64,000 bases of DNA, taken from contig CAWKAR010000039.1 of assembly GCA_963847625.1 (NCBI GenBank), forward strand, positions 64,001 through 128,000. Direction: 5' to 3'. A program made the position numbers and the translations under genes. Of the stretch, positions 1 through 64,000 are shown piece after piece; within the stretch, counting starts at the first letter, position 1; every line of letters begins with the position of its first letter. The notes below the pieces were generated by a model. That model did no database searches and was not told the origin of the DNA. It worked only from the letters and a program-made list of their open reading frames with translations. The stretch comes from a candidate division FCPU426 bacterium. Its GTDB lineage: Bacteria > Oederibacteriota > Muellerivitia > Muellerivitales > Muellerivitaceae.

Positions 1-2
1 TG

Positions 3-218
3 GGGGACATAGGGGTCGAAACCTGGAAGTCGCAATATACCTACCCCCAGGTGGATTATCGCACTAACGATTATGGACTAGGGCTTGCCTACGACATTCC
101 TTGGGGCGGGGCCAAGTTGGAATTCCGCTATAAGTACCTTGAATTCCACGACAATTACGTTCCCGGGAACAATTATTCCGGAAACCAGTATTTCTGCAAA
201 GTTAAGTTTTTGTTTTAA
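3..218 (+). CDS. C-terminal fragment of an outer-membrane beta-barrel protein (5'-truncated by the window)
   Basis: Frame 3 is open from the window edge: GDIGVETWKSQYTYPQVDYRTNDYGLGLAYDIPWGGAKLEFRYKYLEF...NQYFCKVKFLF*. Amphipathic beta strands and a terminal Phe (BAM beta-signal). Confidence 0.75.
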   Translation, partial: GDIGVETWKSQYTYPQVDYRTNDYGLGLAYDIPWGGAKLEFRYKYLEFHDNYVPGNNYSGNQYFCKVKFLF

Positions 219-250
219 CCTTTTGAAAAGGATTATTGGATAAGAAAGAA

Positions 251-2518
251 ATGAAAAAAGGCCTTCAAATTCTTATAGGGTTTCTTCTCTTAAGCCCGGC
301 ATTGCCTGCCCGGGCTGATCATGGGCGTTTGGCCACGAATATCCGGGATTCCTGGATTAATCTGGGCGTGGCTGAATTGGTATCATCAGGATTGGCACAG
401 GACCCGGGTAAGCCCATCAACCAATTGACTAACCTCGAAGTGGCTCAATTGACGGCCGAGGCCTCCCAAAAATACCTGGCCCAAGCCGATCTCAACCTTC
501 CGGCCCCGCCTTCCGCCGATGAGCCGGCCCTGCCGCCGGAACCTCCTGCGTCCCTGGCCGCACCCCCGCCCCTGTCGGGAATGGATTCCACGGCAACCCC
601 ACAAACCACCCTTCCCAGCAAGAGCATGACGGATCTTGTAGCGGAATTCCGGAATGAGCTGAGCGCCATGGGGGTTGATGTGGATAAATTGGAACAAAGA
701 ATAAATGATTCCAAGGCCCGAAATGAGGTTTTCGCCGCACTCCAACAAAAATACCTAAAACGAACCGGAACGGATTTGGGAGGGTTCTCCAGGGGTTTTG
801 TCTACGACTACCGGGGATTCGGCACCAATGCGGTCTATCCTGCCATGGAATATAACGCCGCCATGTTCATGGAGTGGGATTTGAAAAGCATCCCCATCCC
901 CACCGTTTTGTTTGATGCGCGCATGAGGCTGTGGCGTTCCATGGGCATGTATTACCAGGACCCCTTCGAGCCTGACTATCAACTCAGGTGGATTTCCTTA
1001 ACGGATTACAATGATTTCGCCAGTTTCACCGCCGGAGACTTTTTCAAAAGCTATACACCCCTGACCCTTTGGAATTACGAAGTGCCCGTTTACACCTTGG
1101 TGGAACCGGCATCCTTCCACCGGGTTCGTAAGGATACGGAAGAACTGGCTTATGTGGACCATGGCTCGGACTGGCACATGAGGGGAATCCAGGCTTCCAC
1201 TTCCTTTGATTGGCCCAAGGAAATGTTCCTCAGCGGGTTTGGTTTGCAGGCCATGGTGGGAACCATGATGAACGGGGGAGGTTTCAGTTTCAGCAGTTAT
1301 TACGCCGGAACCCAGGGGTCCATCAGCCTTTTCAACGATTTCTTGACGGTCAAGGGCACCGGATTGCGTCTTTGGGACGATATCAATTCAGCAAATCCAA
1401 ACATCGACCAAAACCTTTATATTCCATCCGCCTTTCCGAAGGAATACCAAATCGGAAGCCTGACTGGTTCCGTCTCATTCATTTTCAGCGACAAAGCAGA
1501 CTTGGTCGGGACCGTTGAGGGTGCTTTCAGCCAATATTATGACGACCTGTACGACACTTCGAGGGAATTCCAGGATTGGGCAATACTGGGCAACGCCTCC
1601 TTGGATATTCAGGGGGTCCACTTCACCGGCAAGTACCTCAATGTCGGCCCGAATTTTTATTCCCCTGGGGCTCAAACCAACCGGTATACCCCGGCGGCCG
1701 GCTTTCAAGGCTACTGGAGCACGACCATGAACGGGGTGGATGACGCCTTGCCGGGTTACTTGGACGACTTCGTGTTCCAAAACGTCAGTCGGCCCTCTTT
1801 CGCTCCCTACGACCGTTTATCCGAGAATTTTCTTCCTTATGGGGATTCCTCGCCAGACCGGAAAGGCATCGTGTTGGGCTTTTCGGGCGAATTGGGGGAT
1901 AACAAGTGGCTGAAGCCGCAAGCTTCTTATCTTCTCAACGCCCAGGAAATCCAACCCAATTATGTTTTACAGAGTAGCAACAGCATCATCCCTGTGGACA
2001 GCAACACCACCACGACGGTGGCCCGTGTTTTTGGCGGCTATGAGGGGGCCTTGACTCTGGATTTCGCGAAAGCCTTAAACATGAAAGGGAAGACCTATGA
2101 CCTCCAATTCGATTACAAACACCAGACCACGGATTTAGGCGTGGGAGCGAGCCCCTTTACAGTTAATACTATTATCGCGGCCGTGGATTTCAACATACCC
2201 CTTCATTTCGCATCCCGCTTGGTTTGGTCCGCATCCTTGGAACAGGCCCAAGCCAGCGGCAGCGAGTACGTATTGTCAGGCGTTGGTAGTCCACCGACCT
2301 TGGCAAATTATGCCTTCTATCTGGACCCTCAGAACCAATTTATCTATCAGTCTTTGAACATCACCCGGGACATTTTGGCCTTGGGGGCCATGTACCCCAT
2401 CAGCGACAAAATCGATCTTCGATGCGATTGGTTTTTCGTGGATTACAAGTGGACTGACAACCCTGACTTCGACCGCAGGGACCAAATTTGGAGAATGACG
2501 TATGAAGCGCATTTCTAA
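251..2518 (+). CDS. Large outer-membrane beta-barrel protein with N-terminal SLH-like motif, Pro-rich linker and coiled coil
   Basis: Signal peptide from ATG 251 (ORF track starts at 236). SLH-like DSWINLGVAELVSSGL...LTNLEVA, OmpM-like stalk LVAEFRNELSAMGVDVDKLEQRI, terminal YEAHF. Confidence 0.75.
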   Translation: MKKGLQILIGFLLLSPALPARADHGRLATNIRDSWINLGVAELVSSGLAQDPGKPINQLTNLEVAQLTAEASQKYLAQADLNLPAPPSADEPALPPEPPASLAAPPPLSGMDSTATPQTTLPSKSMTDLVAEFRNELSAMGVDVDKLEQRINDSKARNEVFAALQQKYLKRTGTDLGGFSRGFVYDYRGFGTNAVYPAMEYNAAMFMEWDLKSIPIPTVLFDARMRLWRSMGMYYQDPFEPDYQLRWISLTDYNDFASFTAGDFFKSYTPLTLWNYEVPVYTLVEPASFHRVRKDTEELAYVDHGSDWHMRGIQASTSFDWPKEMFLSGFGLQAMVGTMMNGGGFSFSSYYAGTQGSISLFNDFLTVKGTGLRLWDDINSANPNIDQNLYIPSAFPKEYQIGSLTGSVSFIFSDKADLVGTVEGAFSQYYDDLYDTSREFQDWAILGNASLDIQGVHFTGKYLNVGPNFYSPGAQTNRYTPAAGFQGYWSTTMNGVDDALPGYLDDFVFQNVSRPSFAPYDRLSENFLPYGDSSPDRKGIVLGFSGELGDNKWLKPQASYLLNAQEIQPNYVLQSSNSIIPVDSNTTTTVARVFGGYEGALTLDFAKALNMKGKTYDLQFDYKHQTTDLGVGASPFTVNTIIAAVDFNIPLHFASRLVWSASLEQAQASGSEYVLSGVGSPPTLANYAFYLDPQNQFIYQSLNITRDILALGAMYPISDKIDLRCDWFFVDYKWTDNPDFDRRDQIWRMTYEAHF

Positions 2519-4901
2519 AATAATCCTCTTTTCATTCATAGGCTTTTTCCTGGCTCAGGTGAAAAGTGTGGCTTTGGCGGGCGACAACCTTTTCACGGTT
2601 GTCCCGGCCAATGACTCGACCTATGAGAGCCTCCAGCAACTGGAACAAGCCGGGTTGCTGACTTCCGGATCTTCCCGCGCGCCCCTTACGCGTTTTGAGG
2701 TTGCCGGGCTTATCATGAAAGCCCAGAAAAAATACGACGAGATCGTCGTAGCCGATTCCGATTTGGATCTTCCGGCCCCTTCGGATATGACAATCACCCC
2801 ACCTATTTCCACTCCCACTCCTGCTGCGGCTGCACCTGCGGCGGCTGTTCCCGCTAAAACGGCAGTTCCCACGCTCTCACCCACGCCTGATGAGGCGGTT
2901 GTGCTGGCACAGGCATTGAAAAGCCTGCACAACCTGAAGGAGGCCTATCAATATGAACTCGACCGCGTAAAAGGCGATGTGAAAATGACGGAAGACCAAG
3001 AAACCACCGTGGAAAACTCACAATATGCCCTTTGGAAACGTCTCCAGGGAATCACTGAGTACCCCACCATCACCTGGCATGGGCTGGGGAGAGCTTTTGG
3101 TATTTCGCGGCAATACTGGGGCGATCCGGCATATTCCTCCTTGGGTTCAGCCGAGCGGGAAGGTTTCGGTTACCTGGATTTTCAGCCCATAGGGGTGGTT
3201 TCTAAACAAGTTCGGTGGGACGCGGTTTTGAGGTATCAAACGGCTTTTGAGTCGAACAACTATCCCGGCATCGATTGGTTGTTGTTCCGCAGAGCGACCA
3301 TGGAATTCAATCCTTCCTGGTTTTCCGCTACAGTGGGGGATTTTGAGGAATCCTATACGCCTTTGACCCTTTGGAACCGAAACAACCTGGATCTGCGTTA
3401 CATGCCCGAAATGTACCAGCGCGCCGACGATACTTACAAATATGAAAATTACCTGAACCAAGAGCCGGATTGGCCGTTCCGGGGCGCTCGCGTGGGAACC
3501 GCACTATTGTGGCCCGAATCGGATCTTATGGACCAGTTTAAGGTTTCCGTCATGACGGATATGATCCGGAATGCTTTCGACGATAACAATAAGGTTGGTG
3601 TTTTTTACGGTTTCGACCAATTCACCGGCTGGATTGTCGGAACCAACGGCGAGATCAAACTAAAAAGGTGGTACTTAGGCGGCGGAACCTCCCTCCAACT
3701 GGCATTGGACGCCTATGGACTGTTATTGGATGATCCCCTGAACACCAACAAGCCTGGAGCTCCCTATTCTCCCTATAACCCGGATACTTGGGGCCATCAA
3801 TACCGGATTTCCAGTCTCAAGCCTTCCGTAGACGCCGGGGTTGGAGGGGATACGTCCATCGGGATGGTTTGGGAGTGGGCTTCCGTCACATATGTGGACG
3901 ACAAAATGGATTCATTGAAGAATATGGAGGATTATGCGGTGATGGGCGGACCCTATTTGCGGTTCGGCAAATCAAAAATATCATTCAATTACCTGAACGT
4001 CGGCCCCTATTTTTATTCTCCCCTGGCCCAAACCCGCCAGGACGAGGTTTCAGCCCCTACGGCAGCCTCGCCGGTGGCATCCGGATTCTTGCCGACTTCC
4101 GAGCTCTTTACACCCGCCTTGCGAAGCCGGTTTTTCCTCAGCGATGTGCCCCGGCCAGGTGAAATTTACAGTTTCTACGACCGGACCCAGGATAATACCT
4201 TCCCTTATGGATTGGGGACTCCCAACCGTCAGGGAACTGGTTTTGAAGTGGACGTTAAAACCCTTCCTAAGGATTCATTGAAAATCCTTGGATCGGTCTA
4301 TTTTGTACAGGAAATCAGTGGTAACCTTGTTGTGGACAGCGCTGGAACGGGTTATGTGCCTGTGGACGCACCGCCATTTGAGACGGTTCCCGTCCGTAAT
4401 TTCACCTATGTGAATATTGGATCTTCATTCAATTTGGGACCCGTCATCGGAATGGGCCGGGATTTGGTACTGGGGACCAATGTCCGTTACGAAAAAACCA
4501 CCAGTTCGATTGGGACCTTAACCAGTATTTGGGTTTTAGGGGGGGTGAAAATCGGGGTTTTGGATGGATGGGATGTTTCCGCATCCTACGGGAGTCAAGC
4601 GGTCACCGGAACGGAAGCTGGTTATGTTTACGCTGATTCCACCGGGGTTTCGCACCAAACCTTTTTGGCCCGTTATCCCTATCTTTTCGACAATTCCGAT
4701 TTGGGCTATTACCAACCATTTAGTGTCAACGGTACCAACCAGAGCGTCCAGCTGTCCAGCGAAGTCCGGACAAGCCGGAATACGAGGTTTTACGCGGATT
4801 ACGGCTTCACCAGTGGCGATGTCGTACCCTATGTGGGGACTGCCAACACGGGGACCTTGCATAACGAGTTTATGGAGTTGACTTATGAAATCCAATTTTA
4901 A
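2502..4901 (+). CDS. Paralogous SLH-like/coiled-coil outer-membrane beta-barrel protein
   Basis: Signal peptide, SLH-like VPANDSTYESLQQLEQAGL...LTRFEVA and a Pro/Ala linker. Shares SYTPLTLWN, NVGPxFYSPxAQT and PYGxxxPxRxG with the upstream paralog. Terminal YEIQF. Confidence 0.75.
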   Translation: MKRISKIILFSFIGFFLAQVKSVALAGDNLFTVVPANDSTYESLQQLEQAGLLTSGSSRAPLTRFEVAGLIMKAQKKYDEIVVADSDLDLPAPSDMTITPPISTPTPAAAAPAAAVPAKTAVPTLSPTPDEAVVLAQALKSLHNLKEAYQYELDRVKGDVKMTEDQETTVENSQYALWKRLQGITEYPTITWHGLGRAFGISRQYWGDPAYSSLGSAEREGFGYLDFQPIGVVSKQVRWDAVLRYQTAFESNNYPGIDWLLFRRATMEFNPSWFSATVGDFEESYTPLTLWNRNNLDLRYMPEMYQRADDTYKYENYLNQEPDWPFRGARVGTALLWPESDLMDQFKVSVMTDMIRNAFDDNNKVGVFYGFDQFTGWIVGTNGEIKLKRWYLGGGTSLQLALDAYGLLLDDPLNTNKPGAPYSPYNPDTWGHQYRISSLKPSVDAGVGGDTSIGMVWEWASVTYVDDKMDSLKNMEDYAVMGGPYLRFGKSKISFNYLNVGPYFYSPLAQTRQDEVSAPTAASPVASGFLPTSELFTPALRSRFFLSDVPRPGEIYSFYDRTQDNTFPYGLGTPNRQGTGFEVDVKTLPKDSLKILGSVYFVQEISGNLVVDSAGTGYVPVDAPPFETVPVRNFTYVNIGSSFNLGPVIGMGRDLVLGTNVRYEKTTSSIGTLTSIWVLGGVKIGVLDGWDVSASYGSQAVTGTEAGYVYADSTGVSHQTFLARYPYLFDNSDLGYYQPFSVNGTNQSVQLSSEVRTSRNTRFYADYGFTSGDVVPYVGTANTGTLHNEFMELTYEIQF

Positions 4902-5793
4902 CCGGCAAAAAGAAACCAGAATCCCTGTCCGGAAGACCCTTTCGGTCCGAATAGCAATCGGTTTTGCTATCGCTTTAATTCCATTAATCGCAGGTTTTTT
5001 GGGCTGTAAAAACAGCGTGCCTTCTTATGGAACCTATCCTGACCCTGGTTCCACCTTGGACTGGAGCACGGTGGCTAATTTTGATTCCAATTCCGCCACC
5101 GTCAACCCGAACCTTTTTGAATCGAGTAATCCCCCCACCTACAAGTTGAAAACGGTGGGTGGCGCTGTTACGGCGGTAAACGACTGGTCGGCTTACATTA
5201 CTATATCTTCGAACCCACCCACTGTGCAAAACAACACCGTTGTCCTCGGCGGGGCTACCACTTTGACGATCCCATTTGCACCCTGGTTGGACAGTCCCGG
5301 AGCGGCCGGCACATCTCATGCTTTCCACGTGACCGGCGCGCTCATAGACCCGGGAGATTATTCAAGCTTTGACTCGGTGAAATTGCAAGCTCAGATGGAG
5401 GGAGGCGGGTTTTATGACGCCAGTTTTTTCACGGGGGTCAAGTACTACCTGAAGGTGGCAAGCGACGACAGCACGCTTTACCGTTTTTTCAGCATCCCGG
5501 TTTACCAGACAACCAGCCCCGTTGGGGGCGGTGGATGCATGGGCGGGCCGAGGCTTTGCGACGATTCTTTCGCGGCGGATTTCAGCAGCGGCACCGGCGG
5601 CCAATGGAAACTATTCAGCTATAAATTCTCTGATCTGCATCAATTGCAACCCGGTGTCATCACGAATCCGCCCACTTTGAGCGGGGTCAACCTTCAGCAG
5701 ATATTTTTCTTGGAATGGGACGAGGGCAGGAACAATCAACCCGGTGTTTCATATTTTGATTTTTGGGTGGACGACATCGAGTTCTTTAAGTAA
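4885..5793 (+). CDS. Lipoprotein with a CBM11/CIA30-like (galactose-binding-like) domain
   Basis: Lipobox FLGC, DASFFTGVKYYLK, C-terminal FDFWVDDIEFF. Confidence 0.65.
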   Translation: MKSNFNRQKETRIPVRKTLSVRIAIGFAIALIPLIAGFLGCKNSVPSYGTYPDPGSTLDWSTVANFDSNSATVNPNLFESSNPPTYKLKTVGGAVTAVNDWSAYITISSNPPTVQNNTVVLGGATTLTIPFAPWLDSPGAAGTSHAFHVTGALIDPGDYSSFDSVKLQAQMEGGGFYDASFFTGVKYYLKVASDDSTLYRFFSIPVYQTTSPVGGGGCMGGPRLCDDSFAADFSSGTGGQWKLFSYKFSDLHQLQPGVITNPPTLSGVNLQQIFFLEWDEGRNNQPGVSYFDFWVDDIEFFK

Positions 5794-5832
5794 CGGGGAG
5801 TCCGACATCAGGTTTGACCCCGGGAGGTTATC

Positions 5833-6750
5833 ATGAAAGGCATATGGCTTCGGACATCGTTGGTTTTATTTTCCGCGGTATTTACCGCGGGAGTATTGTG
5901 GCTTTCCCAGGGCTGCAATTATCAAATACCGTCCTTGGCGGCGGCAGTGGCCACTCCCCAGGCCACGAACGTGGTCAGTAATTTCACAAACGGTTCCTTG
6001 AAGATGAACCCTTCGTTAAAGGGTGCTGACGGCGGTTATTTCCAGCAGATCACCTATGGGGGAGCGCCGGGGCTCACCAACATGATCAACAACAGCCTCC
6101 AGCCCAATATCCTGGAGGCGAATCCCGGGAACGGAAGCAGCGTATACGCGGTCCATCTTTACGGGGCGCAGTACGACTATTGCGCGACAGGCCTCGGTTC
6201 GTCCACTTACCCCGCCTTCTTTCTTTACGGTTTCTTGAGCAACGATCCAGTGAAGCATTATCTCTTCGACCTGAGTCCATTTACAGGCGTCAAGTTCGAT
6301 ATCAATATCAAGATCGATGATGGAGTGGTTCTCGGCACTCAAAACACCACCAAAACCCAGGATGGTGCTTATCAAAGAATGTTCGCCATCGGCGTGGCCC
6401 AACAAACCCCTCCCACCAACGATCCGGGAGGCATTTGCCCTCCCTCCTTCAGCTCCAATTGCTATGACTATTATTGGGGGGATAGTAGTGCCTTTCCCGG
6501 CCCCGGGTCGGGATGGAGTCCGGTCAGTTTCCTTTTTTCCAATTTGACAACTTCGACTTGGGGCGTAAACCTTGGTGCCTTGACTGACCCTTGCAACGGC
6601 ACAATTAACTATTCCGGAGTTTCTCTCCCTTGTCCATCCAGCGGTAGTATGCTCACACAGGCCCTTTTTCTCATCTGGAAATTCGGAGACAACGGCGCCT
6701 GCCACAACGTTTATGTGGATTTTTGGGTGGATAACGTCGCGTTTTATTGA
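5833..6750 (+). CDS. Paralogous lipoprotein with a CBM11/CIA30-like domain
   Basis: RBS GGGAGG, lipobox SQGC, DLSPFTGVKFDI, C-terminal VDFWVDNVAFY. Confidence 0.65.
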   Translation: MKGIWLRTSLVLFSAVFTAGVLWLSQGCNYQIPSLAAAVATPQATNVVSNFTNGSLKMNPSLKGADGGYFQQITYGGAPGLTNMINNSLQPNILEANPGNGSSVYAVHLYGAQYDYCATGLGSSTYPAFFLYGFLSNDPVKHYLFDLSPFTGVKFDINIKIDDGVVLGTQNTTKTQDGAYQRMFAIGVAQQTPPTNDPGGICPPSFSSNCYDYYWGDSSAFPGPGSGWSPVSFLFSNLTTSTWGVNLGALTDPCNGTINYSGVSLPCPSSGSMLTQALFLIWKFGDNGACHNVYVDFWVDNVAFY

Positions 6751-6763
6751 GACCTATGGGTTT

Positions 6764-6800
6764 AAGGCGGCTCCAAAATCTGGCGCCGCCTTTTTTATTT
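6764..6800 (+). terminator. Intrinsic terminator of the barrel/lipoprotein operon
   Basis: AAGGCGGC...GCCGCCTT stem followed by a T tract. Confidence 0.75.
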
Positions 6801-6911
6801 AAAAAATGAATGGATTCTTCGTTTGGCGAAGAAATATTTCATTTCTTCTTTTTGGAAATCCCCTACCCTATACTAGACCCCTTTAAAACCCAATATTTAA
6901 GAGGAAAGCCC

Positions 6912-8711
6912 TTGGCTCTGGAACACATTCGAAATTTCTGCATCATCGCCCATATCGACCACGGGAAGAGTACGTTGGCGGACCGTTTACTGGAGTTCAC
7001 CGGCGCCATACCGCCCCGGGAGATGCGCGCCCAGATCATGGACCAGATGGACTTGGAACGGGAACGGGGCATTACCATCAAGGCCAAGGCGGTGCGGTTT
7101 TTTTACCAGGCCCGGGACGGCAAGACCTACGAAATGAACCTGATCGATACGCCCGGCCATGTGGACTTCAATTACGAGGTTTCCCGCAGTCTCAAGGCCT
7201 GCGAGGGTGCCCTCCTTTTGATCGACGCCTCCCAGGGGGTGGAAGCCCAAACGCTCGCTAACGCCTTCCTGGCCATGGAACAAAACCTGACCATCATCCC
7301 CGTGATCAACAAAATCGATCTGCCGGCCGCCGATATAGTCCGTTGCAAGGCTCAAATGGAGAAATCTCTTGCTTTGGACAGTTCCGAGGCCATCCTGGCT
7401 TCGGCCAAGGAGGGAACGGGTATCCAGGAAATCCTGGAGGCGATTGTTAAGAGGGTTCCGCATCCTAAGGGTGAAACCCAGGAGCCCCTGAAAGGACTGA
7501 TCTTTGATTCCATGTTCGACCCGTACCGTGGAGTAATCGTCTTCGTCAGAATGTTCAACGGTGCGATTAGCCATGGCGCTCGGATGAAATTCATGGCCAC
7601 GGGCAAGGTCTTTGAGGTAGAGGAGGTCGGCGTCTTTAAACCTAAAATGGAAAAATCGGAAAAACTCTCGGCCGGGGAAGTCGGTTACGTGGCCGCCAAC
7701 ATCAAAGAAGCCCGGGACGCCAAGGTGGGGGACACGATCACGGAAGAATCCCATCCCACGGACAAGCCCCTGCCTGGCTTCAAGGACGTCCTGCCCATGG
7801 TTTTTTGCGGCCTTTATCCCGTAAACTCCGAGGATTACAACGACCTGAAGGAAGCGCTTGAAAAACTCAAGCTTTCGGACGGGGCTCTTTCCTTCGAACC
7901 CGAGACATCGGTGGCCTTGTCTTTCGGTTTTCGCTGTGGTTTCTTGGGGCTTCTTCACATGGAAATCGTCCAGGAACGGCTGGAAAGGGAATACGGCTTG
8001 AATCTCATCGCCACCGCCCCCAGTGTGGTATATCGGATTCTTAAAACCAACGGGGAGGTCATGATGGTGGACAATCCCACCAAGCTTCCCAATCCATCCG
8101 TGATTGATGAGATCAACGAGCCCTACATCGACGCCCGCATTATTACGCCCTCGGATTACATCGGGGCCGTCATGACCCTTTGCCAGGAAAGGCGTGGCAC
8201 TCACAAGGACACCCATTTCCTGGATCCAGCCCGAGCCCAGATCACCTACGAGATGCCCCTCGCCGAGGTGGTCATGGATTTCTTCGACCGGTTGAAAAGC
8301 GGAACTAAGGGATACGCCTCCCTTGACTACGAACCCATCGGCTTTCGTCCCGGGGACGTGGTCAAGGTGGACATCCTATTGAACGGGGAACCGGTGGACG
8401 CCCTGTCCTTCATGACCCATCAGGACAAAGCCGAGGCACGGGGCCGGGGAATCGCCGGGAAACTCAAGGAAATCATTCCCCAGCAACTATTCGAGGTACC
8501 CATCCAGGCCGCCATCGGAGGAAAGATCATCGCCCGGGAAACGATTCGGGCTCGGAGGAAAGACGTGCTGGCCAAATGCTACGGCGGTGATATCACACGA
8601 AAACGCAAGCTTCTGGACAAACAAAAGAAAGGGAAGAAGCGAATGAAAGCCATCGGCCAAGTGGAAATCCCCCAGGAAGCTTTTCTGGCGGTCTTGAAAG
8701 TGGAAGAATAA
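6912..8711 (+). CDS. lepA: Elongation factor 4 (LepA)
   Basis: [46 protein letters not shown] start at 6912 after GAGGA. Confidence 0.98.
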
Positions 8712-8736
8712 CGTCTAAAGGAAAAGAGGAAAATAA

Positions 8737-9471
8737 ATGGAAAACCTGAATTACTATCTTTACGCTGCGGCGGGCGTACTGACTCTTGTGGAAATCCTCC
8801 TGAAATGGGTTTTTACCTCGATCCGCCAAAACCAGGGCCTGAAAGGGATGGTGGAAACGGCCGATTCGCTTTGGGTGGCCATTTTGCTGGCCCTAGCATT
8901 GAAAGCTGTCCTGCTCCAGCCATTCACCATTCCCTCCGGCAGCATGGAGGATACCCTCCTCGTCGGCGATTATATACTGGTAAAAAAGTACGAATACGGT
9001 TACTCGGTTTGGAACAGCACTCCCCGGTTTCTGCAATTCAAGAAACCGCAGAACAGGGAAATCCTGGTTTTCGTTTATCCCGGGGACCACACCAAAGACT
9101 TTGTCAAGCGATGCATCGGAATACCAGGAGATGTGATTGAATATAAAAAAAAGGAACTTTATGTCAACGGGATCAAACAGGTTGAACCCTATGTCAAGCA
9201 TATCGATCCTACTTATGAACCTCCAGGAGATTACTTCAACGGGAAACGGGATAATTTTGGGCCGGTCACGGTGGAATCGGGACATTACTTCATGATGGGG
9301 GACAACCGGGACAACAGCATGGATTCCCGCTACTGGGGCCAATTGGACGAGAAACTCATCAAAGGAAGGGCCTGGGCGATTTACTGGCATAGCCTTCATT
9401 TTTTCAGCTTGGGCGCCCTTTGGGACTCGCTCAAATTTTGTTTCCACCGCATGTTTTCAGTGATTCATTGA
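8737..9471 (+). CDS. lepB: Signal peptidase I
   Basis: IPSGSMEDTL, DFVKRCIG, MGDNRDNSMDSRYWG; follows lepA. Confidence 0.95.
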   Translation: MENLNYYLYAAAGVLTLVEILLKWVFTSIRQNQGLKGMVETADSLWVAILLALALKAVLLQPFTIPSGSMEDTLLVGDYILVKKYEYGYSVWNSTPRFLQFKKPQNREILVFVYPGDHTKDFVKRCIGIPGDVIEYKKKELYVNGIKQVEPYVKHIDPTYEPPGDYFNGKRDNFGPVTVESGHYFMMGDNRDNSMDSRYWGQLDEKLIKGRAWAIYWHSLHFFSLGALWDSLKFCFHRMFSVIH

Positions 9472-9591
9472 TAAGTAATCCCGGCGAAAGTGGAGATAAA
9501 GTAAGAAATTTTTTGTTACTGAATGATTGGAACAGCGGCTAAATCGATTAATTTAGTAAATCAGGATACGTCAATTGGCTTATTTGTTCTC

Positions 9592-10698
9592 ATGAACATT
9601 TATATTCATATTCCCTTTTGCGCCTCCATTTGCAACTACTGCGATTTTACCTCTTTTGTCGGTCAAGACTACAAGATGGCCCCCTATGTTGATGTCCTTT
9701 GCCGGGAGATCGGGGCATCCACCCTGGAAGGTCCCTTGAGAACCCTCTATTTCGGCGGAGGAACACCCTCAACCCTTCCCGTCCCGCTACTGGAGAAGTT
9801 ATTAAGCCGTATTAAAGCCAAAGTGTTATTTAACCCCGATATTGAGATTTCCTTGGAGGCTAATCCTGAAACCGTTGATCTTCCCAAATTGGCAGGCTAC
9901 CGGTTCTTGGGCGTCAACCGCCTGAGTTTCGGAGCCCAGGCCTTTCAAAGGGAACTTTTAAAAGAATTAGGCCGGGGACACGATTGGAACCAGGTTGAGC
10001 TATCCTTTCATGATGCGAGGACGGCCGGTTTTGAGAATATCAACCTAGACCTGATGTTCGGTCTTCCGGGACAAACGCTGGAAATGTTCAAGAAATCCGT
10101 TGAAAAAGCCGTGGGATTGGGCCCGGATCATTTGTCCTTATATGCTTTACAAGTGGAAGAGGGAACTCCCCTGTTCAAAAAGGTCAAACGGGGTTTGGCC
10201 TTGCCCTCCGAAGATGAGACGGCGGATCGGTACGCGTTTGCACAGGAATTCCTCGCCCGGCAAGGATTCGAGCAATACGAGGTCTCCAATTTCGCCCGCG
10301 CCGGTAAACATTGCCGCCACAACTGGAACATTTGGCGGGGTGAGGATTACCGGGGTTTTGGGGTCTCGGCGGTCGGGACCGTGAAGAACACCCGATATTC
10401 CCACGGGGACAACTTGGAAGAATACCTTGAAAACGAAGGCAAAGGCCCCTCTTTGCACCTGGAAAAACTATCCAAATCCATCCTCGCATTCGAAAAAATT
10501 ATGCTGGGATTACGGACCCGGGATGGAGTTTTGAAAGAGGATGTCGAACGGTACGCTGATTCAAGAGGAATATCCTACAAAGACAAATTCGCCGCATTTC
10601 TAAGGGAAGGCCTTTTATCATTGACGCAAGGCCGGTACAGGGTCACACCCAAAGGCTTCTTTGTTTTAAACGGGGTTTTGGAAGCTTTGATGGCTTAA
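9592..10698 (+). CDS. hemW: Radical SAM heme chaperone HemW (HemN-like)
   Basis: YIHIPFCASICNYCDF, YFGGGTPS, YEVSNFA...HN; lepA-hemW-hrcA context. Confidence 0.9.
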   Translation: MNIYIHIPFCASICNYCDFTSFVGQDYKMAPYVDVLCREIGASTLEGPLRTLYFGGGTPSTLPVPLLEKLLSRIKAKVLFNPDIEISLEANPETVDLPKLAGYRFLGVNRLSFGAQAFQRELLKELGRGHDWNQVELSFHDARTAGFENINLDLMFGLPGQTLEMFKKSVEKAVGLGPDHLSLYALQVEEGTPLFKKVKRGLALPSEDETADRYAFAQEFLARQGFEQYEVSNFARAGKHCRHNWNIWRGEDYRGFGVSAVGTVKNTRYSHGDNLEEYLENEGKGPSLHLEKLSKSILAFEKIMLGLRTRDGVLKEDVERYADSRGISYKDKFAAFLREGLLSLTQGRYRVTPKGFFVLNGVLEALMA

Positions 10699-10750
10699 GA
10701 ATTATCCTTACTTTCCAGGTTTTTATTACCGATGGATCTGGGATAGGAAG

Positions 10751-10778
10751 TTGACTTTCCATGATCTCAACTTATTAT
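10751..10778 (+). promoter_or_regulatory. Putative sigma70 promoter of hrcA-grpE-dnaK
   Basis: TTGACT-16 nt-TATTAT just upstream of hrcA. Confidence 0.45.
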
Positions 10779-10794
10779 TAAGGGGCTTTAACAC

Positions 10795-11853
10795 ATGGTT
10801 TTCCGGAGCTTTTCATTGGTCGCCAGCCAACCTTTAAAAAATCGCGAGGAAAAAATCCTTTCCTCAGTTATTCGACACTACGTTGAAACCGCTAAACCGG
10901 TGGGTTCGCAGGTTATCGCCCAAAGCATGGATCTTTCCTCGGCCACGGTTCGAAATGTCCTGCTGGAACTGGAGAATAAAGGTTACTTGACCCACCCCCA
11001 TACCTCGGCGGGCCGCATTCCGCTGGACTTAGCCTACCGTTTTTATGTGGACCGGCTCATGCAGGCCCGGAGTTTGAACGTGAGGGAAAAACAACTCATT
11101 GAGCAGGAATACGAAAAAACCAAAGATGAAGTGGAAAACCTGATGCGGCATACGGCCAAGATCCTCGCCGCAATGACCCGGCTGGCGGGTTTGGCGGTTT
11201 ATCACACGCCCCAGGAGATATCCCTGGACCATGTCAAACTCATCGCAATCGACTCCAGGAAGGTGATGGTGCTTCTTGTCCTGGGGAACGGTCTTCTCAA
11301 GGAGGAACTGGTTCACCTGGATGCCCCGGTTAAACTCAAGGAAGTGGCTAGGATCGGGCAACTCCTGAATTCCAGGTTTAAGGGTATGGGCCTGGTGGAA
11401 ATCCGCGGGGCCCTTTTGAAAGAAGCTGAGTCGGTCAAGAACGCCCGACTGGACATCCTGGAGGCCGCCCTCAAGCTAATTGACGGCGCCCTCCGGTATG
11501 AATATGACCAGATCCATTTGGAAGGGGCTTCCCGCTTGATGGAACAGCCCGAGTTCCGGAACGTGGAAATGATGGAAAAAGTCTTGAGGTTGGTGGAGGA
11601 AAAAGAACCCCTCGCCCAATGCTTCAACCGAAGTTGGAACCGAACCGGTCTTTCAGTCGAAATCGGGCGCGAGCTTTCCGAACAGTCCCTCCGCGGATTT
11701 TCCTTCGTTCACCTCCCCTATACCCTCAAAGGCCGAGTGGTGGGGGCCGTGGGGGTTTTGGGACCCACGCGGATGGCTTACGACCGGGTGGCAGGAATCG
11801 TCGATCATCTGGCCAAGTTTTTGGAAGACACGTTTTCCCGAAGGGATTGGTGA
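10795..11853 (+). CDS. hrcA: Heat-inducible transcription repressor HrcA
   Basis: PVGS, SSATVRN, HPHTSAGRIP, GVLGPTRMAY. Confidence 0.96.
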   Translation: MVFRSFSLVASQPLKNREEKILSSVIRHYVETAKPVGSQVIAQSMDLSSATVRNVLLELENKGYLTHPHTSAGRIPLDLAYRFYVDRLMQARSLNVREKQLIEQEYEKTKDEVENLMRHTAKILAAMTRLAGLAVYHTPQEISLDHVKLIAIDSRKVMVLLVLGNGLLKEELVHLDAPVKLKEVARIGQLLNSRFKGMGLVEIRGALLKEAESVKNARLDILEAALKLIDGALRYEYDQIHLEGASRLMEQPEFRNVEMMEKVLRLVEEKEPLAQCFNRSWNRTGLSVEIGRELSEQSLRGFSFVHLPYTLKGRVVGAVGVLGPTRMAYDRVAGIVDHLAKFLEDTFSRRDW

Positions 11854-11856
11854 ACC

Positions 11857-12468
11857 ATGGTCGAAATCCCCTTTAACGCAGGTCCTATCGACCCGGAACA
11901 GGATGTGGAGATTCTCTCCAGCTCCCCCGAACCGGCGGAGGAAGGGTTCGGCGCCAAAGAACAAACCTCAGGGAGCCAGATCTCCGGCGCCGAGGCTGAG
12001 GAGTGGAAGCAAAAACACGACGAGATCAAGGACCGGCTCGTATGGATGGCAGCCGATTTCGATAACTATAAAAAAAGGGTCTTGAAGGAGAAGGAAGAAT
12101 TCCTTAAATTCTCTCAGGCATCCTTGTTGAAGGAATTGCTGGTCGTGGTGGACAACCTTGAAAGGGCCATGCTTTCCATGCCGAAGGACGACCTGGACCA
12201 GGGGTTCCTGGGTCTCAAGCAAGGCGTGGAACTGACCCTGCGCCAGTTTCATTCCCTCTTGGGGAAAAACGGTGTGACCAAGATGAAGGTCCTGGGCGAA
12301 CAATTTGACCCCCGGTTCCATCAAGTGATGTTCCAGCAAGAAACGACCCAGTATCCGGACCAGACGGTTTTGGAGGAGTTGCAAAGCGGCTATATGCTTC
12401 AGGAACGGGTCTTACGGCCCGCCATGGTGAAAGTGGCGAAGAACCTTGGATCTTCCCCCACCGGATGA
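11857..12468 (+). CDS. grpE: Nucleotide exchange factor GrpE
   Basis: ADFDNYKKR, FDPRFHQ, GYMLQERVLRPAMVKV. Confidence 0.96.
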   Translation: MVEIPFNAGPIDPEQDVEILSSSPEPAEEGFGAKEQTSGSQISGAEAEEWKQKHDEIKDRLVWMAADFDNYKKRVLKEKEEFLKFSQASLLKELLVVVDNLERAMLSMPKDDLDQGFLGLKQGVELTLRQFHSLLGKNGVTKMKVLGEQFDPRFHQVMFQQETTQYPDQTVLEELQSGYMLQERVLRPAMVKVAKNLGSSPTG

Positions 12469-12569
12469 CAATGGCCCGCGAATCGTTTGCGGCAAACAAC
12501 CGTCAATGAATTAGACTTAAAATCCTTGCCTGATTATGGGCAAGAAACGCAAAAAAGAGGAGTCTTGAA

Positions 12570-14501
12570 ATGGCAACGAACAAAGTATTAGGAATCGATT
12601 TGGGAACGACCAATTCGTGTATGGCTATCATGGAAGGCGGCGAACCGAAGGTTATCGCCAACTCGGAAGGGGCCCGCACGACACCCTCGGTCGTGGGTTT
12701 TTCCAAAACCGGGGAGAGACTGGTCGGACGGGTCGCCAAAAACCAGGCCATCACCAACCCTACCAATACGGTCTATTCCATCAAGCGTTTCATGGGCCGC
12801 AAGCTCCACGACGCCGAAGTCGAAATGGACCGAAAAATGGTTCCTTATATCCTGAAAGAAGCTTCCAACGGGGACGTTCGAGTGAAGATCGACGACAAGG
12901 AATATTCCCCGCCAGAAATCTCTGCCATGATTCTGCAAAAACTCAAGACGGACGCTGAGGCTTACCTGGGCGGCGAGATCACAGAGGCCGTTATCACGGT
13001 GCCCGCTTATTTCAATGACGCTCAACGTCAAGCTACCAAGGACGCCGGTAAAATCGCCGGCATGGAAGTGCTTCGAATCATCAATGAGCCTACGGCGGCG
13101 GCGTTGGCCTATGGTTTGGATAAGAAGCAAAAGAATGAAAAGATTGCCGTTTATGACCTGGGCGGGGGAACCTTCGACATTTCCATCCTCGAGTTGGGGG
13201 ACGGTGTGTTCGAAGTGAAGTCCACCAACGGAGACACCCACCTGGGGGGAGACGACTTCGACCAAAAAATCATCCAGTGGCTCGTGGAGGAGTTCAAGAA
13301 GGACAACGGCGTCGACTTGAAGAACGACCGCATGGCCCTTCAACGCCTGAAAGAGGGGGCGGAAAAGGCCAAAATCGACCTTTCCACCACCCAGGAAACC
13401 GAGATCAATTTGCCCTTCATTACCGCTGACGCATCGGGCCCCAAGCACCTGAACGTCAAACTAACCCGCTCCAAGTTGGAGCAATTGGTGGGGGACTACG
13501 TGGATAAGACCATCGAGCCCTGTCGAAAAGCCCTGAAGGACGCTGGGTTGGGCGTGAATGACATCAACGAAGTGGTATTAGTAGGCGGTATGACCCGTAT
13601 GCCCCTGGTCATTAAGACCGTGAAAGATTTCTTCCAAAAAGAACCCCACAAGGGAGTCAACCCCGACGAGGTCGTGGCCGTAGGTGCCGCCATCCAGGCC
13701 GGTGTCTTGAAGGGCGAGGTCAAAGACGTTCTTCTCCTGGACGTCACGCCCCTCTCTCTGGGCGTGGAAACGCTGGGCGGCGTCATGACCCGCATCATCG
13801 ACCGCAACACCACCATTCCAGTCAAGAAAAGCCAGATTTTTTCCACCGCTGCGGACGGCCAAAGCACGGTTTCCATCCATGTCCTTCAGGGAGAACGCGA
13901 GATGGCCACCGACAACCGCACCCTCGGACGGTTCGACCTGGTAGGTATCCCGCCGGCGCCGCGCGGCGTGCCTCAGATCGAAGTGACCTTCAACATCGAC
14001 GCCAACGGCATATTACACGTCGCGGCCAAGGACCTGGGCACGGCCAAGGAACAGTCCATACGCATCACGCCATCCTCGGGCTTATCCGAGGACGAAATCA
14101 AGAAAATGCAAAAGGACGCTGAGGCCCATGCCGATGAGGACATGAAAAAGAAGGAAAAAATCGAGGCAAAGAACCACGCTGATACCCTGGCCTACTCCAC
14201 TGAGAAGGCCCTCAAGGAATACGGGGACAAGGTAGATGGCGATACTAAGAAAAAAATCGAAGAAAAGCTCGAGGCCTTGAAAAAAGTTCTCCCCGGAGAC
14301 GACATCGAAGCAATCAAGAAAGCCACCGAAGAGTTGACTGAAGCCTCCATGAAACTCGGGGAGGCCATGTACAAAGCTTCCGCCGAGAAACAGGCGGCCT
14401 CCGGGGCTCAAACGTCCGAAAGCCCCAAACCCGAGGAAAAAGAAAAAAACGAGGGAGCTGTTGACGCGGAATACGAGCCCATGGATAAAGATAAAAAATA
14501 A
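12570..14501 (+). CDS. dnaK: Chaperone DnaK
   Basis: [17 protein letters not shown], Hsp70 signatures. Confidence 0.99.
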
Positions 14502-14531
14502 TTCAAGACGATGGGTTTTATATTTTGAATG

Positions 14532-14566
14532 ATGAAAGGCGGCCGAAAGGCCGCCTTTCATGTTTT
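14532..14566 (+). terminator. Terminator after dnaK
   Basis: Perfect 13-bp stem ATGAAAGGCGGCC-GAAA-GGCCGCCTTTCAT followed by GTTTT. Confidence 0.8.
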
Positions 14567-14651
14567 AAGGCCTCGGCGGTAATTGGAGGGTGATATAATC
14601 CCAATTAATCTAAGTCATTTCGCTTGGGCCATCCAATTCGAGGTTAATGAA

Positions 14652-15809
14652 TTGTCTTTCAAAAAAATCGCCATCCTGGGTTCAACCGGCTCCATCGGCC
14701 AATCCGCCCTCAAAGTTGTTCAAAAGCTCAAACCCGGATTCCAAGTAACTGGTTTGACCGCTAACCGCAACATCCTGGAACTTGCCAAACAAATCAAGGC
14801 CTTCCGGCCCAAATTAGCCGCGCTCATGGATGAAAATCTGGTTTCCCGGCTCAAGGGCCTCGTGAAGGGCCTCCCGACCCGCGTCTTGGGCGGGGAAGAG
14901 GGACTGCTGGCGGTGGCGGCGGAATCGGGAGCCGATATGGTGCTTTCCGCCATCGTAGGTGCCGCAGGCTTGAAATCAACCTTAACCGCCATCCAAAGGG
15001 GCAAAGACATCGCGCTGGCCAACAAGGAAACCATGGTGATGGCTGGGGAAGTCGTGACGAAGGCGGCCCGGAAATCGGGTTCCAAAATCCTTCCGGTAGA
15101 CAGCGAACATTGCGCCATATTCCAATGCTTGGCTGGATGCGACAAGCCGGAAACCGAAATCCACCGGATCCTCCTTACGGCATCCGGCGGGCCCTTTCGC
15201 CTCCTGCACCGGAAGCATTTCCACAAGATAAAGCTGAAAGAAGCCCTGAACCACCCCACCTGGCGCATGGGTCCCAAGATCACCATCGATTCGGCCACTA
15301 TGATGAACAAGGGGTTGGAGGTCATCGAGGCCCATTACCTGTTTGGCGCTCCCTTCCGAAAAATTGAAATCGTAATCCATCCCGAGTCCATCGTACATTC
15401 CATGGTGGAGTTCATCGACGGATCGGTGCTAGCCCAGTTGGGTACCACCGACATGCAGATTCCCATCCAATTCGCCATCACTTATCCTATCCGGCGGAAA
15501 ACTCCCGTGGAAAGACTGGACTTTGCCAAGGCGGGCAAACTTCACTTTGAGAAACCCGACCGTAAAAAATTTCCCTGCGTGGACCTGGCTTACGAGGCGG
15601 GAGAAAAAGGCGGCACCTTTCCCGCGGTTTTAAACGCGGCCAACGAGGTGGCGGTGGATCGATTTTTAAAAGAGGAAATCGGTTTCAGCGATATCCCTAG
15701 AATCATCGATAAAACCCTGGCAAAATACCGTCCCCTGACAAATGGGACCCTCGATGGTATATTGATGGCCGATCGCTGGGCCCGGGCACAAGCGGCCAAA
15801 ATCCTGTAA
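14652..15809 (+). CDS. dxr: 1-deoxy-D-xylulose-5-phosphate reductoisomerase
   Basis: ILGSTGSIG, LANKE, PVDSEH, MGPKITIDSATMMNKG. Probable TTG start at 14652. Confidence 0.97.
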   Translation: MSFKKIAILGSTGSIGQSALKVVQKLKPGFQVTGLTANRNILELAKQIKAFRPKLAALMDENLVSRLKGLVKGLPTRVLGGEEGLLAVAAESGADMVLSAIVGAAGLKSTLTAIQRGKDIALANKETMVMAGEVVTKAARKSGSKILPVDSEHCAIFQCLAGCDKPETEIHRILLTASGGPFRLLHRKHFHKIKLKEALNHPTWRMGPKITIDSATMMNKGLEVIEAHYLFGAPFRKIEIVIHPESIVHSMVEFIDGSVLAQLGTTDMQIPIQFAITYPIRRKTPVERLDFAKAGKLHFEKPDRKKFPCVDLAYEAGEKGGTFPAVLNAANEVAVDRFLKEEIGFSDIPRIIDKTLAKYRPLTNGTLDGILMADRWARAQAAKIL

Positions 15810-15818
15810 GGAAACCCC

Positions 15819-17174
15819 ATGAACTCAACTCTATGGCTTATCGAAGTTATCGTGGCTTTCGGCTTCATGATTTTCATCCATGAAGGCGGACATTTCCTGT
15901 TTTGTAGGCTGTTCAAGGTGGAAGTGGAGGAATTCGCGTTGGGGTTTGGAACGCGCCTAGCCAGTTGGAAATGGGGAAAAACACTCTATTCCATCCGGGC
16001 ATTACCCCTGGGGGGATTCTGCAAACCCCAAGGAGGGGACTTGAGCGGTGAAAGCGCCGAGAAAATGTACGAGAATCCCCCCCAACCCGGGGATTTCCTG
16101 AGCGCCGCCTGGTGGAAAAGGATATTTATTTTCATGGCCGGTCCCGGTATGAATTTCATCTCGGCCTTCTGTCTTTACTTCCTGCTTTTCTGGATTATCG
16201 GGGACAAGGTTCCCATGGGAAAACCCTTCCTGGGTTATATTCCCCCTCATAGCGCGGCCTCGGTGGCGGGTTTGAAGGAAGGAGACCATCTTTTAAAAGT
16301 CGACGGTTCGTATTACAAGAATCTTTACCGCGCGGTGGGAGTCATTTTCGATAGGTTAGACAGAAGAAAAGGTTCCGGCGTCATTCTGACCCTGGAGAGA
16401 AAGGGAAAAACCTTCAATTGCGTCCTAAAGGGGGCCATAAAAAATCCTGACTTTGAATTGGGAATATACCAGGCTCTTCCTCCTGTGATCGGGATGGTGC
16501 CTTTCTCCTCCCCGGCACGGAAGGCTGGGTTATTGGAAGGAGACTTGATCCTGAGCGTTGACGGCCAGAAAGTTTCCGAGTGGGGTGAGCTGACTTATAT
16601 TATCCACCATTCCATGACAGATGAAATCCATCTCCTCGTCTCACGGCAGGGAAAGTCTTATCCCGTTGTTTTAAAAAAAGTTTTCGACGGAATGGGGAAA
16701 CACATCGGCATCTCCCCGCCGGATGCGACGGAATTTGACGCCCAAAAAATGGGTGTATTGGAAGCTTTCAGCGCGGCCGGAACAAAGATTGTCGGAACTA
16801 CCCTTCTTTACGCGGACGCACTCTGGGAAATGGTGGTGGGGAAGATATCCTTGAAAGATAATATTGGCGGCCCCGTGACCATCATGCGGGTCATGTACCA
16901 AAGAGCGTCCCTGGGCTGGCAGGAATTTCTTAATATCATCGCTTTTATTTCCCTCATCCTTTGCATCATGAACCTTCTTCCGATCCCGGTGGTGGACGGC
17001 GGCCAAGTGGTCCTTTGCCTCGTGGAGGGGATCAAACGGAAAGCCGTTTCAGTCAAGGTGCAGATGGCCTACCAGCAAGTGGGTTTCATCCTGGTGATTG
17101 GGCTCATGGTCTTTGCTGTCATCATGGATTTCTGGAGCCTCTACCTGGAAAAATTCCACAACCAATTCCATTAA
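15819..17174 (+). CDS. rseP: RIP metalloprotease RseP with PDZ domains
   Basis: HEGGH, NLLPIPVVDGG; dxr-rseP synteny. Confidence 0.93.
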   Translation: MNSTLWLIEVIVAFGFMIFIHEGGHFLFCRLFKVEVEEFALGFGTRLASWKWGKTLYSIRALPLGGFCKPQGGDLSGESAEKMYENPPQPGDFLSAAWWKRIFIFMAGPGMNFISAFCLYFLLFWIIGDKVPMGKPFLGYIPPHSAASVAGLKEGDHLLKVDGSYYKNLYRAVGVIFDRLDRRKGSGVILTLERKGKTFNCVLKGAIKNPDFELGIYQALPPVIGMVPFSSPARKAGLLEGDLILSVDGQKVSEWGELTYIIHHSMTDEIHLLVSRQGKSYPVVLKKVFDGMGKHIGISPPDATEFDAQKMGVLEAFSAAGTKIVGTTLLYADALWEMVVGKISLKDNIGGPVTIMRVMYQRASLGWQEFLNIIAFISLILCIMNLLPIPVVDGGQVVLCLVEGIKRKAVSVKVQMAYQQVGFILVIGLMVFAVIMDFWSLYLEKFHNQFH

Positions 17175-17249
17175 AGAATCATTCAATTCTTGTCGGGGGC
17201 GTGGTAATAGAGCCCCCCGCCGGACATCCAAGCCTTTGGGGAGGGCTTT

Positions 17250-18422
17250 TTGAAACTTCACGAGTACCAAGCCAAGGAAATCTTCGCCAAGTACGGGCTT
17301 CCGGTGGCGCCCGGCATGGTGGTGAAACACCTTCAGGAAATGGACGACGTCCTGAAACGCTTTCCCACAGGGCCCTGGGTGGTGAAAGCGCAGATCCACG
17401 CGGGCAGAAGGGGAAAGAGCGGGGGGGTCAAGCTGGTCAAGACCGAGGAGGAGCTTCGCCAAAAGGCCAGCGATATCCTGGGCATGACCCTCATCTCCCC
17501 CCAGACCGGCCCCCAAGGGCGCCTGGTCAAAAAAATCTTCGTCACCCCTGCCGTAGGATATGTCCGGGAACTTTACGTCGGTGTGGTCCTAGACCGCGTG
17601 AGCAGGCGCCCGGTGATCCTGGCGGCTTCCGAAGGCGGCACCGAGATCGAGGAGCTGGCCGCTACACAAACCGGGGCCATCCAAAAAGTACCCCTGGACC
17701 CCATAGAAGGCCTGCGGCCTTTCCAAGCCCGCCAATTGCACCTGGACCTCGGCCTATCCCGGGAAAAAATCAACCAGGGAGCCAAGTTGTTCCAGGACCT
17801 GGTGCGGATGTTCCTGGACCTGGATTTAACCCTGGCGGAAGTGAACCCCCTGGTCGTGCTGAAAAACGACGACCTCCACTGCCTGGACGCAAAAATTTCC
17901 TTCGATGACAATGGCTTGTCCCGGCACAAGGAATACGCCTCCTTGCGGGATGCGGACGAGGAAGATCCCCGCGAACTGCAAGCTTCCGAATTCGGCCTTT
18001 CCTACATCTCATTAGATGGAAGCATCGGGAGCCTGGTCACCGGGGCGGGATTGGCCATGGCCACCGCCGACGCCATCCAGCATTTCGGCGGATCGCCGGC
18101 TAATTTTCTCGACGTGGGAGATGGGGCCAGCACGAAGGCGGTCACCGAAGCCTTCAAACTCATCCTGTCCGATAACCGGGTCAAGGCCGTCCTTGTCAAC
18201 ATTTTCGGGGGCATCATGAAATGCGACGTCATTGCCCAGGGTATCCTGGACGCCGCCCGGGATGTGGGAATAAAACTGCCCATGGTCATCCGGTTGGAGG
18301 GAACCAACTTGGAACAGGGCAAGGAAATCCTGACCAAATCCGACCTTACTTACAGCTTCGCATCCAGTATGGACGAGGCTGCGAAAGCCGCGGTAGCCGC
18401 CGCGGGCGGGCCGCGGCAATGA
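17250..18422 (+). CDS. sucC: Succinyl-CoA synthetase beta subunit
   Basis: [33 protein letters not shown]. Confidence 0.96.
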
Positions 18423-19333
18423 GCATATTCTTAAACAAGAACGCGAAAGTCATCTGCCAGGGCATCACCGGTTTAGCCGGATTGTTTCATTCCAAGGCTT
18501 GCCGGGAATATGGCACACAAATCGTGGGAGGCGTTACGCCGGGAAAAGGCGGGACGGAGGTGGAGGGTTTCAAGGTATTCGACACCGTGTCGGAGGCGGT
18601 GGGAAAGACTGGAGCCGACACCACCATGATATTCGTGCCGGCCATGTTTGCGGCAGACGCCATTCTGGAAGCCGCTGCGGCCGGAATCAAGCTCATCGTG
18701 TGCATCACCGAGGGGATTCCCGCCAACGACATGGCACGAGTTGTGAAGTTTCTAGAAAGCTTTCCTCAGACCCGTTTGATCGGGCCCAATTGCCCGGGAA
18801 TCATTACGCCGGGTGAATCCAAAGTGGGGATCATGCCGGCCTACATCCATAAACCCGGCCGAATCGGCATCGTTTCCCGGTCGGGGACCCTGACCTACGA
18901 GGCGGTTTGGCAGGTTACCCAATTAGGTTTAGGCCAATCCACCTGCCTGGGAATCGGTGGGGACCCCATCGTCGGAACCAGCCACCGGGAGGCCTTAGAA
19001 GCCTTCAACCGGGACAAGGGCACCCAGGCTGTCATCCTGATTGGGGAGATTGGGGGTACCGCTGAGGAAGAGGCGGCCCAATATGTTAAAAAGGAAATGA
19101 AAAAACCCGTGGCTGCTTTTATTGCTGGAATGACGGCTCCCCCGGGCAAGCGCATGGGCCATGCCGGGGCGGTCGTCTCCGGTGGACATGGTACGGCTAA
19201 AGAGAAAATTGAGGCCCTGGAAGCCGCAGGGATTGTAGTGGCCCAGAGTCCGGGGGAGATTGGAAACGCCCTGGTGGAGGTCCTCAAGAATAAGAAGGGT
19301 AAGACCAAATCCAAGACTAAAAAGGAAAAATAA
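18419..19333 (+). CDS. sucD: Succinyl-CoA synthetase alpha subunit
   Basis: ATG at 18419 overlaps the sucC stop (ATGA). [26 protein letters not shown]. Confidence 0.97.
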
Positions 19334-19403
19334 ATTCCGTTGTTTTTTTCGTATAGGCAAAAGCACTGGAAAATTTTTCTAAACTTGCAAGTTCAATGGT
19401 TTT

Positions 19404-20297
19404 TCAGGATGTGTAAAGATTTTTCATAGCTTCCAAAATGATGGCTTCTTGAGGACCCCAAATTCTCGAATCGGTCGAAGAAAAAACTGCGAAAGTTCTC
19501 AAGCCGCAGGCCGAAGCCAATTGAGTCACCCCACTGTCATTTCCGAGGAAGACCGCGGATTGGGAAAAAACAGCCGCTAAATCCCGAAGTTCCAAAGGTT
19601 GGTTCAGGACTTGGACATCCTTTAAATCCCCGAAGGCTTTTCGGATTTGGTCTATGTTTTTTTCTTCGGCTTCCCCCCAAACCACCAATACCTGCTTTTG
19701 GGATTCTTTCACGGCCCTTTCGGCCGCGTTTCTAAAAAATGAAAGTGGGGCATTCTTGGCCGGGCTTCCGCTACCGGGGTGGATCACCAGGGGAGCCGAG
19801 AGTCCCAATGAGGACAGGATGGTTTCTCCCTTTTTGCGCATGGCATCTCCGATCCGCAGTTTGGATAGCCGGAAAGGTGAATCGGGGGGCAAGCTTTTTC
19901 CTGCGGCTGTTTCTAACCAATATTCAGCCGCCCATCGGGCTTCCTTTAAAAATTCATCGAAGGTTTTGGCGGATTGATGGATTTTTAAGCCGGGAATTTC
20001 TAAAATCTTTTTTAGGATATTATCATCGGGTTCCTTAAAGAAAAGATAGGCATCACTGTAATAAGACCAGAAAGGATCTGGACCGTTAGTCATTAGATTT
20101 TGAAGAACTTTTTCCAGGGAAAGGATTTCTTGGACGCCCATCAAGTCAGCACCCAAGGAGCTGTAGGGAAAAGTGCCGGCAACCGTAACAGGTGCGGAAG
20201 ATTGAAGAAATTGAAGGGCCGGTAAGGTCAAGAGACAGTCCCCCAAACTGCCGGCGGTCAGCACGATTGTTTTTTGTTTTTCCAAGGTAGATGCCAT
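19404..20297 (-). CDS. Glycosyltransferase family 9 (heptosyltransferase-like)
   Basis: SLGDCLLTLPAL, IHPGSGSPAK, GNDSGVTQLA. Confidence 0.85.
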   Translation of the reverse strand: MASTLEKQKTIVLTAGSLGDCLLTLPALQFLQSSAPVTVAGTFPYSSLGADLMGVQEILSLEKVLQNLMTNGPDPFWSYYSDAYLFFKEPDDNILKKILEIPGLKIHQSAKTFDEFLKEARWAAEYWLETAAGKSLPPDSPFRLSKLRIGDAMRKKGETILSSLGLSAPLVIHPGSGSPAKNAPLSFFRNAAERAVKESQKQVLVVWGEAEEKNIDQIRKAFGDLKDVQVLNQPLELRDLAAVFSQSAVFLGNDSGVTQLASACGLRTFAVFSSTDSRIWGPQEAIILEAMKNLYTS

Positions 20298-20617
20298 TAT
20301 AAAACGTTTTTGTGATCAAGCAATTTACCGACAAACTTATGGTGAAGCCAATCGAAAATAATTTTGTAAACCGGTTCAAAAGACGAAAGCGCTTCCCAAG
20401 AATCTTAATAATCACTCTGTTTTACGTTGGTTTGAAGGCTTTTTTATGCTTTCATGGAGACCAATTTTTAAAGGACGGTTTACCTTAGTCTGACTGCCGG
20501 TAATTTCCGTTTTCTATAGGTTGGTTTAATAAGTCGTCGAAACGTAAAACAAGTTAGTCCTATTATCAATTATCCGCGTCTTAAAATCTTATTAGTAATA
20601 AAGAGGTTTAATCTGAT

Positions 20618-23053
20618 ATGAAATTACTCAAATTCAAGATCATTTTCTCCACGTTAATTCTGCTTGCTTGGCCTTTGTTTCTGAACGCCCAAACCCAGCC
20701 GGCTACCATTACGATCAACTCGGCTTCAACCATCACCTCATTCGTTCCCATCAGCATTTTTGGAAACAACACGGCCTATTGGACGAATAACGGTGATGAC
20801 ATGTCTGTGCAGCCTTTGGTCCAGGCGGTGGGAAATTATTTCATACGATATCCAGGCGGTTCCTCCTCGGATATTTTCCATTGGAACGGATCGGGAACTT
20901 TTAATTCCAACGGTTATTGGATTCCCAGCGGAACCACTTATGCTCCTGGTCATCAATGTAATCAAACTTACGCGGGAACAACTGCATCCAATGCCGGGGG
21001 TTATTCCAATATAACAGACGGAGATATCTCCACGACCTGGCTTTCTAACGTGGACACGGATTTACCAAACCACCAGTGGGTCCAGCTTTCCGCAGGGATT
21101 CAAGTGAACGCCATTACCATTGTCTGGGGTAACCCTTACGCCACATCATTTCAAATTCAATACTATAACGGCTGGCCTTGGAGCAATAGCGTCTTGGAAA
21201 GTGCATGGTCATCAGTGGTGACTATGACGGGCACCGGGGGAACTCAGGGGGTGACTTTTGCCCCCATTTCCCCTCAATATATCCGCATCCTCATGACTGT
21301 CTCTTCGGGGCCGGTGACGGCCAACTTGGGTTCGGTGACGGTCATCGGCCCCGCTTACGCCATCGCTGAGGCGTCTTTATATAATGGGACGACTTTAGTT
21401 TCCTCGAGCAATACCCAGGTTTGGGTTTCCAGTACAGATCCCGCTTCCAGCAACGGCTGGCAACCTTCCTTCGACTTTGAATCCTTCATGTCCTATATGA
21501 ACGCCTTCGGCACCAACCTGAAAGCTATTCCCATCATCACCGTCAATTTTGGGACCGGAACACCGGCCGAGGCGGCCTCCTGGGTTTATTACGCCAATAA
21601 AGTGGCGCATCCACAATACCCGAACTGGGCCGGCTGCCATTACTGGCAGATCGGCAACGAGGACGAAGGTTTCTGGGAGGCGGGTGGGCCTATTCCCACT
21701 CAGGATTATGTCAGGCGTTATATCGAGTATTACGACGCCATGAAGGCCGTGGATTCGAGCATCATTATCACGGGCCCGGTGGCAGGAGGATTCAATACGC
21801 CATCCAATATGTACGATGGAAACGGTGTGATGCAGGATTTCATCAATATTTTAAAAGTGAAAGGAAAACTTGATCATCTCAACGCCATCGATTTCCATTG
21901 GTATCCCGAGGGAGGCAGCTATACCGATGCCAGCGCCTTGGCCAGCACCTCCTCCTTGGATTCTTATCCGGGGCAATTGAACGGCTGGCTTTCAAACGCG
22001 GGTATTGTCAGTCCATCCGCCGTGCCGGTGATGATGACCGAATACAACGTCGATCCTGGGAATGAAAATTTCCAGGTCCAGTTGGGGGACGGCCTTTGGC
22101 TGGCCGACGCCTTGGGACATTTCATCACGGACTTCGGGAGCCGCGGTTACTGCAACCTTTGGGACACCTTGAATGGGGGAAATAACGACGGGGATTACTA
22201 CATAACCGCTGGTGATTTAGGATACCTGGACGCGGCCTATAACTATGCACCGCGCGCTACCTATTGGGCCATGAAAATGATGACCAACGATTGGGCTATC
22301 CCTGGTGATACCAATGCCCATCAACTGATTACAGCCAACAGCAGTACTGCGTCCCTCGCGGCTTACGCGGACTATCGCCCTGATAGCATCATTTCGTTGG
22401 TGGTGGTCAATAAAGACCCGAGCAACTTTTATAATACATGGGTGACAGGCATCCCTTACACCCCCAACGCCACCGCCGATGAGTGGACCTTCGATTCCAC
22501 CAATTACCAGTGGGTGATCACCGGGTCAACGCCATACCACGCCACGCCGAATACGGCCCCGACTACCCTCACATTAAGCGGGGTAGCCAGCTCATTCCCT
22601 GTCACTTTTGGGCCTTATTCTATAACGGTTTTGCAGATTAACCATCCAGCCACTTCTACGCCTACCTTTACTCCACCCCCCTGTACCGACGGTTCCGGAC
22701 ACACTTGTACTCCCACCAATACCCCCACCGCGACGATCACGCCCACTCCCACGGCGACGGTTACGAATCTCAATGTTCTTTTTCCCAACCCTATTCGGGA
22801 CCAAACACCCCTGAACTTTTATTACCATTTGGATTCCAACAATGACTGGGTGAAAGTCAAAATATTCACGACTTCATTCAGAAAAATTTACGAGCAGGAC
22901 AGCTTGCCGTTTAAACAAGGAACACACCCTTACCAGCTGAATTGGGCCCAATCGGGATTAAACCCAGCCAATGGACTTTATTATGTTGTTTTGGACCGGC
23001 TAAATGGCGGTCATGAGAGCCTCCAGATCATGAAACTTCTCATCTTTCGCTAA
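20618..23053 (+). CDS. Secreted clan GH-A glycoside hydrolase (GH44/GH51/GH39-like) with an inserted F5/8 discoidin domain, PT linker and T9SS-like C-terminal domain
   Basis: Signal peptide, RYPGGSSSD, YWQIGNE (acid/base), VMMTEYN (nucleophile), DGDISTTWLS discoidin segment, TPTxTPT repeats, C-terminal FPNP...NGLYYVVL. Confidence 0.75.
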   Translation: MKLLKFKIIFSTLILLAWPLFLNAQTQPATITINSASTITSFVPISIFGNNTAYWTNNGDDMSVQPLVQAVGNYFIRYPGGSSSDIFHWNGSGTFNSNGYWIPSGTTYAPGHQCNQTYAGTTASNAGGYSNITDGDISTTWLSNVDTDLPNHQWVQLSAGIQVNAITIVWGNPYATSFQIQYYNGWPWSNSVLESAWSSVVTMTGTGGTQGVTFAPISPQYIRILMTVSSGPVTANLGSVTVIGPAYAIAEASLYNGTTLVSSSNTQVWVSSTDPASSNGWQPSFDFESFMSYMNAFGTNLKAIPIITVNFGTGTPAEAASWVYYANKVAHPQYPNWAGCHYWQIGNEDEGFWEAGGPIPTQDYVRRYIEYYDAMKAVDSSIIITGPVAGGFNTPSNMYDGNGVMQDFINILKVKGKLDHLNAIDFHWYPEGGSYTDASALASTSSLDSYPGQLNGWLSNAGIVSPSAVPVMMTEYNVDPGNENFQVQLGDGLWLADALGHFITDFGSRGYCNLWDTLNGGNNDGDYYITAGDLGYLDAAYNYAPRATYWAMKMMTNDWAIPGDTNAHQLITANSSTASLAAYADYRPDSIISLVVVNKDPSNFYNTWVTGIPYTPNATADEWTFDSTNYQWVITGSTPYHATPNTAPTTLTLSGVASSFPVTFGPYSITVLQINHPATSTPTFTPPPCTDGSGHTCTPTNTPTATITPTPTATVTNLNVLFPNPIRDQTPLNFYYHLDSNNDWVKVKIFTTSFRKIYEQDSLPFKQGTHPYQLNWAQSGLNPANGLYYVVLDRLNGGHESLQIMKLLIFR

Positions 23054-23185
23054 AACCCTCTTAAACGTTTTTTTCACAACTTGAAACCCACTGAAAATGT
23101 CAGGTAATATGATAATGTCTTTTTCCAAAAGTAATGGAATTGAATAAATTCGACTTCGCCTTTAAATGTTGTTGAAGAGGCAAAC

Positions 23186-24301
23186 ATGGCTGAGCAATTC
23201 TACGAAATCAAGCGTCGCAAGACCCGAACTGTCATGGTTGGGAAGGTCCAGGTGGGAAGCGGGGCTCCCATCTCCATCCAATCCATGACCAACACCCATA
23301 CCTACGATATCCAGGAAACGCTTGACCAGATCAAGCGCCTGGAAGACGCAGGGTGCGAGATCATTCGAGTAACGGTGGAGAATCAGAAATCCCTCAAGGC
23401 TCTTGGGAAGATTAAATCGAAAATGAGAGTGCCTTTGGTGGCGGACATTCATTTCGCCTACCAGCTCGCTTTGGGGGCCGTGGATGAGGGCGCGGATAAA
23501 ATCCGCATCAACCCTGGAAATATCGGCGGGATGGATCGGCTGGCGCTAGTGGTCGAAAAATGCAAACAACATAACGTGGCCATGCGGGTGGGAGTGAATT
23601 CAGGTTCTTTGGAAAAGGATCTGCTAGAGAAATACGGCCATCCTACGCCCGAGGCTATCGTGGAATCTGCTCTCCGGCATATCCGCTTCATCGAGTCCCT
23701 GGGCTACCAAAGCCTGGTTATCTCCGTAAAAAGCTCCCACGTGCCTACCATGATTCGTTCCTACCGTCTCCTGGCGGAGAAGTGCGAATACCCCTTACAC
23801 GTGGGAGTCACCGAGGCCGGCACCAAGACGCAAGGCATCACCAAGAGCGCTGCTGGAATCGGGGCGGTCTTGGCTGAGGGCATCGGGGACACCATCCGGG
23901 TTTCGCTCACCGCCGACCCGGTGGAGGAGATAAAAGTCGCAACCCAGCTTTTGCGCGCAATGGGTTTGAGGAAGGAAGGGGTGGACATTGTGGCCTGCCC
24001 TACTTGCGGACGCTGTCACGTTGACCTGGAAGCGATGGTGGATGCGGTGGAAAACGCTACTTTGAACATAAAGACCCCCCTGCGGGTGGCCGTTATGGGA
24101 TGCGTAGTAAACGGTCTCGGAGAGGGGGCGGAAGCGGATATCGGCTTATGCTCCGAAAAGGGCCATGGGGTTATTTTCGAGAAGGGCAAGGTCACGACCC
24201 GCTTGAAGGAAGAAGAATTGGTGTCCCATTTGATCAACGAGGTCAAGAAAAGGGCCGAAGAAATGTCTAAAAAAGCTCAATTCCCAGCAGAAAGTACCTG
24301 A
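23186..24301 (+). CDS. ispG: 4-hydroxy-3-methylbut-2-en-1-yl diphosphate synthase
   Basis: SIQSMTNT, VADIHF, RINPGNIG, ACPTCGR, MGCVVNG. Confidence 0.97.
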   Translation: MAEQFYEIKRRKTRTVMVGKVQVGSGAPISIQSMTNTHTYDIQETLDQIKRLEDAGCEIIRVTVENQKSLKALGKIKSKMRVPLVADIHFAYQLALGAVDEGADKIRINPGNIGGMDRLALVVEKCKQHNVAMRVGVNSGSLEKDLLEKYGHPTPEAIVESALRHIRFIESLGYQSLVISVKSSHVPTMIRSYRLLAEKCEYPLHVGVTEAGTKTQGITKSAAGIGAVLAEGIGDTIRVSLTADPVEEIKVATQLLRAMGLRKEGVDIVACPTCGRCHVDLEAMVDAVENATLNIKTPLRVAVMGCVVNGLGEGAEADIGLCSEKGHGVIFEKGKVTTRLKEEELVSHLINEVKKRAEEMSKKAQFPAEST

Positions 24302-24380
24302 AATTTTTTCGCCGTTTTGGCTGGATAACCTTATTTAATTCCTTGCTGAAATCACACAATTGAAGAAAATAGTTCTTCGA

Positions 24381-24413
24381 GAGGGGTACGGTATGCCGTA
24401 CTCCTTAATTTTT
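24381..24413 (+). terminator. Hairpin/terminator between ispG and proS
   Basis: GAGGGGTACGG-TATG-CCGTACTCCTT then AATTTTT. Confidence 0.5.
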
Positions 24414-24447
24414 ACCCGCGGTTTATTTGGTGAATAAAAGGATTTTT

Positions 24448-26175
24448 ATGCGAGTCTCCAAAGCCTTGATTCCCACCGTCAAGGAAACTCCCGGCGAGGC
24501 GGAAATTCCCTCCCATAAACTTATGCTTCGGGCTGGATTGATGCGTAAGGTGGCCTCAGGCATCTACGAGTACCTTCCCCTGGGCGTGCGTTCCATCTTG
24601 AAAGTGTCAAATATCATCCGGGAGGAAATGACCCGGGCTGGTGCCCAGGAAGTGCTTCTTCCCATCATGACACCTGCTGAACTTTGGGTGGAAACGGGCC
24701 GATGGCAGAAATACGGGAAGGAACTCATGCGCTTGAAGGACCGCCATGAGCGCGACTACGCTCTCGGACCCACGCACGAGGAGGTTATCACTGACCTTGT
24801 GCGAAGGGAACTCAAGAGTTACAAACAACTGCCCTTGAATCTTTTCCAGATCGCCACCAAATTCCGGGACGAGGTCCGTCCCCGGTTCGGGGTCATGCGC
24901 AGCCGAGAGTTTCTCATGAAGGATGGTTATTCCTTCGACGTGGACAACGAGGCTTGCGACAAGACTTATTGGGCCATGGTGGAGGCTTACAAACGGGTTT
25001 TCAAGCGATGTGGCTTGTCTTTTTCCCCTGTGGAAGCGGACTCGGGCCTGATTGGGGGGAGCTTCACCCATGAATTCATGGTCCTAGCCGAGACCGGAGA
25101 AGCAGCCATCGCCATGTGTGAAGCTTGTGGGTATGCGGCTAACCTAGAAAAAGCCGTTTCGGTTCCATTACCTCACACTGCTGAAGAATCTGGCCCGGCT
25201 TTCTCGAAGGTGGAAACACCCGGCAAGCACACCGTAGAAGATGTTGGCAAATTCCTGAAATTGCCGCCTCAACAATTCATCAAGACCCTCATATTCATAG
25301 CGGATGGGAAACCGGTGGCCGTCATGGCGCGAGGGGACCACGAGGTCAACGAGATCAAGGTCAAGAACTACCTCCAAGCCACCGAACTAGCCCTGGCCTC
25401 ATCCGAGAAGGTCATGGAAGCAACCGAAGCCCCGGTGGGGTTTGCCGGGCCCGTGGGATTGAAAGGAATACGCGTGATTTCGGATCAAGCCCTGAAGGGA
25501 GGGCACCAATACGTGACAGGGGGGCTGGAAAAGGATATCCATCTGAAAAACGTTGAATTCGGAAGAGATTTTCCCGAGCCTGAGTGGGGCGATTTTCGAA
25601 ATGTTGCCTCGGGGGAGGGATGTCCCCATTGCGGCAAGCCTGTCAAAGCGGGACGTGGCATCGAGGTGGGACAGACCTTCAAACTGGGGCTCAAGTACTC
25701 GACTTCCATGCATTGCGTTTACCTAGATGAGAAGGGCCAGGAACGGGAGGCGGTCATGGGCTGCTATGGAATCGGCGTCACCCGCACGGTGGGCGCGGCT
25801 ATCGAGCAGCATAATGACGCGGACGGCATCCGGTGGCCCATTTCTATCGCGCCCTATCAGGTGCACCTGCTTTGCCTGAATCCCGCCGAAACCGAGGTGA
25901 CCCGGGTTGCCGACCAGTGTTACGTGGATTTAATGAAAGCCGGATACGAAGTTCTTTATGATGACCGCGCCGACACCACAGCGGGGTTCAAATTCAAGGA
26001 TGCGGATCTTTTGGGCATGCCGCTCGCGGTACGAGTGGGCGCCAAGGGGTTGAAGGAAGGGCTGGTCGAGGTAAAACGACGACGGGAAAAGGAAGTCTCC
26101 AAGGTCCCGATGGCAATGGTGTTGGACAAGGTCAAGGAATTAGCCAGCGAGGAATGGAAAATCTGCACCCCCTGA
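24448..26175 (+). CDS. proS: Proline--tRNA ligase with INS editing domain
   Basis: SHKLMLRAG, LGPTHEE, FRDEVRPRFG, MGCYGIG. Confidence 0.97.
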   Translation: MRVSKALIPTVKETPGEAEIPSHKLMLRAGLMRKVASGIYEYLPLGVRSILKVSNIIREEMTRAGAQEVLLPIMTPAELWVETGRWQKYGKELMRLKDRHERDYALGPTHEEVITDLVRRELKSYKQLPLNLFQIATKFRDEVRPRFGVMRSREFLMKDGYSFDVDNEACDKTYWAMVEAYKRVFKRCGLSFSPVEADSGLIGGSFTHEFMVLAETGEAAIAMCEACGYAANLEKAVSVPLPHTAEESGPAFSKVETPGKHTVEDVGKFLKLPPQQFIKTLIFIADGKPVAVMARGDHEVNEIKVKNYLQATELALASSEKVMEATEAPVGFAGPVGLKGIRVISDQALKGGHQYVTGGLEKDIHLKNVEFGRDFPEPEWGDFRNVASGEGCPHCGKPVKAGRGIEVGQTFKLGLKYSTSMHCVYLDEKGQEREAVMGCYGIGVTRTVGAAIEQHNDADGIRWPISIAPYQVHLLCLNPAETEVTRVADQCYVDLMKAGYEVLYDDRADTTAGFKFKDADLLGMPLAVRVGAKGLKEGLVEVKRRREKEVSKVPMAMVLDKVKELASEEWKICTP

Positions 26176-26269
26176 ACGGCGATCAGTGGCGATGAAACAC
26201 CCACGATAAACAAAAGCTTGGTTGGGAAGCCCGACGCATTCAGCAAATCTTCTATTAAGGACCGCTTGC

Positions 26270-27424
26270 TTGAAAATCGCCCTGGTTACCGACACCTATT
26301 TTCCCCGAATCAACGGCGTTTCCGCGTCCACCCGGATTTTTGCGGAGGAATTCGATCGGCTCGGCCACGAAGTCCATATTTATGCCCCGGCTTTCCCGAA
26401 CCATATCGACGAGGCGGGCCGCATCCAGGTCCACCGTTTTCCTTCCTGGTATCTTTTTTTCGATCCCGAGGACCGTTTAGGATATCCTTCCGGGGATAAG
26501 AAACTGATTCGTCGGTTCATCGACATGAAGTTCGATGTTGTGCATACCCAAACCCCTTTCACCATAGGGGGTCCCGCGGTGAAATGGGCCCGGCAATCAG
26601 GTGCGAAATTGGTTCACACTTACCATACCCTTTTCGCGGCTTACGTGGAGCATTACCTCTGGTTTTTCCCCAAGAGTTTCAGCGTTTGGTACGCCAAAAC
26701 CGCCAGCCGCCGCTATTGCAATTCCTGTGACCTGGTGGTAACCCCGTCCTCGGAAATGCGGGAGGTGCTCCTGGGTTACGGCGTGACAAAGCCCATCGAG
26801 GTGGTACCCACCGGTATCCGGTTGGAAAAATTCAAAGGAAGCGATCCAAAAAGATTCCGGGAACTTAAGGGTTATAAACCCGAGGACAAGGTCCTTTTAT
26901 TCATGGGCCGGGTGGCGGAGGAAAAAAACATCGATTTTTTACTTCGAGTAATCCACCGATTGGTAGCCCGGATACCTTGTTTGCATTTCCTGATCGCGGG
27001 GGAAGGAGCGGCCAAGAAACGCCTCCAGAAAATGGCTTTCGAATTGGGCTTGGGTGACCGCGTTTTATTTGCCGGTTACTTGGACCGGGAGGATTGGCGG
27101 GATTGTTACGCCGGGGCGGACCTTTTCATTTTAGCTTCGGTCACCGAAACCCAGGGGCTGGTTGTTACCGAGGCCATGGCAGCCGGTGTACCTGTTGTGG
27201 CGGTGGGGGAGATGGGCGTCAAGGAAGTGATGGCTTCCGGCAAGGGGGGCATCCAAACCCAGTTGGACGAAGATGAATTTTCCGAGGCTGTCTACCGAAT
27301 GATGACCGACCCGGCGCTCTACGCCCAAAAAAAATCGGAAACACTTGTTGAAGCCGAGAAATGGTCTTCCACCACCATGGCCAAGAAAATGATCAAAGCG
27401 TATGAAAACATTCCCCGGAAATGA
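26270..27424 (+). CDS. Glycosyltransferase family 4 (diacylglycerol glucosyltransferase-like)
   Basis: KIALVTDTYFPRINGV, HTYHT, ETQGLVVTEAMAAG. Confidence 0.88.
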   Translation: MKIALVTDTYFPRINGVSASTRIFAEEFDRLGHEVHIYAPAFPNHIDEAGRIQVHRFPSWYLFFDPEDRLGYPSGDKKLIRRFIDMKFDVVHTQTPFTIGGPAVKWARQSGAKLVHTYHTLFAAYVEHYLWFFPKSFSVWYAKTASRRYCNSCDLVVTPSSEMREVLLGYGVTKPIEVVPTGIRLEKFKGSDPKRFRELKGYKPEDKVLLFMGRVAEEKNIDFLLRVIHRLVARIPCLHFLIAGEGAAKKRLQKMAFELGLGDRVLFAGYLDREDWRDCYAGADLFILASVTETQGLVVTEAMAAGVPVVAVGEMGVKEVMASGKGGIQTQLDEDEFSEAVYRMMTDPALYAQKKSETLVEAEKWSSTTMAKKMIKAYENIPRK

Positions 27425-28268
27425 ATGGATCGCGCGGACAAGGAATGTCTTGCCCCTAACATGGTTTGTTGCGTTGGCCTTATGCTTTCTAACGGGTTTA
27501 TCGGCCCGCGCGCAAGATCTCCAGAAACCCTGGGTTTTCCTGCCGGGCCCGCCCCAGTTTAACCCACTTCTCGCCGACCCGAGGGAACCCCAAACCTCCA
27601 TCATCGCCCATACCAATCAAAGCCGTTTTGAGGGTGCCGTGGGGGCCCAACTGGAGATCCTCCGTTATAACGATCCCGGCGGAACTCATTGGGCCGCAGG
27701 ACTCTTCGGATCGGGTTTTATTTTACTGGATGAGAATGGCGCCACCTTTCCCGCCCGGGCCAACGACTGGGTCGCGGGTTTGGACCTCAGCGAGAGCACC
27801 GGAATCCTTTCCCACCGCTTGGAATTCTTGCACCAAAGCTCCCATCTTGGGGATTCCTTAGAGGGTGTTCAAGAACCTATCATCTACAATGGCGAGAACT
27901 TCAATTATGTCTGCTCCCTCCAGCCTTGGGAAAATTTAAGATTTTATGCGGGAATTGGCGCTTGGGAAAATTTATTCCCGCCGGATAACGCTTTTTTTGC
28001 CCCTTTCGGCGTGGAAGTTTTTTCCCCCCCATTGGGTTTTATCGGAACTTATATGAGGGGTTACACGGCCTGCCATTTGGAATGGAAAGGCCAGGCAGGC
28101 GGCCAATGGGATGGAGCGTTCCAATGGGGAATCCAATGGAAGTGGAAAAAAAATGAACCCCGCGCGGTCCGTTTGGCTCTCGTTTATTACGACGGTAATT
28201 ACCAATTCGGGCAATTTTACCTGAGACACGATTCACATTTAGGTATTGGAATTTACTTTGACCCATGA
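27402..28268 (+). CDS. DUF1207-like exported/outer-membrane protein
   Basis: Signal peptide, FNPLLADPREP, HQSSHLGD. Confidence 0.65.
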   Translation: MKTFPGNEWIARTRNVLPLTWFVALALCFLTGLSARAQDLQKPWVFLPGPPQFNPLLADPREPQTSIIAHTNQSRFEGAVGAQLEILRYNDPGGTHWAAGLFGSGFILLDENGATFPARANDWVAGLDLSESTGILSHRLEFLHQSSHLGDSLEGVQEPIIYNGENFNYVCSLQPWENLRFYAGIGAWENLFPPDNAFFAPFGVEVFSPPLGFIGTYMRGYTACHLEWKGQAGGQWDGAFQWGIQWKWKKNEPRAVRLALVYYDGNYQFGQFYLRHDSHLGIGIYFDP

Positions 28269-28275
28269 GAAAACG

Positions 28276-29145
28276 ATGAAAAGATTTTTCTATCCCCTAT
28301 TTGCTTTATGCCTGACGGTCGTCTTCGGGGCGGTTCAAGCCCAGGAGAGCCCTTGGGTGTTCCTGCCGACTGTGCCGGTTTTTGAACCCCTTCTGGGTGA
28401 TCCGAGGGAAGTCCAAAACGGAATCAATTTCAGGACGGGACGGTTCAATTTCGAGGGTTCAGTCGGTTCCACGCTTGAGTTTCTCCAGTGGCGGCCAACC
28501 GGATCGACACGATGGGGATGGGGCATCTTGGGTGAGGGTTTTGTCAGCCTGAATACCGCGAGTCAAAACGATTATCCCAACCGGGCGGTAACCTGCGATG
28601 GAAATTTGATTTATGACGAGTTTCCGGAGATAGCAAATGATTGGTACTTTGGAATGTATTTCAGCGAATCCTCCGGTTATTTCTCAAACAGGTTTGACTA
28701 CACTCACGTCAGCTCTCACCTTGGCGACGAGCTTTTCAACTATGTAAAAAGTTTCATCTACACCCGAGAAAGTTTCCGTTTCACTTCCTCGTACCAGCCC
28801 TCGGAGCGATTCCGCTTATATGCCGGCTTGGGCTACTATCCCCATATGTCACCGGATGGCAAACGGTTGTTCGCTCACGCGGGAACGGAGTGTTATACGG
28901 CTTTTTTCCCCTTCATTTTAGCGACAACCGGAAGGGGATATTTCACCTATGATGTGAAAGCCAAGCAGGAAGCCGGTGGAGTTGTGAACCAGGAATTCCA
29001 ATTGGGTTTTCAATGGAAATGGAACAGAAAAACCCAGGAAGTCCTTCACCTTGGCATTCTTTATTTCAATGGAAATTCAGAGTACGGCCAGTTTTACCTT
29101 CAAAATGACAATCATTGGAGCTTTTTTATTTATTTTGATCCATGA
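28276..29145 (+). CDS. DUF1207-like protein, tandem paralog
   Basis: FEPLLGDPRE, HVSSHLGDE, same C-terminal IYFDP as the upstream gene. Confidence 0.65.
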   Translation: MKRFFYPLFALCLTVVFGAVQAQESPWVFLPTVPVFEPLLGDPREVQNGINFRTGRFNFEGSVGSTLEFLQWRPTGSTRWGWGILGEGFVSLNTASQNDYPNRAVTCDGNLIYDEFPEIANDWYFGMYFSESSGYFSNRFDYTHVSSHLGDELFNYVKSFIYTRESFRFTSSYQPSERFRLYAGLGYYPHMSPDGKRLFAHAGTECYTAFFPFILATTGRGYFTYDVKAKQEAGGVVNQEFQLGFQWKWNRKTQEVLHLGILYFNGNSEYGQFYLQNDNHWSFFIYFDP

Positions 29146-29338
29146 AATTTTTGAATTTTTGTGGTAATGATATTGGATAATATTTTTCTAAAATGAAAAA
29201 ACTTTCTTGAATACATTTAGACTTCTCGCTTTTCGTTTCCTGCATTAAAACCAAGAATAGGTTCGGGGATTCTTAAGCACCAAATGGATGAGTCATGATC
29301 GCGGATAGTTCTAGACATATTTTGGATTTTAAAAATTC

Positions 29339-29366
29339 TTGACAAACACTCTATAGGTTGTATAGT
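29339..29366 (+). promoter_or_regulatory. Putative sigma70 promoter of polC
   Basis: TTGACA-16 nt-TATAGT. Confidence 0.5.
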
Positions 29367-29422
29367 GCGAAAAAGTAGCCCCAACCCCTTCCAAATCCCG
29401 ATAAACCGTTGCTGGAGGCAGA

Positions 29423-32400
29423 ATGACGCTCGAAGGTTCCCCGGCCGCGGAATCCGAACCCCCATCTACTCTCTTTTATGATTTTATCCAGCAAATTCCC
29501 CTCCAGTGTTTTGAAAAAGAAAGGTTCCTCCATTCGGAGCTTTTAGGGGTCCAGGTTTATCCCGAGCGCACCCTGGTTGTGATGCGGCTGAAAATGCCTG
29601 CTCCTGTCTCAGTTGAAACCTACGCGAACGTCACCCGTTGCCTGAAGGAAAGCCTGCCAGACGTAGGCCGGATCGTCTTGGATGTCCACTACGCCGCTTC
29701 CGTGATCGGGCCGGCCGACTACCTGGCGGCCCATGAAAAGGATTTGATCTATTGCCTTTCCGAGGAAGCCGACATCTCCGAGAGCTGGTTTTCCTACTAC
29801 CGCGTCGAGTTAAGGGACACGAATCTCTTGTTTCAGGTTCCCAATGAAGCCGCCCGTCAGCAGTTGGAACGAAAAGAATGCGTGCGTGTGTTGAGGGAAA
29901 TTCTCAAAAAGCGTTGTGGCGTGGATTTGAAAGTGGATCTCCAGGTCAACCCGTCCATTATTCCAGAAAAACCCCACTCGGTCGAACCACCGCCTGTTAC
30001 CGCTTTTCCCAAGGGCCCGATTGAGAACATCCTATTTGGCCGGAAGATTTCAGAAACGGCCCAATCCCTGACTGTAACCGACGAGCAAAGAGGTTTTGTG
30101 GGGCAGGGGGAGGTCATCCTTTACGACGTATTCCAGACCAGAAGCGGCCGCCAATTGGCGAAAATGACCCTCACCGATTACACCGATTCCCTGGATGTGC
30201 TTTTCTTTTTTGAGAACGACGGAAAATTCAAGGGTGGGATTAAAGAAGGCGATTGGCTCAGGGTGCGGGGGGACTTGCGTTTCGACAGCCGGGATCCCAA
30301 CGAAATGGTCCTGAACGCTAGGGATATCACGAGAATCAATCCACCTGCGACCCGGATGGACCAAGCGCCTGAAAAACGAGTGGAGCTCCATTGCCACACC
30401 CAAATGAGCCGGATGGACGGACTATCCAAGATCGACCGGTTGATTGAGACCGCCGCCCGCTGGGGGCATCCCGCTATCGCCCTCACTGATCATGGCGTGG
30501 TTCAGGCCTATCCCGAGGCACGGGCTGTGGCGAAAAAAAACGGCATCAAGCTGATTTTGGGAATGGAAGGTTACCTTGTTGACGAGTTCAAGAGGGATAA
30601 GAACCTGCCCATCTACCACATCATTCTTCTTGTGAAAAACCGGATTGGCCTCAAAAACCTCTACCAACTCGTGACAGAAAGCCATTTAAAGTACTTTTAC
30701 AAAAGGCCCTTGATTCCCCGGGCCCTCCTCGCGAAACATCGGGAAGGACTGTTCCTGGGCTCGGCTTGCGAACAAGGGGAGGTATGGCAACATTTGCTGC
30801 GCAAGGACAAACCCCTGGAGGAAGTAGCCAGCTTTTACGACTATATCGAGATACAGCCATGCGCCAATAACGAGTTCATGATCCAAGAAGGCATGGTGAA
30901 GAGCATGGATGAACTCCAGAATTTAACCCGCACCCTTTATGAGACCGGCAAAAAACTAGGCAAGCTGGTTCTGGCTACTGGGGATTCCCATTTTCTCAAT
31001 CCCCAAGATGATGTGTACCGAAAAATCCTTCACGCCGGAATGGGTTATGGGGTGGAAAGGCAGGCACCCCTTTTCTTTAAAACCACCCAGGAACTCAAGG
31101 GGGATTTCGATTATTTTGGTGAGGAGGTGGCCCATGAGTTGGTGGTAACCAACCCTCGCAAGGTGGCGGAAATGATAGAGGAAGTGGAACCCCTCCCGAC
31201 AAAGACTCTTTCCCCCCACTTGGAGGGAGCGGATGAGCTTTTAAGGAAAACAGCCACCCACGAAGTCCATCGGCTTTATGGTGACCCTCTTCCGGATTTC
31301 ATTGATAAGCGTCTTCAAAAGGAACTCAACGCCATCATCAACAACAAGTTCTCCACTCTTTACGTCATCGCCATGAAGCTTGTGAAAAAATCAATCGCGG
31401 ACGGCTATGTGGTCGGAAGCCGTGGCTCGGTAGGGAGTTCCCTTGTGGCTTTTCTCAGCGGAATCACGGAGGTGAACCCCTTACCGCCGCATTGGCGTTG
31501 TGAGGAAGGGCACTACCACGAATTTCCGGAAAAACCTGCCTCCACGGCTGGCGTGGATCTGCCGGAAAAAAACTGCCCAACTTGCGCTAAACCTTTGCTG
31601 AGGGACGGCTTTTCCATTGCCTTCGAAGTGTTCATGGGTTTCGAGGGAGATAAAATGCCGGACATCGACCTGAATTTCTCCGGCGAATATCAACATGTGG
31701 CCCATAAATATGTGGAAGAGCTTTTCGGTAAAGAGTACTGTTTCCGAGCGGGAACCATTTCGGCCGTGAAGGACCGGATCGCCTTTGGCTTCGTGAAAAA
31801 ATACGTGGAACAATCGGGCCGCAAGACCCGTAACGCCGAGTTGAACCGCCTAGTCAAGGGATGCTCGGGAGTTTCCAAAACAACAGGCCAGCATCCGGGT
31901 GGCATCGTCATCTTGCCCAAGAACATGGAAATCACCGACGTCTGCCCCGTCCAGTATCCCGCGGACAACAAAGACGGGGACGTCATCACCACCCATTTCG
32001 ATTACGACAGCATGCATGACTGCCTCGTCAAACTGGATATCCTAGGCCATGACAACCCCACCAGCCTCAGGCGGCTCGAGAACATGACAGGCGTTTCACC
32101 TGCCAAAATTCCCTTGAACGACGCTAAGACCATGAGCCTTTTTTCCGGCATCCAAGCGCTTGGCTTGAGGGAAAAAATCGATAAGGACCTGGGCACCCTG
32201 GGCGTACCCGAATTCGGGACATTTTTCGCCATGGACATGCTTCGGGATACCCGGCCCACGAAATTCGAAGAATTAGTAAGACTTTCTGGCCTAGCTCACG
32301 GTACAAACGTTTGGCTGGGTAACGCCCAGAATTTGATCAAGAAAGGCACTGCGGGCCTATCAACGGTCATCTCTACACGCGACGATATGCTGAACGACCT

Positions 32401-33085
32401 GAGAGCCCGGAAAATGGATGAGGCTTTGGCTTTCAAAATCATGGAGTCGGTGAGAAGAGGGAAAGGATTGACAGCCGATTTTGAAAGTGCCATGGCGGAA
32501 GCCAATACGCCCGCTTGGTACGTGGAAAGTTGTAGGAAAATCAAGTATATCTTCCCGAAGGCCCACGCCGTGGCTTATTGCATCATGAGTTTTAAGATTG
32601 CTTGGTTCAAGGTTCACCATCCCCTGGCCTTTTATGCGGACTATTTCACCAACAAGAGCTTCGGCTTCGACGCTACCGTCGCCTGTGATGGGATCAGCCG
32701 GGTCAAGGACCGAATCAAGCATATCCAGTCCATCGAGAAACCTACGGCAAAAGAATTGGACGAGTCCTCCGTGTTGGAAGTGGCCGAGGAAACTTACGCC
32801 CGGGGTTTTCGTTTCCTCCCGGTGGATCTCTACCAGTCCACTAGCCGAACCTTTCAAATCGAGGAGCAATCGGGGGAAAAAATGCTCCGCCCACCGTTGA
32901 TTTGCTTGCCCGGCTTGGGAGAGACCGCCGCAGAAGCCATTGTAGAGGAACGCAAAAAGGGTGCCTTTAATTCGGTGGAAGACCTCCAACAGCAATGTAG
33001 CGTGAATAAAAATGTGGTGGAAATCCTCAAAACCCATGGCTGCCTGAAGAATATTCCAGATACCAAACAAGTTTTGCTTTTTTAG
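29423..33085 (+). CDS. polC: DNA polymerase III PolC-type, lacking the DEDDh exonuclease insert
   Basis: N-terminal domain and OB fold precede the PHP domain (KRVELHCHTQMS). GSRGSVGSS, Zn finger, MPDIDLNFSGE, TTGQHPGG, THFDY, KLDILGHD, FPKAHA. Confidence 0.95.
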   Translation: MTLEGSPAAESEPPSTLFYDFIQQIPLQCFEKERFLHSELLGVQVYPERTLVVMRLKMPAPVSVETYANVTRCLKESLPDVGRIVLDVHYAASVIGPADYLAAHEKDLIYCLSEEADISESWFSYYRVELRDTNLLFQVPNEAARQQLERKECVRVLREILKKRCGVDLKVDLQVNPSIIPEKPHSVEPPPVTAFPKGPIENILFGRKISETAQSLTVTDEQRGFVGQGEVILYDVFQTRSGRQLAKMTLTDYTDSLDVLFFFENDGKFKGGIKEGDWLRVRGDLRFDSRDPNEMVLNARDITRINPPATRMDQAPEKRVELHCHTQMSRMDGLSKIDRLIETAARWGHPAIALTDHGVVQAYPEARAVAKKNGIKLILGMEGYLVDEFKRDKNLPIYHIILLVKNRIGLKNLYQLVTESHLKYFYKRPLIPRALLAKHREGLFLGSACEQGEVWQHLLRKDKPLEEVASFYDYIEIQPCANNEFMIQEGMVKSMDELQNLTRTLYETGKKLGKLVLATGDSHFLNPQDDVYRKILHAGMGYGVERQAPLFFKTTQELKGDFDYFGEEVAHELVVTNPRKVAEMIEEVEPLPTKTLSPHLEGADELLRKTATHEVHRLYGDPLPDFIDKRLQKELNAIINNKFSTLYVIAMKLVKKSIADGYVVGSRGSVGSSLVAFLSGITEVNPLPPHWRCEEGHYHEFPEKPASTAGVDLPEKNCPTCAKPLLRDGFSIAFEVFMGFEGDKMPDIDLNFSGEYQHVAHKYVEELFGKEYCFRAGTISAVKDRIAFGFVKKYVEQSGRKTRNAELNRLVKGCSGVSKTTGQHPGGIVILPKNMEITDVCPVQYPADNKDGDVITTHFDYDSMHDCLVKLDILGHDNPTSLRRLENMTGVSPAKIPLNDAKTMSLFSGIQALGLREKIDKDLGTLGVPEFGTFFAMDMLRDTRPTKFEELVRLSGLAHGTNVWLGNAQNLIKKGTAGLSTVISTRDDMLNDLRARKMDEALAFKIMESVRRGKGLTADFESAMAEANTPAWYVESCRKIKYIFPKAHAVAYCIMSFKIAWFKVHHPLAFYADYFTNKSFGFDATVACDGISRVKDRIKHIQSIEKPTAKELDESSVLEVAEETYARGFRFLPVDLYQSTSRTFQIEEQSGEKMLRPPLICLPGLGETAAEAIVEERKKGAFNSVEDLQQQCSVNKNVVEILKTHGCLKNIPDTKQVLLF

Positions 33086-33266
33086 AAACGGAAAGCTTGA
33101 AATATTTCCTTGGCCTGTTTGGTTTTCTATTCTTATTTGGGTTATAAGAACTTTATAACCGGTTGCTCAGACCCCGCCTACGGCAACTTGGCTGAATTAC
33201 TTCAGGGAAGTAAAATTGTTCTCCGGATTTGATCTGATAGGGGTGAAGAAGCAAAATGAAGAGTGA

Positions 33267-34118
33267 TTCCTTGATAAAAACGGCTTCTTTTGAATCGCGA
33301 TTTTTATAGGGATATTGATTTTGCCATGTTCATTGGAAGTTTACTATCTTTTTGGACCCTACCATCAAATTTGGAAGATTCCCAATTCTCATTGAGTTAA
33401 TCTCAAGTCCGTTGAATTTTACAAAACCTATGGAGTCTTAAAGGAAAAAACCAGGATAGCGGGGGATGGAGCCTTGCTTTTTGATTTGCTTCCCGCCGTT
33501 TCGGATCAAACCCTAGTGATTACTTGTCACCCGTTCGACGCAGCCCATAATCCCCATTTAAAGTTCGAGAACGTCCATTGGACGGCCCTATTAATGAATA
33601 TCAATTGTGAACCATTTCACTGCCAGCGTTTTCCGGAGGGACAGTGGATAAATCTTTCGGAGGAGTTGCCGTCTTTTCTGGAAGGCGGAGTTTTGGAAAT
33701 TATCCCGGTCTTGCCCGGAAATAAAGAAACGTTGGGAGGATTTTTTTACGCAAACCAGGCTAGCCAGAAGATAACCAATTTGATCATGCAACATCGTTGG
33801 AACACTTTCCAGGAAGATATTCTTCAAGACCTTGAAAAAATTTATCCTTTCTTTCGAAACGATCCATTCCTTGAAACCTGTTTTTGGGACAAAGTTTTTT
33901 TCCATTCCCAAAAGGATCATTTAGATCAGCAATCTTTTCATGATATCGAAAGGGCTTTAAAATTCGGATATCCCGCGGCAAACCTTTTTTACAGTCAGGG
34001 AATCTATTTTTATCGGTTTGGATTTATCAAGAAAGCCATCTCATCCCTTGAGGCGGCATCACGCCTTCCGGTGAATAGGACGCCTGCGCAACAATTTTTT
34101 GGATGTATTGAAAAGTAA
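33267..34118 (+). pseudogene. Probable degraded gene remnant (membrane segment plus C-terminal TPR-like helix)
   Basis: The frame of ORF 33474-34118 continues upstream as protein-like text (IAIFIGILILPCSLEVYYLFGPYHQIW...), interrupted by in-frame TGA at 33291 and 33393. AT-rich, with no convincing RBS/ATG. Confidence 0.5.
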
Positions 34119-34235
34119 ATGCCATTAAAACTTTTTATTTTCAGCGGTTGTTGCATAAATCTGTTTTATTGTAGCTTCGATAGAGTTTTGAGTATTAAAA
34201 GTATCGTGTTTTGGCTTGATTTTAGGGCTTTCCCC

Positions 34236-34264
34236 TTGCCAGAACCCTTTGTTTTTGCTAAAAC
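34236..34264 (+). promoter_or_regulatory. sigma70 promoter of the rimP-nusA-infB operon
   Basis: TTGCCA-17 nt-TAAAAC with extended TG. Confidence 0.55.
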
Positions 34265-34288
34265 ATAAGAGTTAATTAAGGCTGTCCC

Positions 34289-34324
34289 AAAAAGTGGGTC
34301 CCTTTCATGGCCCGCTTTTTTTTT
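34289..34324 (+). ncRNA. rimP leader terminator-like hairpin
   Basis: AAAAAGTGGGTC-loop-GGCCCGCTTTTT plus a T run, ~25 nt after the promoter. Matches the AGTGGG...CCC(A/G)CT hairpin commonly seen upstream of rimP. Confidence 0.65.
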
Positions 34325-34466
34325 CATCAAATAGGTGTTTGTTAGGAATGTGACAGGGTATTTCCGGAAGGGGGTTAACTCCATCCGGAAATACGTTATT
34401 AGGTTAGCTTAAAGTTCATTCAGAACGGCCGCAAGGCCGTTTGTCGTTTATAGGGATGGAAATGGC

Positions 34467-34940
34467 ATGAGTTTTTTGGACGAATTTGGGCGTGCTCAAC
34501 TCAAAGCCATTGCGGAGGAGGTTGTTAAGGAAAACTTTTTAGTACTTTTCGATTTTCGGGTCCGTCCCCAGGGATCAAAACTGGTTCTAACCTTGGTGGT
34601 TGACAAGAAAATTGGTGAAATTTCGGTCGGGGATTGCGAGATCGTCAGCAGGGAAATGGAAAAAAGGCTGGACGAAATGGACATCATCCAGACTCCTTAC
34701 CTTCTAGAAGTTTCTTCCCCTGGAATGGACCGTCCCTTGTTGAATTTGAGTGATTGCGAACGTTTCAAGGGCCGCTTGGCCCAATTTATTCTCAAGGAGC
34801 CCTGGGAGGGTTTGTTGACCTTCCAAGGCAGGCTGAATGGGGTTCGGGAGGGGAAAGTAGACCTTTTAGTAGGCAAAGAAAGGATCCTTTGTTTACCGTT
34901 CGATAGGGTTAAAACTGCCCATTTGGTTGTTGAAATATAA
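34467..34940 (+). CDS. rimP: Ribosome maturation factor RimP
   Basis: DCEIVSR, YLLEVSSPGMDRPL. Confidence 0.95.
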   Translation: MSFLDEFGRAQLKAIAEEVVKENFLVLFDFRVRPQGSKLVLTLVVDKKIGEISVGDCEIVSREMEKRLDEMDIIQTPYLLEVSSPGMDRPLLNLSDCERFKGRLAQFILKEPWEGLLTFQGRLNGVREGKVDLLVGKERILCLPFDRVKTAHLVVEI

Positions 34941-34968
34941 GACTGAATGATTTAGAGGGGTTGGAGCC

Positions 34969-36288
34969 ATGAGCAACGAATTGGCCTTGGTGATGAGCCA
35001 AATCGAGCACACCAAGCGCATTGACAAAAAAAAACTAGTCGAAGCGATACAGGCTGCCTTGTCTTCCGCAGCAAAAAAGATATTTGGCATCGGCCAGGAG
35101 GTTGAAGTCGAATTCGACGAGACTAATTATGAATTCATCGCCTATTACCTCAAGGAAGTTGTCGAAAAAGTTGAGGAACCCGGCATCCAGATCACCCTTG
35201 AGGATGCGCGCAAATATAAAACCGACGCTCAATTGAATGAGGTCGTCAAGATCCGTATCCCATCCGATCAGTTCGGCCGGATCGCGGCCCAAACCGCCAA
35301 GCAGGTCATCGTTCAGCGCGTCCAAGACGCTGAGCGTCAGAGCGTCTACGACCAGTTTAAGGATAAGGAGGGTGAGCTCATCACGGGGAGCGTACTGCGT
35401 TACGAAGGGCGTAACGTCATTATTTCCTTTGGAGACGCGGAAGCCCTGATTCCAGCCAAGGAACAGGTTCCGCGCGAGCGCTATTCCACGGGTGAGCGAA
35501 TGAAATTCCTCGTGCTGGAGGTTCGCAAGACGCTGAAGGGCCCTTCCATCATCGTCAGCCGGGCCCATCCCAATCTGGTGCGAAAATTATTCGAGTTGGA
35601 AGTGCCGGAAATTTACGAAGGAGCGGTTAAGATTGAAAGCGTGGCCCGTGAGGCCGGCGCCCGTACCAAGATTTCGGTCCGGGTAGTGAATGACGATCGC
35701 ATTGATGCAGTCGGGGCTTGCGTTGGCGTCAAGGGCATTCGCGTTCAAAACATCGTTGATGAGATCCGAGGGGAGAAGGTGGATATCGTTCGTTGGGACG
35801 CGGAACCACACGCCTATCTTTCCAACGCCTTATCTCCAGCGAAAATCGCCCGCATCGTTTTTCATCCAGAGATACCCTCGGCGGAGGTCATCGTTCCAAA
35901 TGACCAATTGTCCTTGGCCATCGGCAAAAAGGGCCAAAACGCCCGCCTAGCGGCTCGTCTTACCGGCATCAAAATCGACATTAAAAACGAGGAACAATAC
36001 GCCCAGGAGGAAAGGGCGCGCATGGACGCTCATTTCCAGGAAGTCTCCCAGGAAACGGCCGCTGCTATCTCCGGGGCCAAGGTGGACGCCCCTTCGGCCG
36101 AAGCTGCGGCGGCATTGACCATAGATGAAAAAAAAGATGCGCCGCCCGATGAAATTGATGAGGGATCGGTTAAGGCCGAAGACCCCCCCCTGATTCCATT
36201 GCTCACGCGTGATATGGACGGCATGCCATCGATCCCGCCCTCGCCGGATGTACCCGCGGACACCAGCGTCAAAACTGATCAGGAGTGA
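34969..36288 (+). CDS. nusA: Transcription factor NusA
   Basis: FGRIAAQTAKQ, FELEVPEI, SLAIGKKGQNARLA. Confidence 0.98.
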   Translation: MSNELALVMSQIEHTKRIDKKKLVEAIQAALSSAAKKIFGIGQEVEVEFDETNYEFIAYYLKEVVEKVEEPGIQITLEDARKYKTDAQLNEVVKIRIPSDQFGRIAAQTAKQVIVQRVQDAERQSVYDQFKDKEGELITGSVLRYEGRNVIISFGDAEALIPAKEQVPRERYSTGERMKFLVLEVRKTLKGPSIIVSRAHPNLVRKLFELEVPEIYEGAVKIESVAREAGARTKISVRVVNDDRIDAVGACVGVKGIRVQNIVDEIRGEKVDIVRWDAEPHAYLSNALSPAKIARIVFHPEIPSAEVIVPNDQLSLAIGKKGQNARLAARLTGIKIDIKNEEQYAQEERARMDAHFQEVSQETAAAISGAKVDAPSAEAAAALTIDEKKDAPPDEIDEGSVKAEDPPLIPLLTRDMDGMPSIPPSPDVPADTSVKTDQE

Positions 36289-36300
36289 ATATAAACCCAT

Positions 36301-38589
36301 ATGGGAAAAAGACTTTTTGAATTTGCCAAAGAATTGGGCCTTTCCAGCCGAGAAGTTTTGGAACGCTGCAAGAAACTGGGTTTTTCCATACCCAGCCAAT
36401 TGACGGTGGTGGATGAGAAAATCCAGTCCGATATTCGACGCGACTTGGGCATGGCTGATTTAAGCACCGCCACCAGCCATTCCCCAGCAACCACCCCGGC
36501 GGCCGTAAAGCCAGCTCACGGAAAAACGCGGACGTTGACCGCGCGCCCGGCGAATGTGGAGACTTCCTCCAAGACCCAATCAAAAACACCATCCACACTC
36601 ACATCGCCAACTGCCACCTATCCCTCCTTGAAAACCGGACAGGGTAAAGCAGGACTTCGTAAATCCTCCTCGGCATCGAGAAAAAGTTCAGGACCAAAAC
36701 CCCTGCCAAAAGGGCATGGACTCGCGGCCGGACGGCCCAAAACTATTACCGCGTCCATTGCTAAAGAGGAAATTCCAGAGGAAAAGGCCAAATCCGAAGG
36801 CCAGGCTGAAAACGTTGAAACAGTGGAACCCAAGGTTCTCACTAAAATCAAGATTACTGAAGGAATAACCGTTTCAGAACTGGCCCAAAAATTGAACGTC
36901 AAAGCCGGGGTACTCATCAAGGAACTCATGGATCTCAAGATCCTGGCAACGATCAACCAACGTTTGGATATTACGGTGGCTGAAACCTTGTCTTCCGCGC
37001 ATGATGCGGTAGTGGAAGTGGTTCCCCTTTACGGCGCGGAAATGTTCCGCGATGAACCTGATGACCCTAAGGATCTCATGCCTCGTTCCCCCGTTGTGAC
37101 GATCATGGGACACGTCGATCATGGGAAGACTCTTCTGCTGGATTCCATCCGCAAGACCAAAGTGGCAGAGGGAGAAGCCGGAGGCATCACACAGCATATC
37201 GGCGCTTACCAGGTGAAACATGAAAAGGGCACTATCACTTTCCTGGATACGCCAGGTCACGAAGCTTTCACCCTGATGAGGGCCCGTGGAGCCAAGGCCA
37301 CAGATATCGTGGTGCTGGTGGTGGCCGCAGACGACGGTGTCATGCCCCAAACCCTCGAGGCTATCGATCATGCCAGGGAAGCGAAAGTGCCCATTTTGGT
37401 GGCGGTCAATAAAATCGACAAGCCTGAAGCCAACCCTGATCGGGTAAAAAACCAACTTGCGGAACGTGGACTCGTACCCGAGGAATGGGGAGGAACAAAC
37501 ATTTTCGTGGAAGTCTCCGCTAAGAAACGCCTGAACCTCGATAAACTCCTAGACATGATTCTCCTGCAAGCCGAAATTCTTGAACTCAAAGCCAATCCCC
37601 ATCGTTCAGGAAAAGGCGTCGTCCTGGAGGCCCGATTGGAAAAGGATAGCGGCCCCGTGGCTACTCTCCTCGTTGAAAAGGGAACTCTTAAGATCGGGGA
37701 TAACCTTTTGGCCGGAAGCACCTACGGCCGTGTAAAAGCCATGCAGGATGATTTGGGAAAATCCATTAAAAGCGCTGGGCCCACTATGCCGGTGGAAGTT
37801 TTGGGCCTTTCCGATGTGCCCCAGGCCGGGGATATGTTCTATGTTATGACCGACCCTAAGGTCGCCAGGGAAATTTCCACCCGACGCGCTGAGGCCTTAA
37901 AGGACAATCGTCTCGTGGGAGCCATGAAACATATCACCCTTGACAACCTTTTCGAGCAGATAAAGGAAGGCCAGATTAAAGAACTCAAAGTCATTGTGAA
38001 AGCCGATGTCCAAGGGTCTGTGGAAGCCCTGACTTCTTCCTTGGAAAAACTGTCTACCGAAAAAGTATCCCTCCGCGTGATCCACAGCGGAACCGGCAAC
38101 ATCGTCAACTCGGATATATTACTGGCTTCCGCTTCCAACGCCATCGTGGTCGGCTTCAACGTCCAAGCGGATCCAACCTCCAAAAGCACCGCTGAAAAAG
38201 AGGACGTGGATGTTCGTATCTATAGGATCATCTATGACGCTGTGGAAGATGTCCGCAAGGCCATGGAGGGGCTCTTGGAACCGACGCTCCGCCAAGTCTC
38301 CATCGGGAAGGCCGAAGTCAGGCAGCTTTTCAAGACTTCCAAAGGTGTCGTAGCCGGTTGCATGGTTATTTCCGGAAAGATCAGCAATAAAGCCAAGATC
38401 AAGATCCTCCGCGGTGAGGAGATGGTCCATGAAGGGTCCGTATCCTCGCTCAAGCGTTTTAAAGACGATGTTAAGGAAGTTGGCACGGGTTTTGAATGCG
38501 GAATCGTTCTGGAGACTTTTGAGGATTTCCAAGTTGGGGATCAAGTGGATGCCTATATCCTGGAATCGGTCGCTCAAAAACTCAACTGA
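36301..38589 (+). CDS. infB: Translation initiation factor IF-2
   Basis: [28 protein letters not shown]. Confidence 0.98.
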
Positions 38590-38683
38590 CGGCAAGCTTG
38601 ATGATGAAAACATTGTTTATTTTGCCGTTAAATTGGCGATTTGAAAATTTCCTAAAACTAAAAAATCAAAGAGGGATTTATAT

Positions 38684-38965
38684 TTGGTCATCGGCCTTTT
38701 ACGGGTTGATTTGCATTTTCCCGAAAGCAGTTCGCTTAAATCCAAACGGTTCATCCTTAAAAGCCTGACGGACCGTCTACGCAGGCATTTCAATGTCAGC
38801 GTGTCGGAAGTGGAATACCAGGATCTTTGGCAAAGGTCTGTTATGGGGATTGTCACCATCAACACGGATCGGAGAAATGCCGATTCCACCCTCTCCAAGG
38901 TGTTGGACATCCTGGAAAACGAAAGGGAGTTGCAGGTCTTGGGTGTTCAGACCGAATTCCTTTAA
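38684..38965 (+). CDS. DUF503 (YlxP-like) protein
   Basis: SLKSKR, FNVSVSEV, QDLWQR; infB-ylxP-rbfA synteny. Confidence 0.88.
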   Translation: MVIGLLRVDLHFPESSSLKSKRFILKSLTDRLRRHFNVSVSEVEYQDLWQRSVMGIVTINTDRRNADSTLSKVLDILENERELQVLGVQTEFL

Positions 38966-39071
38966 AATCTTAATTCAACCAGATGTTTGACTTGGTGGAG
39001 TTCCCGGAAAACCTCAAGTTGGTGTTAAATTCAGGTAAGAATTGAAAATCGAGAATGAAGCAGGTGTCGTT

Positions 39072-39437
39072 ATGAGTTTTAAGCGGGCGAACCGGGTGTC
39101 GGAAGCTATCAAACGGGAAATCAGTTTGATGCTGACCCGGGAAGTCAAAGATCCGGGAATCCACTTCGTGACAGTGACTGCGGTGGAAGTCTCCGATGAC
39201 CTGCGTAACGCGAAAATTTACGTTTCTGTCCTAGGAGACGAAAATACCAGGAACGAATCCTTGGCGGGCCTGGAAAGGGCCAAGGGTTTCCTAAGGGGCG
39301 AGATCGGTCATCGCCTGCGATTGCGTTATGTTCCCGAAATCCTCTTCTTCCTCGACAAGTCCCTGGACCATGCTTTTAAGATCAAGGGGATATTGGAAAG
39401 TTTGAAGCCAAAGGAAAACCCGGACAATGAATCATAA
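39072..39437 (+). CDS. rbfA: Ribosome-binding factor A
   Basis: RANRVSEAIKREIS, VSDDLRNAKIYVS, LRYVPEI. Confidence 0.95.
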   Translation: MSFKRANRVSEAIKREISLMLTREVKDPGIHFVTVTAVEVSDDLRNAKIYVSVLGDENTRNESLAGLERAKGFLRGEIGHRLRLRYVPEILFFLDKSLDHAFKIKGILESLKPKENPDNES

Positions 39438-40443
39438 AGATAAAACCAAATTGGCGCCATTGAACCCGAAGGTTCGACATGCTGATTCCTTGGGCCAAGT
39501 GGTCCGACTCATCAAAATACACAAAACCTTTTTAATTACCACACACCTCAATCCCGACGGGGACGGATTGGGTTCCGAGTCGGCTCTCTTTCAGGCATTG
39601 AAGAAAATGAGAAAGAAAGTCATGGTTGTCAACCACGACCCCCTTCCTGGACGGTTTGAGTATCTCGTCTTCCAAAAGCATTATCGGACCGCGGACACCC
39701 TTCCCCCCCTTGAGGTTTGCTTCACCTTGGACGCTAGTGATTTATCGAGAATCCGTAATGGGATCAAGCGGGAAGATTTCGGAATTATCGTCAACATCGA
39801 CCACCATTATTTCAACGGTTATTTCGGGGATTATAACCTGGTTTTTCCCGGAGCTTCGGCTACAGGTGAGATCGTATACCGATTGATCCGAGCTTTGAAT
39901 ATTAAAATCGATCGGGGCATCGCAGAAAGTATCTATACTTCTATCTCCACCGATACGGGAGGGTTCCGATATTCCAACACCAGTCCCCAAATTTTGCGGT
40001 TAGCCGCGGAGTTAGTGGAGGCGGGCGCCAAGCCGCAAAAAATCAATGACAGGATTTTCGCCGATTACAGCCGAGAGGCGCTGGAACTCATCCGTTTGTC
40101 CCTGGGGAATGTTCAAACTCACATGGGCGGGCGGCTCGCTTCCATGACTTTGTCCAAAGAAGAGTTGAAAAAAACGGGCGCGTCCAAGGACGACACGGAA
40201 AACTTGATCAATTTTCTCCGAATTCTCCAAGACGTGAAGGTTGCTTTTTTCCTCCATGAACTCCAGGATGGTCGAATTAAATTATCCCTTCGGTCCGGCG
40301 CGGGCGTGAATGTGGCCGTCATCGCCAAGGCATTCGGCGGGGGTGGCCACAGCTATGCGGCCGGGGCGCTTATATCTGGGCCAATGGAAAAGGCTTTTCG
40401 GCGGGTTTTCGGGGCATGCCGGTCGGCCTTGAAGCCAAGCTGA
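39427..40443 (+). CDS. nrnA: DHH/DHHA1 phosphoesterase (nanoRNase NrnA-like)
   Basis: HLNPDGDG, NIDHH, TDTGGF, GGGGH. Confidence 0.88.
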   Translation: MNHKDKTKLAPLNPKVRHADSLGQVVRLIKIHKTFLITTHLNPDGDGLGSESALFQALKKMRKKVMVVNHDPLPGRFEYLVFQKHYRTADTLPPLEVCFTLDASDLSRIRNGIKREDFGIIVNIDHHYFNGYFGDYNLVFPGASATGEIVYRLIRALNIKIDRGIAESIYTSISTDTGGFRYSNTSPQILRLAAELVEAGAKPQKINDRIFADYSREALELIRLSLGNVQTHMGGRLASMTLSKEELKKTGASKDDTENLINFLRILQDVKVAFFLHELQDGRIKLSLRSGAGVNVAVIAKAFGGGGHSYAAGALISGPMEKAFRRVFGACRSALKPS

Positions 40444-40463
40444 TTCGGGACAATCGCCGAAAC

Positions 40464-41345
40464 ATGAACGGTATCTTAAACCTGAACAAGCCTGCCTCAC
40501 ACACTTCGCATGATGTGGTAGCGCTCACACGCGGGATAATAAAAGAACGTCGTATCGGGCATTTGGGGACCTTGGATCCTATGGCAACCGGAGTTCTTCC
40601 CTTGGCCATCGGCATTGCCACCCGGCTCATTGAGTTCACCTCTTTTACCAAGGAATACGTGGCGACGTGCCTTTTGGGCCGAACCACCGACAGCTGCGAC
40701 GTGACTGGGAAAATCCTGCAGGAAAAGCCGACAGAATTCCTTTCGGAAATTAACGTGAGGGAAGAAACGGGCCGCCTGCGATCAGTTACCCAACAAGTTC
40801 CCCCCATGGTATCCGCGGTAAAAAAAGGCGGCCAAAAGTTATACGAATTAGCCCGCAAGGGGATCAAGGTGGAACGGGAAGCCCGGCCGGTTCAAATTAA
40901 TGATGTGGAAGTTCTCCAAATCAAAATTCCACGGGTTACTTTTCGAATTTCTTGTTCTGCGGGAACCTACGTGCGGGTGCTTTGCCTCAGCCTCGGAGAA
41001 ACGTTGGGTGTGGGAGGGTGCTTGGAAAGTCTTGAACGAACCCGGGTCGGGCCTTTGTCCCTCCGGGATGCCCTAAACCTTGACGAGATTAAACAAAAAG
41101 CGAGAAATAATACTTTATCAGATGTATTGTCCCCGCCTAGTTTGTTGGTCCAACACCTGCCGGAATTCATCCTGGAGGGGAAAGACCTTTCCGACTTCTG
41201 CCGCGGAAGGGAGCTTTCTTTTTCATGCCTACCAGGTTTCTATAGGATATTGAACCGGCATGGATTGCTTTGCGCCATCGGAGTGGTCCGGAACGATGAG
41301 CGATTAAAACCAAAAAAAGTTTTCGGCGAGGAAGGAATCCTTTGA
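40464..41345 (+). CDS. truB: tRNA pseudouridine(55) synthase
   Basis: GHLGTLDPMATG, QQVPPMVSAVK, CSAGTYVR. Confidence 0.95.
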   Translation: MNGILNLNKPASHTSHDVVALTRGIIKERRIGHLGTLDPMATGVLPLAIGIATRLIEFTSFTKEYVATCLLGRTTDSCDVTGKILQEKPTEFLSEINVREETGRLRSVTQQVPPMVSAVKKGGQKLYELARKGIKVEREARPVQINDVEVLQIKIPRVTFRISCSAGTYVRVLCLSLGETLGVGGCLESLERTRVGPLSLRDALNLDEIKQKARNNTLSDVLSPPSLLVQHLPEFILEGKDLSDFCRGRELSFSCLPGFYRILNRHGLLCAIGVVRNDERLKPKKVFGEEGIL

Positions 41346-42244
41346 AACGACGTCCATCCATCGTAGCTACCATTGGCGTTTTTGACGGAGTACATCTCGG
41401 ACACCAAGCCCTCATCCGCGAGACGGTCAAAATGGCCCGGCGGCTTCATGCGAAGCCCGTGGTCTTTACCTTCAGGGATCATCCCTTACATGCTTTGCGA
41501 GGCGGGCCCCGGATTCCATTCCTGCTTCCCAGGGAGGAAACATTCCGCCTCTTGAAAAAGTCAGGTTTGGGGGAAGTCCATATCCTTTCCTTCACCCTGG
41601 CTTTTTCTCACCAGAACCCGGAACAGTTTATCCAATGGCTTAAAAAAACCTGGTGTTTGAAAGGAATCGTGGTGGGGAAGAACTTCAGGTTTGGGCGCAA
41701 CGCCCGGGGCGACGCAAAACTGCTGAAATGCCTTGGAAAGGAAGTCGGCTTTGAGGTGAAAGTGTTAAAGGCTGTTCGAGTCCGAGGACAGGTCGTTTCC
41801 TCAAGTCGCATTCGACGGCTTTTGGCTGAGGGAAAAACCGGATTAGCCAATCGGATGTTGGGTAGGGCCTATACCGTTTCTGGAGAGGTTGTGCATGGCA
41901 AACACGTAGGTCATAAGATAGGGTTTCCCACGGCCAACTTAAGCTACATTTGTGAATTTCTTCCCAGAGATGGAGTATATGCCTGCAGGGTTGAACTAGG
42001 CGGAAAGTCTTTCAGGGCAGGAATGAACCTTGGAAAGCGGCCGACCTTTAAAGATGATGATCACCATCGTCAGGCTGAGGTTCATATACTTCATTACGGG
42101 GGTAAACTATACGGAAGAAAAATGAAGATTTTTCTTCTGGAGTATCTTCGCCCTGAAATCAAGTTCAAATCATCCGCTCTTTTAGCCCGTCAGATCCAAA
42201 GGGATTTAGTAAGGGTCAAAAAAACCCTTCTCCTCCCGTTGTAA
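41342..42244 (+). CDS. ribF: Bifunctional riboflavin kinase/FAD synthetase
   Basis: GVFDGVHLGH, VSSSRIR, IGFPTAN. Confidence 0.96.
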   Translation: MKRRPSIVATIGVFDGVHLGHQALIRETVKMARRLHAKPVVFTFRDHPLHALRGGPRIPFLLPREETFRLLKKSGLGEVHILSFTLAFSHQNPEQFIQWLKKTWCLKGIVVGKNFRFGRNARGDAKLLKCLGKEVGFEVKVLKAVRVRGQVVSSSRIRRLLAEGKTGLANRMLGRAYTVSGEVVHGKHVGHKIGFPTANLSYICEFLPRDGVYACRVELGGKSFRAGMNLGKRPTFKDDDHHRQAEVHILHYGGKLYGRKMKIFLLEYLRPEIKFKSSALLARQIQRDLVRVKKTLLLPL

Positions 42245-42292
42245 GTCGTATAAAAGCCCAGGGGAATCAATCTCCCACGTGAGTCATATGCC

Positions 42293-42321
42293 TTTACACC
42301 CCGGGGCAAAGCCCCTAGAAT
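42293..42321 (+). promoter_or_regulatory. sigma70 promoter of rpsO-pnp
   Basis: TTTACA-17 nt-TAGAAT. Confidence 0.55.
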
Positions 42322-42472
42322 ACTGCCCTTGCGCCTAAGGTTTTGAGCGCGGGTCCGAACTCCAGAAGCCGGGGGTGGGCGGGTTTTGATCCCTTTCTCG
42401 GCGTCCGTTCACTCAAACGGCCGCTTGGATGAGGGGGAACCTAGTAAAAATTATTTTGAGGAGTACCATGCC

Positions 42473-42739
42473 ATGATGACGAAGGAAAAGAAAACACAGC
42501 TTATCCAGGATTTCAAGCTAAAGGAAGGGGACACGGGTTCCCCGGATGTCCAGATCGCGCTCGTCACTGAGCGCATCAAGTATTTAAACGAGCATTTCAA
42601 ATCCCATCCCAAGGATCACGCTTCTCGCCGGGGCCTTTTGAAACTCGTCGGCCAACGGCGCCGTCTTTTAGACTACCTAAAAAAATGCGACGTGAAGCGT
42701 TATGCCGCCCTCTTGGATCGCTTGGGCCTGCGCAAATAA
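42473..42739 (+). CDS. rpsO: 30S ribosomal protein S15
   Basis: [32 protein letters not shown] before ATG 42473. Confidence 0.98.
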
Positions 42740-42776
42740 TCCTAAATCAACTATAACTTATAGAGGAGGAATTAAC

Positions 42777-44885
42777 ATGGAACGTGTGAGTTGCACACTC
42801 GCGAATTCGACGTTGTCGTTTGAAACCGGCCGCATGGCTAAACAGGCGGATGGGGCCGTCTTGGCCCAGTTTGGGGAAACGGTAGTATTAGTCGCTGTGG
42901 TAGGAGCCAAAGAGCCCATGCCTGGAAAGGATTTCTTTCCACTCACGGTTGAATACCGGGAAAAAACATCCGCCGCCGGCCGCATTCCCGGAGGCTGGTT
43001 CAAGAGGGAAGGAAGACCCCGCACGAAAGAAACCCTGACTTCCCGATTGATCGATCGCCCGATTCGGCCCCTTTTCCCGGACGGTTATTTCAACGAGATC
43101 CAGTTGATGGCGACCGTTATTTCCTCCGACCAAGAAAATGACTCCGACGTCTTGGCTGTTTCCGCCGCCTCGGCAGCCTTGGCGATTTCCGACATCCCCG
43201 TGGCCAATATGTTCGGGTGTGTGCGTGTGGGCCGGGTGAACGGCGACTTGATCGTCAACCCTACATTCAAACAGATGGAAATCAGCACTCTGGACCTGGT
43301 GGTGGCCGCCAGCCGAAAGGCGGTCATCATGGTTGAGGGTAGCGCTCATGAGGAATCGGAATCCGTGATCTTGGAGGCCGTCAAACAGGCCCACCAGGCG
43401 TGCCAGAAAATCATCGAACTTCAAGAGCAGCTGGTTAAAAAGATCGGCAAGCCAAAGCGTGCCTTGACGCTCGTGAAGCCCGACGAGTCCCTCGTTGCCG
43501 ACGTGAAAGCCTTCGCCCTTCCAAGAATGAAAGTTGCCATGGGTGAAAAAGACAAACTATCCCGCCAGGAAAAAGTCGCCCAGGTGGGAAAAGACGCTTG
43601 TGAGGCCCTGAAGGGAAAATATCCCGAGAAAGACAAGGACATACTGGGTATCTTGCATTCCATCGAATCCGACATGGTGCGAGAGGCCATTTTGGACCAG
43701 CATGAACGGCAGGATGGAAGAAAGTTCGACGAATTTAGGCCCATTACATGTGAAGTGGGAGTGTTACCCAGAACCCACGGCTCGGCGCTTTTTACACGTG
43801 GGCAAACCCAGGCTTTGGTCGTCACAACCCTGGGTACCAAAGACGACCAGCAAATTTTGGAGGAACTGGAAGGAGAGCAGAAGAAGCATTTCATGCTCCA
43901 TTATAATTTCCCTCCTTATTCAGTGGGCGAGATCAAGAGATTATCCGGACCCGGCCGCCGGGAAATAGGCCATGGCGCCTTGGCTGAAAGAGCCTTGGAG
44001 TCCCTTCTGCCCGTCCGCGACCAGTTTCCCTACACTATCCAAGTAAACTCGGACATCCTGGAATCCAACGGCTCCTCCTCCATGGCTTCCGTGTGCGGCG
44101 CTTCCCTGTCCTTGATGGACGCGGGAGTACCCATCAAGAGCGCTTGCGCGGGTGTGGCCCTCGGGTTGATTTCTAGCGAAGACATGTCCAAGTACGCCAT
44201 CCTGACTGATATCCAAGGTCTAGAAGATCATTTTGGGGACATGGATTTTAAAGTGGCGGGAACCCGCAAGGGAATCACGGCCATTCAAATGGACATCAAA
44301 ATTTTGGGTTTGTCTTTTGAAATTATCGAGAAAGGATTAGCTCAGGCCAAGCAAGGGCGCCTGACGATCCTGGACTTGATGGATCAAAGCCTAAAAACAC
44401 CTCGGGAGAAATTATCCCCATACGCCCCACGAATCGTCACTATCAAGGTGCCCGTGGACAGGATCCGTGAGATCATCGGTAAGGGTGGATCAACCATCAA
44501 GAAAATCCAGGATGACTTCCATGTGGAAGTAAGCGTGGAAGACGATGGCTCGGTTCATATCTCCTCGGCGAACGGCAAGGATATCGAGGACGCCCAAAAG
44601 TTCATCGGAAACCTCATGGCAGAGGCTGAGGAAGGGAAGATTTATTTGGGAACCGTAAAAAAAATCATGGATTTCGGCGCTTTTGTTGAAATCATTCCTG
44701 GAACCGACGGACTCGTGCATATTTCCCAACTGGACCGGAAGCGCGTGGAGCGCGTGGAAGATGTTCTCAAGGAGGGCGACGAGTTGCTTGTAAAATGCAT
44801 CGGGATTGATCCTAAAACGAAGAAAATAAAGCTTTCTCGAAAGGACGCCCTCGACTTGAAAATCGAGGATTACAGAAACAAGTAA
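42777..44885 (+). CDS. pnp: Polyribonucleotide nucleotidyltransferase
   Basis: DFFPLTVEY, RREIGHG, SNGSSSMAS, DMDFKVAG, KH and S1 domains. Confidence 0.98.
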   Translation: MERVSCTLANSTLSFETGRMAKQADGAVLAQFGETVVLVAVVGAKEPMPGKDFFPLTVEYREKTSAAGRIPGGWFKREGRPRTKETLTSRLIDRPIRPLFPDGYFNEIQLMATVISSDQENDSDVLAVSAASAALAISDIPVANMFGCVRVGRVNGDLIVNPTFKQMEISTLDLVVAASRKAVIMVEGSAHEESESVILEAVKQAHQACQKIIELQEQLVKKIGKPKRALTLVKPDESLVADVKAFALPRMKVAMGEKDKLSRQEKVAQVGKDACEALKGKYPEKDKDILGILHSIESDMVREAILDQHERQDGRKFDEFRPITCEVGVLPRTHGSALFTRGQTQALVVTTLGTKDDQQILEELEGEQKKHFMLHYNFPPYSVGEIKRLSGPGRREIGHGALAERALESLLPVRDQFPYTIQVNSDILESNGSSSMASVCGASLSLMDAGVPIKSACAGVALGLISSEDMSKYAILTDIQGLEDHFGDMDFKVAGTRKGITAIQMDIKILGLSFEIIEKGLAQAKQGRLTILDLMDQSLKTPREKLSPYAPRIVTIKVPVDRIREIIGKGGSTIKKIQDDFHVEVSVEDDGSVHISSANGKDIEDAQKFIGNLMAEAEEGKIYLGTVKKIMDFGAFVEIIPGTDGLVHISQLDRKRVERVEDVLKEGDELLVKCIGIDPKTKKIKLSRKDALDLKIEDYRNK

Positions 44886-44900
44886 TTTCAACTTTTAACT

Positions 44901-44934
44901 AGGCTCCGGGAGTGGTTCCCGGAGCTTTTTTTTT
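44901..44934 (+). terminator. Intrinsic terminator after pnp
   Basis: AGGCTCCGGGA-GTGGT-TCCCGGAGCTT with a T run. Confidence 0.85.
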
Positions 44935-45017
44935 GCCTTTTTGAAAATAAATCCACTGAATCTTAAGGAGTGAAGCTTTTTTAGACTGTAATTTTTAACT
45001 TTGGGGTTTGACTATGG

Positions 45018-45058
45018 GTGTAAAATAAATTTACACTTGATCATTAACTTTTTACTAT
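45018..45058 (+). promoter_or_regulatory. TGT-N11-ACA palindrome overlapping a sigma70 promoter of the EBP operon
   Basis: GTGTAAA-ATAAA-TTTACAC (45018-45036) overlaps TTTACA-17 nt-TACTAT (45030-45058). Confidence 0.6.
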
Positions 45059-45105
45059 AAGTTAATTTTTTTAGGCACTGATAGGGGTTCAAGTTGAAAA
45101 AAACC

Positions 45106-45474
45106 ATGTTAAAAAAAGAAGATTGGGGGGGGTTAACCATCGTGGCCCTCTTGGCGGCTTACGTTTTTCCGCCTTATTTCGTCTATCTCATGACAATGGC
45201 GGCCTTGACCGAATTCGCCCACCTCTGGACCACCCGTCTTTCCCGCGTCGACCAGGAAAAATTCATCGCTTTCGAGAAGGAATTCCGAAAGGGGTATCAA
45301 TTAGAAAAGGCCGGTAAACTGAAAGATGCTATTCAGTGGTACCAGAAACTCGAAACACGGTATGCCGACCTTCCTCAGGCGGGAAAACTAGCCACCCTGC
45401 AAATCCGGAAATTAACCCAGAAAAAAGGTGCAAAGAATTTTTTGCCCCCGCGAAACCCCAAGCCACCGGAGTAA
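45106..45474 (+). CDS. Small membrane protein with a TPR-like helix pair
   Basis: Hydrophobic N-terminus; FRKGYQLEKAGKLKDAIQWY; 3 nt upstream of the EBP gene. Start is ATG 45106 or TTG 45094. Confidence 0.6.
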   Translation: MLKKEDWGGLTIVALLAAYVFPPYFVYLMTMAALTEFAHLWTTRLSRVDQEKFIAFEKEFRKGYQLEKAGKLKDAIQWYQKLETRYADLPQAGKLATLQIRKLTQKKGAKNFLPPRNPKPPE

Positions 45475-45477
45475 ATC

Positions 45478-47358
45478 ATGGACCCTATCGCCTGCCGGGA
45501 ATGCGGATTTACCATGGAACCTCAAAACAGGTTTTGCGCCATTTGCGGTGTAGCCCATGAGGAAATCGAAACAGGAACACGGGAAGGGATGGAGGCTTTT
45601 GAACAGGGGGAATACGAGAAGGCCCTTCAACTTTTCAAAATCACCGCCAAAAAACAACCGTTCAGCGTATTTGCCCTTCGGGACGTGGGTCACGCGGCCT
45701 TTCATCTCCAGGATTTCAACCTCGCCCTGGAATATTATGAGAAAGCGCTCCAACTCCATAAAAGCCTCTTGGATGTCCATTTCAACCTGGGGCTCATCCA
45801 TTTGCAACGGGGCCACGTTAACGATGCGGCTTTTTGCTTCTTGGAAACGCTCCATCTCATCCATCCCTTGACCCCCGGGGCTTATTACCTGGGATTATTT
45901 CATAGCTCGGAAAGCCTTACTTTCCAATGCCGGTTGAACCTGGGAAATCTTTTCAAGGAAAGGGGTGAATTGGAAAAGGCTCTAGAGCAATACCGCCTCG
46001 TCGTGGCCCTCAACCCCAAAAACGTTCTAGCGCTTGGAAGTTTGGGCGACTGTCTCATCGCGCTGGAACAATATGACCAAGCCATCGGAACGTATAAAAA
46101 AGCGATCCGTGTCCTTCCGGACGGAGAGGAGAAGCTAAAACTTCAAAACGACCTGGGTGTTTCCTATTTCAAGAAGGGCGACCTCGAAAGGGCGATTAAC
46201 GAATTCAAGAACATCCTCAAGAAGGACCCGGGACACGTAAACGCCGTTTATAACCTGGGACAGCTCTATTACCACGAAGGTTTGACGGGAAGGATGAAAG
46301 AGGATTACGCGGATTTCGTCAAGTCCTCCAAAGACGCAGCCTCCATTCTTTTTTCCATTTCCAAGTCCATGGTTTCAGTGGCCGCATCCGAGAAAGGCCC
46401 GCAGATAGAGGAAACCAATCTCATCGGCAATAGTCTTCCCATGCGTAAAATACAAGAACTGATCAAACGCGCGGCAGCCAGCGACGCCACCGTGTTGATT
46501 TTAGGGGAGAATGGGACAGGGAAGGAACTTGTTGCCCGGGCCATCCATCAGCAATCCGGAAGACACGATAAACCGTTTCTCCCCATCGCTTGCGCCGCTT
46601 TAAGTGAATCCCTCCTGGAAAGCGAACTTTTCGGTCATGAGCAGGGCTCTTTCACCGGGGCCATCGGTCAGAAAATGGGAAAATTCGAGGTAGCCGATAA
46701 AGGGACTGTTTTCCTGGATGAGATCGGCGATATCTCCCTTGCCACCCAGGTCAAACTTCTCCGTGTACTCCAGGAACGGGAATTTCAGCGGGTGGGCGGG
46801 AATGAGACGCTCAAAGTCAATATCCGGGTCATCTGCGCCACCAACCGCGATTTGAAAGAAGCGATACAATCCGGCAAGTTTCGAGAGGATCTTTTCTACC
46901 GGCTGAACGTGATCGTGATTGATATGCCTCCGTTACGGGAAAGGGAAGGAGACTTGATTCTGCTCATCCGGTATTTCCTGGAGCGCATGAGGGTCAAGAA
47001 ACCCAACCGGTTTGAGGGAGTATCCGCCAAGGCTTTGGAGATCATGCAGCGTCACCGCTGGCCGGGGAATGTGCGGGAATTGGAAAACGTGATTGAAAGG
47101 ATCGTGACCCTGAATGACGACGTATTGATTCAACCGGAACATTTACCTTCGGAAATTACCAATTTTGATTCCCGTCTTTCCTTTTTCACCCAAACCTTGC
47201 CGAACGTGGGAATTTTGGAATCGGTGGAAAAAGACATCATTTTAAGGATACTGAAGGAATACCGTTTTAACAAGAAACAGGCGGCCAATAAATTGGGGAT
47301 TAGCCGGCCCACTCTTTATCAAAAAATGCGAAAATATGGGATTGTTGTGAAAAAATGA
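45478..47358 (+). CDS. sigma54-dependent enhancer-binding protein with N-terminal zinc ribbon and TPR sensor region
   Basis: CRECG...CAICG, multiple TPRs, [39 protein letters not shown], Fis-type HTH ([16 protein letters not shown]). Confidence 0.92.
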
Positions 47359-47367
47359 AGAAGAGAG

Positions 47368-47413
47368 TGTAAGATTTTAATACATATTAACTAAATTGTA
47401 AAAATACTTAACA
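47368..47413. promoter_or_regulatory. Two putative upstream activating sites, TGT-N11-ACA
   Basis: TGTAAGATTTTAATACA (47368-47384) and TGTAAAAATACTTAACA (47397-47413), centred about -127 and -98 from the predicted +1. Confidence 0.65.
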
Positions 47414-47476
47414 CTTGAAAGCGATTTATTATTTCAATAATCCTTAATTTTAAAGGTTTTTTTCCTTTATTAGATC

Positions 47477-47492
47477 TGGCACAGACCTTGCT
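47477..47492 (+). promoter_or_regulatory. sigma54 (-24/-12) promoter
   Basis: TGGCAC-AGACC-TTGCT, an exact consensus match. Confidence 0.88.
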
Positions 47493-47502
47493 TTTAAAAG
47501 CA

Positions 47503-47597
47503 ATAGCTGGCTTTAACCGGCTGGCTTTCAAACGAATCAACATTAAAACACTCACCTCCTAAAGAGCCTCGGTTCGACCCAACCGGGGCTTTTTTTT
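47503..47597 (+). ncRNA. Putative sigma54-dependent small RNA with an anti-Shine-Dalgarno motif
   Basis: Lies between the sigma54 promoter and a terminator, with no ATG in the interval. 5' hairpin AGCTGG/CCGGCT, then single-stranded ...CACTCACCTCCT, then terminator AGCCTCGGTT-CGACCC-AACCGGGGCT-T7. Confidence 0.72.
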
Positions 47598-47812
47598 GCC
47601 TAAAATCATAAATTTCCCGGTCATCCAAAATCGGGGAGAGCCTTACCTTGTGTTATATTGCCCGGCAACAGTCCTAGCTCTTAACCCAAAGTTGAAAGTT
47701 CCAATCGTCCTATCAAACTTGTGAAAATCGGACGTATGGTTCATTCCCTTTGCGAAAACTTTAAATTTTTAACTTTTTTGCGTTAAATCCCAATATTCCT
47801 AACGTTTGGAGG

Positions 47813-48916
47813 TTGTCCCTGAACGCCTATTGGATCGTCTTTCTTACCGCTTTCGTCTTGGCTATAGGATTGACCCCCCTATTTCGAAAGATCGCCCTGA
47901 GGTCCCAGTTTTTGGATACCCCCTTGGGACAGCTCAAAAAACACACAGCGCCGGTTCCCTATTTAGGGGGGCTGGCAGTTTATTTCTCCTTTTTGCTGGC
48001 CATCCTGGGGGCCCTGGTTCTCGCTCCGCCTCCTGACGGATCCCGCATCCTGGCTCTCCTGGCGGGGGGAACGGTCATGGCCTTGATGGGTTTAGTGGAC
48101 GACCTTTTTTCCCTATCCCCCGCTGTCAAATTCCTTTTTGAATTTCTGGCTGCCAGCCTACTGGTCCTTTTCGGCGTCAAACTGGAATTTCTGCCAAGTC
48201 ATCCCATCTTGGGTTATGCGCTGACCCTTATCTGGATCGTGGCGGTCACCAATGCTGTCAATTTAATCGATATCATGGACGGCTTGGCAGGGGGAATCTC
48301 CTTCATTGCTTGCGCGGGATTCGTTTTCGTGCCGTTCCTTGGCGTGCAAAGCTATGTCCGCCTGACGGCCGCCGCACTGGGCGGAAGCGTCCTAGGTTTC
48401 TTGCCGTATAACTTCCAGCCCGCGCGCATATATATGGGAGACTCGGGAGCCCTATTTCTGGGATTCATGCTCGCTGGGATCGCACTAGGGCACGGGTATA
48501 CCCAAGTGAACGTGGTCGCCCTTTGCGGGCCGCTCCTTGTTCTGGGCATACCCCTTTACGACACCGCCCTGGTCATGGCGCTTCGTTTTTTGAAGGGGCG
48601 TTCGATGTTTAGGGGCTCCAACGACCATTTGGCCCTGCGTTTAAGACGCTTGGGCTTAACCGTCAAGCAAACGGTCCTAAGCCTTTGGACTCTCTCCCTT
48701 TTACTGGCGTGCGGAGCCGCCTTGTTGGTCCGCTTTTCCGAGAAAAGGGCCCTGGCCCTCATGGTTCTATTCTTCTTCCTGACTTTGGTTTTCACTTTTT
48801 TCATTTCCAGCGTGCCTGTGGATGAGGGGTTGAAGAAAATCCGGGAAAACCCTTTCCGAGTGTGGCTGGAACCATCCCTGGTTGGAAAATCCGCCAAACC
48901 CAGGAAAAAGAAGTGA
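47813..48916 (+). CDS. Undecaprenyl-phosphate GlcNAc-1-phosphate transferase (WecA/TagO, MraY family)
   Basis: PYLGGLA, GLVDD, NAVNLIDIMDGLA, YMGDSGA; multiple transmembrane segments. Confidence 0.88.
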   Translation: MSLNAYWIVFLTAFVLAIGLTPLFRKIALRSQFLDTPLGQLKKHTAPVPYLGGLAVYFSFLLAILGALVLAPPPDGSRILALLAGGTVMALMGLVDDLFSLSPAVKFLFEFLAASLLVLFGVKLEFLPSHPILGYALTLIWIVAVTNAVNLIDIMDGLAGGISFIACAGFVFVPFLGVQSYVRLTAAALGGSVLGFLPYNFQPARIYMGDSGALFLGFMLAGIALGHGYTQVNVVALCGPLLVLGIPLYDTALVMALRFLKGRSMFRGSNDHLALRLRRLGLTVKQTVLSLWTLSLLLACGAALLVRFSEKRALALMVLFFFLTLVFTFFISSVPVDEGLKKIRENPFRVWLEPSLVGKSAKPRKKK

Positions 48917-48918
48917 GG

Positions 48919-50223
48919 ATGAAGACCCTCATCATCGGCGGGGGGGTGGCGGGGCTTTCCTGCGCAAGGACCCTGGCCGAGGCATCCAGCCCCTATCTCC
49001 TGGCTGAAAAAGAAAATGAATTAGGCGGCCTTTGCCGCACGGTTTTCACCCGTGGTTTTACATTCGATTACACCGGACACTTTCTTCATTTTCAAAAGCC
49101 CGGGATCGAGAAATGGGTCTTGAGTTTGGTGGACCGTCCCTTGCGAAAAAGATACCGGCACGCTGCCATCTATAGCCAAGGAATCTACAGCGAATATCCC
49201 TACCAGGAAAACAACGCCGGCCTGCCTTCCTCCACGGTTCGAGAGAATGTTTTGGGTGCCCTGGAATCCGTTCTCCACCGGCGCTTCGGGGGATGGGACT
49301 TGGAGCGGACCTGGGATTTCAAGTCCTGGTGTCTTCGGGCTTTCGGAAAGGGTGTTTCTGGGAATTTCATGTTTCCTTACAACGAGAAACTTTGGAAATT
49401 CCCCCTGGGAAAACTTTCCACCCTTTGGATGGGCCGTTTTGTCCCCTTCCCCCGGGTTTCTCGGGTGATTCAGGGGGCGTTGAAGCGCCAGCCTTCCGTC
49501 GCGGGTTACAACGCGACCTTTCTTTATCCCGAAGAAGGCGGTATTTCCTTGCTTCCGCACTCTATCGCGCGCGGGTTGCCCCGCTTGTGGACCCGAATGG
49601 AGTTGAATGGGCTAGATCTCGAAAAACACAAGGCCACTTTCGCTCCGGGATTGGAATTAGATTATGATTACCTGGTTTCCAGCCTACCCTTGCCACTGTT
49701 GGCGGCCTTGACGCGTGGTCTGCCCTTCCAACTTCGAAAGGCCGCATACCGTCTCAAAGCCACTTCCGTCTATAACATCAATTACGGGGTCCGGGGTTCC
49801 CAACCCATTCCCTATAGTTGGGTTTATTTTCCGGAAAAAGAGTTTGGGTTCCACCGGGCCGGCTCCGTGAGCGCCTGCGTGCCCGGTATGGCACCGAAGG
49901 GCCACTTTTCCCTTTATGTGGAGTTTTCCTACCGCGGGGGGAAACCTGACGCGAAGGCTCTGGGCCGGCATGCCGTGGAAAAACTCATCAAACTGAAATG
50001 GATTCGTTCCCAGCGGGAAATAGTTGTACGAGTGGATCTCAACCTGCCTGGAGCCTATGTGATTTATGACCAAGGCCGGAAGGACACGGTGAGTTGCTTG
50101 CTGAAATATTATCGGAAGAAAGGCGTCTTTTCGGTAGGCCGGTACGGGCGCTGGGAATATGGAACCATGGAATCCGCGATGGAACAGGGAATGGAGGCCG
50201 CCCGGACGATCCTGGGGAATTAA
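48919..50223 (+). CDS. FAD-dependent oxidoreductase (protoporphyrinogen oxidase/UDP-Galp mutase-like)
   Basis: IIGGGVAGLS, GGLCRT, FDYTGHFLH, GRYGRWEY. Confidence 0.8.
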   Translation: MKTLIIGGGVAGLSCARTLAEASSPYLLAEKENELGGLCRTVFTRGFTFDYTGHFLHFQKPGIEKWVLSLVDRPLRKRYRHAAIYSQGIYSEYPYQENNAGLPSSTVRENVLGALESVLHRRFGGWDLERTWDFKSWCLRAFGKGVSGNFMFPYNEKLWKFPLGKLSTLWMGRFVPFPRVSRVIQGALKRQPSVAGYNATFLYPEEGGISLLPHSIARGLPRLWTRMELNGLDLEKHKATFAPGLELDYDYLVSSLPLPLLAALTRGLPFQLRKAAYRLKATSVYNINYGVRGSQPIPYSWVYFPEKEFGFHRAGSVSACVPGMAPKGHFSLYVEFSYRGGKPDAKALGRHAVEKLIKLKWIRSQREIVVRVDLNLPGAYVIYDQGRKDTVSCLLKYYRKKGVFSVGRYGRWEYGTMESAMEQGMEAARTILGN

Positions 50224-50382
50224 ACATTGTGCATATCCCGGAGGGGAAGGGCATGGGCTTTCCAATCTCTTTGGGTGTTATAATACGCAACTCATCCGGA
50301 TTAGTTGGAACCGCTGGCACATTGTTTCAATTTTTTCGAGGAAGCAGGAGATGCATTTTGACTTCTTTTTCACGAGGGAATC

Positions 50383-50835
50383 ATGGCGGGAACCATAGAC
50401 GTTGAAACCTTGAAAGACATACCTCTTTTCCAGAGTCTCACCCCCGACCAGAGGGCCAACCTGGCCACATTTTTTTTCGAAAAGAACTACACGAAAAACT
50501 CCACCCTGTTCATCGAGGGAATGCAGGGCGAAATTCTTTATGTGATCAAGAAGGGCGCGGTCCAATTGGTCAAGAAAACCGCGAACAGCCAGGAAGCCGT
50601 CCTGGCGGTCTTGAGGGAAGGGGAGCTTTTGGGGGAAATGTCCTTGATCGACAACCGGCCTCGCAGTGCCTCGGCCAAGGTGGCGGAAGAGTCCATCCTC
50701 CTGGTGATGACGAAAAAGGCCTTCAACACGATGATCGAGAAATACCCCGAGATCGCCCTGAAAGTCGTGATGTTCTTTCTGAGGATAGCCAACGAACGTC
50801 TGCGGAAAGCCAATGAATCCTTTAAACAGGTTTGA
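50383..50835 (+). CDS. Cyclic nucleotide-binding domain protein
   Basis: LYVIKKGAV, GEMSLIDNRPRSASA. Confidence 0.88.
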   Translation: MAGTIDVETLKDIPLFQSLTPDQRANLATFFFEKNYTKNSTLFIEGMQGEILYVIKKGAVQLVKKTANSQEAVLAVLREGELLGEMSLIDNRPRSASAKVAEESILLVMTKKAFNTMIEKYPEIALKVVMFFLRIANERLRKANESFKQV

Positions 50836-50851
50836 ACGGAACAAAACCACC

Positions 50852-52552
50852 ATGAGGAACAATCACTCCCTAGCCGTCCCATTGGCCCTTGGCATGGGCC
50901 TTTGGTTGTCCCACTGCCAGCTTTTGTCGGCCTCGGAAGACAGGTTGGCCAACGATCCCAGGGCCTACTGGCATTACGCCAACGGCATGTTCGCCCAGCA
51001 AACCCACGATCCCGAACGGGCTATCGCCGAGTTTCAAAGGGCCGCCGAACTTGACACGAAATCCATGGCCATCCATAACCGCCTGGCCTTCTTTTATTAC
51101 ATGGAAAGTATGGATTACAAGGCGGAGGAGGAACTCCAGAAATCCATCAAGTTGGATCCTGGCGACATCGACAACCGCCTCCTTTTGGCGAATCTTTTTA
51201 ACAGCCAAAACGAATTTTCCAAGGCGCAAAAAGAATACCAGCAGGTCTTGAAAATCGACCCTAAAAACGCGCAAGCCCGTTATTTCCTGGCGGGTGTTTT
51301 GGCGAACCAGAATAAGACCGAGGAATCCCTGGAAGCCTACCAGAAGATCCTGGAGGAAAACCCGAAATCGGCCGGGGTTTACTACAACATGGGGCTCATC
51401 TACACGCGGGCCAACCAAGCATCGAAGGCTGAGGAATGTTTTCAGAAAGCCATCCTGATTGATCCCAGCTTGGAAGCGGCTTATACCTCCCTGGGGCTAG
51501 TCTACGAATTGGACCAAAAAAACGATAAAGCCATCGAAACCTACAACGACCTGGTCAAGGTCAATCCCGATAACCCGCTGGCTTATTTCGCCTTGGGTGA
51601 GCTCTATTACAACCAGAAACAGGAACGGCAAGCCCTGGAGGCCTTCCAAAATTACTCGAAACTTAAACCAGATGACCCGGCGGTCTCGGATTACATCGGT
51701 CTCTGCCATTTCAGGCTGAAAGAATTTCCCGGGGCCATTGAGGCCTTCCAAAAAGTGCTGGAAAAGCAGCCCCAAAGCGCCCTCACGCGGTTGCGCCTTT
51801 CCGCGGCTTACGAGGAGAACAAGGATTGGGAGAATGCCGAAATCCAGTTAAAGGCCATCCTGGAAAAGGATCCCAAATCCATCGACGCTTGGGAAAGGCT
51901 GGCCATCTTGTACGATAAGCAAAAAAAAGACGACTTGACCGAGAAAACCATCATGGAGGGTTTGAAAGCCATTCCGAACAGCCCCGACCTTGTTCTCATG
52001 AAGGGCATGTTGAGCCAGCAAAGGGGAAACCTGAAGGATGCCGAAACCGATTACCGGAAAGCAATCCAATTGGATTCCAAAAATGTCCAGGCGTATTTCG
52101 AACTGGGAGCCCTTTTGGAAAAAACGGGGAAGTTCGACGAATCCATGGACCAGATCAAGAAAGTCATCCAGATCCAGCCGGATAACGCGGAGGCCTACAA
52201 TTACATAGGTTATTCCTATGCCGACCAGGGGGTCCACCTGGACGAAGCCAAGGCTTACCTGGAAAAGGCCGTAAAATTTGAGCCGGACAACGCTTATTTC
52301 CTGGACAGCCTGGGGTGGGTTCTCTTCCGGCAGAAGGACTTCAAAGGGGCGCGGGAGCAACTGGAAAAAGCCTTGAAGAATCTGAAAGGCGCCCAAAAGG
52401 ACGATGCGGTCATTTATGACCACATGGCCCAGGTCCTGATGCAGTTGGGTGAAAAGGAGGAGGCCGCCGCCCAATGGCAAAAAGCCCTCCAACTGGACCC
52501 CGACAACAAGACCTATCAAGAAAAAAACCGGCAAAAACAGCCTTCCCTTTGA
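50852..52552 (+). CDS. Exported TPR-repeat protein
   Basis: Signal peptide, many TPRs, NYIGYSYAD...LDSLGW typical of TPR proteins found upstream of ispE. Confidence 0.85.
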   Translation: MRNNHSLAVPLALGMGLWLSHCQLLSASEDRLANDPRAYWHYANGMFAQQTHDPERAIAEFQRAAELDTKSMAIHNRLAFFYYMESMDYKAEEELQKSIKLDPGDIDNRLLLANLFNSQNEFSKAQKEYQQVLKIDPKNAQARYFLAGVLANQNKTEESLEAYQKILEENPKSAGVYYNMGLIYTRANQASKAEECFQKAILIDPSLEAAYTSLGLVYELDQKNDKAIETYNDLVKVNPDNPLAYFALGELYYNQKQERQALEAFQNYSKLKPDDPAVSDYIGLCHFRLKEFPGAIEAFQKVLEKQPQSALTRLRLSAAYEENKDWENAEIQLKAILEKDPKSIDAWERLAILYDKQKKDDLTEKTIMEGLKAIPNSPDLVLMKGMLSQQRGNLKDAETDYRKAIQLDSKNVQAYFELGALLEKTGKFDESMDQIKKVIQIQPDNAEAYNYIGYSYADQGVHLDEAKAYLEKAVKFEPDNAYFLDSLGWVLFRQKDFKGAREQLEKALKNLKGAQKDDAVIYDHMAQVLMQLGEKEEAAAQWQKALQLDPDNKTYQEKNRQKQPSL

Positions 52553-53439
52553 CCTTGAACTCCCTCACCGTACAAACGCCCGCCAAGATCAATCCGGTCC
52601 TGGAGGTATTGGGAAAAAGAAGCGACGGTTTCCACGAACTGGTCCTGGTTTTCCAGGCCATTGACCTGTTCGACGACCTTGACCTGGAAAAAACGGGAAA
52701 AGGAGTAGAACTTTCGGTCGCAGAATCCCCATCCCCCCTTCCCGGAGACGGTTCCAACTTGGCGGTCAAGGCGGCCAAATTATTCCTGAGGACGGCGCTC
52801 CAGAACAAAGGAGGAGTCCGAATGCGCCTCCATAAGCGCATCCCCCTGGCGGCGGGCCTCGGAGGAGGTTCTTCCGACGCGGCGGGGGCCTTGGTGGGGC
52901 TGGACCGGCTTTTTGGGACGGGCCTCCCGGAACAGGCTTTAAGGGGGATGGCGTCCCAGCTGGGGTCGGATGTCCCCTTCTTTCTCAAGGGAGGGACGGC
53001 CTTGGGCACGGGCCGGGGCGAAAACATCACTTCTTGGGATTCGAAGGTTTCCTATCCCCTGGTTTTGGTCAAGCCCTCCCAGGGTCTTTCCACCATGGAA
53101 GTTTACCGGTCTGGAAAGGCGTTGGTGACCCCGGGGGACCGGGCTGGGAAATTCAAAACAATCTGGGAAAGGGGTGAAGGCGCCGCCGCGGCGGCTGCAT
53201 TGTTCAACGGGTTGGAACCGGCGTCCTTTTTTTTAATGCCCTCCCTCCGGGATATAAAGGATAAGATCTTGGGGGCCGGCGCCTTAGGCGCCTTGGTGGC
53301 CGGAAGCGGGCCCACCGTTTTTGGGATCGCTAAGACAAGGGAACACGCCCTGGAGATGGCCGGGAAATTGAAAGGTATGGAGCTCACGGTGATGACCGCC
53401 CAAACGGTTTCCACCGGGGTTCAAATCAAGGCAAGGTAA
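52549..53439 (+). CDS. ispE: 4-diphosphocytidyl-2-C-methyl-D-erythritol kinase
   Basis: PAKIN, KRSDGFHEL, IPLAAGLGGGSSDA, LGSDVPFF. Probable TTG start overlapping the upstream stop. Confidence 0.96.
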   Translation: MTLNSLTVQTPAKINPVLEVLGKRSDGFHELVLVFQAIDLFDDLDLEKTGKGVELSVAESPSPLPGDGSNLAVKAAKLFLRTALQNKGGVRMRLHKRIPLAAGLGGGSSDAAGALVGLDRLFGTGLPEQALRGMASQLGSDVPFFLKGGTALGTGRGENITSWDSKVSYPLVLVKPSQGLSTMEVYRSGKALVTPGDRAGKFKTIWERGEGAAAAAALFNGLEPASFFLMPSLRDIKDKILGAGALGALVAGSGPTVFGIAKTREHALEMAGKLKGMELTVMTAQTVSTGVQIKAR

Positions 53440-53448
53440 AATACAAAA

Positions 53449-54462
53449 ATGGCATGGGAATCAAAAGGCAATAGAAGAATCGGGTGGCGGGCTTGGCTTC
53501 TCTCCGTCATGTTTCTCCTCCTGGCTGGAAGTCTTGTTTTTGTTTACCTCGTCTTGCCCGGGAAAGTGGCGGCTACCATCGCGGACAAGGCCCGCCTGCA
53601 CCAATCCCTCACGACCGACCCCTCCCAGGACGGTTTTGCCTTCGAGAATGTCTCATATCCCACGGACGATGGGGTCACGCTTTCGGGTTGGTGGATGCCC
53701 GCGAAGGAGCGCATGCCCCGGGGAACCATCCTCCTTTCCCACGGGGTTTTCAAGAACCGGGAACAGGTATTGGCCCGGGCCGAGTTCCTCGTGCGAGGCG
53801 GTTATCAAGTTCTTCTCTTCGACCATCGGGGACACGGTCTCAGTGGGGGAAGCGCCGTCTCAGGCGGTCTCTTGGAATCGGAGGATTTCCCGGCGGGAGT
53901 GCGGTTTTTAAAGTCCAGGCATCTCCTTGAGGAACCCGTGGTTTATTTCGGGTTCTCCCTGGGGGCGATTGCCGCCCTAAGGGCGGGCGCGCGGGGAATG
54001 GACGTTCAAGCGGTCATCGCGGACAGCCCCCTTCCCAACCTGCGCGCGTATGTCTCCCGGCGCACCCCAGCGGGGCCGCTCGTGTGGATGCCGGGATTCC
54101 TCGGACTTTGCCTTTCGGCTTATGACGGGGCCACTGGCTTGAAGCTCACCGCAGGTGACCTGGATTTGGTCCCGGTCGTGAAAAACCTCAAGGGCCTTCC
54201 CGTCCTTTATCTCACAGGGGAGGACGACGACTTGGCCCGGCGGCAGGATGTCCAGAGGTTGTTTAACCAAAGCGCCTCCCTCCACCCTTGGCTTGTCGTG
54301 CTCCCCCAAGCGGGTCACGAACAAACTTCCAGCCAGGATCCCGTGGTTTACGAGAAAGTGGTGTTGGATTTCCTCACCCAATTGAAGGAAGGTTTTCCGG
54401 AAGCGGTAAAGTGGGAGAAAGATTATGGGGGGAAGGAAAAAAGCCATTCACGGGTAAAATAG
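53449..54462 (+). CDS. Membrane-anchored alpha/beta hydrolase
   Basis: N-terminal transmembrane segment, FDHRGHGLS, GFSLG nucleophile elbow, Asp/His candidates (GEDD, AGH). Confidence 0.85.
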   Translation: MAWESKGNRRIGWRAWLLSVMFLLLAGSLVFVYLVLPGKVAATIADKARLHQSLTTDPSQDGFAFENVSYPTDDGVTLSGWWMPAKERMPRGTILLSHGVFKNREQVLARAEFLVRGGYQVLLFDHRGHGLSGGSAVSGGLLESEDFPAGVRFLKSRHLLEEPVVYFGFSLGAIAALRAGARGMDVQAVIADSPLPNLRAYVSRRTPAGPLVWMPGFLGLCLSAYDGATGLKLTAGDLDLVPVVKNLKGLPVLYLTGEDDDLARRQDVQRLFNQSASLHPWLVVLPQAGHEQTSSQDPVVYEKVVLDFLTQLKEGFPEAVKWEKDYGGKEKSHSRVK

Positions 54463-54622
54463 GGTTTGCTGACCCCGATTCACACCCGAGGATAGCCTGG
54501 GCCCGGATTTATTCTCAAGGAGCGGGCCCAATTTGACGCTTGAATAGGGGCAAGACCCGATTTAAATTATCTGCCCCTTGGCCGTTGTTTTATCCAGGGT
54601 TTTCATTTTTCTGTCATCCGAT

Positions 54623-54697
54623 TGGGGCGTCGACAAGTGGTAAGTCACCAGCCTTTGGAGCTGGCATTCGTAGGTTCGAATCCTACCGCCCCAGCCA
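54623..54697 (+). tRNA. tRNA-Gln (anticodon TTG)
   Basis: Acceptor TGGGGCG/CGCCCCA, anticodon arm CCAGC-CTTTGGA-GCTGG, T-loop GGTTCGAATCC, encoded CCA. Confidence 0.97.
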
Positions 54698-55919
54698 TTT
54701 TTTTGCCCGTATTTATTGGGCTTTGCAACCAGATAAACCTTCTATCTACCTTTTCATCTACCTTTTCAACCTGGGTTTTGATTTCGGGATAAGCTTTTTC
54801 CATTTTCTGCAATAAATCTTTTGGCGCATTTACTCCGTATCCTTCCAAGGTGCTCACGTTCTTATGACCCGTTAGGCTCATGATGTCATAAGGCGATAAA
54901 CCAGCCGCCCTCATGTTTGAAACGAATGAATGCCGGAAAGTATGGGGCCGGACCTTTTTGGTTAATCCCGCTTTGGTCGCAAGATTTACGAATAATTGTT
55001 TTCCAGGTTGGTCTATCGGTCTGCCCTCTTCGTCACATAGTAAAAAAACCTTATGCTTTTCTTCCCTGGAATACCAATGGCGATAAGTGGGGCGATGGGT
55101 TTTAAGCTTTTCTAATATTGGGAGTAATGGCCCAACGATGGGCAATATTCGGTAATCGCTCGTTTTTTCCGCCCTTACCGTGATTTCCCGGCGGGCTAGA
55201 TCGGCGTCAGCATAACGCAACCCGGCTAATTCACCTTGGCGTATCCCAAGATACAAAAGCAGGTGGGTTACAACCTGGGCATAGGGGCTTTCCTCTGAAG
55301 CTTTTAAGATGGCCGTTTGTTCCTCTTGGTTAAGGTAATTCTTCGGCTTTTTCTCAACCTTGGGGAAGTAGTCCTTAAGAAGTTGCTGGGGTGTCTTAAA
55401 GGGGTGGCTTTTTAATATCTGATTCTTAACCGCCCAACCGCAAAGGCTTGAAAGTTGGGCAACCTCATTGGAAATGGTCTTTATTCCAACAGGAGTGCCC
55501 CTATAAGTGATTTCTTTGCGCCGGGTGGTAATGTACCCTTCGATTTTAGCGGGTGTCAATTCATGTAGTTTTAGATCACCCAAGAAGCGGCAAGTATGGC
55601 TTAAAGCAATGCGGTAAGGTTTCAGGCCCTTGGATGAATTTAGTTTTATGCCCTCTACTGCACCAAAATATTGGGGGACCGCTTCAGTAAGGGTGGGAAT
55701 AATCTTAATGTCTAAACGTTCTTGGGTAATTTCTCTTACTTTTTCACGGCCTAAATTGTCGGAAACCCGCTTAAATACCTGCTTGGCTTCCCTTGTTGTG
55801 GGAAATGTCCCTAAATATAACCATTGCCGTGAACGTTTGCCCTTATTCATGGTTGAAGTGACGGCGAAAGCCTTAATACCGCCGTTTCTCTTGTCAGGCT
55901 TCGTTTGTAGAGTAGCCAT
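54645..55919 (-). CDS. Tyrosine integrase whose 3' end overlaps tRNA-Gln
   Basis: LGIRQGEL, PHTFRHSF, LTGH...TLEGY. Stop TGA at 54645-54647 lies inside the tRNA. Confidence 0.92.
   Translation of the reverse strand: MATLQTKPDKRNGGIKAFAVTSTMNKGKRSRQWLYLGTFPTTREAKQVFKRVSDNLGREKVREITQERLDIKIIPTLTEAVPQYFGAVEGIKLNSSKGLKPYRIALSHTCRFLGDLKLHELTPAKIEGYITTRRKEITYRGTPVGIKTISNEVAQLSSLCGWAVKNQILKSHPFKTPQQLLKDYFPKVEKKPKNYLNQEEQTAILKASEESPYAQVVTHLLLYLGIRQGELAGLRYADADLARREITVRAEKTSDYRILPIVGPLLPILEKLKTHRPTYRHWYSREEKHKVFLLCDEEGRPIDQPGKQLFVNLATKAGLTKKVRPHTFRHSFVSNMRAAGLSPYDIMSLTGHKNVSTLEGYGVNAPKDLLQKMEKAYPEIKTQVEKVDEKVDRRFIWLQSPINTGKKMAGAVGFEPTNASSKGW
54744..54767 (+). repeat. Tandem arm-type integrase sites (left)
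   Basis: ATCTACCTTTTC x2 with degenerate flanking copies. Confidence 0.7.
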
Positions 55920-55991
55920 TAGATTCGACCTTTCAAAACTTATCTCGCTGGGAGCCTATCATTAAAGTGGTTTGCTTCCAAAGAGATTTTT

Positions 55992-56219
55992 TCAAAGCTC
56001 TTTAACATTTTGTGGCCCGGTGTTACGTCGTCCCGCCCAAGCTTCCAATTTTTCAGCAGGGAACCGCAAACATCTTGAAGTGAATTTGGCAAAGGGGATC
56101 GGATCGGCTTCATATTTGGAACGGCAAACCCAATTTCTTAAAGTACCCCCGGCGATACCAAGGAAAGCCGCCGCCTCATTAACGGTTAAATATTTAGTCT
56201 GGTGTTGTAGCGTTTCCAT
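55992..56219 (-). CDS. Excisionase-like HTH (HTH_17/AlpA-type) protein
   Basis: YLTVNEAAAFLGIAGGTLRNWV...IPF...LRFPAEKLEAW. Confidence 0.82.
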   Translation of the reverse strand: METLQHQTKYLTVNEAAAFLGIAGGTLRNWVCRSKYEADPIPFAKFTSRCLRFPAEKLEAWAGRRNTGPQNVKEL

Positions 56220-56416
56220 TAACTTTCCTTATTGGTTTCCGATGAAGAACTATTGGCTTTCTCAAGGGCGGTTTTCAATTTTTCGGTAATTACTCTTTTT
56301 AAGCCTTCCATCATGGGTACTTGGTCCCGTTTGGCTCGTAAGCGACCTTCGGCAAGGATGGGAGCGGCTTGGCCGATTGCTATTTCAATGGGTTGTATGG
56401 TCATTATTCGTTTCAT
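56219..56416 (-). CDS. Hypothetical protein
   Basis: 65 aa; GAGG upstream; stop overlaps the next ATG (TAATG). Confidence 0.55.
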   Translation of the reverse strand: MKRIMTIQPIEIAIGQAAPILAEGRLRAKRDQVPMMEGLKRVITEKLKTALEKANSSSSETNKES

Positions 56417-58385
56417 CCTCTGGTTTAAGTGGGACTTTGGTTAGGTTGATAAGCCTTTCCCCCTTTTTGCTCCGTTCCATACGAATGCCGATAGTTTCTA
56501 AATTCGTTTTAGCCTTTTCAAGACGACGGGAAAGCGCAGATGAGTCTTTGGGCCAATACTTGCTTTTGGTATCAATGCCCATTTTTTCCGCTTCGTTTTT
56601 TAACTCGTTCAAGCATTCAGTCGGTGAACCTTGCCAAAATGTCTTGTCCTTCATGAACGATATGACCACTTGAGCAAGCGGGTTAGCATCTATAGCTTCA
56701 TCGTTTTGTTGCCGAATAGCGGAGCGGTAACCTCGCTCAAATTCTTTACGCAAGCCTAGCCATTCGGCTATTTTTAAGCCGTAAAGGTGAAAGTCGGCCA
56801 TGCGGGATAGGTCAGCGGGAAGGTCCTTGTTTGTTCGGCCTTCTCTTTCGTTCTTTTCTCGCTCTTCCAAATCATCAAGCACACCTACCAACACGTCGAA
56901 CACACCACAAAGGATATAAGGTTTCATTTTCTCGAAATTTTTCCAAATATCTTTTTCCGTTTGCCGCCTATCTCCCCTAACCCTGTCGAGATTAAAAAGA
57001 ATAGCCCTGTCCAATAGGTCTGCCGCCGCTGTCACCAAGGTGATTCCGTTCAGACCGATAACCCGTTGAAAGGAAAGAATGAACTCGTCCCCATCTGTGT
57101 ATAACTTTCTCTTGGAAATACCATCTCCCGTGCAAGCTCGGCTTAGAAGATCCGACATCTCCCCGGAGATGTGGGAAAGATTGTCTAATGGGATGAACCA
57201 ATGGGAATGGGCTTGAAGGACAAAGTTATCCGGGGTGGTCAAGGAAAGGGTTTGAATAGCGGACGGGTCGAGAAGTTCCTTTATAACCCTGATCATTGTG
57301 GATTTCGCGCTTCCTTGTGGTCCGTGGATAGCAAGAAAGGGGTGGGGAAATCCCGGTATGAAAGCCGCGATAAACCAAACCAGGAAAAGGGCTTCCTGGT
57401 CGCTGTATACTTTTATTTCACCTGAAGGAATTTTTTTCCATGGAAGTCTTGGAAGATTGACAAAATCCAAAAGCTTAAAAACGTCTTCAACCAAATAATC
57501 GGCCCCTTTTCTTCGTTTGGGCTCAACTTGTGGATGTTGGTGGGAGAATCGGCGGAAAAGAATCGGAGGGCGAACCACTATAGACCAATCCTCAGAAGTA
57601 ATCCGAACGGCGCGTCCGTCTCCCAGATCGTAGTAAATTATCCAGGGTTCTGGGTCCATCCCCGTGCTTCCCCAAAACAACCAAGGCGAACGCTCAAACT
57701 CTTCGGATTTCCGAATAATCGCCACTCTGGTGTAAAGGGTATAAACTGGGCTTCCCTCGGAAAAGGCCCGGCCCTTTAAACTCCCTTTGACATTCTTAAG
57801 TTGTTGGTCGGAAAGGGACTTTTCACCGTGTTTTTGTCTAAGCCAAGCCTCAAGATTCTCTGATTCAATCGGCGAATTAATCCCCGGAGGTAGATAGACG
57901 AAAGGGGTATTGTACTGGTCCCGAAAAACCCATCCGCCATGGTCATCGAAGATGTGAATTAATTCCTCTGTTTTTCCCTCAGATTTTGTAATCATTCGGC
58001 GTGGGGTTATCTCTTCCTGTTCTTCGGGCGTGACCAAGGACCACAAGGGGAGAGATGTGGGGGCATCCTCATACATTTTATCTAACGTTTCCTTTTCGTT
58101 TTTCATCTCCTTTTCCACAATTTTTAATTCGGATTCGATACGCGCTATCTCTCGTCGGCTTTTTTCGTCAGGTTTATCTTCATAGTCATACCAACGGTTA
58201 AGTAGCCTTTGATATTTCTGGATGAGTTCGGGGGAATTGTGAAAAGACCCGAATAACTTACAAGAATGGATCAACCAAACCAATTTTTCTTCTTGATACT
58301 GCCCTCTTTTGGATTTTTCTTTTAGCCTAAAAATTTCCTTCAATATTTTGAGTTTTACTTGTTCTAACTTTTCAAATCCTTCCAT
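56385..58385 (-). CDS. Replication ATPase/helicase (SF3/AAA+-like) with C-terminal winged helix
   Basis: Walker A GPQGSAKST, Walker B FIPLDN, TGDGISKRKLYTD, LNGI, DLLDRA; RBS GGGGAGGGGG before ATG 58385. Confidence 0.75.
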   Translation of the reverse strand: MEGFEKLEQVKLKILKEIFRLKEKSKRGQYQEEKLVWLIHSCKLFGSFHNSPELIQKYQRLLNRWYDYEDKPDEKSRREIARIESELKIVEKEMKNEKETLDKMYEDAPTSLPLWSLVTPEEQEEITPRRMITKSEGKTEELIHIFDDHGGWVFRDQYNTPFVYLPPGINSPIESENLEAWLRQKHGEKSLSDQQLKNVKGSLKGRAFSEGSPVYTLYTRVAIIRKSEEFERSPWLFWGSTGMDPEPWIIYYDLGDGRAVRITSEDWSIVVRPPILFRRFSHQHPQVEPKRRKGADYLVEDVFKLLDFVNLPRLPWKKIPSGEIKVYSDQEALFLVWFIAAFIPGFPHPFLAIHGPQGSAKSTMIRVIKELLDPSAIQTLSLTTPDNFVLQAHSHWFIPLDNLSHISGEMSDLLSRACTGDGISKRKLYTDGDEFILSFQRVIGLNGITLVTAAADLLDRAILFNLDRVRGDRRQTEKDIWKNFEKMKPYILCGVFDVLVGVLDDLEEREKNEREGRTNKDLPADLSRMADFHLYGLKIAEWLGLRKEFERGYRSAIRQQNDEAIDANPLAQVVISFMKDKTFWQGSPTECLNELKNEAEKMGIDTKSKYWPKDSSALSRRLEKAKTNLETIGIRMERSKKGERLINLTKVPLKPEDETNNDHTTH

Positions 58386-58650
58386 GACGAACCCCCTCCC
58401 CAAACTCGCGCCAAGCTACTTGGCAGGTCCGTTGAAGGCGGCCTAAATCTTCATAACTGCTCAATAAATTGTGAAAAAAAGAAAGAGTATTGGGGAGTAC
58501 GAAGAGGGCGTTATTATCAAACGTATGGGAAAAGTCAAAAATCACTTCGCAGTTATTGCCAGTGGGGTAGGGGGAAAGAAGAATATTAGGGGAAACATTA
58601 GCGCATATTGACCACAAAACTGCTGTTTTTAAACTCGTCGTTCGGGACAT
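58372..58650 (-). CDS. Hypothetical protein
   Basis: RBS AGGAG 8 nt before ATG; overlaps the helicase start. Confidence 0.6.
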   Translation of the reverse strand: MSRTTSLKTAVLWSICANVSPNILLSPYPTGNNCEVIFDFSHTFDNNALFVLPNTLSFFHNLLSSYEDLGRLQRTCQVAWREFGEGVRHGRI

Positions 58651-58775
58651 GTTGTTAACTCCTGCTGGTTAGTCAATTTCACTACCCGCAATAGTCGTAT
58701 AAAACCGCTGGAATTTTTGGGAAGAGATTGGGAAATTATTGGGAACGAAGCTGATTAAAGAGTTATGAGTTTTAT

Positions 58776-59588
58776 TTAGAGATATTCAATTATTTGACGG
58801 GGGTTCCTGAGAAAAGTATCGGATAAGTGAATAGTTTTTGTTTCTTGAAGTAGTTTTTTAAAAAAATCAACATCGGTTTTTAAAGCTTTTTTCCCACCGC
58901 CATAGATACTAGTAGCCAGATATTGGGAATGGCCGTCCACGCCGAATGAGCCTTTCTTCGGATTATAAGACCTACTCCACGATTCATAGGTCTTAGTAAT
59001 ATTTTCACTTAGGGCCATGGTTAAAGCGTCAAAGCAGTTTTTTCTCCAGCGAAAATATAGCCGTTCAAATTTTTCCCTGCGTTTTTTGTTAACAGGGCGA
59101 AGTTCTACGTAATCGCCCGATGGGGGGAGATAGGGTCCAAGGGCTAATCTTTTGTAGTGCGTAACGTCAACATGCCTGTATTTTGTGTTGTTACCTTTCA
59201 AATTGCTCTTCATAAGTTTGCTTCCGTTTGTAATCATCTTTTTCAAATAGCCTTGAAATACGTGAAGCGGTGTTGCGCGACCAAACATTATTCTATTTTT
59301 GAGTAGGGAAGGTTTCTTTTTTAATTTTAGGCTGTATGTTTTTGTTTTAACCTTTTTAATAACGTTATTCCAACCTTTCATGGATTTGAAAATATCCTTT
59401 ACGCGCCCAAAGGATTTACCTGAAATCTCAACAAGGTAATCCTCGTGCAAACCCTTTCCGCCGTCATCGAGGTCTTTTTTAAAAGCTTCCAAGCAGAGCA
59501 TTTGAGGATTGGTTAAATTAAGATAGGTTTTCCCATTGAAAGTCAGGCGCTTATTTTTTTTATCCAGGTTAAAAATATCGTTTATCAA
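58776..59588 (-). CDS. Hypothetical basic protein, possible N-terminal winged helix
   Basis: 270-aa AT-rich ORF; GAGG before TTG; no recognised catalytic motif. Confidence 0.6.
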   Translation of the reverse strand: MINDIFNLDKKNKRLTFNGKTYLNLTNPQMLCLEAFKKDLDDGGKGLHEDYLVEISGKSFGRVKDIFKSMKGWNNVIKKVKTKTYSLKLKKKPSLLKNRIMFGRATPLHVFQGYLKKMITNGSKLMKSNLKGNNTKYRHVDVTHYKRLALGPYLPPSGDYVELRPVNKKRREKFERLYFRWRKNCFDALTMALSENITKTYESWSRSYNPKKGSFGVDGHSQYLATSIYGGGKKALKTDVDFFKKLLQETKTIHLSDTFLRNPRQIIEYL

Positions 59589-59631
59589 AAGAACCTCTGG
59601 AAGTTAAAGCCGAATTAAAAGCATTTTTGTC

Positions 59632-59868
59632 TTAAGGCTTCCACGCGCCTAAAAGCTGTAATAGGCGAAGCATGGGGCCACCTGGTTTACGTTGACCGCT
59701 TTCCAAAAGGAAAAGGGCCGTATAGCCAACGCCCAAGACTTTCGCCAACGCCACGGGACCGATTTTATTTTTCTTCCGCCATTCTTTCAATGTTTTAGCG
59801 TCTTGGGGCCGCCATTCGGGAAGCACGGGGGGATTCGTGAGCCATTCTTTTAAGATGTTTGGGTTCAT
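59632..59868 (-). CDS. XRE-family HTH protein
   Basis: LKEWRKK...ALAKVLGVGYTALFLLESGQRKP; ATGA-coupled to the recombinase. Confidence 0.75.
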   Translation of the reverse strand: MNPNILKEWLTNPPVLPEWRPQDAKTLKEWRKKNKIGPVALAKVLGVGYTALFLLESGQRKPGGPMLRLLQLLGAWKP

Positions 59869-60848
59869 GCCAAGGCCACCTTTAAGGCTACGGCCTGTGA
59901 TACCTTCGCGGCCACTTCCTTCTTGTCGTCGTCAAAGTAGGTTTGTGTAGTCCTGGGGTCGGCATGACCAGCGAAGACTTGGGTGGCGTACAGGTCCCCG
60001 GTTACTTGCCGGGCCGTGGTGATGGCCGTATGTCTCAAGCCGTGGGGACGAACAACCACCCCACATTGGCCGCCAAGCTGTTTTAGCAGGTAATAAAGGC
60101 CCTGGCCGGTCAAACGGCCCCGGCCCCGGTGATCCAGGTTGGAAAAGAAAGGCCCGTCCACTTGACCACGAACGGAAACCCATTCTTTCAAAGCCACTAA
60201 GGTTTCGGAGGGTATTTGAAGCTCAACCTTTTGACGTTTGCCCTTTCGTTGAACCCTTAAAAGACCTTTCTCTAGGTCCACGTCGCCAAGGTCCAGGGAA
60301 GTCATTTCCGCTCGACGCAAGGCCAAGGAAAGGGCCAAGTGTAAAAGGGCCGTGTCCCTTTCCCGTTTAGGGGAGGGCTCATTATTCGCTACAGTCAAAA
60401 GCATCTTAAACCCTCCCAAGCTCGGTCCTTTGGTATCTCGGACCGCTTCTTTCTTCAAGCCTGGAATTTCTAAAGACCAATTCACTGCACCCAAGGCCCG
60501 CGCCATACGGACTAAAGAACGGATGGCCGAAAGCTTTTGATTGATGGAAGAGCTTGAAAGGCCCTTTGTGGTTAAGTGGGAACGGTAGGAGAGAATCAGA
60601 CGGTTAGCTTCACCTGGGGTTTGGCGGAAAAGATGAAAGAGCGCTTGGGCAGGGGTGGGGATGCCTATAAATCCGGCGAAGTCCTGAAAAGCTTCCCCGT
60701 AGGCTACCCTAGTGCGCGGGCTTAAACTTTCAAGGAATGTATTTAAAACCTCTTTCCATTGTGAACCCTCAACCACCAACAACGGGGAAAAATCTTCTGT
60801 GACATGGTTTTGCTTGGCAAGGTTGGTTTGGTTTATTTCTTCCATCAT
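59865..60848 (-). CDS. Second tyrosine recombinase (Xer/resolvase-like, SAM-like N-domain)
   Basis: RD...LALRRAEM, KGK, PHGLRHTA, AGHADPRTTQTY; AGGGGG before ATG 60848. Confidence 0.9.
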   Translation of the reverse strand: MMEEINQTNLAKQNHVTEDFSPLLVVEGSQWKEVLNTFLESLSPRTRVAYGEAFQDFAGFIGIPTPAQALFHLFRQTPGEANRLILSYRSHLTTKGLSSSSINQKLSAIRSLVRMARALGAVNWSLEIPGLKKEAVRDTKGPSLGGFKMLLTVANNEPSPKRERDTALLHLALSLALRRAEMTSLDLGDVDLEKGLLRVQRKGKRQKVELQIPSETLVALKEWVSVRGQVDGPFFSNLDHRGRGRLTGQGLYYLLKQLGGQCGVVVRPHGLRHTAITTARQVTGDLYATQVFAGHADPRTTQTYFDDDKKEVAAKVSQAVALKVALA

Positions 60849-60868
60849 GGACCCCCTGAAATAATATG

Positions 60869-60909
60869 ATAACTTAGTTAATAGTAACATAGTTATTATA
60901 TACGGTCAA
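60869..60909 (-). promoter_or_regulatory. sigma70 promoter overlapped by a 28-bp imperfect inverted repeat
   Basis: Minus strand TTGACC-17 nt-TACTAT with extended TG; ATAACTTAGTT-AATAGT-AACATAGTTAT at 60869-60896. Confidence 0.65.
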
Positions 60910-61404
60910 GAGGTTAGGAAAAATATTTTTAAATTATTTTAAAATTCTAAAAGTTTTTTTCTTGATCCGTCTGGGGTTTGCTTGTCTAAACGGGGATTAG
61001 AGAAAGCAAAAATTTAGGGATTAATGACGAAACCGGAAACAGTTCGAATAAAGCAATGACACTCAAAGATGTTATTTTTCGCGGAACCGATAAAGGTCAA
61101 AGGCCGTCCAAAAAAATGCGGTACATTACCGGAGGGACACCCTCCGAAAGTGCGGGTCTTTGTCTTTCAACTTTTGATGATTGGCTCTTTGTGTTTTTGG
61201 TTTGCCAAAATGAAAAGGGGGGTAGGCCACCGGGGGAGGGCCTGAAATTCGGAAGAAAAGGTTTTTTTCCAACCTTACACCAGCGGTATAAAATCCCCAT
61301 TAGGCCGAATAAATCTAATGGCAAATCATCAGACGGCTAGGACGATGCTTGGACGGTACCAAAAAAATGGTGTCCAGTCGAAAACCCTTTTAATTTAATC
61401 GTTT

Positions 61405-61624
61405 GGACACTAGGACGCTAAAGACACTAATTTTGATACTCTCTACCCTCTTTTACCCACCAATACCCCGCCTTATACCCTTACTCTCTCTTTATTTTAT
61501 TTTTTCTCAAGATAAAGAAAATTAGTGTCTTACTGTCCAAGAAGTAGGGAACACCTTTTAAAATCAGGTTTTTAGAGATGGACAGTAACTTAAAATTTAG
61601 TGTCCAGGTAGTGTCTTAGTGCCC
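61405..61624. repeat. Iteron-like array, putative replication origin of the element
   Basis: Nine RGACACTA-like octamers in both orientations, and a perfect 14-bp IR (61421-61434/61518-61531) around a pyrimidine-rich tract with phased TACCC. Confidence 0.7.
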
Positions 61625-61680
61625 CAAAAAGTCGCATAATTGAGGATGAAGATTTAAAGGGTTAAAGGGCCTTTTTGGAA

Positions 61681-61899
61681 TTATTCCAACCCTTTGAACA
61701 GATCGGAGACTTTGCAATTAAGGGCCTTGGCAATTTGAAGAATTTTACCGGCGGTGGCCTGTTGTTCCCCCCGCTCAACGGAACCGATGAAGTTATGATG
61801 GCAATCGGCTATTTCCGCAAGCTTCTCTTGTGAAATGCTCTTTTTGGCCCTTAGTTTTCGCAGGTTTTCTCCAAACTTTTTTGAAACGGTGTCTTTCAT
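61681..61899 (-). CDS. Small XRE/C-protein-like HTH regulator
   Basis: FGENLRKLR...SQEKLAE...FIGSVERGEQ...IAKALNC. Confidence 0.88.
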   Translation of the reverse strand: MKDTVSKKFGENLRKLRAKKSISQEKLAEIADCHHNFIGSVERGEQQATAGKILQIAKALNCKVSDLFKGLE

Positions 61900-61986
61900 A
61901 TTTACGGATTAAATGAAAATCCCTAGACTAAGACCACCCATGATAATGGGTAATTGAATGTTAATTATGATTTCGGGAATGTGAAA

Positions 61987-62439
61987 ATGAAAAAAATGAC
62001 AATTGTTTTTATCGCCTTTTTCGCAGTTGGTTGTGCTGGTAGGCCTTTCGTAAATATGTACTCTCGGATTGACACATCTGATAAGACTGTTTTTGCTCCC
62101 CTGGGGGAAAGGGGCCTGACTGGCCAGTTGAAAAGGGTTTTGCGAGAAAAAGGATGGAATGTTTATGTATCAAACCGAGGGGACAGCGTAACAACAGGGT
62201 TGCCTAATCAAAACTCATATTCAACTTCTTCCACCCCGACGGCTCGTTATCGACTTCTATTGGGTTATAGGCGAGTTGGAACTGAAGCAGATGAAATAAA
62301 TCTCGATTTGTCTTTTGTTGACGTAAAAACTGGCCAAGAAGTTTTTACAATGAATAGTAATTACACTACCACGGAAGCGGTCGTTGAAGATTTTTCAAAA
62401 GCTTTAGATTCTTCCAATCTCGGTCAGTCAAATCAATGA
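61987..62439 (+). CDS. Lipoprotein of unknown function
   Basis: MKKMTIVFIAFFAVGC lipobox. Confidence 0.72.
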   Translation: MKKMTIVFIAFFAVGCAGRPFVNMYSRIDTSDKTVFAPLGERGLTGQLKRVLREKGWNVYVSNRGDSVTTGLPNQNSYSTSSTPTARYRLLLGYRRVGTEADEINLDLSFVDVKTGQEVFTMNSNYTTTEAVVEDFSKALDSSNLGQSNQ

Positions 62440-62642
62440 GTGACTAAACCATCACAATGATAATGGGTAATTTTCTAAGCGGAAATGTTGAACCCAATAA
62501 AGCGACCAAAATTAGTATTTATAGATAGCTGCAAAAATAAACGAATGCATCGCACGCTAGAAACACTGAAATATCAATGGATTTAAAGCGTGGCGCATTC
62601 TATTACTTATGTGGTTATCTATAAGATTGAATGGAGGGCGAA

Positions 62643-63548
62643 ATGACGATTGAAGAACGCTTGAGTACCTTGGAAAAAGAAGTTAAAAGAACAAAACGCC
62701 TCAACCGTTACTTATTGGGTGCTGCCCTGTTGGTTGCCACAATTGGATTAATTGGTGCAGCGCCATTACATCAGCTAAAAGAAATACGGGCAAACAGTTT
62801 CATTCTTGAGGATGAAACCGGAAATACTCGTGCCAATTTATGTATGAAAGACGGAGAACCAAGGTTGGTTTTTTTGGATGAAAATGCGAAAGAGATCATT
62901 AGGCTATCCGTAGACAGCATGAAACCGTTAGGCGTGGACGTTAATTCTAGCCATCTCTATCTTTGTGAGAACGACAAAAACATGGTTATGTTGTCTTCTT
63001 CTCGTATGCTTATACAAGATCAGGGTGGAGAAATCATTTGGGAGGAGCCTACGACCAAAAAGACTTTTGATGAAATTAGAGCAAAAAAAATCGTTCTTGA
63101 GGATGAGAACGGTACTAATAGGGCTGGCCTATTTATGACCAACGAAGGTCCAAACCTTGTTATGACAGATGATAACGGCAATTTGCGTGTCGTTCTGGCT
63201 GAGTTCAAGAAGGGGCCTGGATTAAGCTTTTTAGATGGGAATGGACAAACTATTGAAAGTCTCACTACATACGATGATCGCCCTAGTCTGAGCCAATATG
63301 AAAAAAATGGAAAAAGAAATGCCATGTTAACTTTAATAAAAGATAAAGGTTCAATGCTTGAACTGTCTGACGGCAATGGTTTAGATCGAGTCCAATTAAA
63401 TGCTTTCAGTGTTGGGCCAGAGTTGGTTTTATTTGATGAAAACCATACGAACCGTGTGGCGTTAGGTACAATCAAAGAGCCCTTTCTTACACTGTTAGAT
63501 GAAAAGGGCAATATTTTTTGGGCAACGCCATCCAAGACCGGGGAGTAA
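62643..63548 (+). CDS. Membrane-anchored beta-repeat protein with an internal duplication
   Basis: Coiled coil, transmembrane segment, repeated EIRAxxxxLEDExGxxRA and L-D-NG units; GGAGG before ATG 62643. Confidence 0.7.
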   Translation: MTIEERLSTLEKEVKRTKRLNRYLLGAALLVATIGLIGAAPLHQLKEIRANSFILEDETGNTRANLCMKDGEPRLVFLDENAKEIIRLSVDSMKPLGVDVNSSHLYLCENDKNMVMLSSSRMLIQDQGGEIIWEEPTTKKTFDEIRAKKIVLEDENGTNRAGLFMTNEGPNLVMTDDNGNLRVVLAEFKKGPGLSFLDGNGQTIESLTTYDDRPSLSQYEKNGKRNAMLTLIKDKGSMLELSDGNGLDRVQLNAFSVGPELVLFDENHTNRVALGTIKEPFLTLLDEKGNIFWATPSKTGE

Positions 63549-63553
63549 AATTC

Positions 63554-63892
63554 ATGGCGGATACTTCTTCTAATAATGTCACTGGTCCCCAGTTTCAAGC
63601 TATGTCCATTATTGGTATTTTGATGTTGGCGTATGCGCTTCGCCCCCGTGATCCCTACGGCTATTACATCTTGTTGAGGTGGGTTTGTTGTCCGACATTG
63701 GGTTACTTGGCTTTTGCCGCAAATGGGAAAATTCAGAAATCCTGGGCATGGTTTTTGGGGATTGGAGCGCTTCTTTACAATCCAATTATTACCCCGCATT
63801 TAGGTCGTGAAATTTGGCGTATCGTAAACGTTGTCACGATTGGGGCCTTGGTCGTTTTTATCTATCGAAACAAATTTTTCCGGTCCTGCTGA
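63554..63892 (+). CDS. Small membrane protein (DUF6804-like)
   Basis: PYGYYILLRWVCC...LLYNPI...HLGREIW. Confidence 0.65.
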   Translation: MADTSSNNVTGPQFQAMSIIGILMLAYALRPRDPYGYYILLRWVCCPTLGYLAFAANGKIQKSWAWFLGIGALLYNPIITPHLGREIWRIVNVVTIGALVVFIYRNKFFRSC

Positions 63893-63935
63893 ATTAATTT
63901 TTTGTCTTCAACTCGGTAATATCTCTTACGAAATC

Positions 63936-63958
63936 ATCTACCTTTCGTCTACCTTTTC
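63936..63958 (+). repeat. Tandem arm-type integrase sites (right)
   Basis: ATCTACCTTTC-GTCTACCTTTTC, the same motif as at 54744-54767. Confidence 0.7.
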
Positions 63959-64000
63959 CACATCTCAACGAGTGACAATGAGTTTTAAACCGTTATAAAG

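Follow-up and report, generated by a model that had tools for sequence, protein, structure and literature searches.

At positions 45094-45474 and 45478-47358 of the window (the whole 64-kb stretch of DNA analysed here), two genes lie on the plus strand with 3 nt between them, the first encoding a small protein that is a putative membrane partner of the second, a bacterial enhancer-binding protein (hereafter the activator). The activator consists of a zinc ribbon (CxxC-x10-CxxC, residues 6-23), a TPR array (about 40-290), a sigma-54 AAA+ domain (315-562) and a C-terminal Fis-type HTH (580-620), and the matches to Sigma54_activat (E 9e-72; PF00158, 240.6 bits) and HTH_8, together with the TPR repeats, bear out the architecture given in the first-pass annotation. 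No receiver family was found among the best 25 of 56 Pfam families, in agreement with the activator lacking a receiver domain that had been described there. The AAA+ domain carries GENGTGKE (343-350), LDEIG (413-417), REDLFYRL (469-476) and WPGNVREL (528-535), and Walker A and B, the arginine finger and sensor II are all present. The sigma-54 contact loop is GSFTGA (390-395), of which G, F, T, G and A are invariant across 59 aligned homologues; most other families have the GAFTGA version.

The protein encoded 5' of the activator had been taken for a small membrane protein, and its structural model (pLDDT 74) fits this, showing a hydrophobic helical hairpin (hydropathy peak 1.8) that turns at an invariant FPPYF and is followed by two TPR-like helices and then by a basic tail. 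It is found in 60 of the 99 genomes of the phylum and has 178 homologues, those named being all hypothetical. It fits no family at cut-off in Pfam, NCBIfam, PHROG or PADLOC, Foldseek gave no match at E<=0.001, and an atlas search matched it to clusters that are either hypothetical or TPR. When it was modelled in complex with activator residues 1-312, three runs gave 0.48, 0.02 and 0.00. On the basis of gene linkage and co-retention only, we hypothesise that the TPRs may sense a protein signal through the small membrane protein.

Downstream of the gene pair, two candidate activator sites of the form TGT-N11-ACA (47368-47384 and 47397-47413) precede a sigma-54 -24/-12 promoter, TGGCAC-N5-TTGCT (47477-47492, plus strand, predicted +1 near 47503), all of which the first-pass annotation had placed correctly. 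The promoter motif occurs once in the window and has 6 strict matches in the 4.43-Mb genome, including the one at 47477. The paired sites are 28-31 bp apart in 22/22 promoter regions among those listed, near-matches counted, and the distance from site 2 to the promoter shifts across orthologues in steps of about 10 bp (80, 88-90 and 98-102). Between the sites and the promoter lies an A/T-rich tract (47446-47462), which may be an IHF-type bend site, going by the consensus; the genome has 5 genes of the HU/IHF family. In addition, a palindrome with 7-bp arms upstream of the gene pair (45018-45036), already seen in the first pass, is a third TGT-N11-ACA site, and the pair is flanked by 3 of the window's 7 sites of this form. 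Among 24 orthologous loci, 13 have an exact TGT-N11-ACA 5' of the small gene and 8 others have one with a single mismatch, and the third copy suggests autoregulation by the activator. The sigma70 promoter claimed over the palindrome does exist as a site (45030-45058, plus strand, 9/12 matches), but it is weak taken alone, as 7 sigma70-like sites occur in 6 kb against 4.8 expected, a count not above chance. An alternative sigma70-like candidate starts at 45008.

The sigma-54 promoter leads into a predicted small RNA of about 95 nt (47503-47597, plus strand), and the non-coding unit with a terminator proposed in the first pass was recovered, since the segment 47503-47600 folds into hairpin, linker and terminator (z -3.3; none of 200 shuffles equally stable). 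Its 5' hairpin (47505-47526) is variable in sequence, with 4 of 5 pairs changed on both sides among 22 sequences. The intrinsic terminator (47563-47597; -19.6 kcal/mol, z -3.8) has a U8 tail and a GACCC loop that is invariant in 22/22 sequences, and 93% of its alignment cells are paired; a consensus terminator scan did not include it among the sites listed. The linker contains a 16-nt seed (47524-47539) and an anti-Shine-Dalgarno element, CUCACCUCCU (47551-47560), which is unpaired with a probability of 1.0. The RNA has its own promoter, an intrinsic terminator and no conserved ORF. It is limited to one order of the phylum, where it is present as a single copy in 30 of 31 genomes of the family, and where insertions or contig breaks part 4 copies from the activator, these still have the promoter and an activator site. 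The copies were found with an RNA model (R1) that has an imperfect automatic structure of 10 pairs and was used for this purpose alone, its matches at E 0.001-0.09 being counted as noise. No Rfam family matched the RNA at gathering score in 19 related loci and the window, in which a tRNA was the only match. The first-pass annotation had stated that its reading would fail if rpoN were absent or if the promoter and terminator were not conserved beside the orthologues. The genome does contain rpoN, and the promoter, the upstream sites, the sRNA and the terminator are all conserved beside activator orthologues, so none of the computationally checkable objections applies, every element sits where it had been placed, and an activator-driven, sigma-54-dependent regulatory sRNA is supported. 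The downstream WecA/MraY-like gene was rejected as a direct output of the promoter because the terminator stands between them, and it shows no pairing signal either.

The unpaired linker runs antisense to both the Shine-Dalgarno sequence and opening codons of unlinked genes for type IV pilins. The seed matches one pilin mRNA as its exact complement over a stretch that begins at the start codon and ends within codon 6 (gene at G000:C57:93141-93596, minus strand). The product has the class III signal peptide GFxxxE and short basic leader of a type IV major pilin, its score with TIGR02532 is 36.3 (cut-off 16.3) and with GspG 45.5 (cut-off 88.85), and its best PDB matches are major type IV pilins from Geobacter and others. 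The genome also encodes PilT-family ATPases and secretins of a pilus machine. In a ranking of 3946 start regions of this one genome, with gene starts called crudely, that of the pilin came first by raw duplex energy (-33.9 kcal/mol, z -4.5), leading the next by only 2 kcal/mol; none of 2000 shuffled linkers matched the observed energy. After correction of the best 500 for accessibility, pilins took ranks 1, 2 and 4 (-21.1, -18.8 and -14.1 kcal/mol), the best non-pilin reaching -14.8. Of the five pilin paralogues that this genome encodes, three make good targets, and the remaining two rank 260 and 279 by raw energy. A 17-nt match at window position 21982 has the same orientation as a coding gene, so that it cannot pair with that mRNA, and was dismissed as chance. 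A further match of the anti-Shine-Dalgarno type, 18 nt long, lies at C39:55194.

This pairing could also reflect a general anti-Shine-Dalgarno RNA, which would repress many mRNAs through CUCACCUCC and have pilins as only some of its targets. The element is among the best-conserved parts of the sRNA and unpaired in most copies, many start regions (including those of rpsP and an HU gene) reach -26 to -32 kcal/mol raw, and this part of the interaction is generic enough for one outgroup pilin to average -25.8 kcal/mol. However, the seed follows the pilin coding sequence base by base, every non-pilin falls at least 4 kcal/mol behind the top two pilins after accessibility correction, and the RNA of G015 has lost the anti-Shine-Dalgarno element yet retains the seed. 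We therefore regard a general repressor as unlikely, while secondary targets besides the pilins are possible. The same complementarity could alternatively mean that the gene lies on the other strand, as a mini-gene with a strong ribosome-binding site for a pilin-leader-like peptide of 50-54 aa, the plus-strand RNA being its antisense regulator or a by-product. There is indeed a Shine-Dalgarno-led ORF at 47391-47555 on the minus strand that begins like a pilin leader. Across 21 copies, however, the longest antisense ORFs span 12-62 codons with shifting frames and starts and have in common only the pilin-like start, so that the ORF was rejected as a conserved unit, and both the promoter and the U-tail are oriented to the plus strand. 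Such a mini-gene is hardly credible.

Direct evidence for the pilins as targets comes from co-variation. In a matrix of 30 sRNAs by 30 pilin sets, own-genome pairs are stronger than swapped ones by 4.66 kcal/mol (null sd 0.63), 27 of 30 diagonals are negative and none of 50000 permutations is as strong; with one genome per genus (n=16) the difference is -5.06 (0 of 20000), and since the genomes are kin, these permutation values and the Fisher values are overstated. Control start regions gave no comparable signal (-0.5, -0.94 and +0.12, equalled in 3366, 1031 and 11802 of 20000 permutations), the small-protein start region being borderline at 1031. Six genomes added after the hypothesis was formed all prefer their own pilins (ranks 1, 2, 3, 3, 4 and 11 of 30). 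Changes in the seed are matched by the pilin, for example an Ile-to-Phe codon change in G001, codons for Val in G004, G020 and G012 and an Arg-Met variant in G012, and the spacer pairing tracks the pilin in G017 and G025. Even at the synonymous third base of Leu4, where 22 genomes were scored and 4 ties excluded, 17 of the remaining 18 have an sRNA that agrees with the pilin majority, and at paralogue level agreement is 41 of 51, with switches within two genera. The A state at this base goes with a high GC3 (0.71-0.86 in 4 measured of 8), which speaks against a composition artefact; with the control regions lacking a comparable signal, composition bias was rejected as the source of the co-variation. 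There are exceptions. G000, G009 and G015 do not prefer their own pilins (+0.5, +1.1 and +0.7), G002, G016, G018 and G075 have an uncompensated A.C mismatch in the seed, and the pairing region of G025 is predicted to be folded. In addition, no matching pilin was among those found in G008 (85% complete), and no pilin N-terminus was found in G005 (80% complete). On the whole, the RNA presents an accessible seed to unlinked mRNAs with which it co-varies. The self-contained circuit proposed in the first-pass annotation is thus contradicted, because its predicted targets, the mRNAs of the type IV pilin family, are unlinked to it.

In other families of the phylum, a similar activator and promoter precede a gene for a 62-aa protein in place of the sRNA, and in one genus a TPR-protein fusion; as the RNA occupies this position in one order, the output behind the common activator and promoter appears to have been swapped during evolution. 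In the activator tree, 8 of the 24 inner branches are well supported, and independent events were therefore not counted on it. The 62-aa protein has 165 distant relatives, and it matched no family in Pfam, NCBIfam or PHROG, no PDB sequence under E 0.05 and no structure in Foldseek at E<=0.001; searches for loci that carry it gave nothing informative. Its best fold match, at Z 5.9 and with an rmsd of 2.9 across 55 residues, is of the eL20/LX type; the tool describes such a level as common. This history raises the question of whether the RNA is a relic without function, namely a pilin start region copied in inverted orientation to a place behind the promoter when the 62-aa gene was lost. Its antisense strand resembles a pilin ribosome-binding site and start, it is confined to one order, and an origin as an inverted copy is plausible. 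Nevertheless, its retention as a single copy, the both-sided changes in its hairpin and the lineage-specific tracking of pilins need ongoing selection, and we consider a relic, largely refuted by the co-variation, to be most improbable.

Sigma-54-driven decoy RNAs exist, and the RNA might likewise titrate a protein in the manner of CrcZ or CsrB, or serve as a decoy for ribosomes or a protein instead of pairing with mRNA, the invariant terminator loop possibly marking a protein-binding site. Co-variation with pilin codons would not be expected of such a decoy, which we hold to be very unlikely, and the locus does not belong with CbrB-CrcZ or CsrB-type systems, as no cognate RNA-binding protein of the Hfq/Crc or CsrA kind and no Rfam match was found. 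Hfq (PF17209), on which LuxO-Qrr depends, was found in none of the 31 genomes of the family, of which 17 have a completeness of 90% or more (a control matched in 5/14), and neither CsrA nor ProQ was found in this genome (94% complete). PspF also lacks a receiver domain, is autoregulated and is controlled by a PspA/B/C partner that reports the membrane state. The activator would resemble it in its presumed gating by a co-encoded protein and its putative autoregulation, but PspF has no N-terminal sensor, whereas about 300 aa of zinc ribbon and TPRs are present here, and the score with the pspF model TIGR02974 (294, cut-off 444) does not place the activator in that type.

The LuxO/Qrr-like character proposed in the first pass holds for the layout. 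In LuxO-Qrr, as described in passages of PMC10162802, an enhancer-binding protein with two upstream sites likewise promotes sigma-54 transcription of a base-pairing sRNA, and LuxO, which carries a phosphorelay-controlled REC domain, binds a TTGCAWWWTGCAA site. Here, in contrast, there are a zinc ribbon and TPRs without REC, a TGT-N11-ACA site and a pilin target, the LuxO model scores 292 (cut-off 800) and matches residues 302-619 only, and neither an Rfam Qrr match nor Hfq was found, which sets the system outside that class. In Pseudomonas, according to passages of PMC6058289, pilin control is linked to sigma-54 through PilS-PilR, in which PilS reports inner-membrane pilin and PilR activates pilA transcription by way of a histidine kinase. 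A sigma-54-linked control of pilin level is common to both, a membrane protein reporting pilin being only hypothesised here. However, the present module has no kinase or receiver and lies outside PilS-PilR, none of the 5 pilin genes has a sigma-54 motif within 260 nt upstream, and the predicted output is a repressor RNA, so that the logic would be inverted. The nearest parallel is Arp of A. baumannii, the only sRNA with shown repression of pilin translation in the literature searched, which base-pairs with the mRNA of the major type IV pilin over its Shine-Dalgarno sequence and initial codons; the passages of PMC12338739 describe it as conserved among Acinetobacter species and linked to BfmR, and RpoN and PilR are absent from them. 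The sRNA here is, in silico, complementary to the same parts of pilin mRNAs. Compared by description, they differ in that Arp acts on pilA in an Hfq-containing host (passages of PMC12338739), while here several paralogues are predicted targets, no Hfq was found, and a sigma-54 promoter, a dedicated TPR activator and an unpaired linker are present. No TPR-sensor activator driving an sRNA was described in the papers that the literature searches listed.

Taken together, the data point to an undescribed circuit, gated by a signal, for reducing type IV pilin synthesis post-transcriptionally. Very probably, judging from motifs and spacing, the TPR activator would bind the two TGT-N11-ACA sites and open the sigma-54 promoter. 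The sRNA would then, quite probably, pair in trans with pilin mRNAs, its anti-Shine-Dalgarno element covering the ribosome-binding site and its seed the start codon and first codons, and block initiation without Hfq, as complementarity and co-variation suggest. That both hold jointly, with the activator driving an sRNA that pairs with and represses pilin mRNAs, we consider likely. It is reasonably probable that the third site, in front of the operon, is likewise bound by the activator, which would hold down its own expression, and there is about an even chance that the small membrane protein gates the activator via the TPR region. As to the cue, we can only tentatively suggest a membrane-side one, most plausibly pilin build-up or envelope or pilus stress.

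More speculatively, and in our opinion rather doubtful as a whole, the module could be a pilin homeostat unrelated to PilS-PilR, in which the membrane protein senses pilin, the TPRs signal without phosphorylation, and an Hfq-independent RNA silences the paralogues, having replaced a 62-aa protein that is an RNA-binding repressor elsewhere. If this is true, the two-helix membrane protein would respond to accumulating pilin or to a pilus machine that has stalled or been engaged by phage, the basic 62-aa protein, with its weak eL20/LX likeness, may do an equivalent job, and the RNA would derive from an inverted pilin start region, with pilin codons and RNA co-evolving since. The co-variation of an sRNA with the coding sequence of unlinked paralogues, a synonymous site included, is unusually direct evidence for a target in a system in which no Hfq was found, and an output exchanged while sensor and promoter stayed fixed would be a rare traceable case of the birth of an sRNA gene within an existing regulon. 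The parts of the module are short enough to be rebuilt in E. coli, and, read from sequence alone, they would link a membrane protein to a surface structure of an uncultured lineage through a regulatory path that is complete and testable.

All of the elements that the first-pass annotation had named in a sigma-54 module at 45018..47597 were found in the window, where the gene pair and its palindrome are situated 3' of pnp and the pnp terminator. The palindrome (45018-45036), which had been read as lying over a sigma70 promoter, is a third TGT-N11-ACA site upstream of the gene pair, an identity that had escaped the annotation, while the sigma70 assignment is weak taken alone. It is followed by the ORF of a small, putative membrane protein (45094-45474, 126 codons) and, 3 nt after this ORF, by the gene for a 626-aa enhancer-binding protein, the activator (45478-47358), which carries a CxxC-x10-CxxC ribbon at its N-terminus, followed by a TPR array, by a sigma-54 AAA+ domain that is complete and has a GSFTGA loop, and by a Fis-type HTH. 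Two further TGT-N11-ACA sites (47368 and 47397) lie 3' of the activator gene, together with a sigma-54 promoter, TGGCAC-N5-TTGCT (47477). No other match to it occurs in the window, and the genome, in which rpoN is present, has 6 strict matches in all. From the usual -24/-12 geometry, transcription of a small RNA is predicted to start near 47503. The sRNA unit (47503-47597) folds (z -3.3) with a hairpin at the 5' end, a terminator and, between them, a ~35-nt unpaired linker, and comparison of its copies gave no conserved ORF on either strand. Genes for a WecA/MraY-like glycosyl-phosphate transferase and a flavin-dependent oxidoreductase (47813-50223) lie 3' of the terminator, and in most family loci the transferase gene is conserved in this downstream position. 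The sole Rfam match within the window is a tRNA gene at 54623-54694.

When the source genome (G000) was searched by BLAST with the sRNA, contig C57 showed an exact match of 16 nt, complementary to a stretch of a type IV pilin mRNA that begins at the start codon and ends within codon 6; in addition, the CUCACCUCCU element of the sRNA pairs with the ribosome-binding site of this gene. The best solved relatives of the C57 pilin are major type IV pilins. Five close pilin paralogues are spread over four contigs of the genome, which also has PilB/PilT-type ATPases and two secretins. When 3946 crudely called start regions were ranked by duplex energy, the C57 pilin was first and the other pilins took ranks 17, 26, 260 and 279; after correction for accessibility, applied to the best 500 only, pilins ranked 1, 2 and 4, and the remaining two 51 and 61. 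The start region of rpsP (G000:C16:51084-51332, minus), which encodes Ile-Arg-Leu-Lys, likewise forms a duplex with the seed, at rank 13 with a raw energy of -28.0 kcal/mol, and is outside the top 15 once accessibility is corrected. Pilins of a second class, whose leader is longer (G000:C49:1396-1857, with equivalents in relatives), have no seed match; they often carry a strong GAGGTGAG-type site with which the anti-SD element of the sRNA pairs, and they may constitute a weaker target. The 260 nt upstream of each of the five pilin genes lack a sigma-54 motif, and there is accordingly no sign of direct PilR-type control. The upstream regions of two of the paralogues (G000:C57:93597-93720 and C63:13225-13348) are near-identical over ~120 nt and contain a GC-rich inverted repeat; the C57 copy overlaps the 5' end of a divergent gene for a 111-aa TPR protein, and this upstream locus has no Rfam match. 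Elsewhere in the genome, a PilT-family gene seemingly split into two ORFs adjoins an intact PilT-family gene (G000:C24:10688-11720), and a consensus sigma-54 promoter precedes an RpoD-like sigma factor gene (G000:C57:45636-47374, minus), a motif which suggests a sigma cascade.

For co-variation, pilin start regions were taken from relatives and every sRNA was scored against every genome's pilins, with G005 excluded because no pilin start was found in it. Own sRNA-pilin pairs were favoured over swapped ones by -4.66 kcal/mol in 30 genomes (0/50000 permutations), and by -4.97 (20 genomes), -4.67 (24) and -5.06 kcal/mol (16, one per genus) in smaller sets, statistics limited by the fact that the compared genomes are kin and so not independent. 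The control start regions gave -0.5 for the activator, -0.94 for the small protein and +0.12 for the downstream glycosyl-transferase gene. Matching sRNA bases are found where the pilins start Met-Phe-Arg (G001), Met-Val-Arg (G004, G020) or Met-Val-Arg-Met (G012), and in G017 and G025 the pairing is shifted into the spacer that separates the ribosome-binding site from the start. The third base of Leu4 is synonymous; of 22 genomes scored for it, 4 were ties and were set aside, and in 17 of the other 18 the sRNA agrees with the pilin majority. The single exception still forms a G-U pair. The state of this base switches within the genera g3 and g11. Base composition fails to account for the agreement, since the A state occurs at high GC3 in the 4 measured of 8 such genomes. 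Against the pilins as target count the 3 of 30 genomes, G000 included, in which own pilins are not preferred, one uncompensated mismatch in four genomes, the lack of a matching pilin among those assembled in G008, an sRNA without the anti-SD element in G015 and a copy in G025 whose pairing region is predicted to be buried.

The promoter and sRNA are conserved beside activator orthologues. Full-length activator orthologues occur in 23 of the 24 other family genomes (one of these is truncated at a contig end), in the one sister-family genome and in 5 of 15 genomes that are more distantly related. A covariance model trained on 22 sRNA copies found one strong copy each in 23 of the 24 family genomes and in the sister-family genome; in other families it had no match in 13 genomes and only weak matches in 2 more. 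With one copy in each of 6 additional family genomes, the sRNA is present in 30 of 31, G000 counted, and the genome without a copy is 63% complete; ten detected copies are outside the training set. The structure has 89.7% of cells paired, with both-sided changes in 4 of the 5 pairs of the 5' hairpin, counts that ignore kinship. Where insertions or contig breaks split the sRNA from the activator (four genomes), the promoter and at least one upstream site are retained. Unrelated DNA is inserted between the activator stop codon and the upstream sites in G021, G002 and G019 (loci L005, L007, L010). In orthologous loci the paired sites are spaced by 28-31 bp and their distance to the promoter shifts in ~10-bp steps, as expected for looping activation. 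Of 24 loci, 13 have an exact site upstream of the small-protein gene and 8 others a site with one mismatch.

The small protein is present in 60 of 99 genomes of the phylum. Among 20 other-family loci, 15 combine it with the activator, a sigma-54 promoter and a basic ORF of 61-63 aa bearing a GHxG(A/S)G motif; one contains these genes but no match to the promoter, one is truncated at a contig end and one is unrelated. In the other two (L206 and L208, genus g24) the TPR region is fused directly and in frame to the GHxG(A/S)G ORF, as it is in a third locus, in G031 (L200:3966-4994). These three loci have no AAA+ domain, HTH or promoter. The small membrane gene still lies upstream of the TPR region after this loss of the ATPase, which suggests that the two work together. 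The 62-aa protein (L203-L222, L027-L031, L183-L188) is the circuit's output in these other families; it is basic, unannotated and of no known family, and its fold resembles ribosomal eL20/LX only weakly (Z 5.9). 165 distant relatives lie outside these loci. Its ORF is found in none of the 31 genomes of the sRNA-bearing family and, with a single query, was not found in the sister-family genome. Upstream sites in the other families are different repeats (GTTAAC, GTTTACA, GAGACA or TGTCCGA types), and this points to a changed HTH specificity between families. Because the protein form is the more widely distributed one, we infer that sensor and promoter are older and that the sRNA replaced the protein output in one order.

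The proposed likeness to LuxO/Qrr stands for the upstream half, which works like LuxO-Qrr as described in parts of PMC10162802, but membership fails on the receiver domain, the Rfam family and Hfq. Hfq was found in none of the 31 family genomes, and neither CsrA nor ProQ in G000, which fits the long contiguous sRNA-mRNA duplex. The downstream half works like Arp of A. baumannii, which is linked to BfmR in passages of PMC12338739 that do not mention RpoN. In the covered parts of a mostly open-access literature, no TPR-sensor activator driving an sRNA, no sigma-54 sRNA repressing a pilin and no work on regulation in the host lineage were found.

The anatomy, conservation, complementarity and co-variation of the module are established computationally, and we infer its transcription, repression, partner binding and cue. 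The cue might be pilin build-up or pilus/envelope stress, a tentative guess because the output would lower pilin synthesis, the partner is a membrane hairpin and PilS, by analogy, senses PilA in the membrane (passages of PMC6058289). In the likeliest mechanism, the small membrane protein would gate the activator, which would open the sigma-54 promoter and limit its own level through the third TGT-N11-ACA site, and the sRNA would block ribosome loading on the main pilin mRNAs.

Follow-up and report, generated by a model that had tools for sequence, protein, structure and literature searches.

Small RNAs that cover the Shine-Dalgarno (SD) sequence or the AUG of an mRNA block translation initiation, which is an established mechanism of sRNA action. 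In the textbook scheme, sigma-54 activators switch pilin genes on. The luxO gene is adjacent to the Qrr1 gene, and the Qrr sRNAs are Hfq-dependent. In the LuxO/Qrr1 system of Vibrionaceae, a sigma-54 activator with phosphorelay input drives base-pairing sRNAs directed at quorum-sensing targets, as far as the consulted part of the literature describes it. The only direct sRNA repressor of pilin translation found in our literature searches is Arp (Acinetobacter repressor of pilin) of A. baumannii, which represses translation of the major pilin according to the available part of a 2025 preprint (PMC12338739). The same part describes Arp as an RNA of about 72 nt with two hairpins, restricted to Acinetobacter and linked to BfmR, which pairs over the SD and first codons of the pilin mRNA; its C-rich terminator loop joins the pairing, the CCCC of the loop meeting the SD as part of a single long duplex in which both hairpins are opened (PMC12338739). 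In Myxococcus xanthus, the consulted sections of PMC5568312 place the Pxr sRNA directly downstream of the sigma-54 activator gene nla19, behind a sigma-54 promoter; Nla19 is a response regulator, and Pxr has three stem-loops, is processed and gates development. LhrC of Listeria monocytogenes, in the portion of PMC4132741 consulted, possesses two stem-loops, a single-stranded stretch and three C-rich sites including the terminator loop, pairs into the coding region via its 5' stem, does not need Hfq and represses a surface protein. It occurs in five copies under a two-component regulator, and its sites are redundant UCCC motifs directed at one SD (PMC4132741). Finally, RNAIII of Staphylococcus aureus combines on coa an SD-masking duplex with a separate loop-loop contact in the coding region, and is long and multifunctional in the excerpted account (PMC2837412).

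The locus described in this study lies in the window, by which we mean the whole analysed stretch of 64,000 nucleotides, and its central element at 47503-47597 is with high confidence a real, conserved sRNA gene. Literature searches, covering material other than subscription papers, figures and supplements, returned no description of this RNA, which apparently represents a case independent of Arp. By analogy, its mode of action would be like that of Arp, its wiring resembles nla19-pxr, and its multi-site pairing recalls LhrC and RNAIII-coa. It shares with Arp the two hairpins and the pairing over SD and first codons of a pilin mRNA, here predicted and co-varying, and its candidate GACCC loop would join the pairing as the C-rich loop does in the described part of the Arp system (PMC12338739). 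In contrast, this RNA is about 95 nt long, its loop (C/U)GACCC would pair 30-55 nt upstream, and the SD is covered by a tract of the open linker. It further differs by a sigma-54 promoter with an adjacent enhancer-binding protein, by several paralogous pilins as predicted targets and by a genome in which Hfq was not found. Unlike the response regulator Nla19, the activator here has CxxC motifs and TPR repeats and gave no receiver match, and unlike Pxr the RNA has two hairpins, with no Rfam match between the two. LhrC would be matched in the two stem-loops, the single-stranded stretch and the Hfq-free pairing into coding sequence, whereas here three different sequences of a single-copy RNA with a sigma-54 activator would bind at three places, colinear with the mRNA. 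The separate loop contact, if compared with RNAIII-coa, would fall in the upstream leader and be made by a 95-nt RNA. Likewise, the RNA has no Rfam match that would connect it to Qrr1. Where membership was tested, it belonged to none of Arp, Pxr, LhrC and RNAIII-coa. The wiring would be reversed relative to the textbook scheme, with an activator that switches pilin off through an RNA; the pilin leaders examined carry mostly sigma-70-type boxes (by eye). The elements of the RNA are as follows.

47503-47597, plus strand: small RNA gene with predicted ends (fold, alignment, covariance model)
47505-47526, plus strand: 5' hairpin, read earlier as a direct repeat (fold; changes on both sides in 8 of 10 pairs of alignment A1)
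47524-47539, plus strand: seed 1, GCUUUCAAACGAAUCA, a 16-nt perfect complement to the pilin start codon and codons 2-6
47551-47560, plus strand: seed 2, the anti-SD tract CUCACCUCCU, a copy of the 16S tail that pairs with the pilin SD in predicted duplexes
47561-47597, plus strand: intrinsic terminator hairpin with U8 tail (fold; 91.8% of A1 cells paired)
47576-47580, plus strand: terminator loop GACCC, invariant, which may pair with GGGUC as a third site (alignment, complement counts)

In the fold of the 95-nt RNA, a 34-nt open linker joins the 5' hairpin to a terminator that ends in eight U, at a minimum free energy of -29.2 kcal/mol (z -4.4, reached by 0 of 200 shuffles). The original prediction of an sRNA was borne out, as the element is non-coding, structured, ended by an intrinsic terminator and preceded by a conserved sigma-54 promoter. 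The direct repeat GCTGGCTTT noted in its 5' part is present (47506-47514 and 47520-47528), but the two copies pair with each other via G-U pairs as the 5' hairpin, and both are retained in just 2 of 31 homologues (by eye, alignment). Across both hairpins, 87.1% of alignment cells are paired against 79.8% in shuffles (0 of 500 as high) and 10 of 19 pairs show changes on both sides in alignment A1, counts that are inflated by relatedness and derive from a structure written by hand from these same sequences. A simple terminator scan of the window did not list the terminator at 47561-47597. A search of Rfam 15, the check proposed earlier, which has families such as Pxr, Qrr, Spot 42 and PsrR1, gave no family at gathering score and 12 weak matches, the best at 19.2 bits against a cut-off of 41. 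No paralogue was detected within this genome by blastn or covariance model; the short blastn matches that the terminator has in relatives fall in different terminators and in another conserved element, and were rejected as paralogues. As for RNA chaperones, the suggested check for hfq found no Hfq/LSM match (PF17209, PF01423) in a profile search of this 94%-complete genome, and CsrA and ProQ were not found in it either; two matches to the KhpA/B family are present. A protein sponge of the CsrB/RsmY type was also rejected, as the RNA lacks GGA and CsrA was not found in the genome.

Promoter and RNA were found together in 31 of 33 loci examined, and both misses come from genomes with the RNA on another contig. 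The covariance model detects one strong copy in each of 30 of 31 family genomes and in the one sister-family genome (1/1); the family genome without a match is 63% complete. In 67 other genomes of the phylum it gave no strong match and two weak ones (E 0.004 and 0.0095). Since the model-positive genomes are those from which the model was built, the informative part is the blank outside. Conservation extends jointly to the promoter, the tandem palindromes, both hairpins and the U-tail. The RNA of genomes G021 and G002 lies about 1 kb away from the activator gene, with other DNA in between, and still has its promoter. Insertions directly after the activator stop codon in G021, G002 and G019 (L006, L008, L011) suggest an insertion hot spot. 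The regulatory elements around the RNA are listed below.

45019-45035, no strand: third copy of the TGTAA-N7-TTACA palindrome, perfect (0 mismatches), before the membrane-protein/activator gene pair
45094-45474, plus strand: 126-aa ORF with hydrophobic N-terminus, directly upstream of the activator gene (ORF list)
45478-47358, plus strand: gene of a sigma-54 enhancer-binding protein (PF00158 E 9e-72, PF02954, TPR families)
47368-47384, no strand: enhancer-like palindrome 1, TGTAAGATTTTAATACA (motif scan)
47397-47413, no strand: enhancer-like palindrome 2, TGTAAAAATACTTAACA, 29 bp from palindrome 1
47477-47491, plus strand: sigma-54 -24/-12 promoter TGGCAC-N5-TTGC, predicting +1 at about 47503
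47651-47659, plus strand: extended -10-like motif, TGTTATATT, for the downstream wecA-like gene, which it sets apart from the RNA (loose pattern)

Exact matches to TGGCAC-N5-TTGC number one in the window and eight in the genome, in which rpoN is present, and a sigma-54-type promoter precedes the RNA in all 31 homologues. Both upstream palindromes are of the 17-bp TGTAA-N7-TTACA type, and 30 of 31 homologues have at least two palindromes before the promoter, where shuffles give a mean of 1.9 (maximum 6). No other tandem pair in this genome has a sigma-54 promoter behind it, and the window contains five matches at up to one mismatch where 0.88 are expected. The protein encoded next to them has two N-terminal CxxC motifs, TPR repeats, an AAA+ domain (loop GSFTGA) and a Fis-type HTH, with no match to a receiver domain in the domain search; full-length orthologues occur throughout the family and beyond. 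This neighbouring TPR-type activator likely switches the RNA on, its binding at the palindromes being deduced from synteny and the palindromes. A third palindrome before the activator gene pair is what would be expected if the activator binds and controls itself, and the copy at 45019-45035 is likely its autoregulation site; in 10 of 31 family genomes the activator is preceded, at a distance of 450-580 bp, by a perfect palindrome (positions matched by eye). The 126-aa ORF between them has no Pfam or NCBIfam match, while its Atlas neighbours, under 0.9, are TPR-like and give a lead only. This small, membrane-anchored product is a possible sensor partner of the activator.

Outside the RNA-bearing clade, nine of ten outgroup loci show the orthologous activator followed by a conserved ORF of about 60 aa, and the tenth ends at a contig edge. 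The ORF has a sigma-54-like promoter upstream, which matches the strict pattern in six outgroup loci. Its product carries the motif GHxGxG ... KKG and stands in the place of the RNA at loci L162-L170 of the outgroup families; it has no Pfam or NCBIfam family, and Atlas neighbours are under 0.9. A nine-sequence profile did not find it in this genome, and a single query did not find it in 30 of 31 family genomes, with one weak partial match (E 0.004). Since several separate outgroup families share the protein, it is simpler to suppose that the RNA replaced it at this promoter in the present order, but on a tree that is unrooted and has long branches this direction is tentative.

The pilin mRNA is probably the main target of the RNA and would be repressed by pairing, as judged from sequence complementarity and its co-variation. 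Seed 1 is perfectly complementary over 16 nt to the pilin gene at G000:C57:93141-93596 on the minus strand, G000 being this genome. When the whole RNA was co-folded with 3088 start regions, a list to which two pilin starts were added by hand, pilins ranked 2, 3 and 6 (z -6.2, -4.7 and -4.4), and the remaining two of the five pilins of this genome ranked 333 and 471. Pilin starts also came near the top in an all-gene scan of 3167 genes from a home-made gene caller, covering 72% of the genome. The predicted duplex places seed 1 on the start codon plus codons 2-6 and pairs the SD with the anti-SD tract, leaving 12 nt of linker, AAAACAC among them, looped out. AAAACAC had been proposed to give specificity, yet no other segment of the linker varies as much (from 0 to about 13 nt). 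Specificity would come from the seed at 47524-47539, farther 5', which fits and co-varies with pilin starts. Several candidates were rejected. The longest perfect complement in the genome, 17 nt at 21982-21998 of the window, lies on the strand opposite an 811-aa gene, so that the mRNA has the same sense as the RNA, and was taken as chance. Judged from the translations, the first rank and several further high-scoring rows seem to be wrong starts or shadows on the strand opposite Thr-Pro-repeat genes. A second target, rpsP, is the best non-pilin with a real start (rank 5), and fails the cross-genome test. The five major-pilin paralogues of this genome are dispersed on contigs C57, C63, C39 (two) and C49 and share 73-97% identity with the C57 copy. 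Genes of the PilT and MshEN families also occur. Many relatives have one pilin copy downstream of a pilC-like gene, where it is equipped with a TTGACA/-10 promoter and a 5' hairpin of its own (by eye).

The evidence carrying this assignment is the co-variation of seed and pilin start across genomes. Pilin starts were compared among the matches listed for 30 loci and 80 further stretches, with the outgroup represented in part. With these pilins, the RNA and pilin of the same genome pair at -18.6 kcal/mol on average across 30 genomes against -15.4 kcal/mol for mixed pairs, a difference attained in 0 of 100,000 permutations, and the RNA pairs with the listed pilins of 17 outgroup genomes at -12.3 kcal/mol. 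As a control, rpsP shows no own-pair advantage (18,045 of 20,000 permutations), whereas the listed pilins of the same genomes give 0 of 20,000. A position table was made for 26 genomes, leaving out five. At mRNA position +12 the codon is UUG or its synonym UUA, and the listed pilins fit the RNA in all 21 of the 21 untied genomes, with six or more changes along the activator tree; rpsP shares the Arg-Leu-Lys codons, and its equivalent position fits in 4 of 14 (by eye). Since the rpsP control lacks the pattern, neither codon bias nor kinship is enough on its own to produce it. Position +4, in a codon for Ile, Val or Phe, agrees in 24 of 24 untied genomes among the matches listed; of the four changes at this position on the activator tree, the one in G023 goes unmatched. 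Independent pairs on well-supported branches number just two per seed position, both concordant, which is too few for a test.

Single genomes illustrate the matching. The pilins of G001 start with AUG UUU CGU (Phe) and its seed is altered to match over 17 nt, while those of G004 and G020 start with AUG GUU CGU (Val) and meet a U-to-C change in the seed. The G012 pilin start AUG GUU CGG AUG has an 11-nt match to the divergent seed of that genome, and the G003 pilin uses UUA where the seed reads UUUUAAAC. Departures also occur: an A-C mismatch is found at mRNA +7 in 4 of 26 genomes, the G023 seed departs at +3/+4, the only pilins recovered from G008 and G015 are weakly bound (-4.7 and -6.4), and no full pilin was recovered from G005. 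Co-evolution of an sRNA with its target is recorded here with unusual clarity, in a synonymous codon as well as in amino-acid changes of the pilin leader peptide.

A third contact is suggested by the terminator loop. GACCC is invariant in 31 of 31 homologues, which is unusual for a terminator, and UGACCC occurs in both hairpin loops of G012 and G008. Its complement GGGUC is the most enriched 5-mer of pilin leaders among the matches listed: it is carried by 32 of the 58 class-I leaders and by 15 of the remaining 31, compared with 97 of 2632 genes in this genome. By genome, it occurs in 49 of 93 listed pilin leaders of the clade (26 of 31 genomes) and in 0 of 19 from 17 outgroup genomes. It lies mostly 32-57 nt before the AUG, colinear with the other two sites. 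We lean towards a contact between the GACCC loop and GGGUC in the pilin leader. The strongest competing explanation accepts that seeds 1 and 2 pair with the pilin mRNA and takes GGGUC as a DNA element or a protein-binding element, its complementarity to the loop having some other origin; it bears on this contact alone and is compatible with the rest of the best explanation. We consider it unlikely, though ahead of the other alternatives. GGGUC stands at about +1, 6-7 nt behind a recognisable -10 box, in 11 of 33 leaders, and is predicted more than 60% unpaired in just 14 of 33, which keeps a promoter-linked role in consideration. The co-variation is also partial: the base adjoining GGGUC at 53 sites among the matches listed gives U:A 21, U:G 5, C:G 13, C:A 8 and other 6 (Fisher p 0.006 with kinship ignored), and independent pairs (0.9 same, 0.5 opposite, 2.6 unchanged) lend no support. 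In this genome just one of the five pilins has GGGUC, and the best-matched ones lack it. On the other side, the motif is strictly on the sense strand (47 against 0 of 89 listed leaders) and confined among the matches listed to the RNA-bearing clade; the remaining 22 leaders have it 15-33 nt away from the -10 box, frequently within the loop of a hairpin. Nor is the promoter-GGGUC-SD pattern common genome-wide, with 15 rows against 12 control matches in five genomes, seven of the rows being pilin leaders.

In the mechanism that we propose, the activator would bind the TGTAA-N7-TTACA pair and open the promoter, with the signal presumably read by its CxxC/TPR part. Seed 1 would cover the start codon together with codons 2-6, the anti-SD tract would pair with the SD, and the spacer would be looped out; co-variation argues strongly for this step, by which the 30S subunit would be kept from loading on the pilin mRNA. 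Less firmly, the GACCC loop and GGGUC may form a third contact that would nucleate binding without Hfq. Pilin output and piliation would then fall, as known sRNA biology suggests. The complete reading is offered tentatively: a three-point clamp in which GACCC docks on a GGGUC that evolved order-wide for the RNA, which then zips the SD and six codons without Hfq, with the pilin leader peptide MIRLKA frozen in the seed and the output of the activator swapped from a protein to an RNA. If the loop contact holds, it shows target finding by a short RNA in a lineage without Hfq.

According to the original prediction, the anti-SD tract could repress many mRNAs with strong ribosome-binding sites; pilin would then be one target among many. 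The tract itself was confirmed, as TCACCTCCT at 47552-47560 equals the 3' tail of the genome's own 16S rRNA gene (…GGCTGGATCACCTCCTTT, contig C13) and is exposed, being unpaired in the MFE and centroid folds with a high unpaired probability; in G004 a single-sequence fold buries it. The occurrence of TCACCTCCT alone is within chance, with one copy in the window against 0.39 expected (reached by 33 of 100 shuffles) and 31 in the genome, and the tract is considered real because it is conserved across homologues, not because the 9-mer is rare. The full 9-mer is found in just 14 of 31 homologues, TCACCTCC in 21, CCTCC in 27, and CTC is invariant (alignment A1, by eye). Several non-pilin genes with strong SDs reach -16 to -18 kcal/mol (ranks 7-10), as broad repression would have it. 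Against it, the 9-mer is altered to fit pilin leaders in G017, G031, G023 and G027, with the RNAs of G017 and G031 matching the SD and spacer of their own pilins, and rpsP, the sole non-pilin gene put to the cross-genome test, does not pass it. Broad repression is improbable, although secondary targets may exist; the best target is specific, namely type IV pilin mRNAs, and the tract is likely one among three pairing sites of the RNA.

Two further alternatives are very improbable. One keeps the pairing with pilin mRNA and has the RNA stabilise or activate it: some pilin leaders are predicted to fold over their own SD, and pairing at GGGUC close to the 5' end could protect the transcript from degradation. 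Against this stands the position of two of the three sites, on the SD and the AUG themselves, where pairing would block initiation. The other lets the tract serve the downstream gene, as a leader or as CT-rich insulation of its SD. That gene has a GGAGG site (47808-47812), and CT-rich insulation at sigma-54 promoters has been described, acting within 25 bp of the SD in the consulted part of that report (bioRxiv 10.1101/086108). The tract is about 250 nt from this SD and behind a strong terminator, and an extended -10-like motif, which argues against a leader role, follows within 120 nt of the terminator in 25 of 31 loci (loose pattern, without shuffle control); seed 1 and its co-variation with distant pilin genes would be left unexplained. 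The wecA-like gene probably starts with CTG (47819), 6 nt behind the GGAGG (window 47808-47821), and CTG, TTG or ATG stands at this start in relatives (by eye). The chance that the motif is instead the ribosome-binding site of a translated minus-strand peptide (47391-47543) is negligible: an SD, an ATG and 50 open codons are present here, but the 50-aa ORF is not conserved, the frame in the other 30 homologues having 1-62 codons, shifting or lacking a start, and the peptide start MLIRLKA mirrors the pilin start MIRLKA because the RNA is antisense to it.

A second element of about 80 nt, very highly conserved, was observed behind a small ORF in at least 13 family genomes (L070:845-921 in G024:C55; also L059, L062-L064, L066-L069, L071, L073, L074 and L076). 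Two hairpins, the second of them G4-AU-C7, precede a terminator, and the loop region of this terminator could offer an alternative partner for the G-run; about 60 bases are nearly invariant in eight aligned copies. No Rfam match was found in four loci, and the element is a candidate 3' UTR sRNA or switch; in this genome the small ORF (C28) is followed by a plain terminator only. Elsewhere in the window, the end of a minus-strand, 424-aa integrase-like ORF overlaps a tRNA gene at 54623-54694 (by eye), and 54623-55919 is likely the integration site of a mobile element. Other intergenic sigma-54 promoters lie at G000:C57:47374 (minus strand) before an rpoD-like gene and at C5:5508 (minus strand) before an anti-sigma-antagonist-like gene, both genes named by eye.
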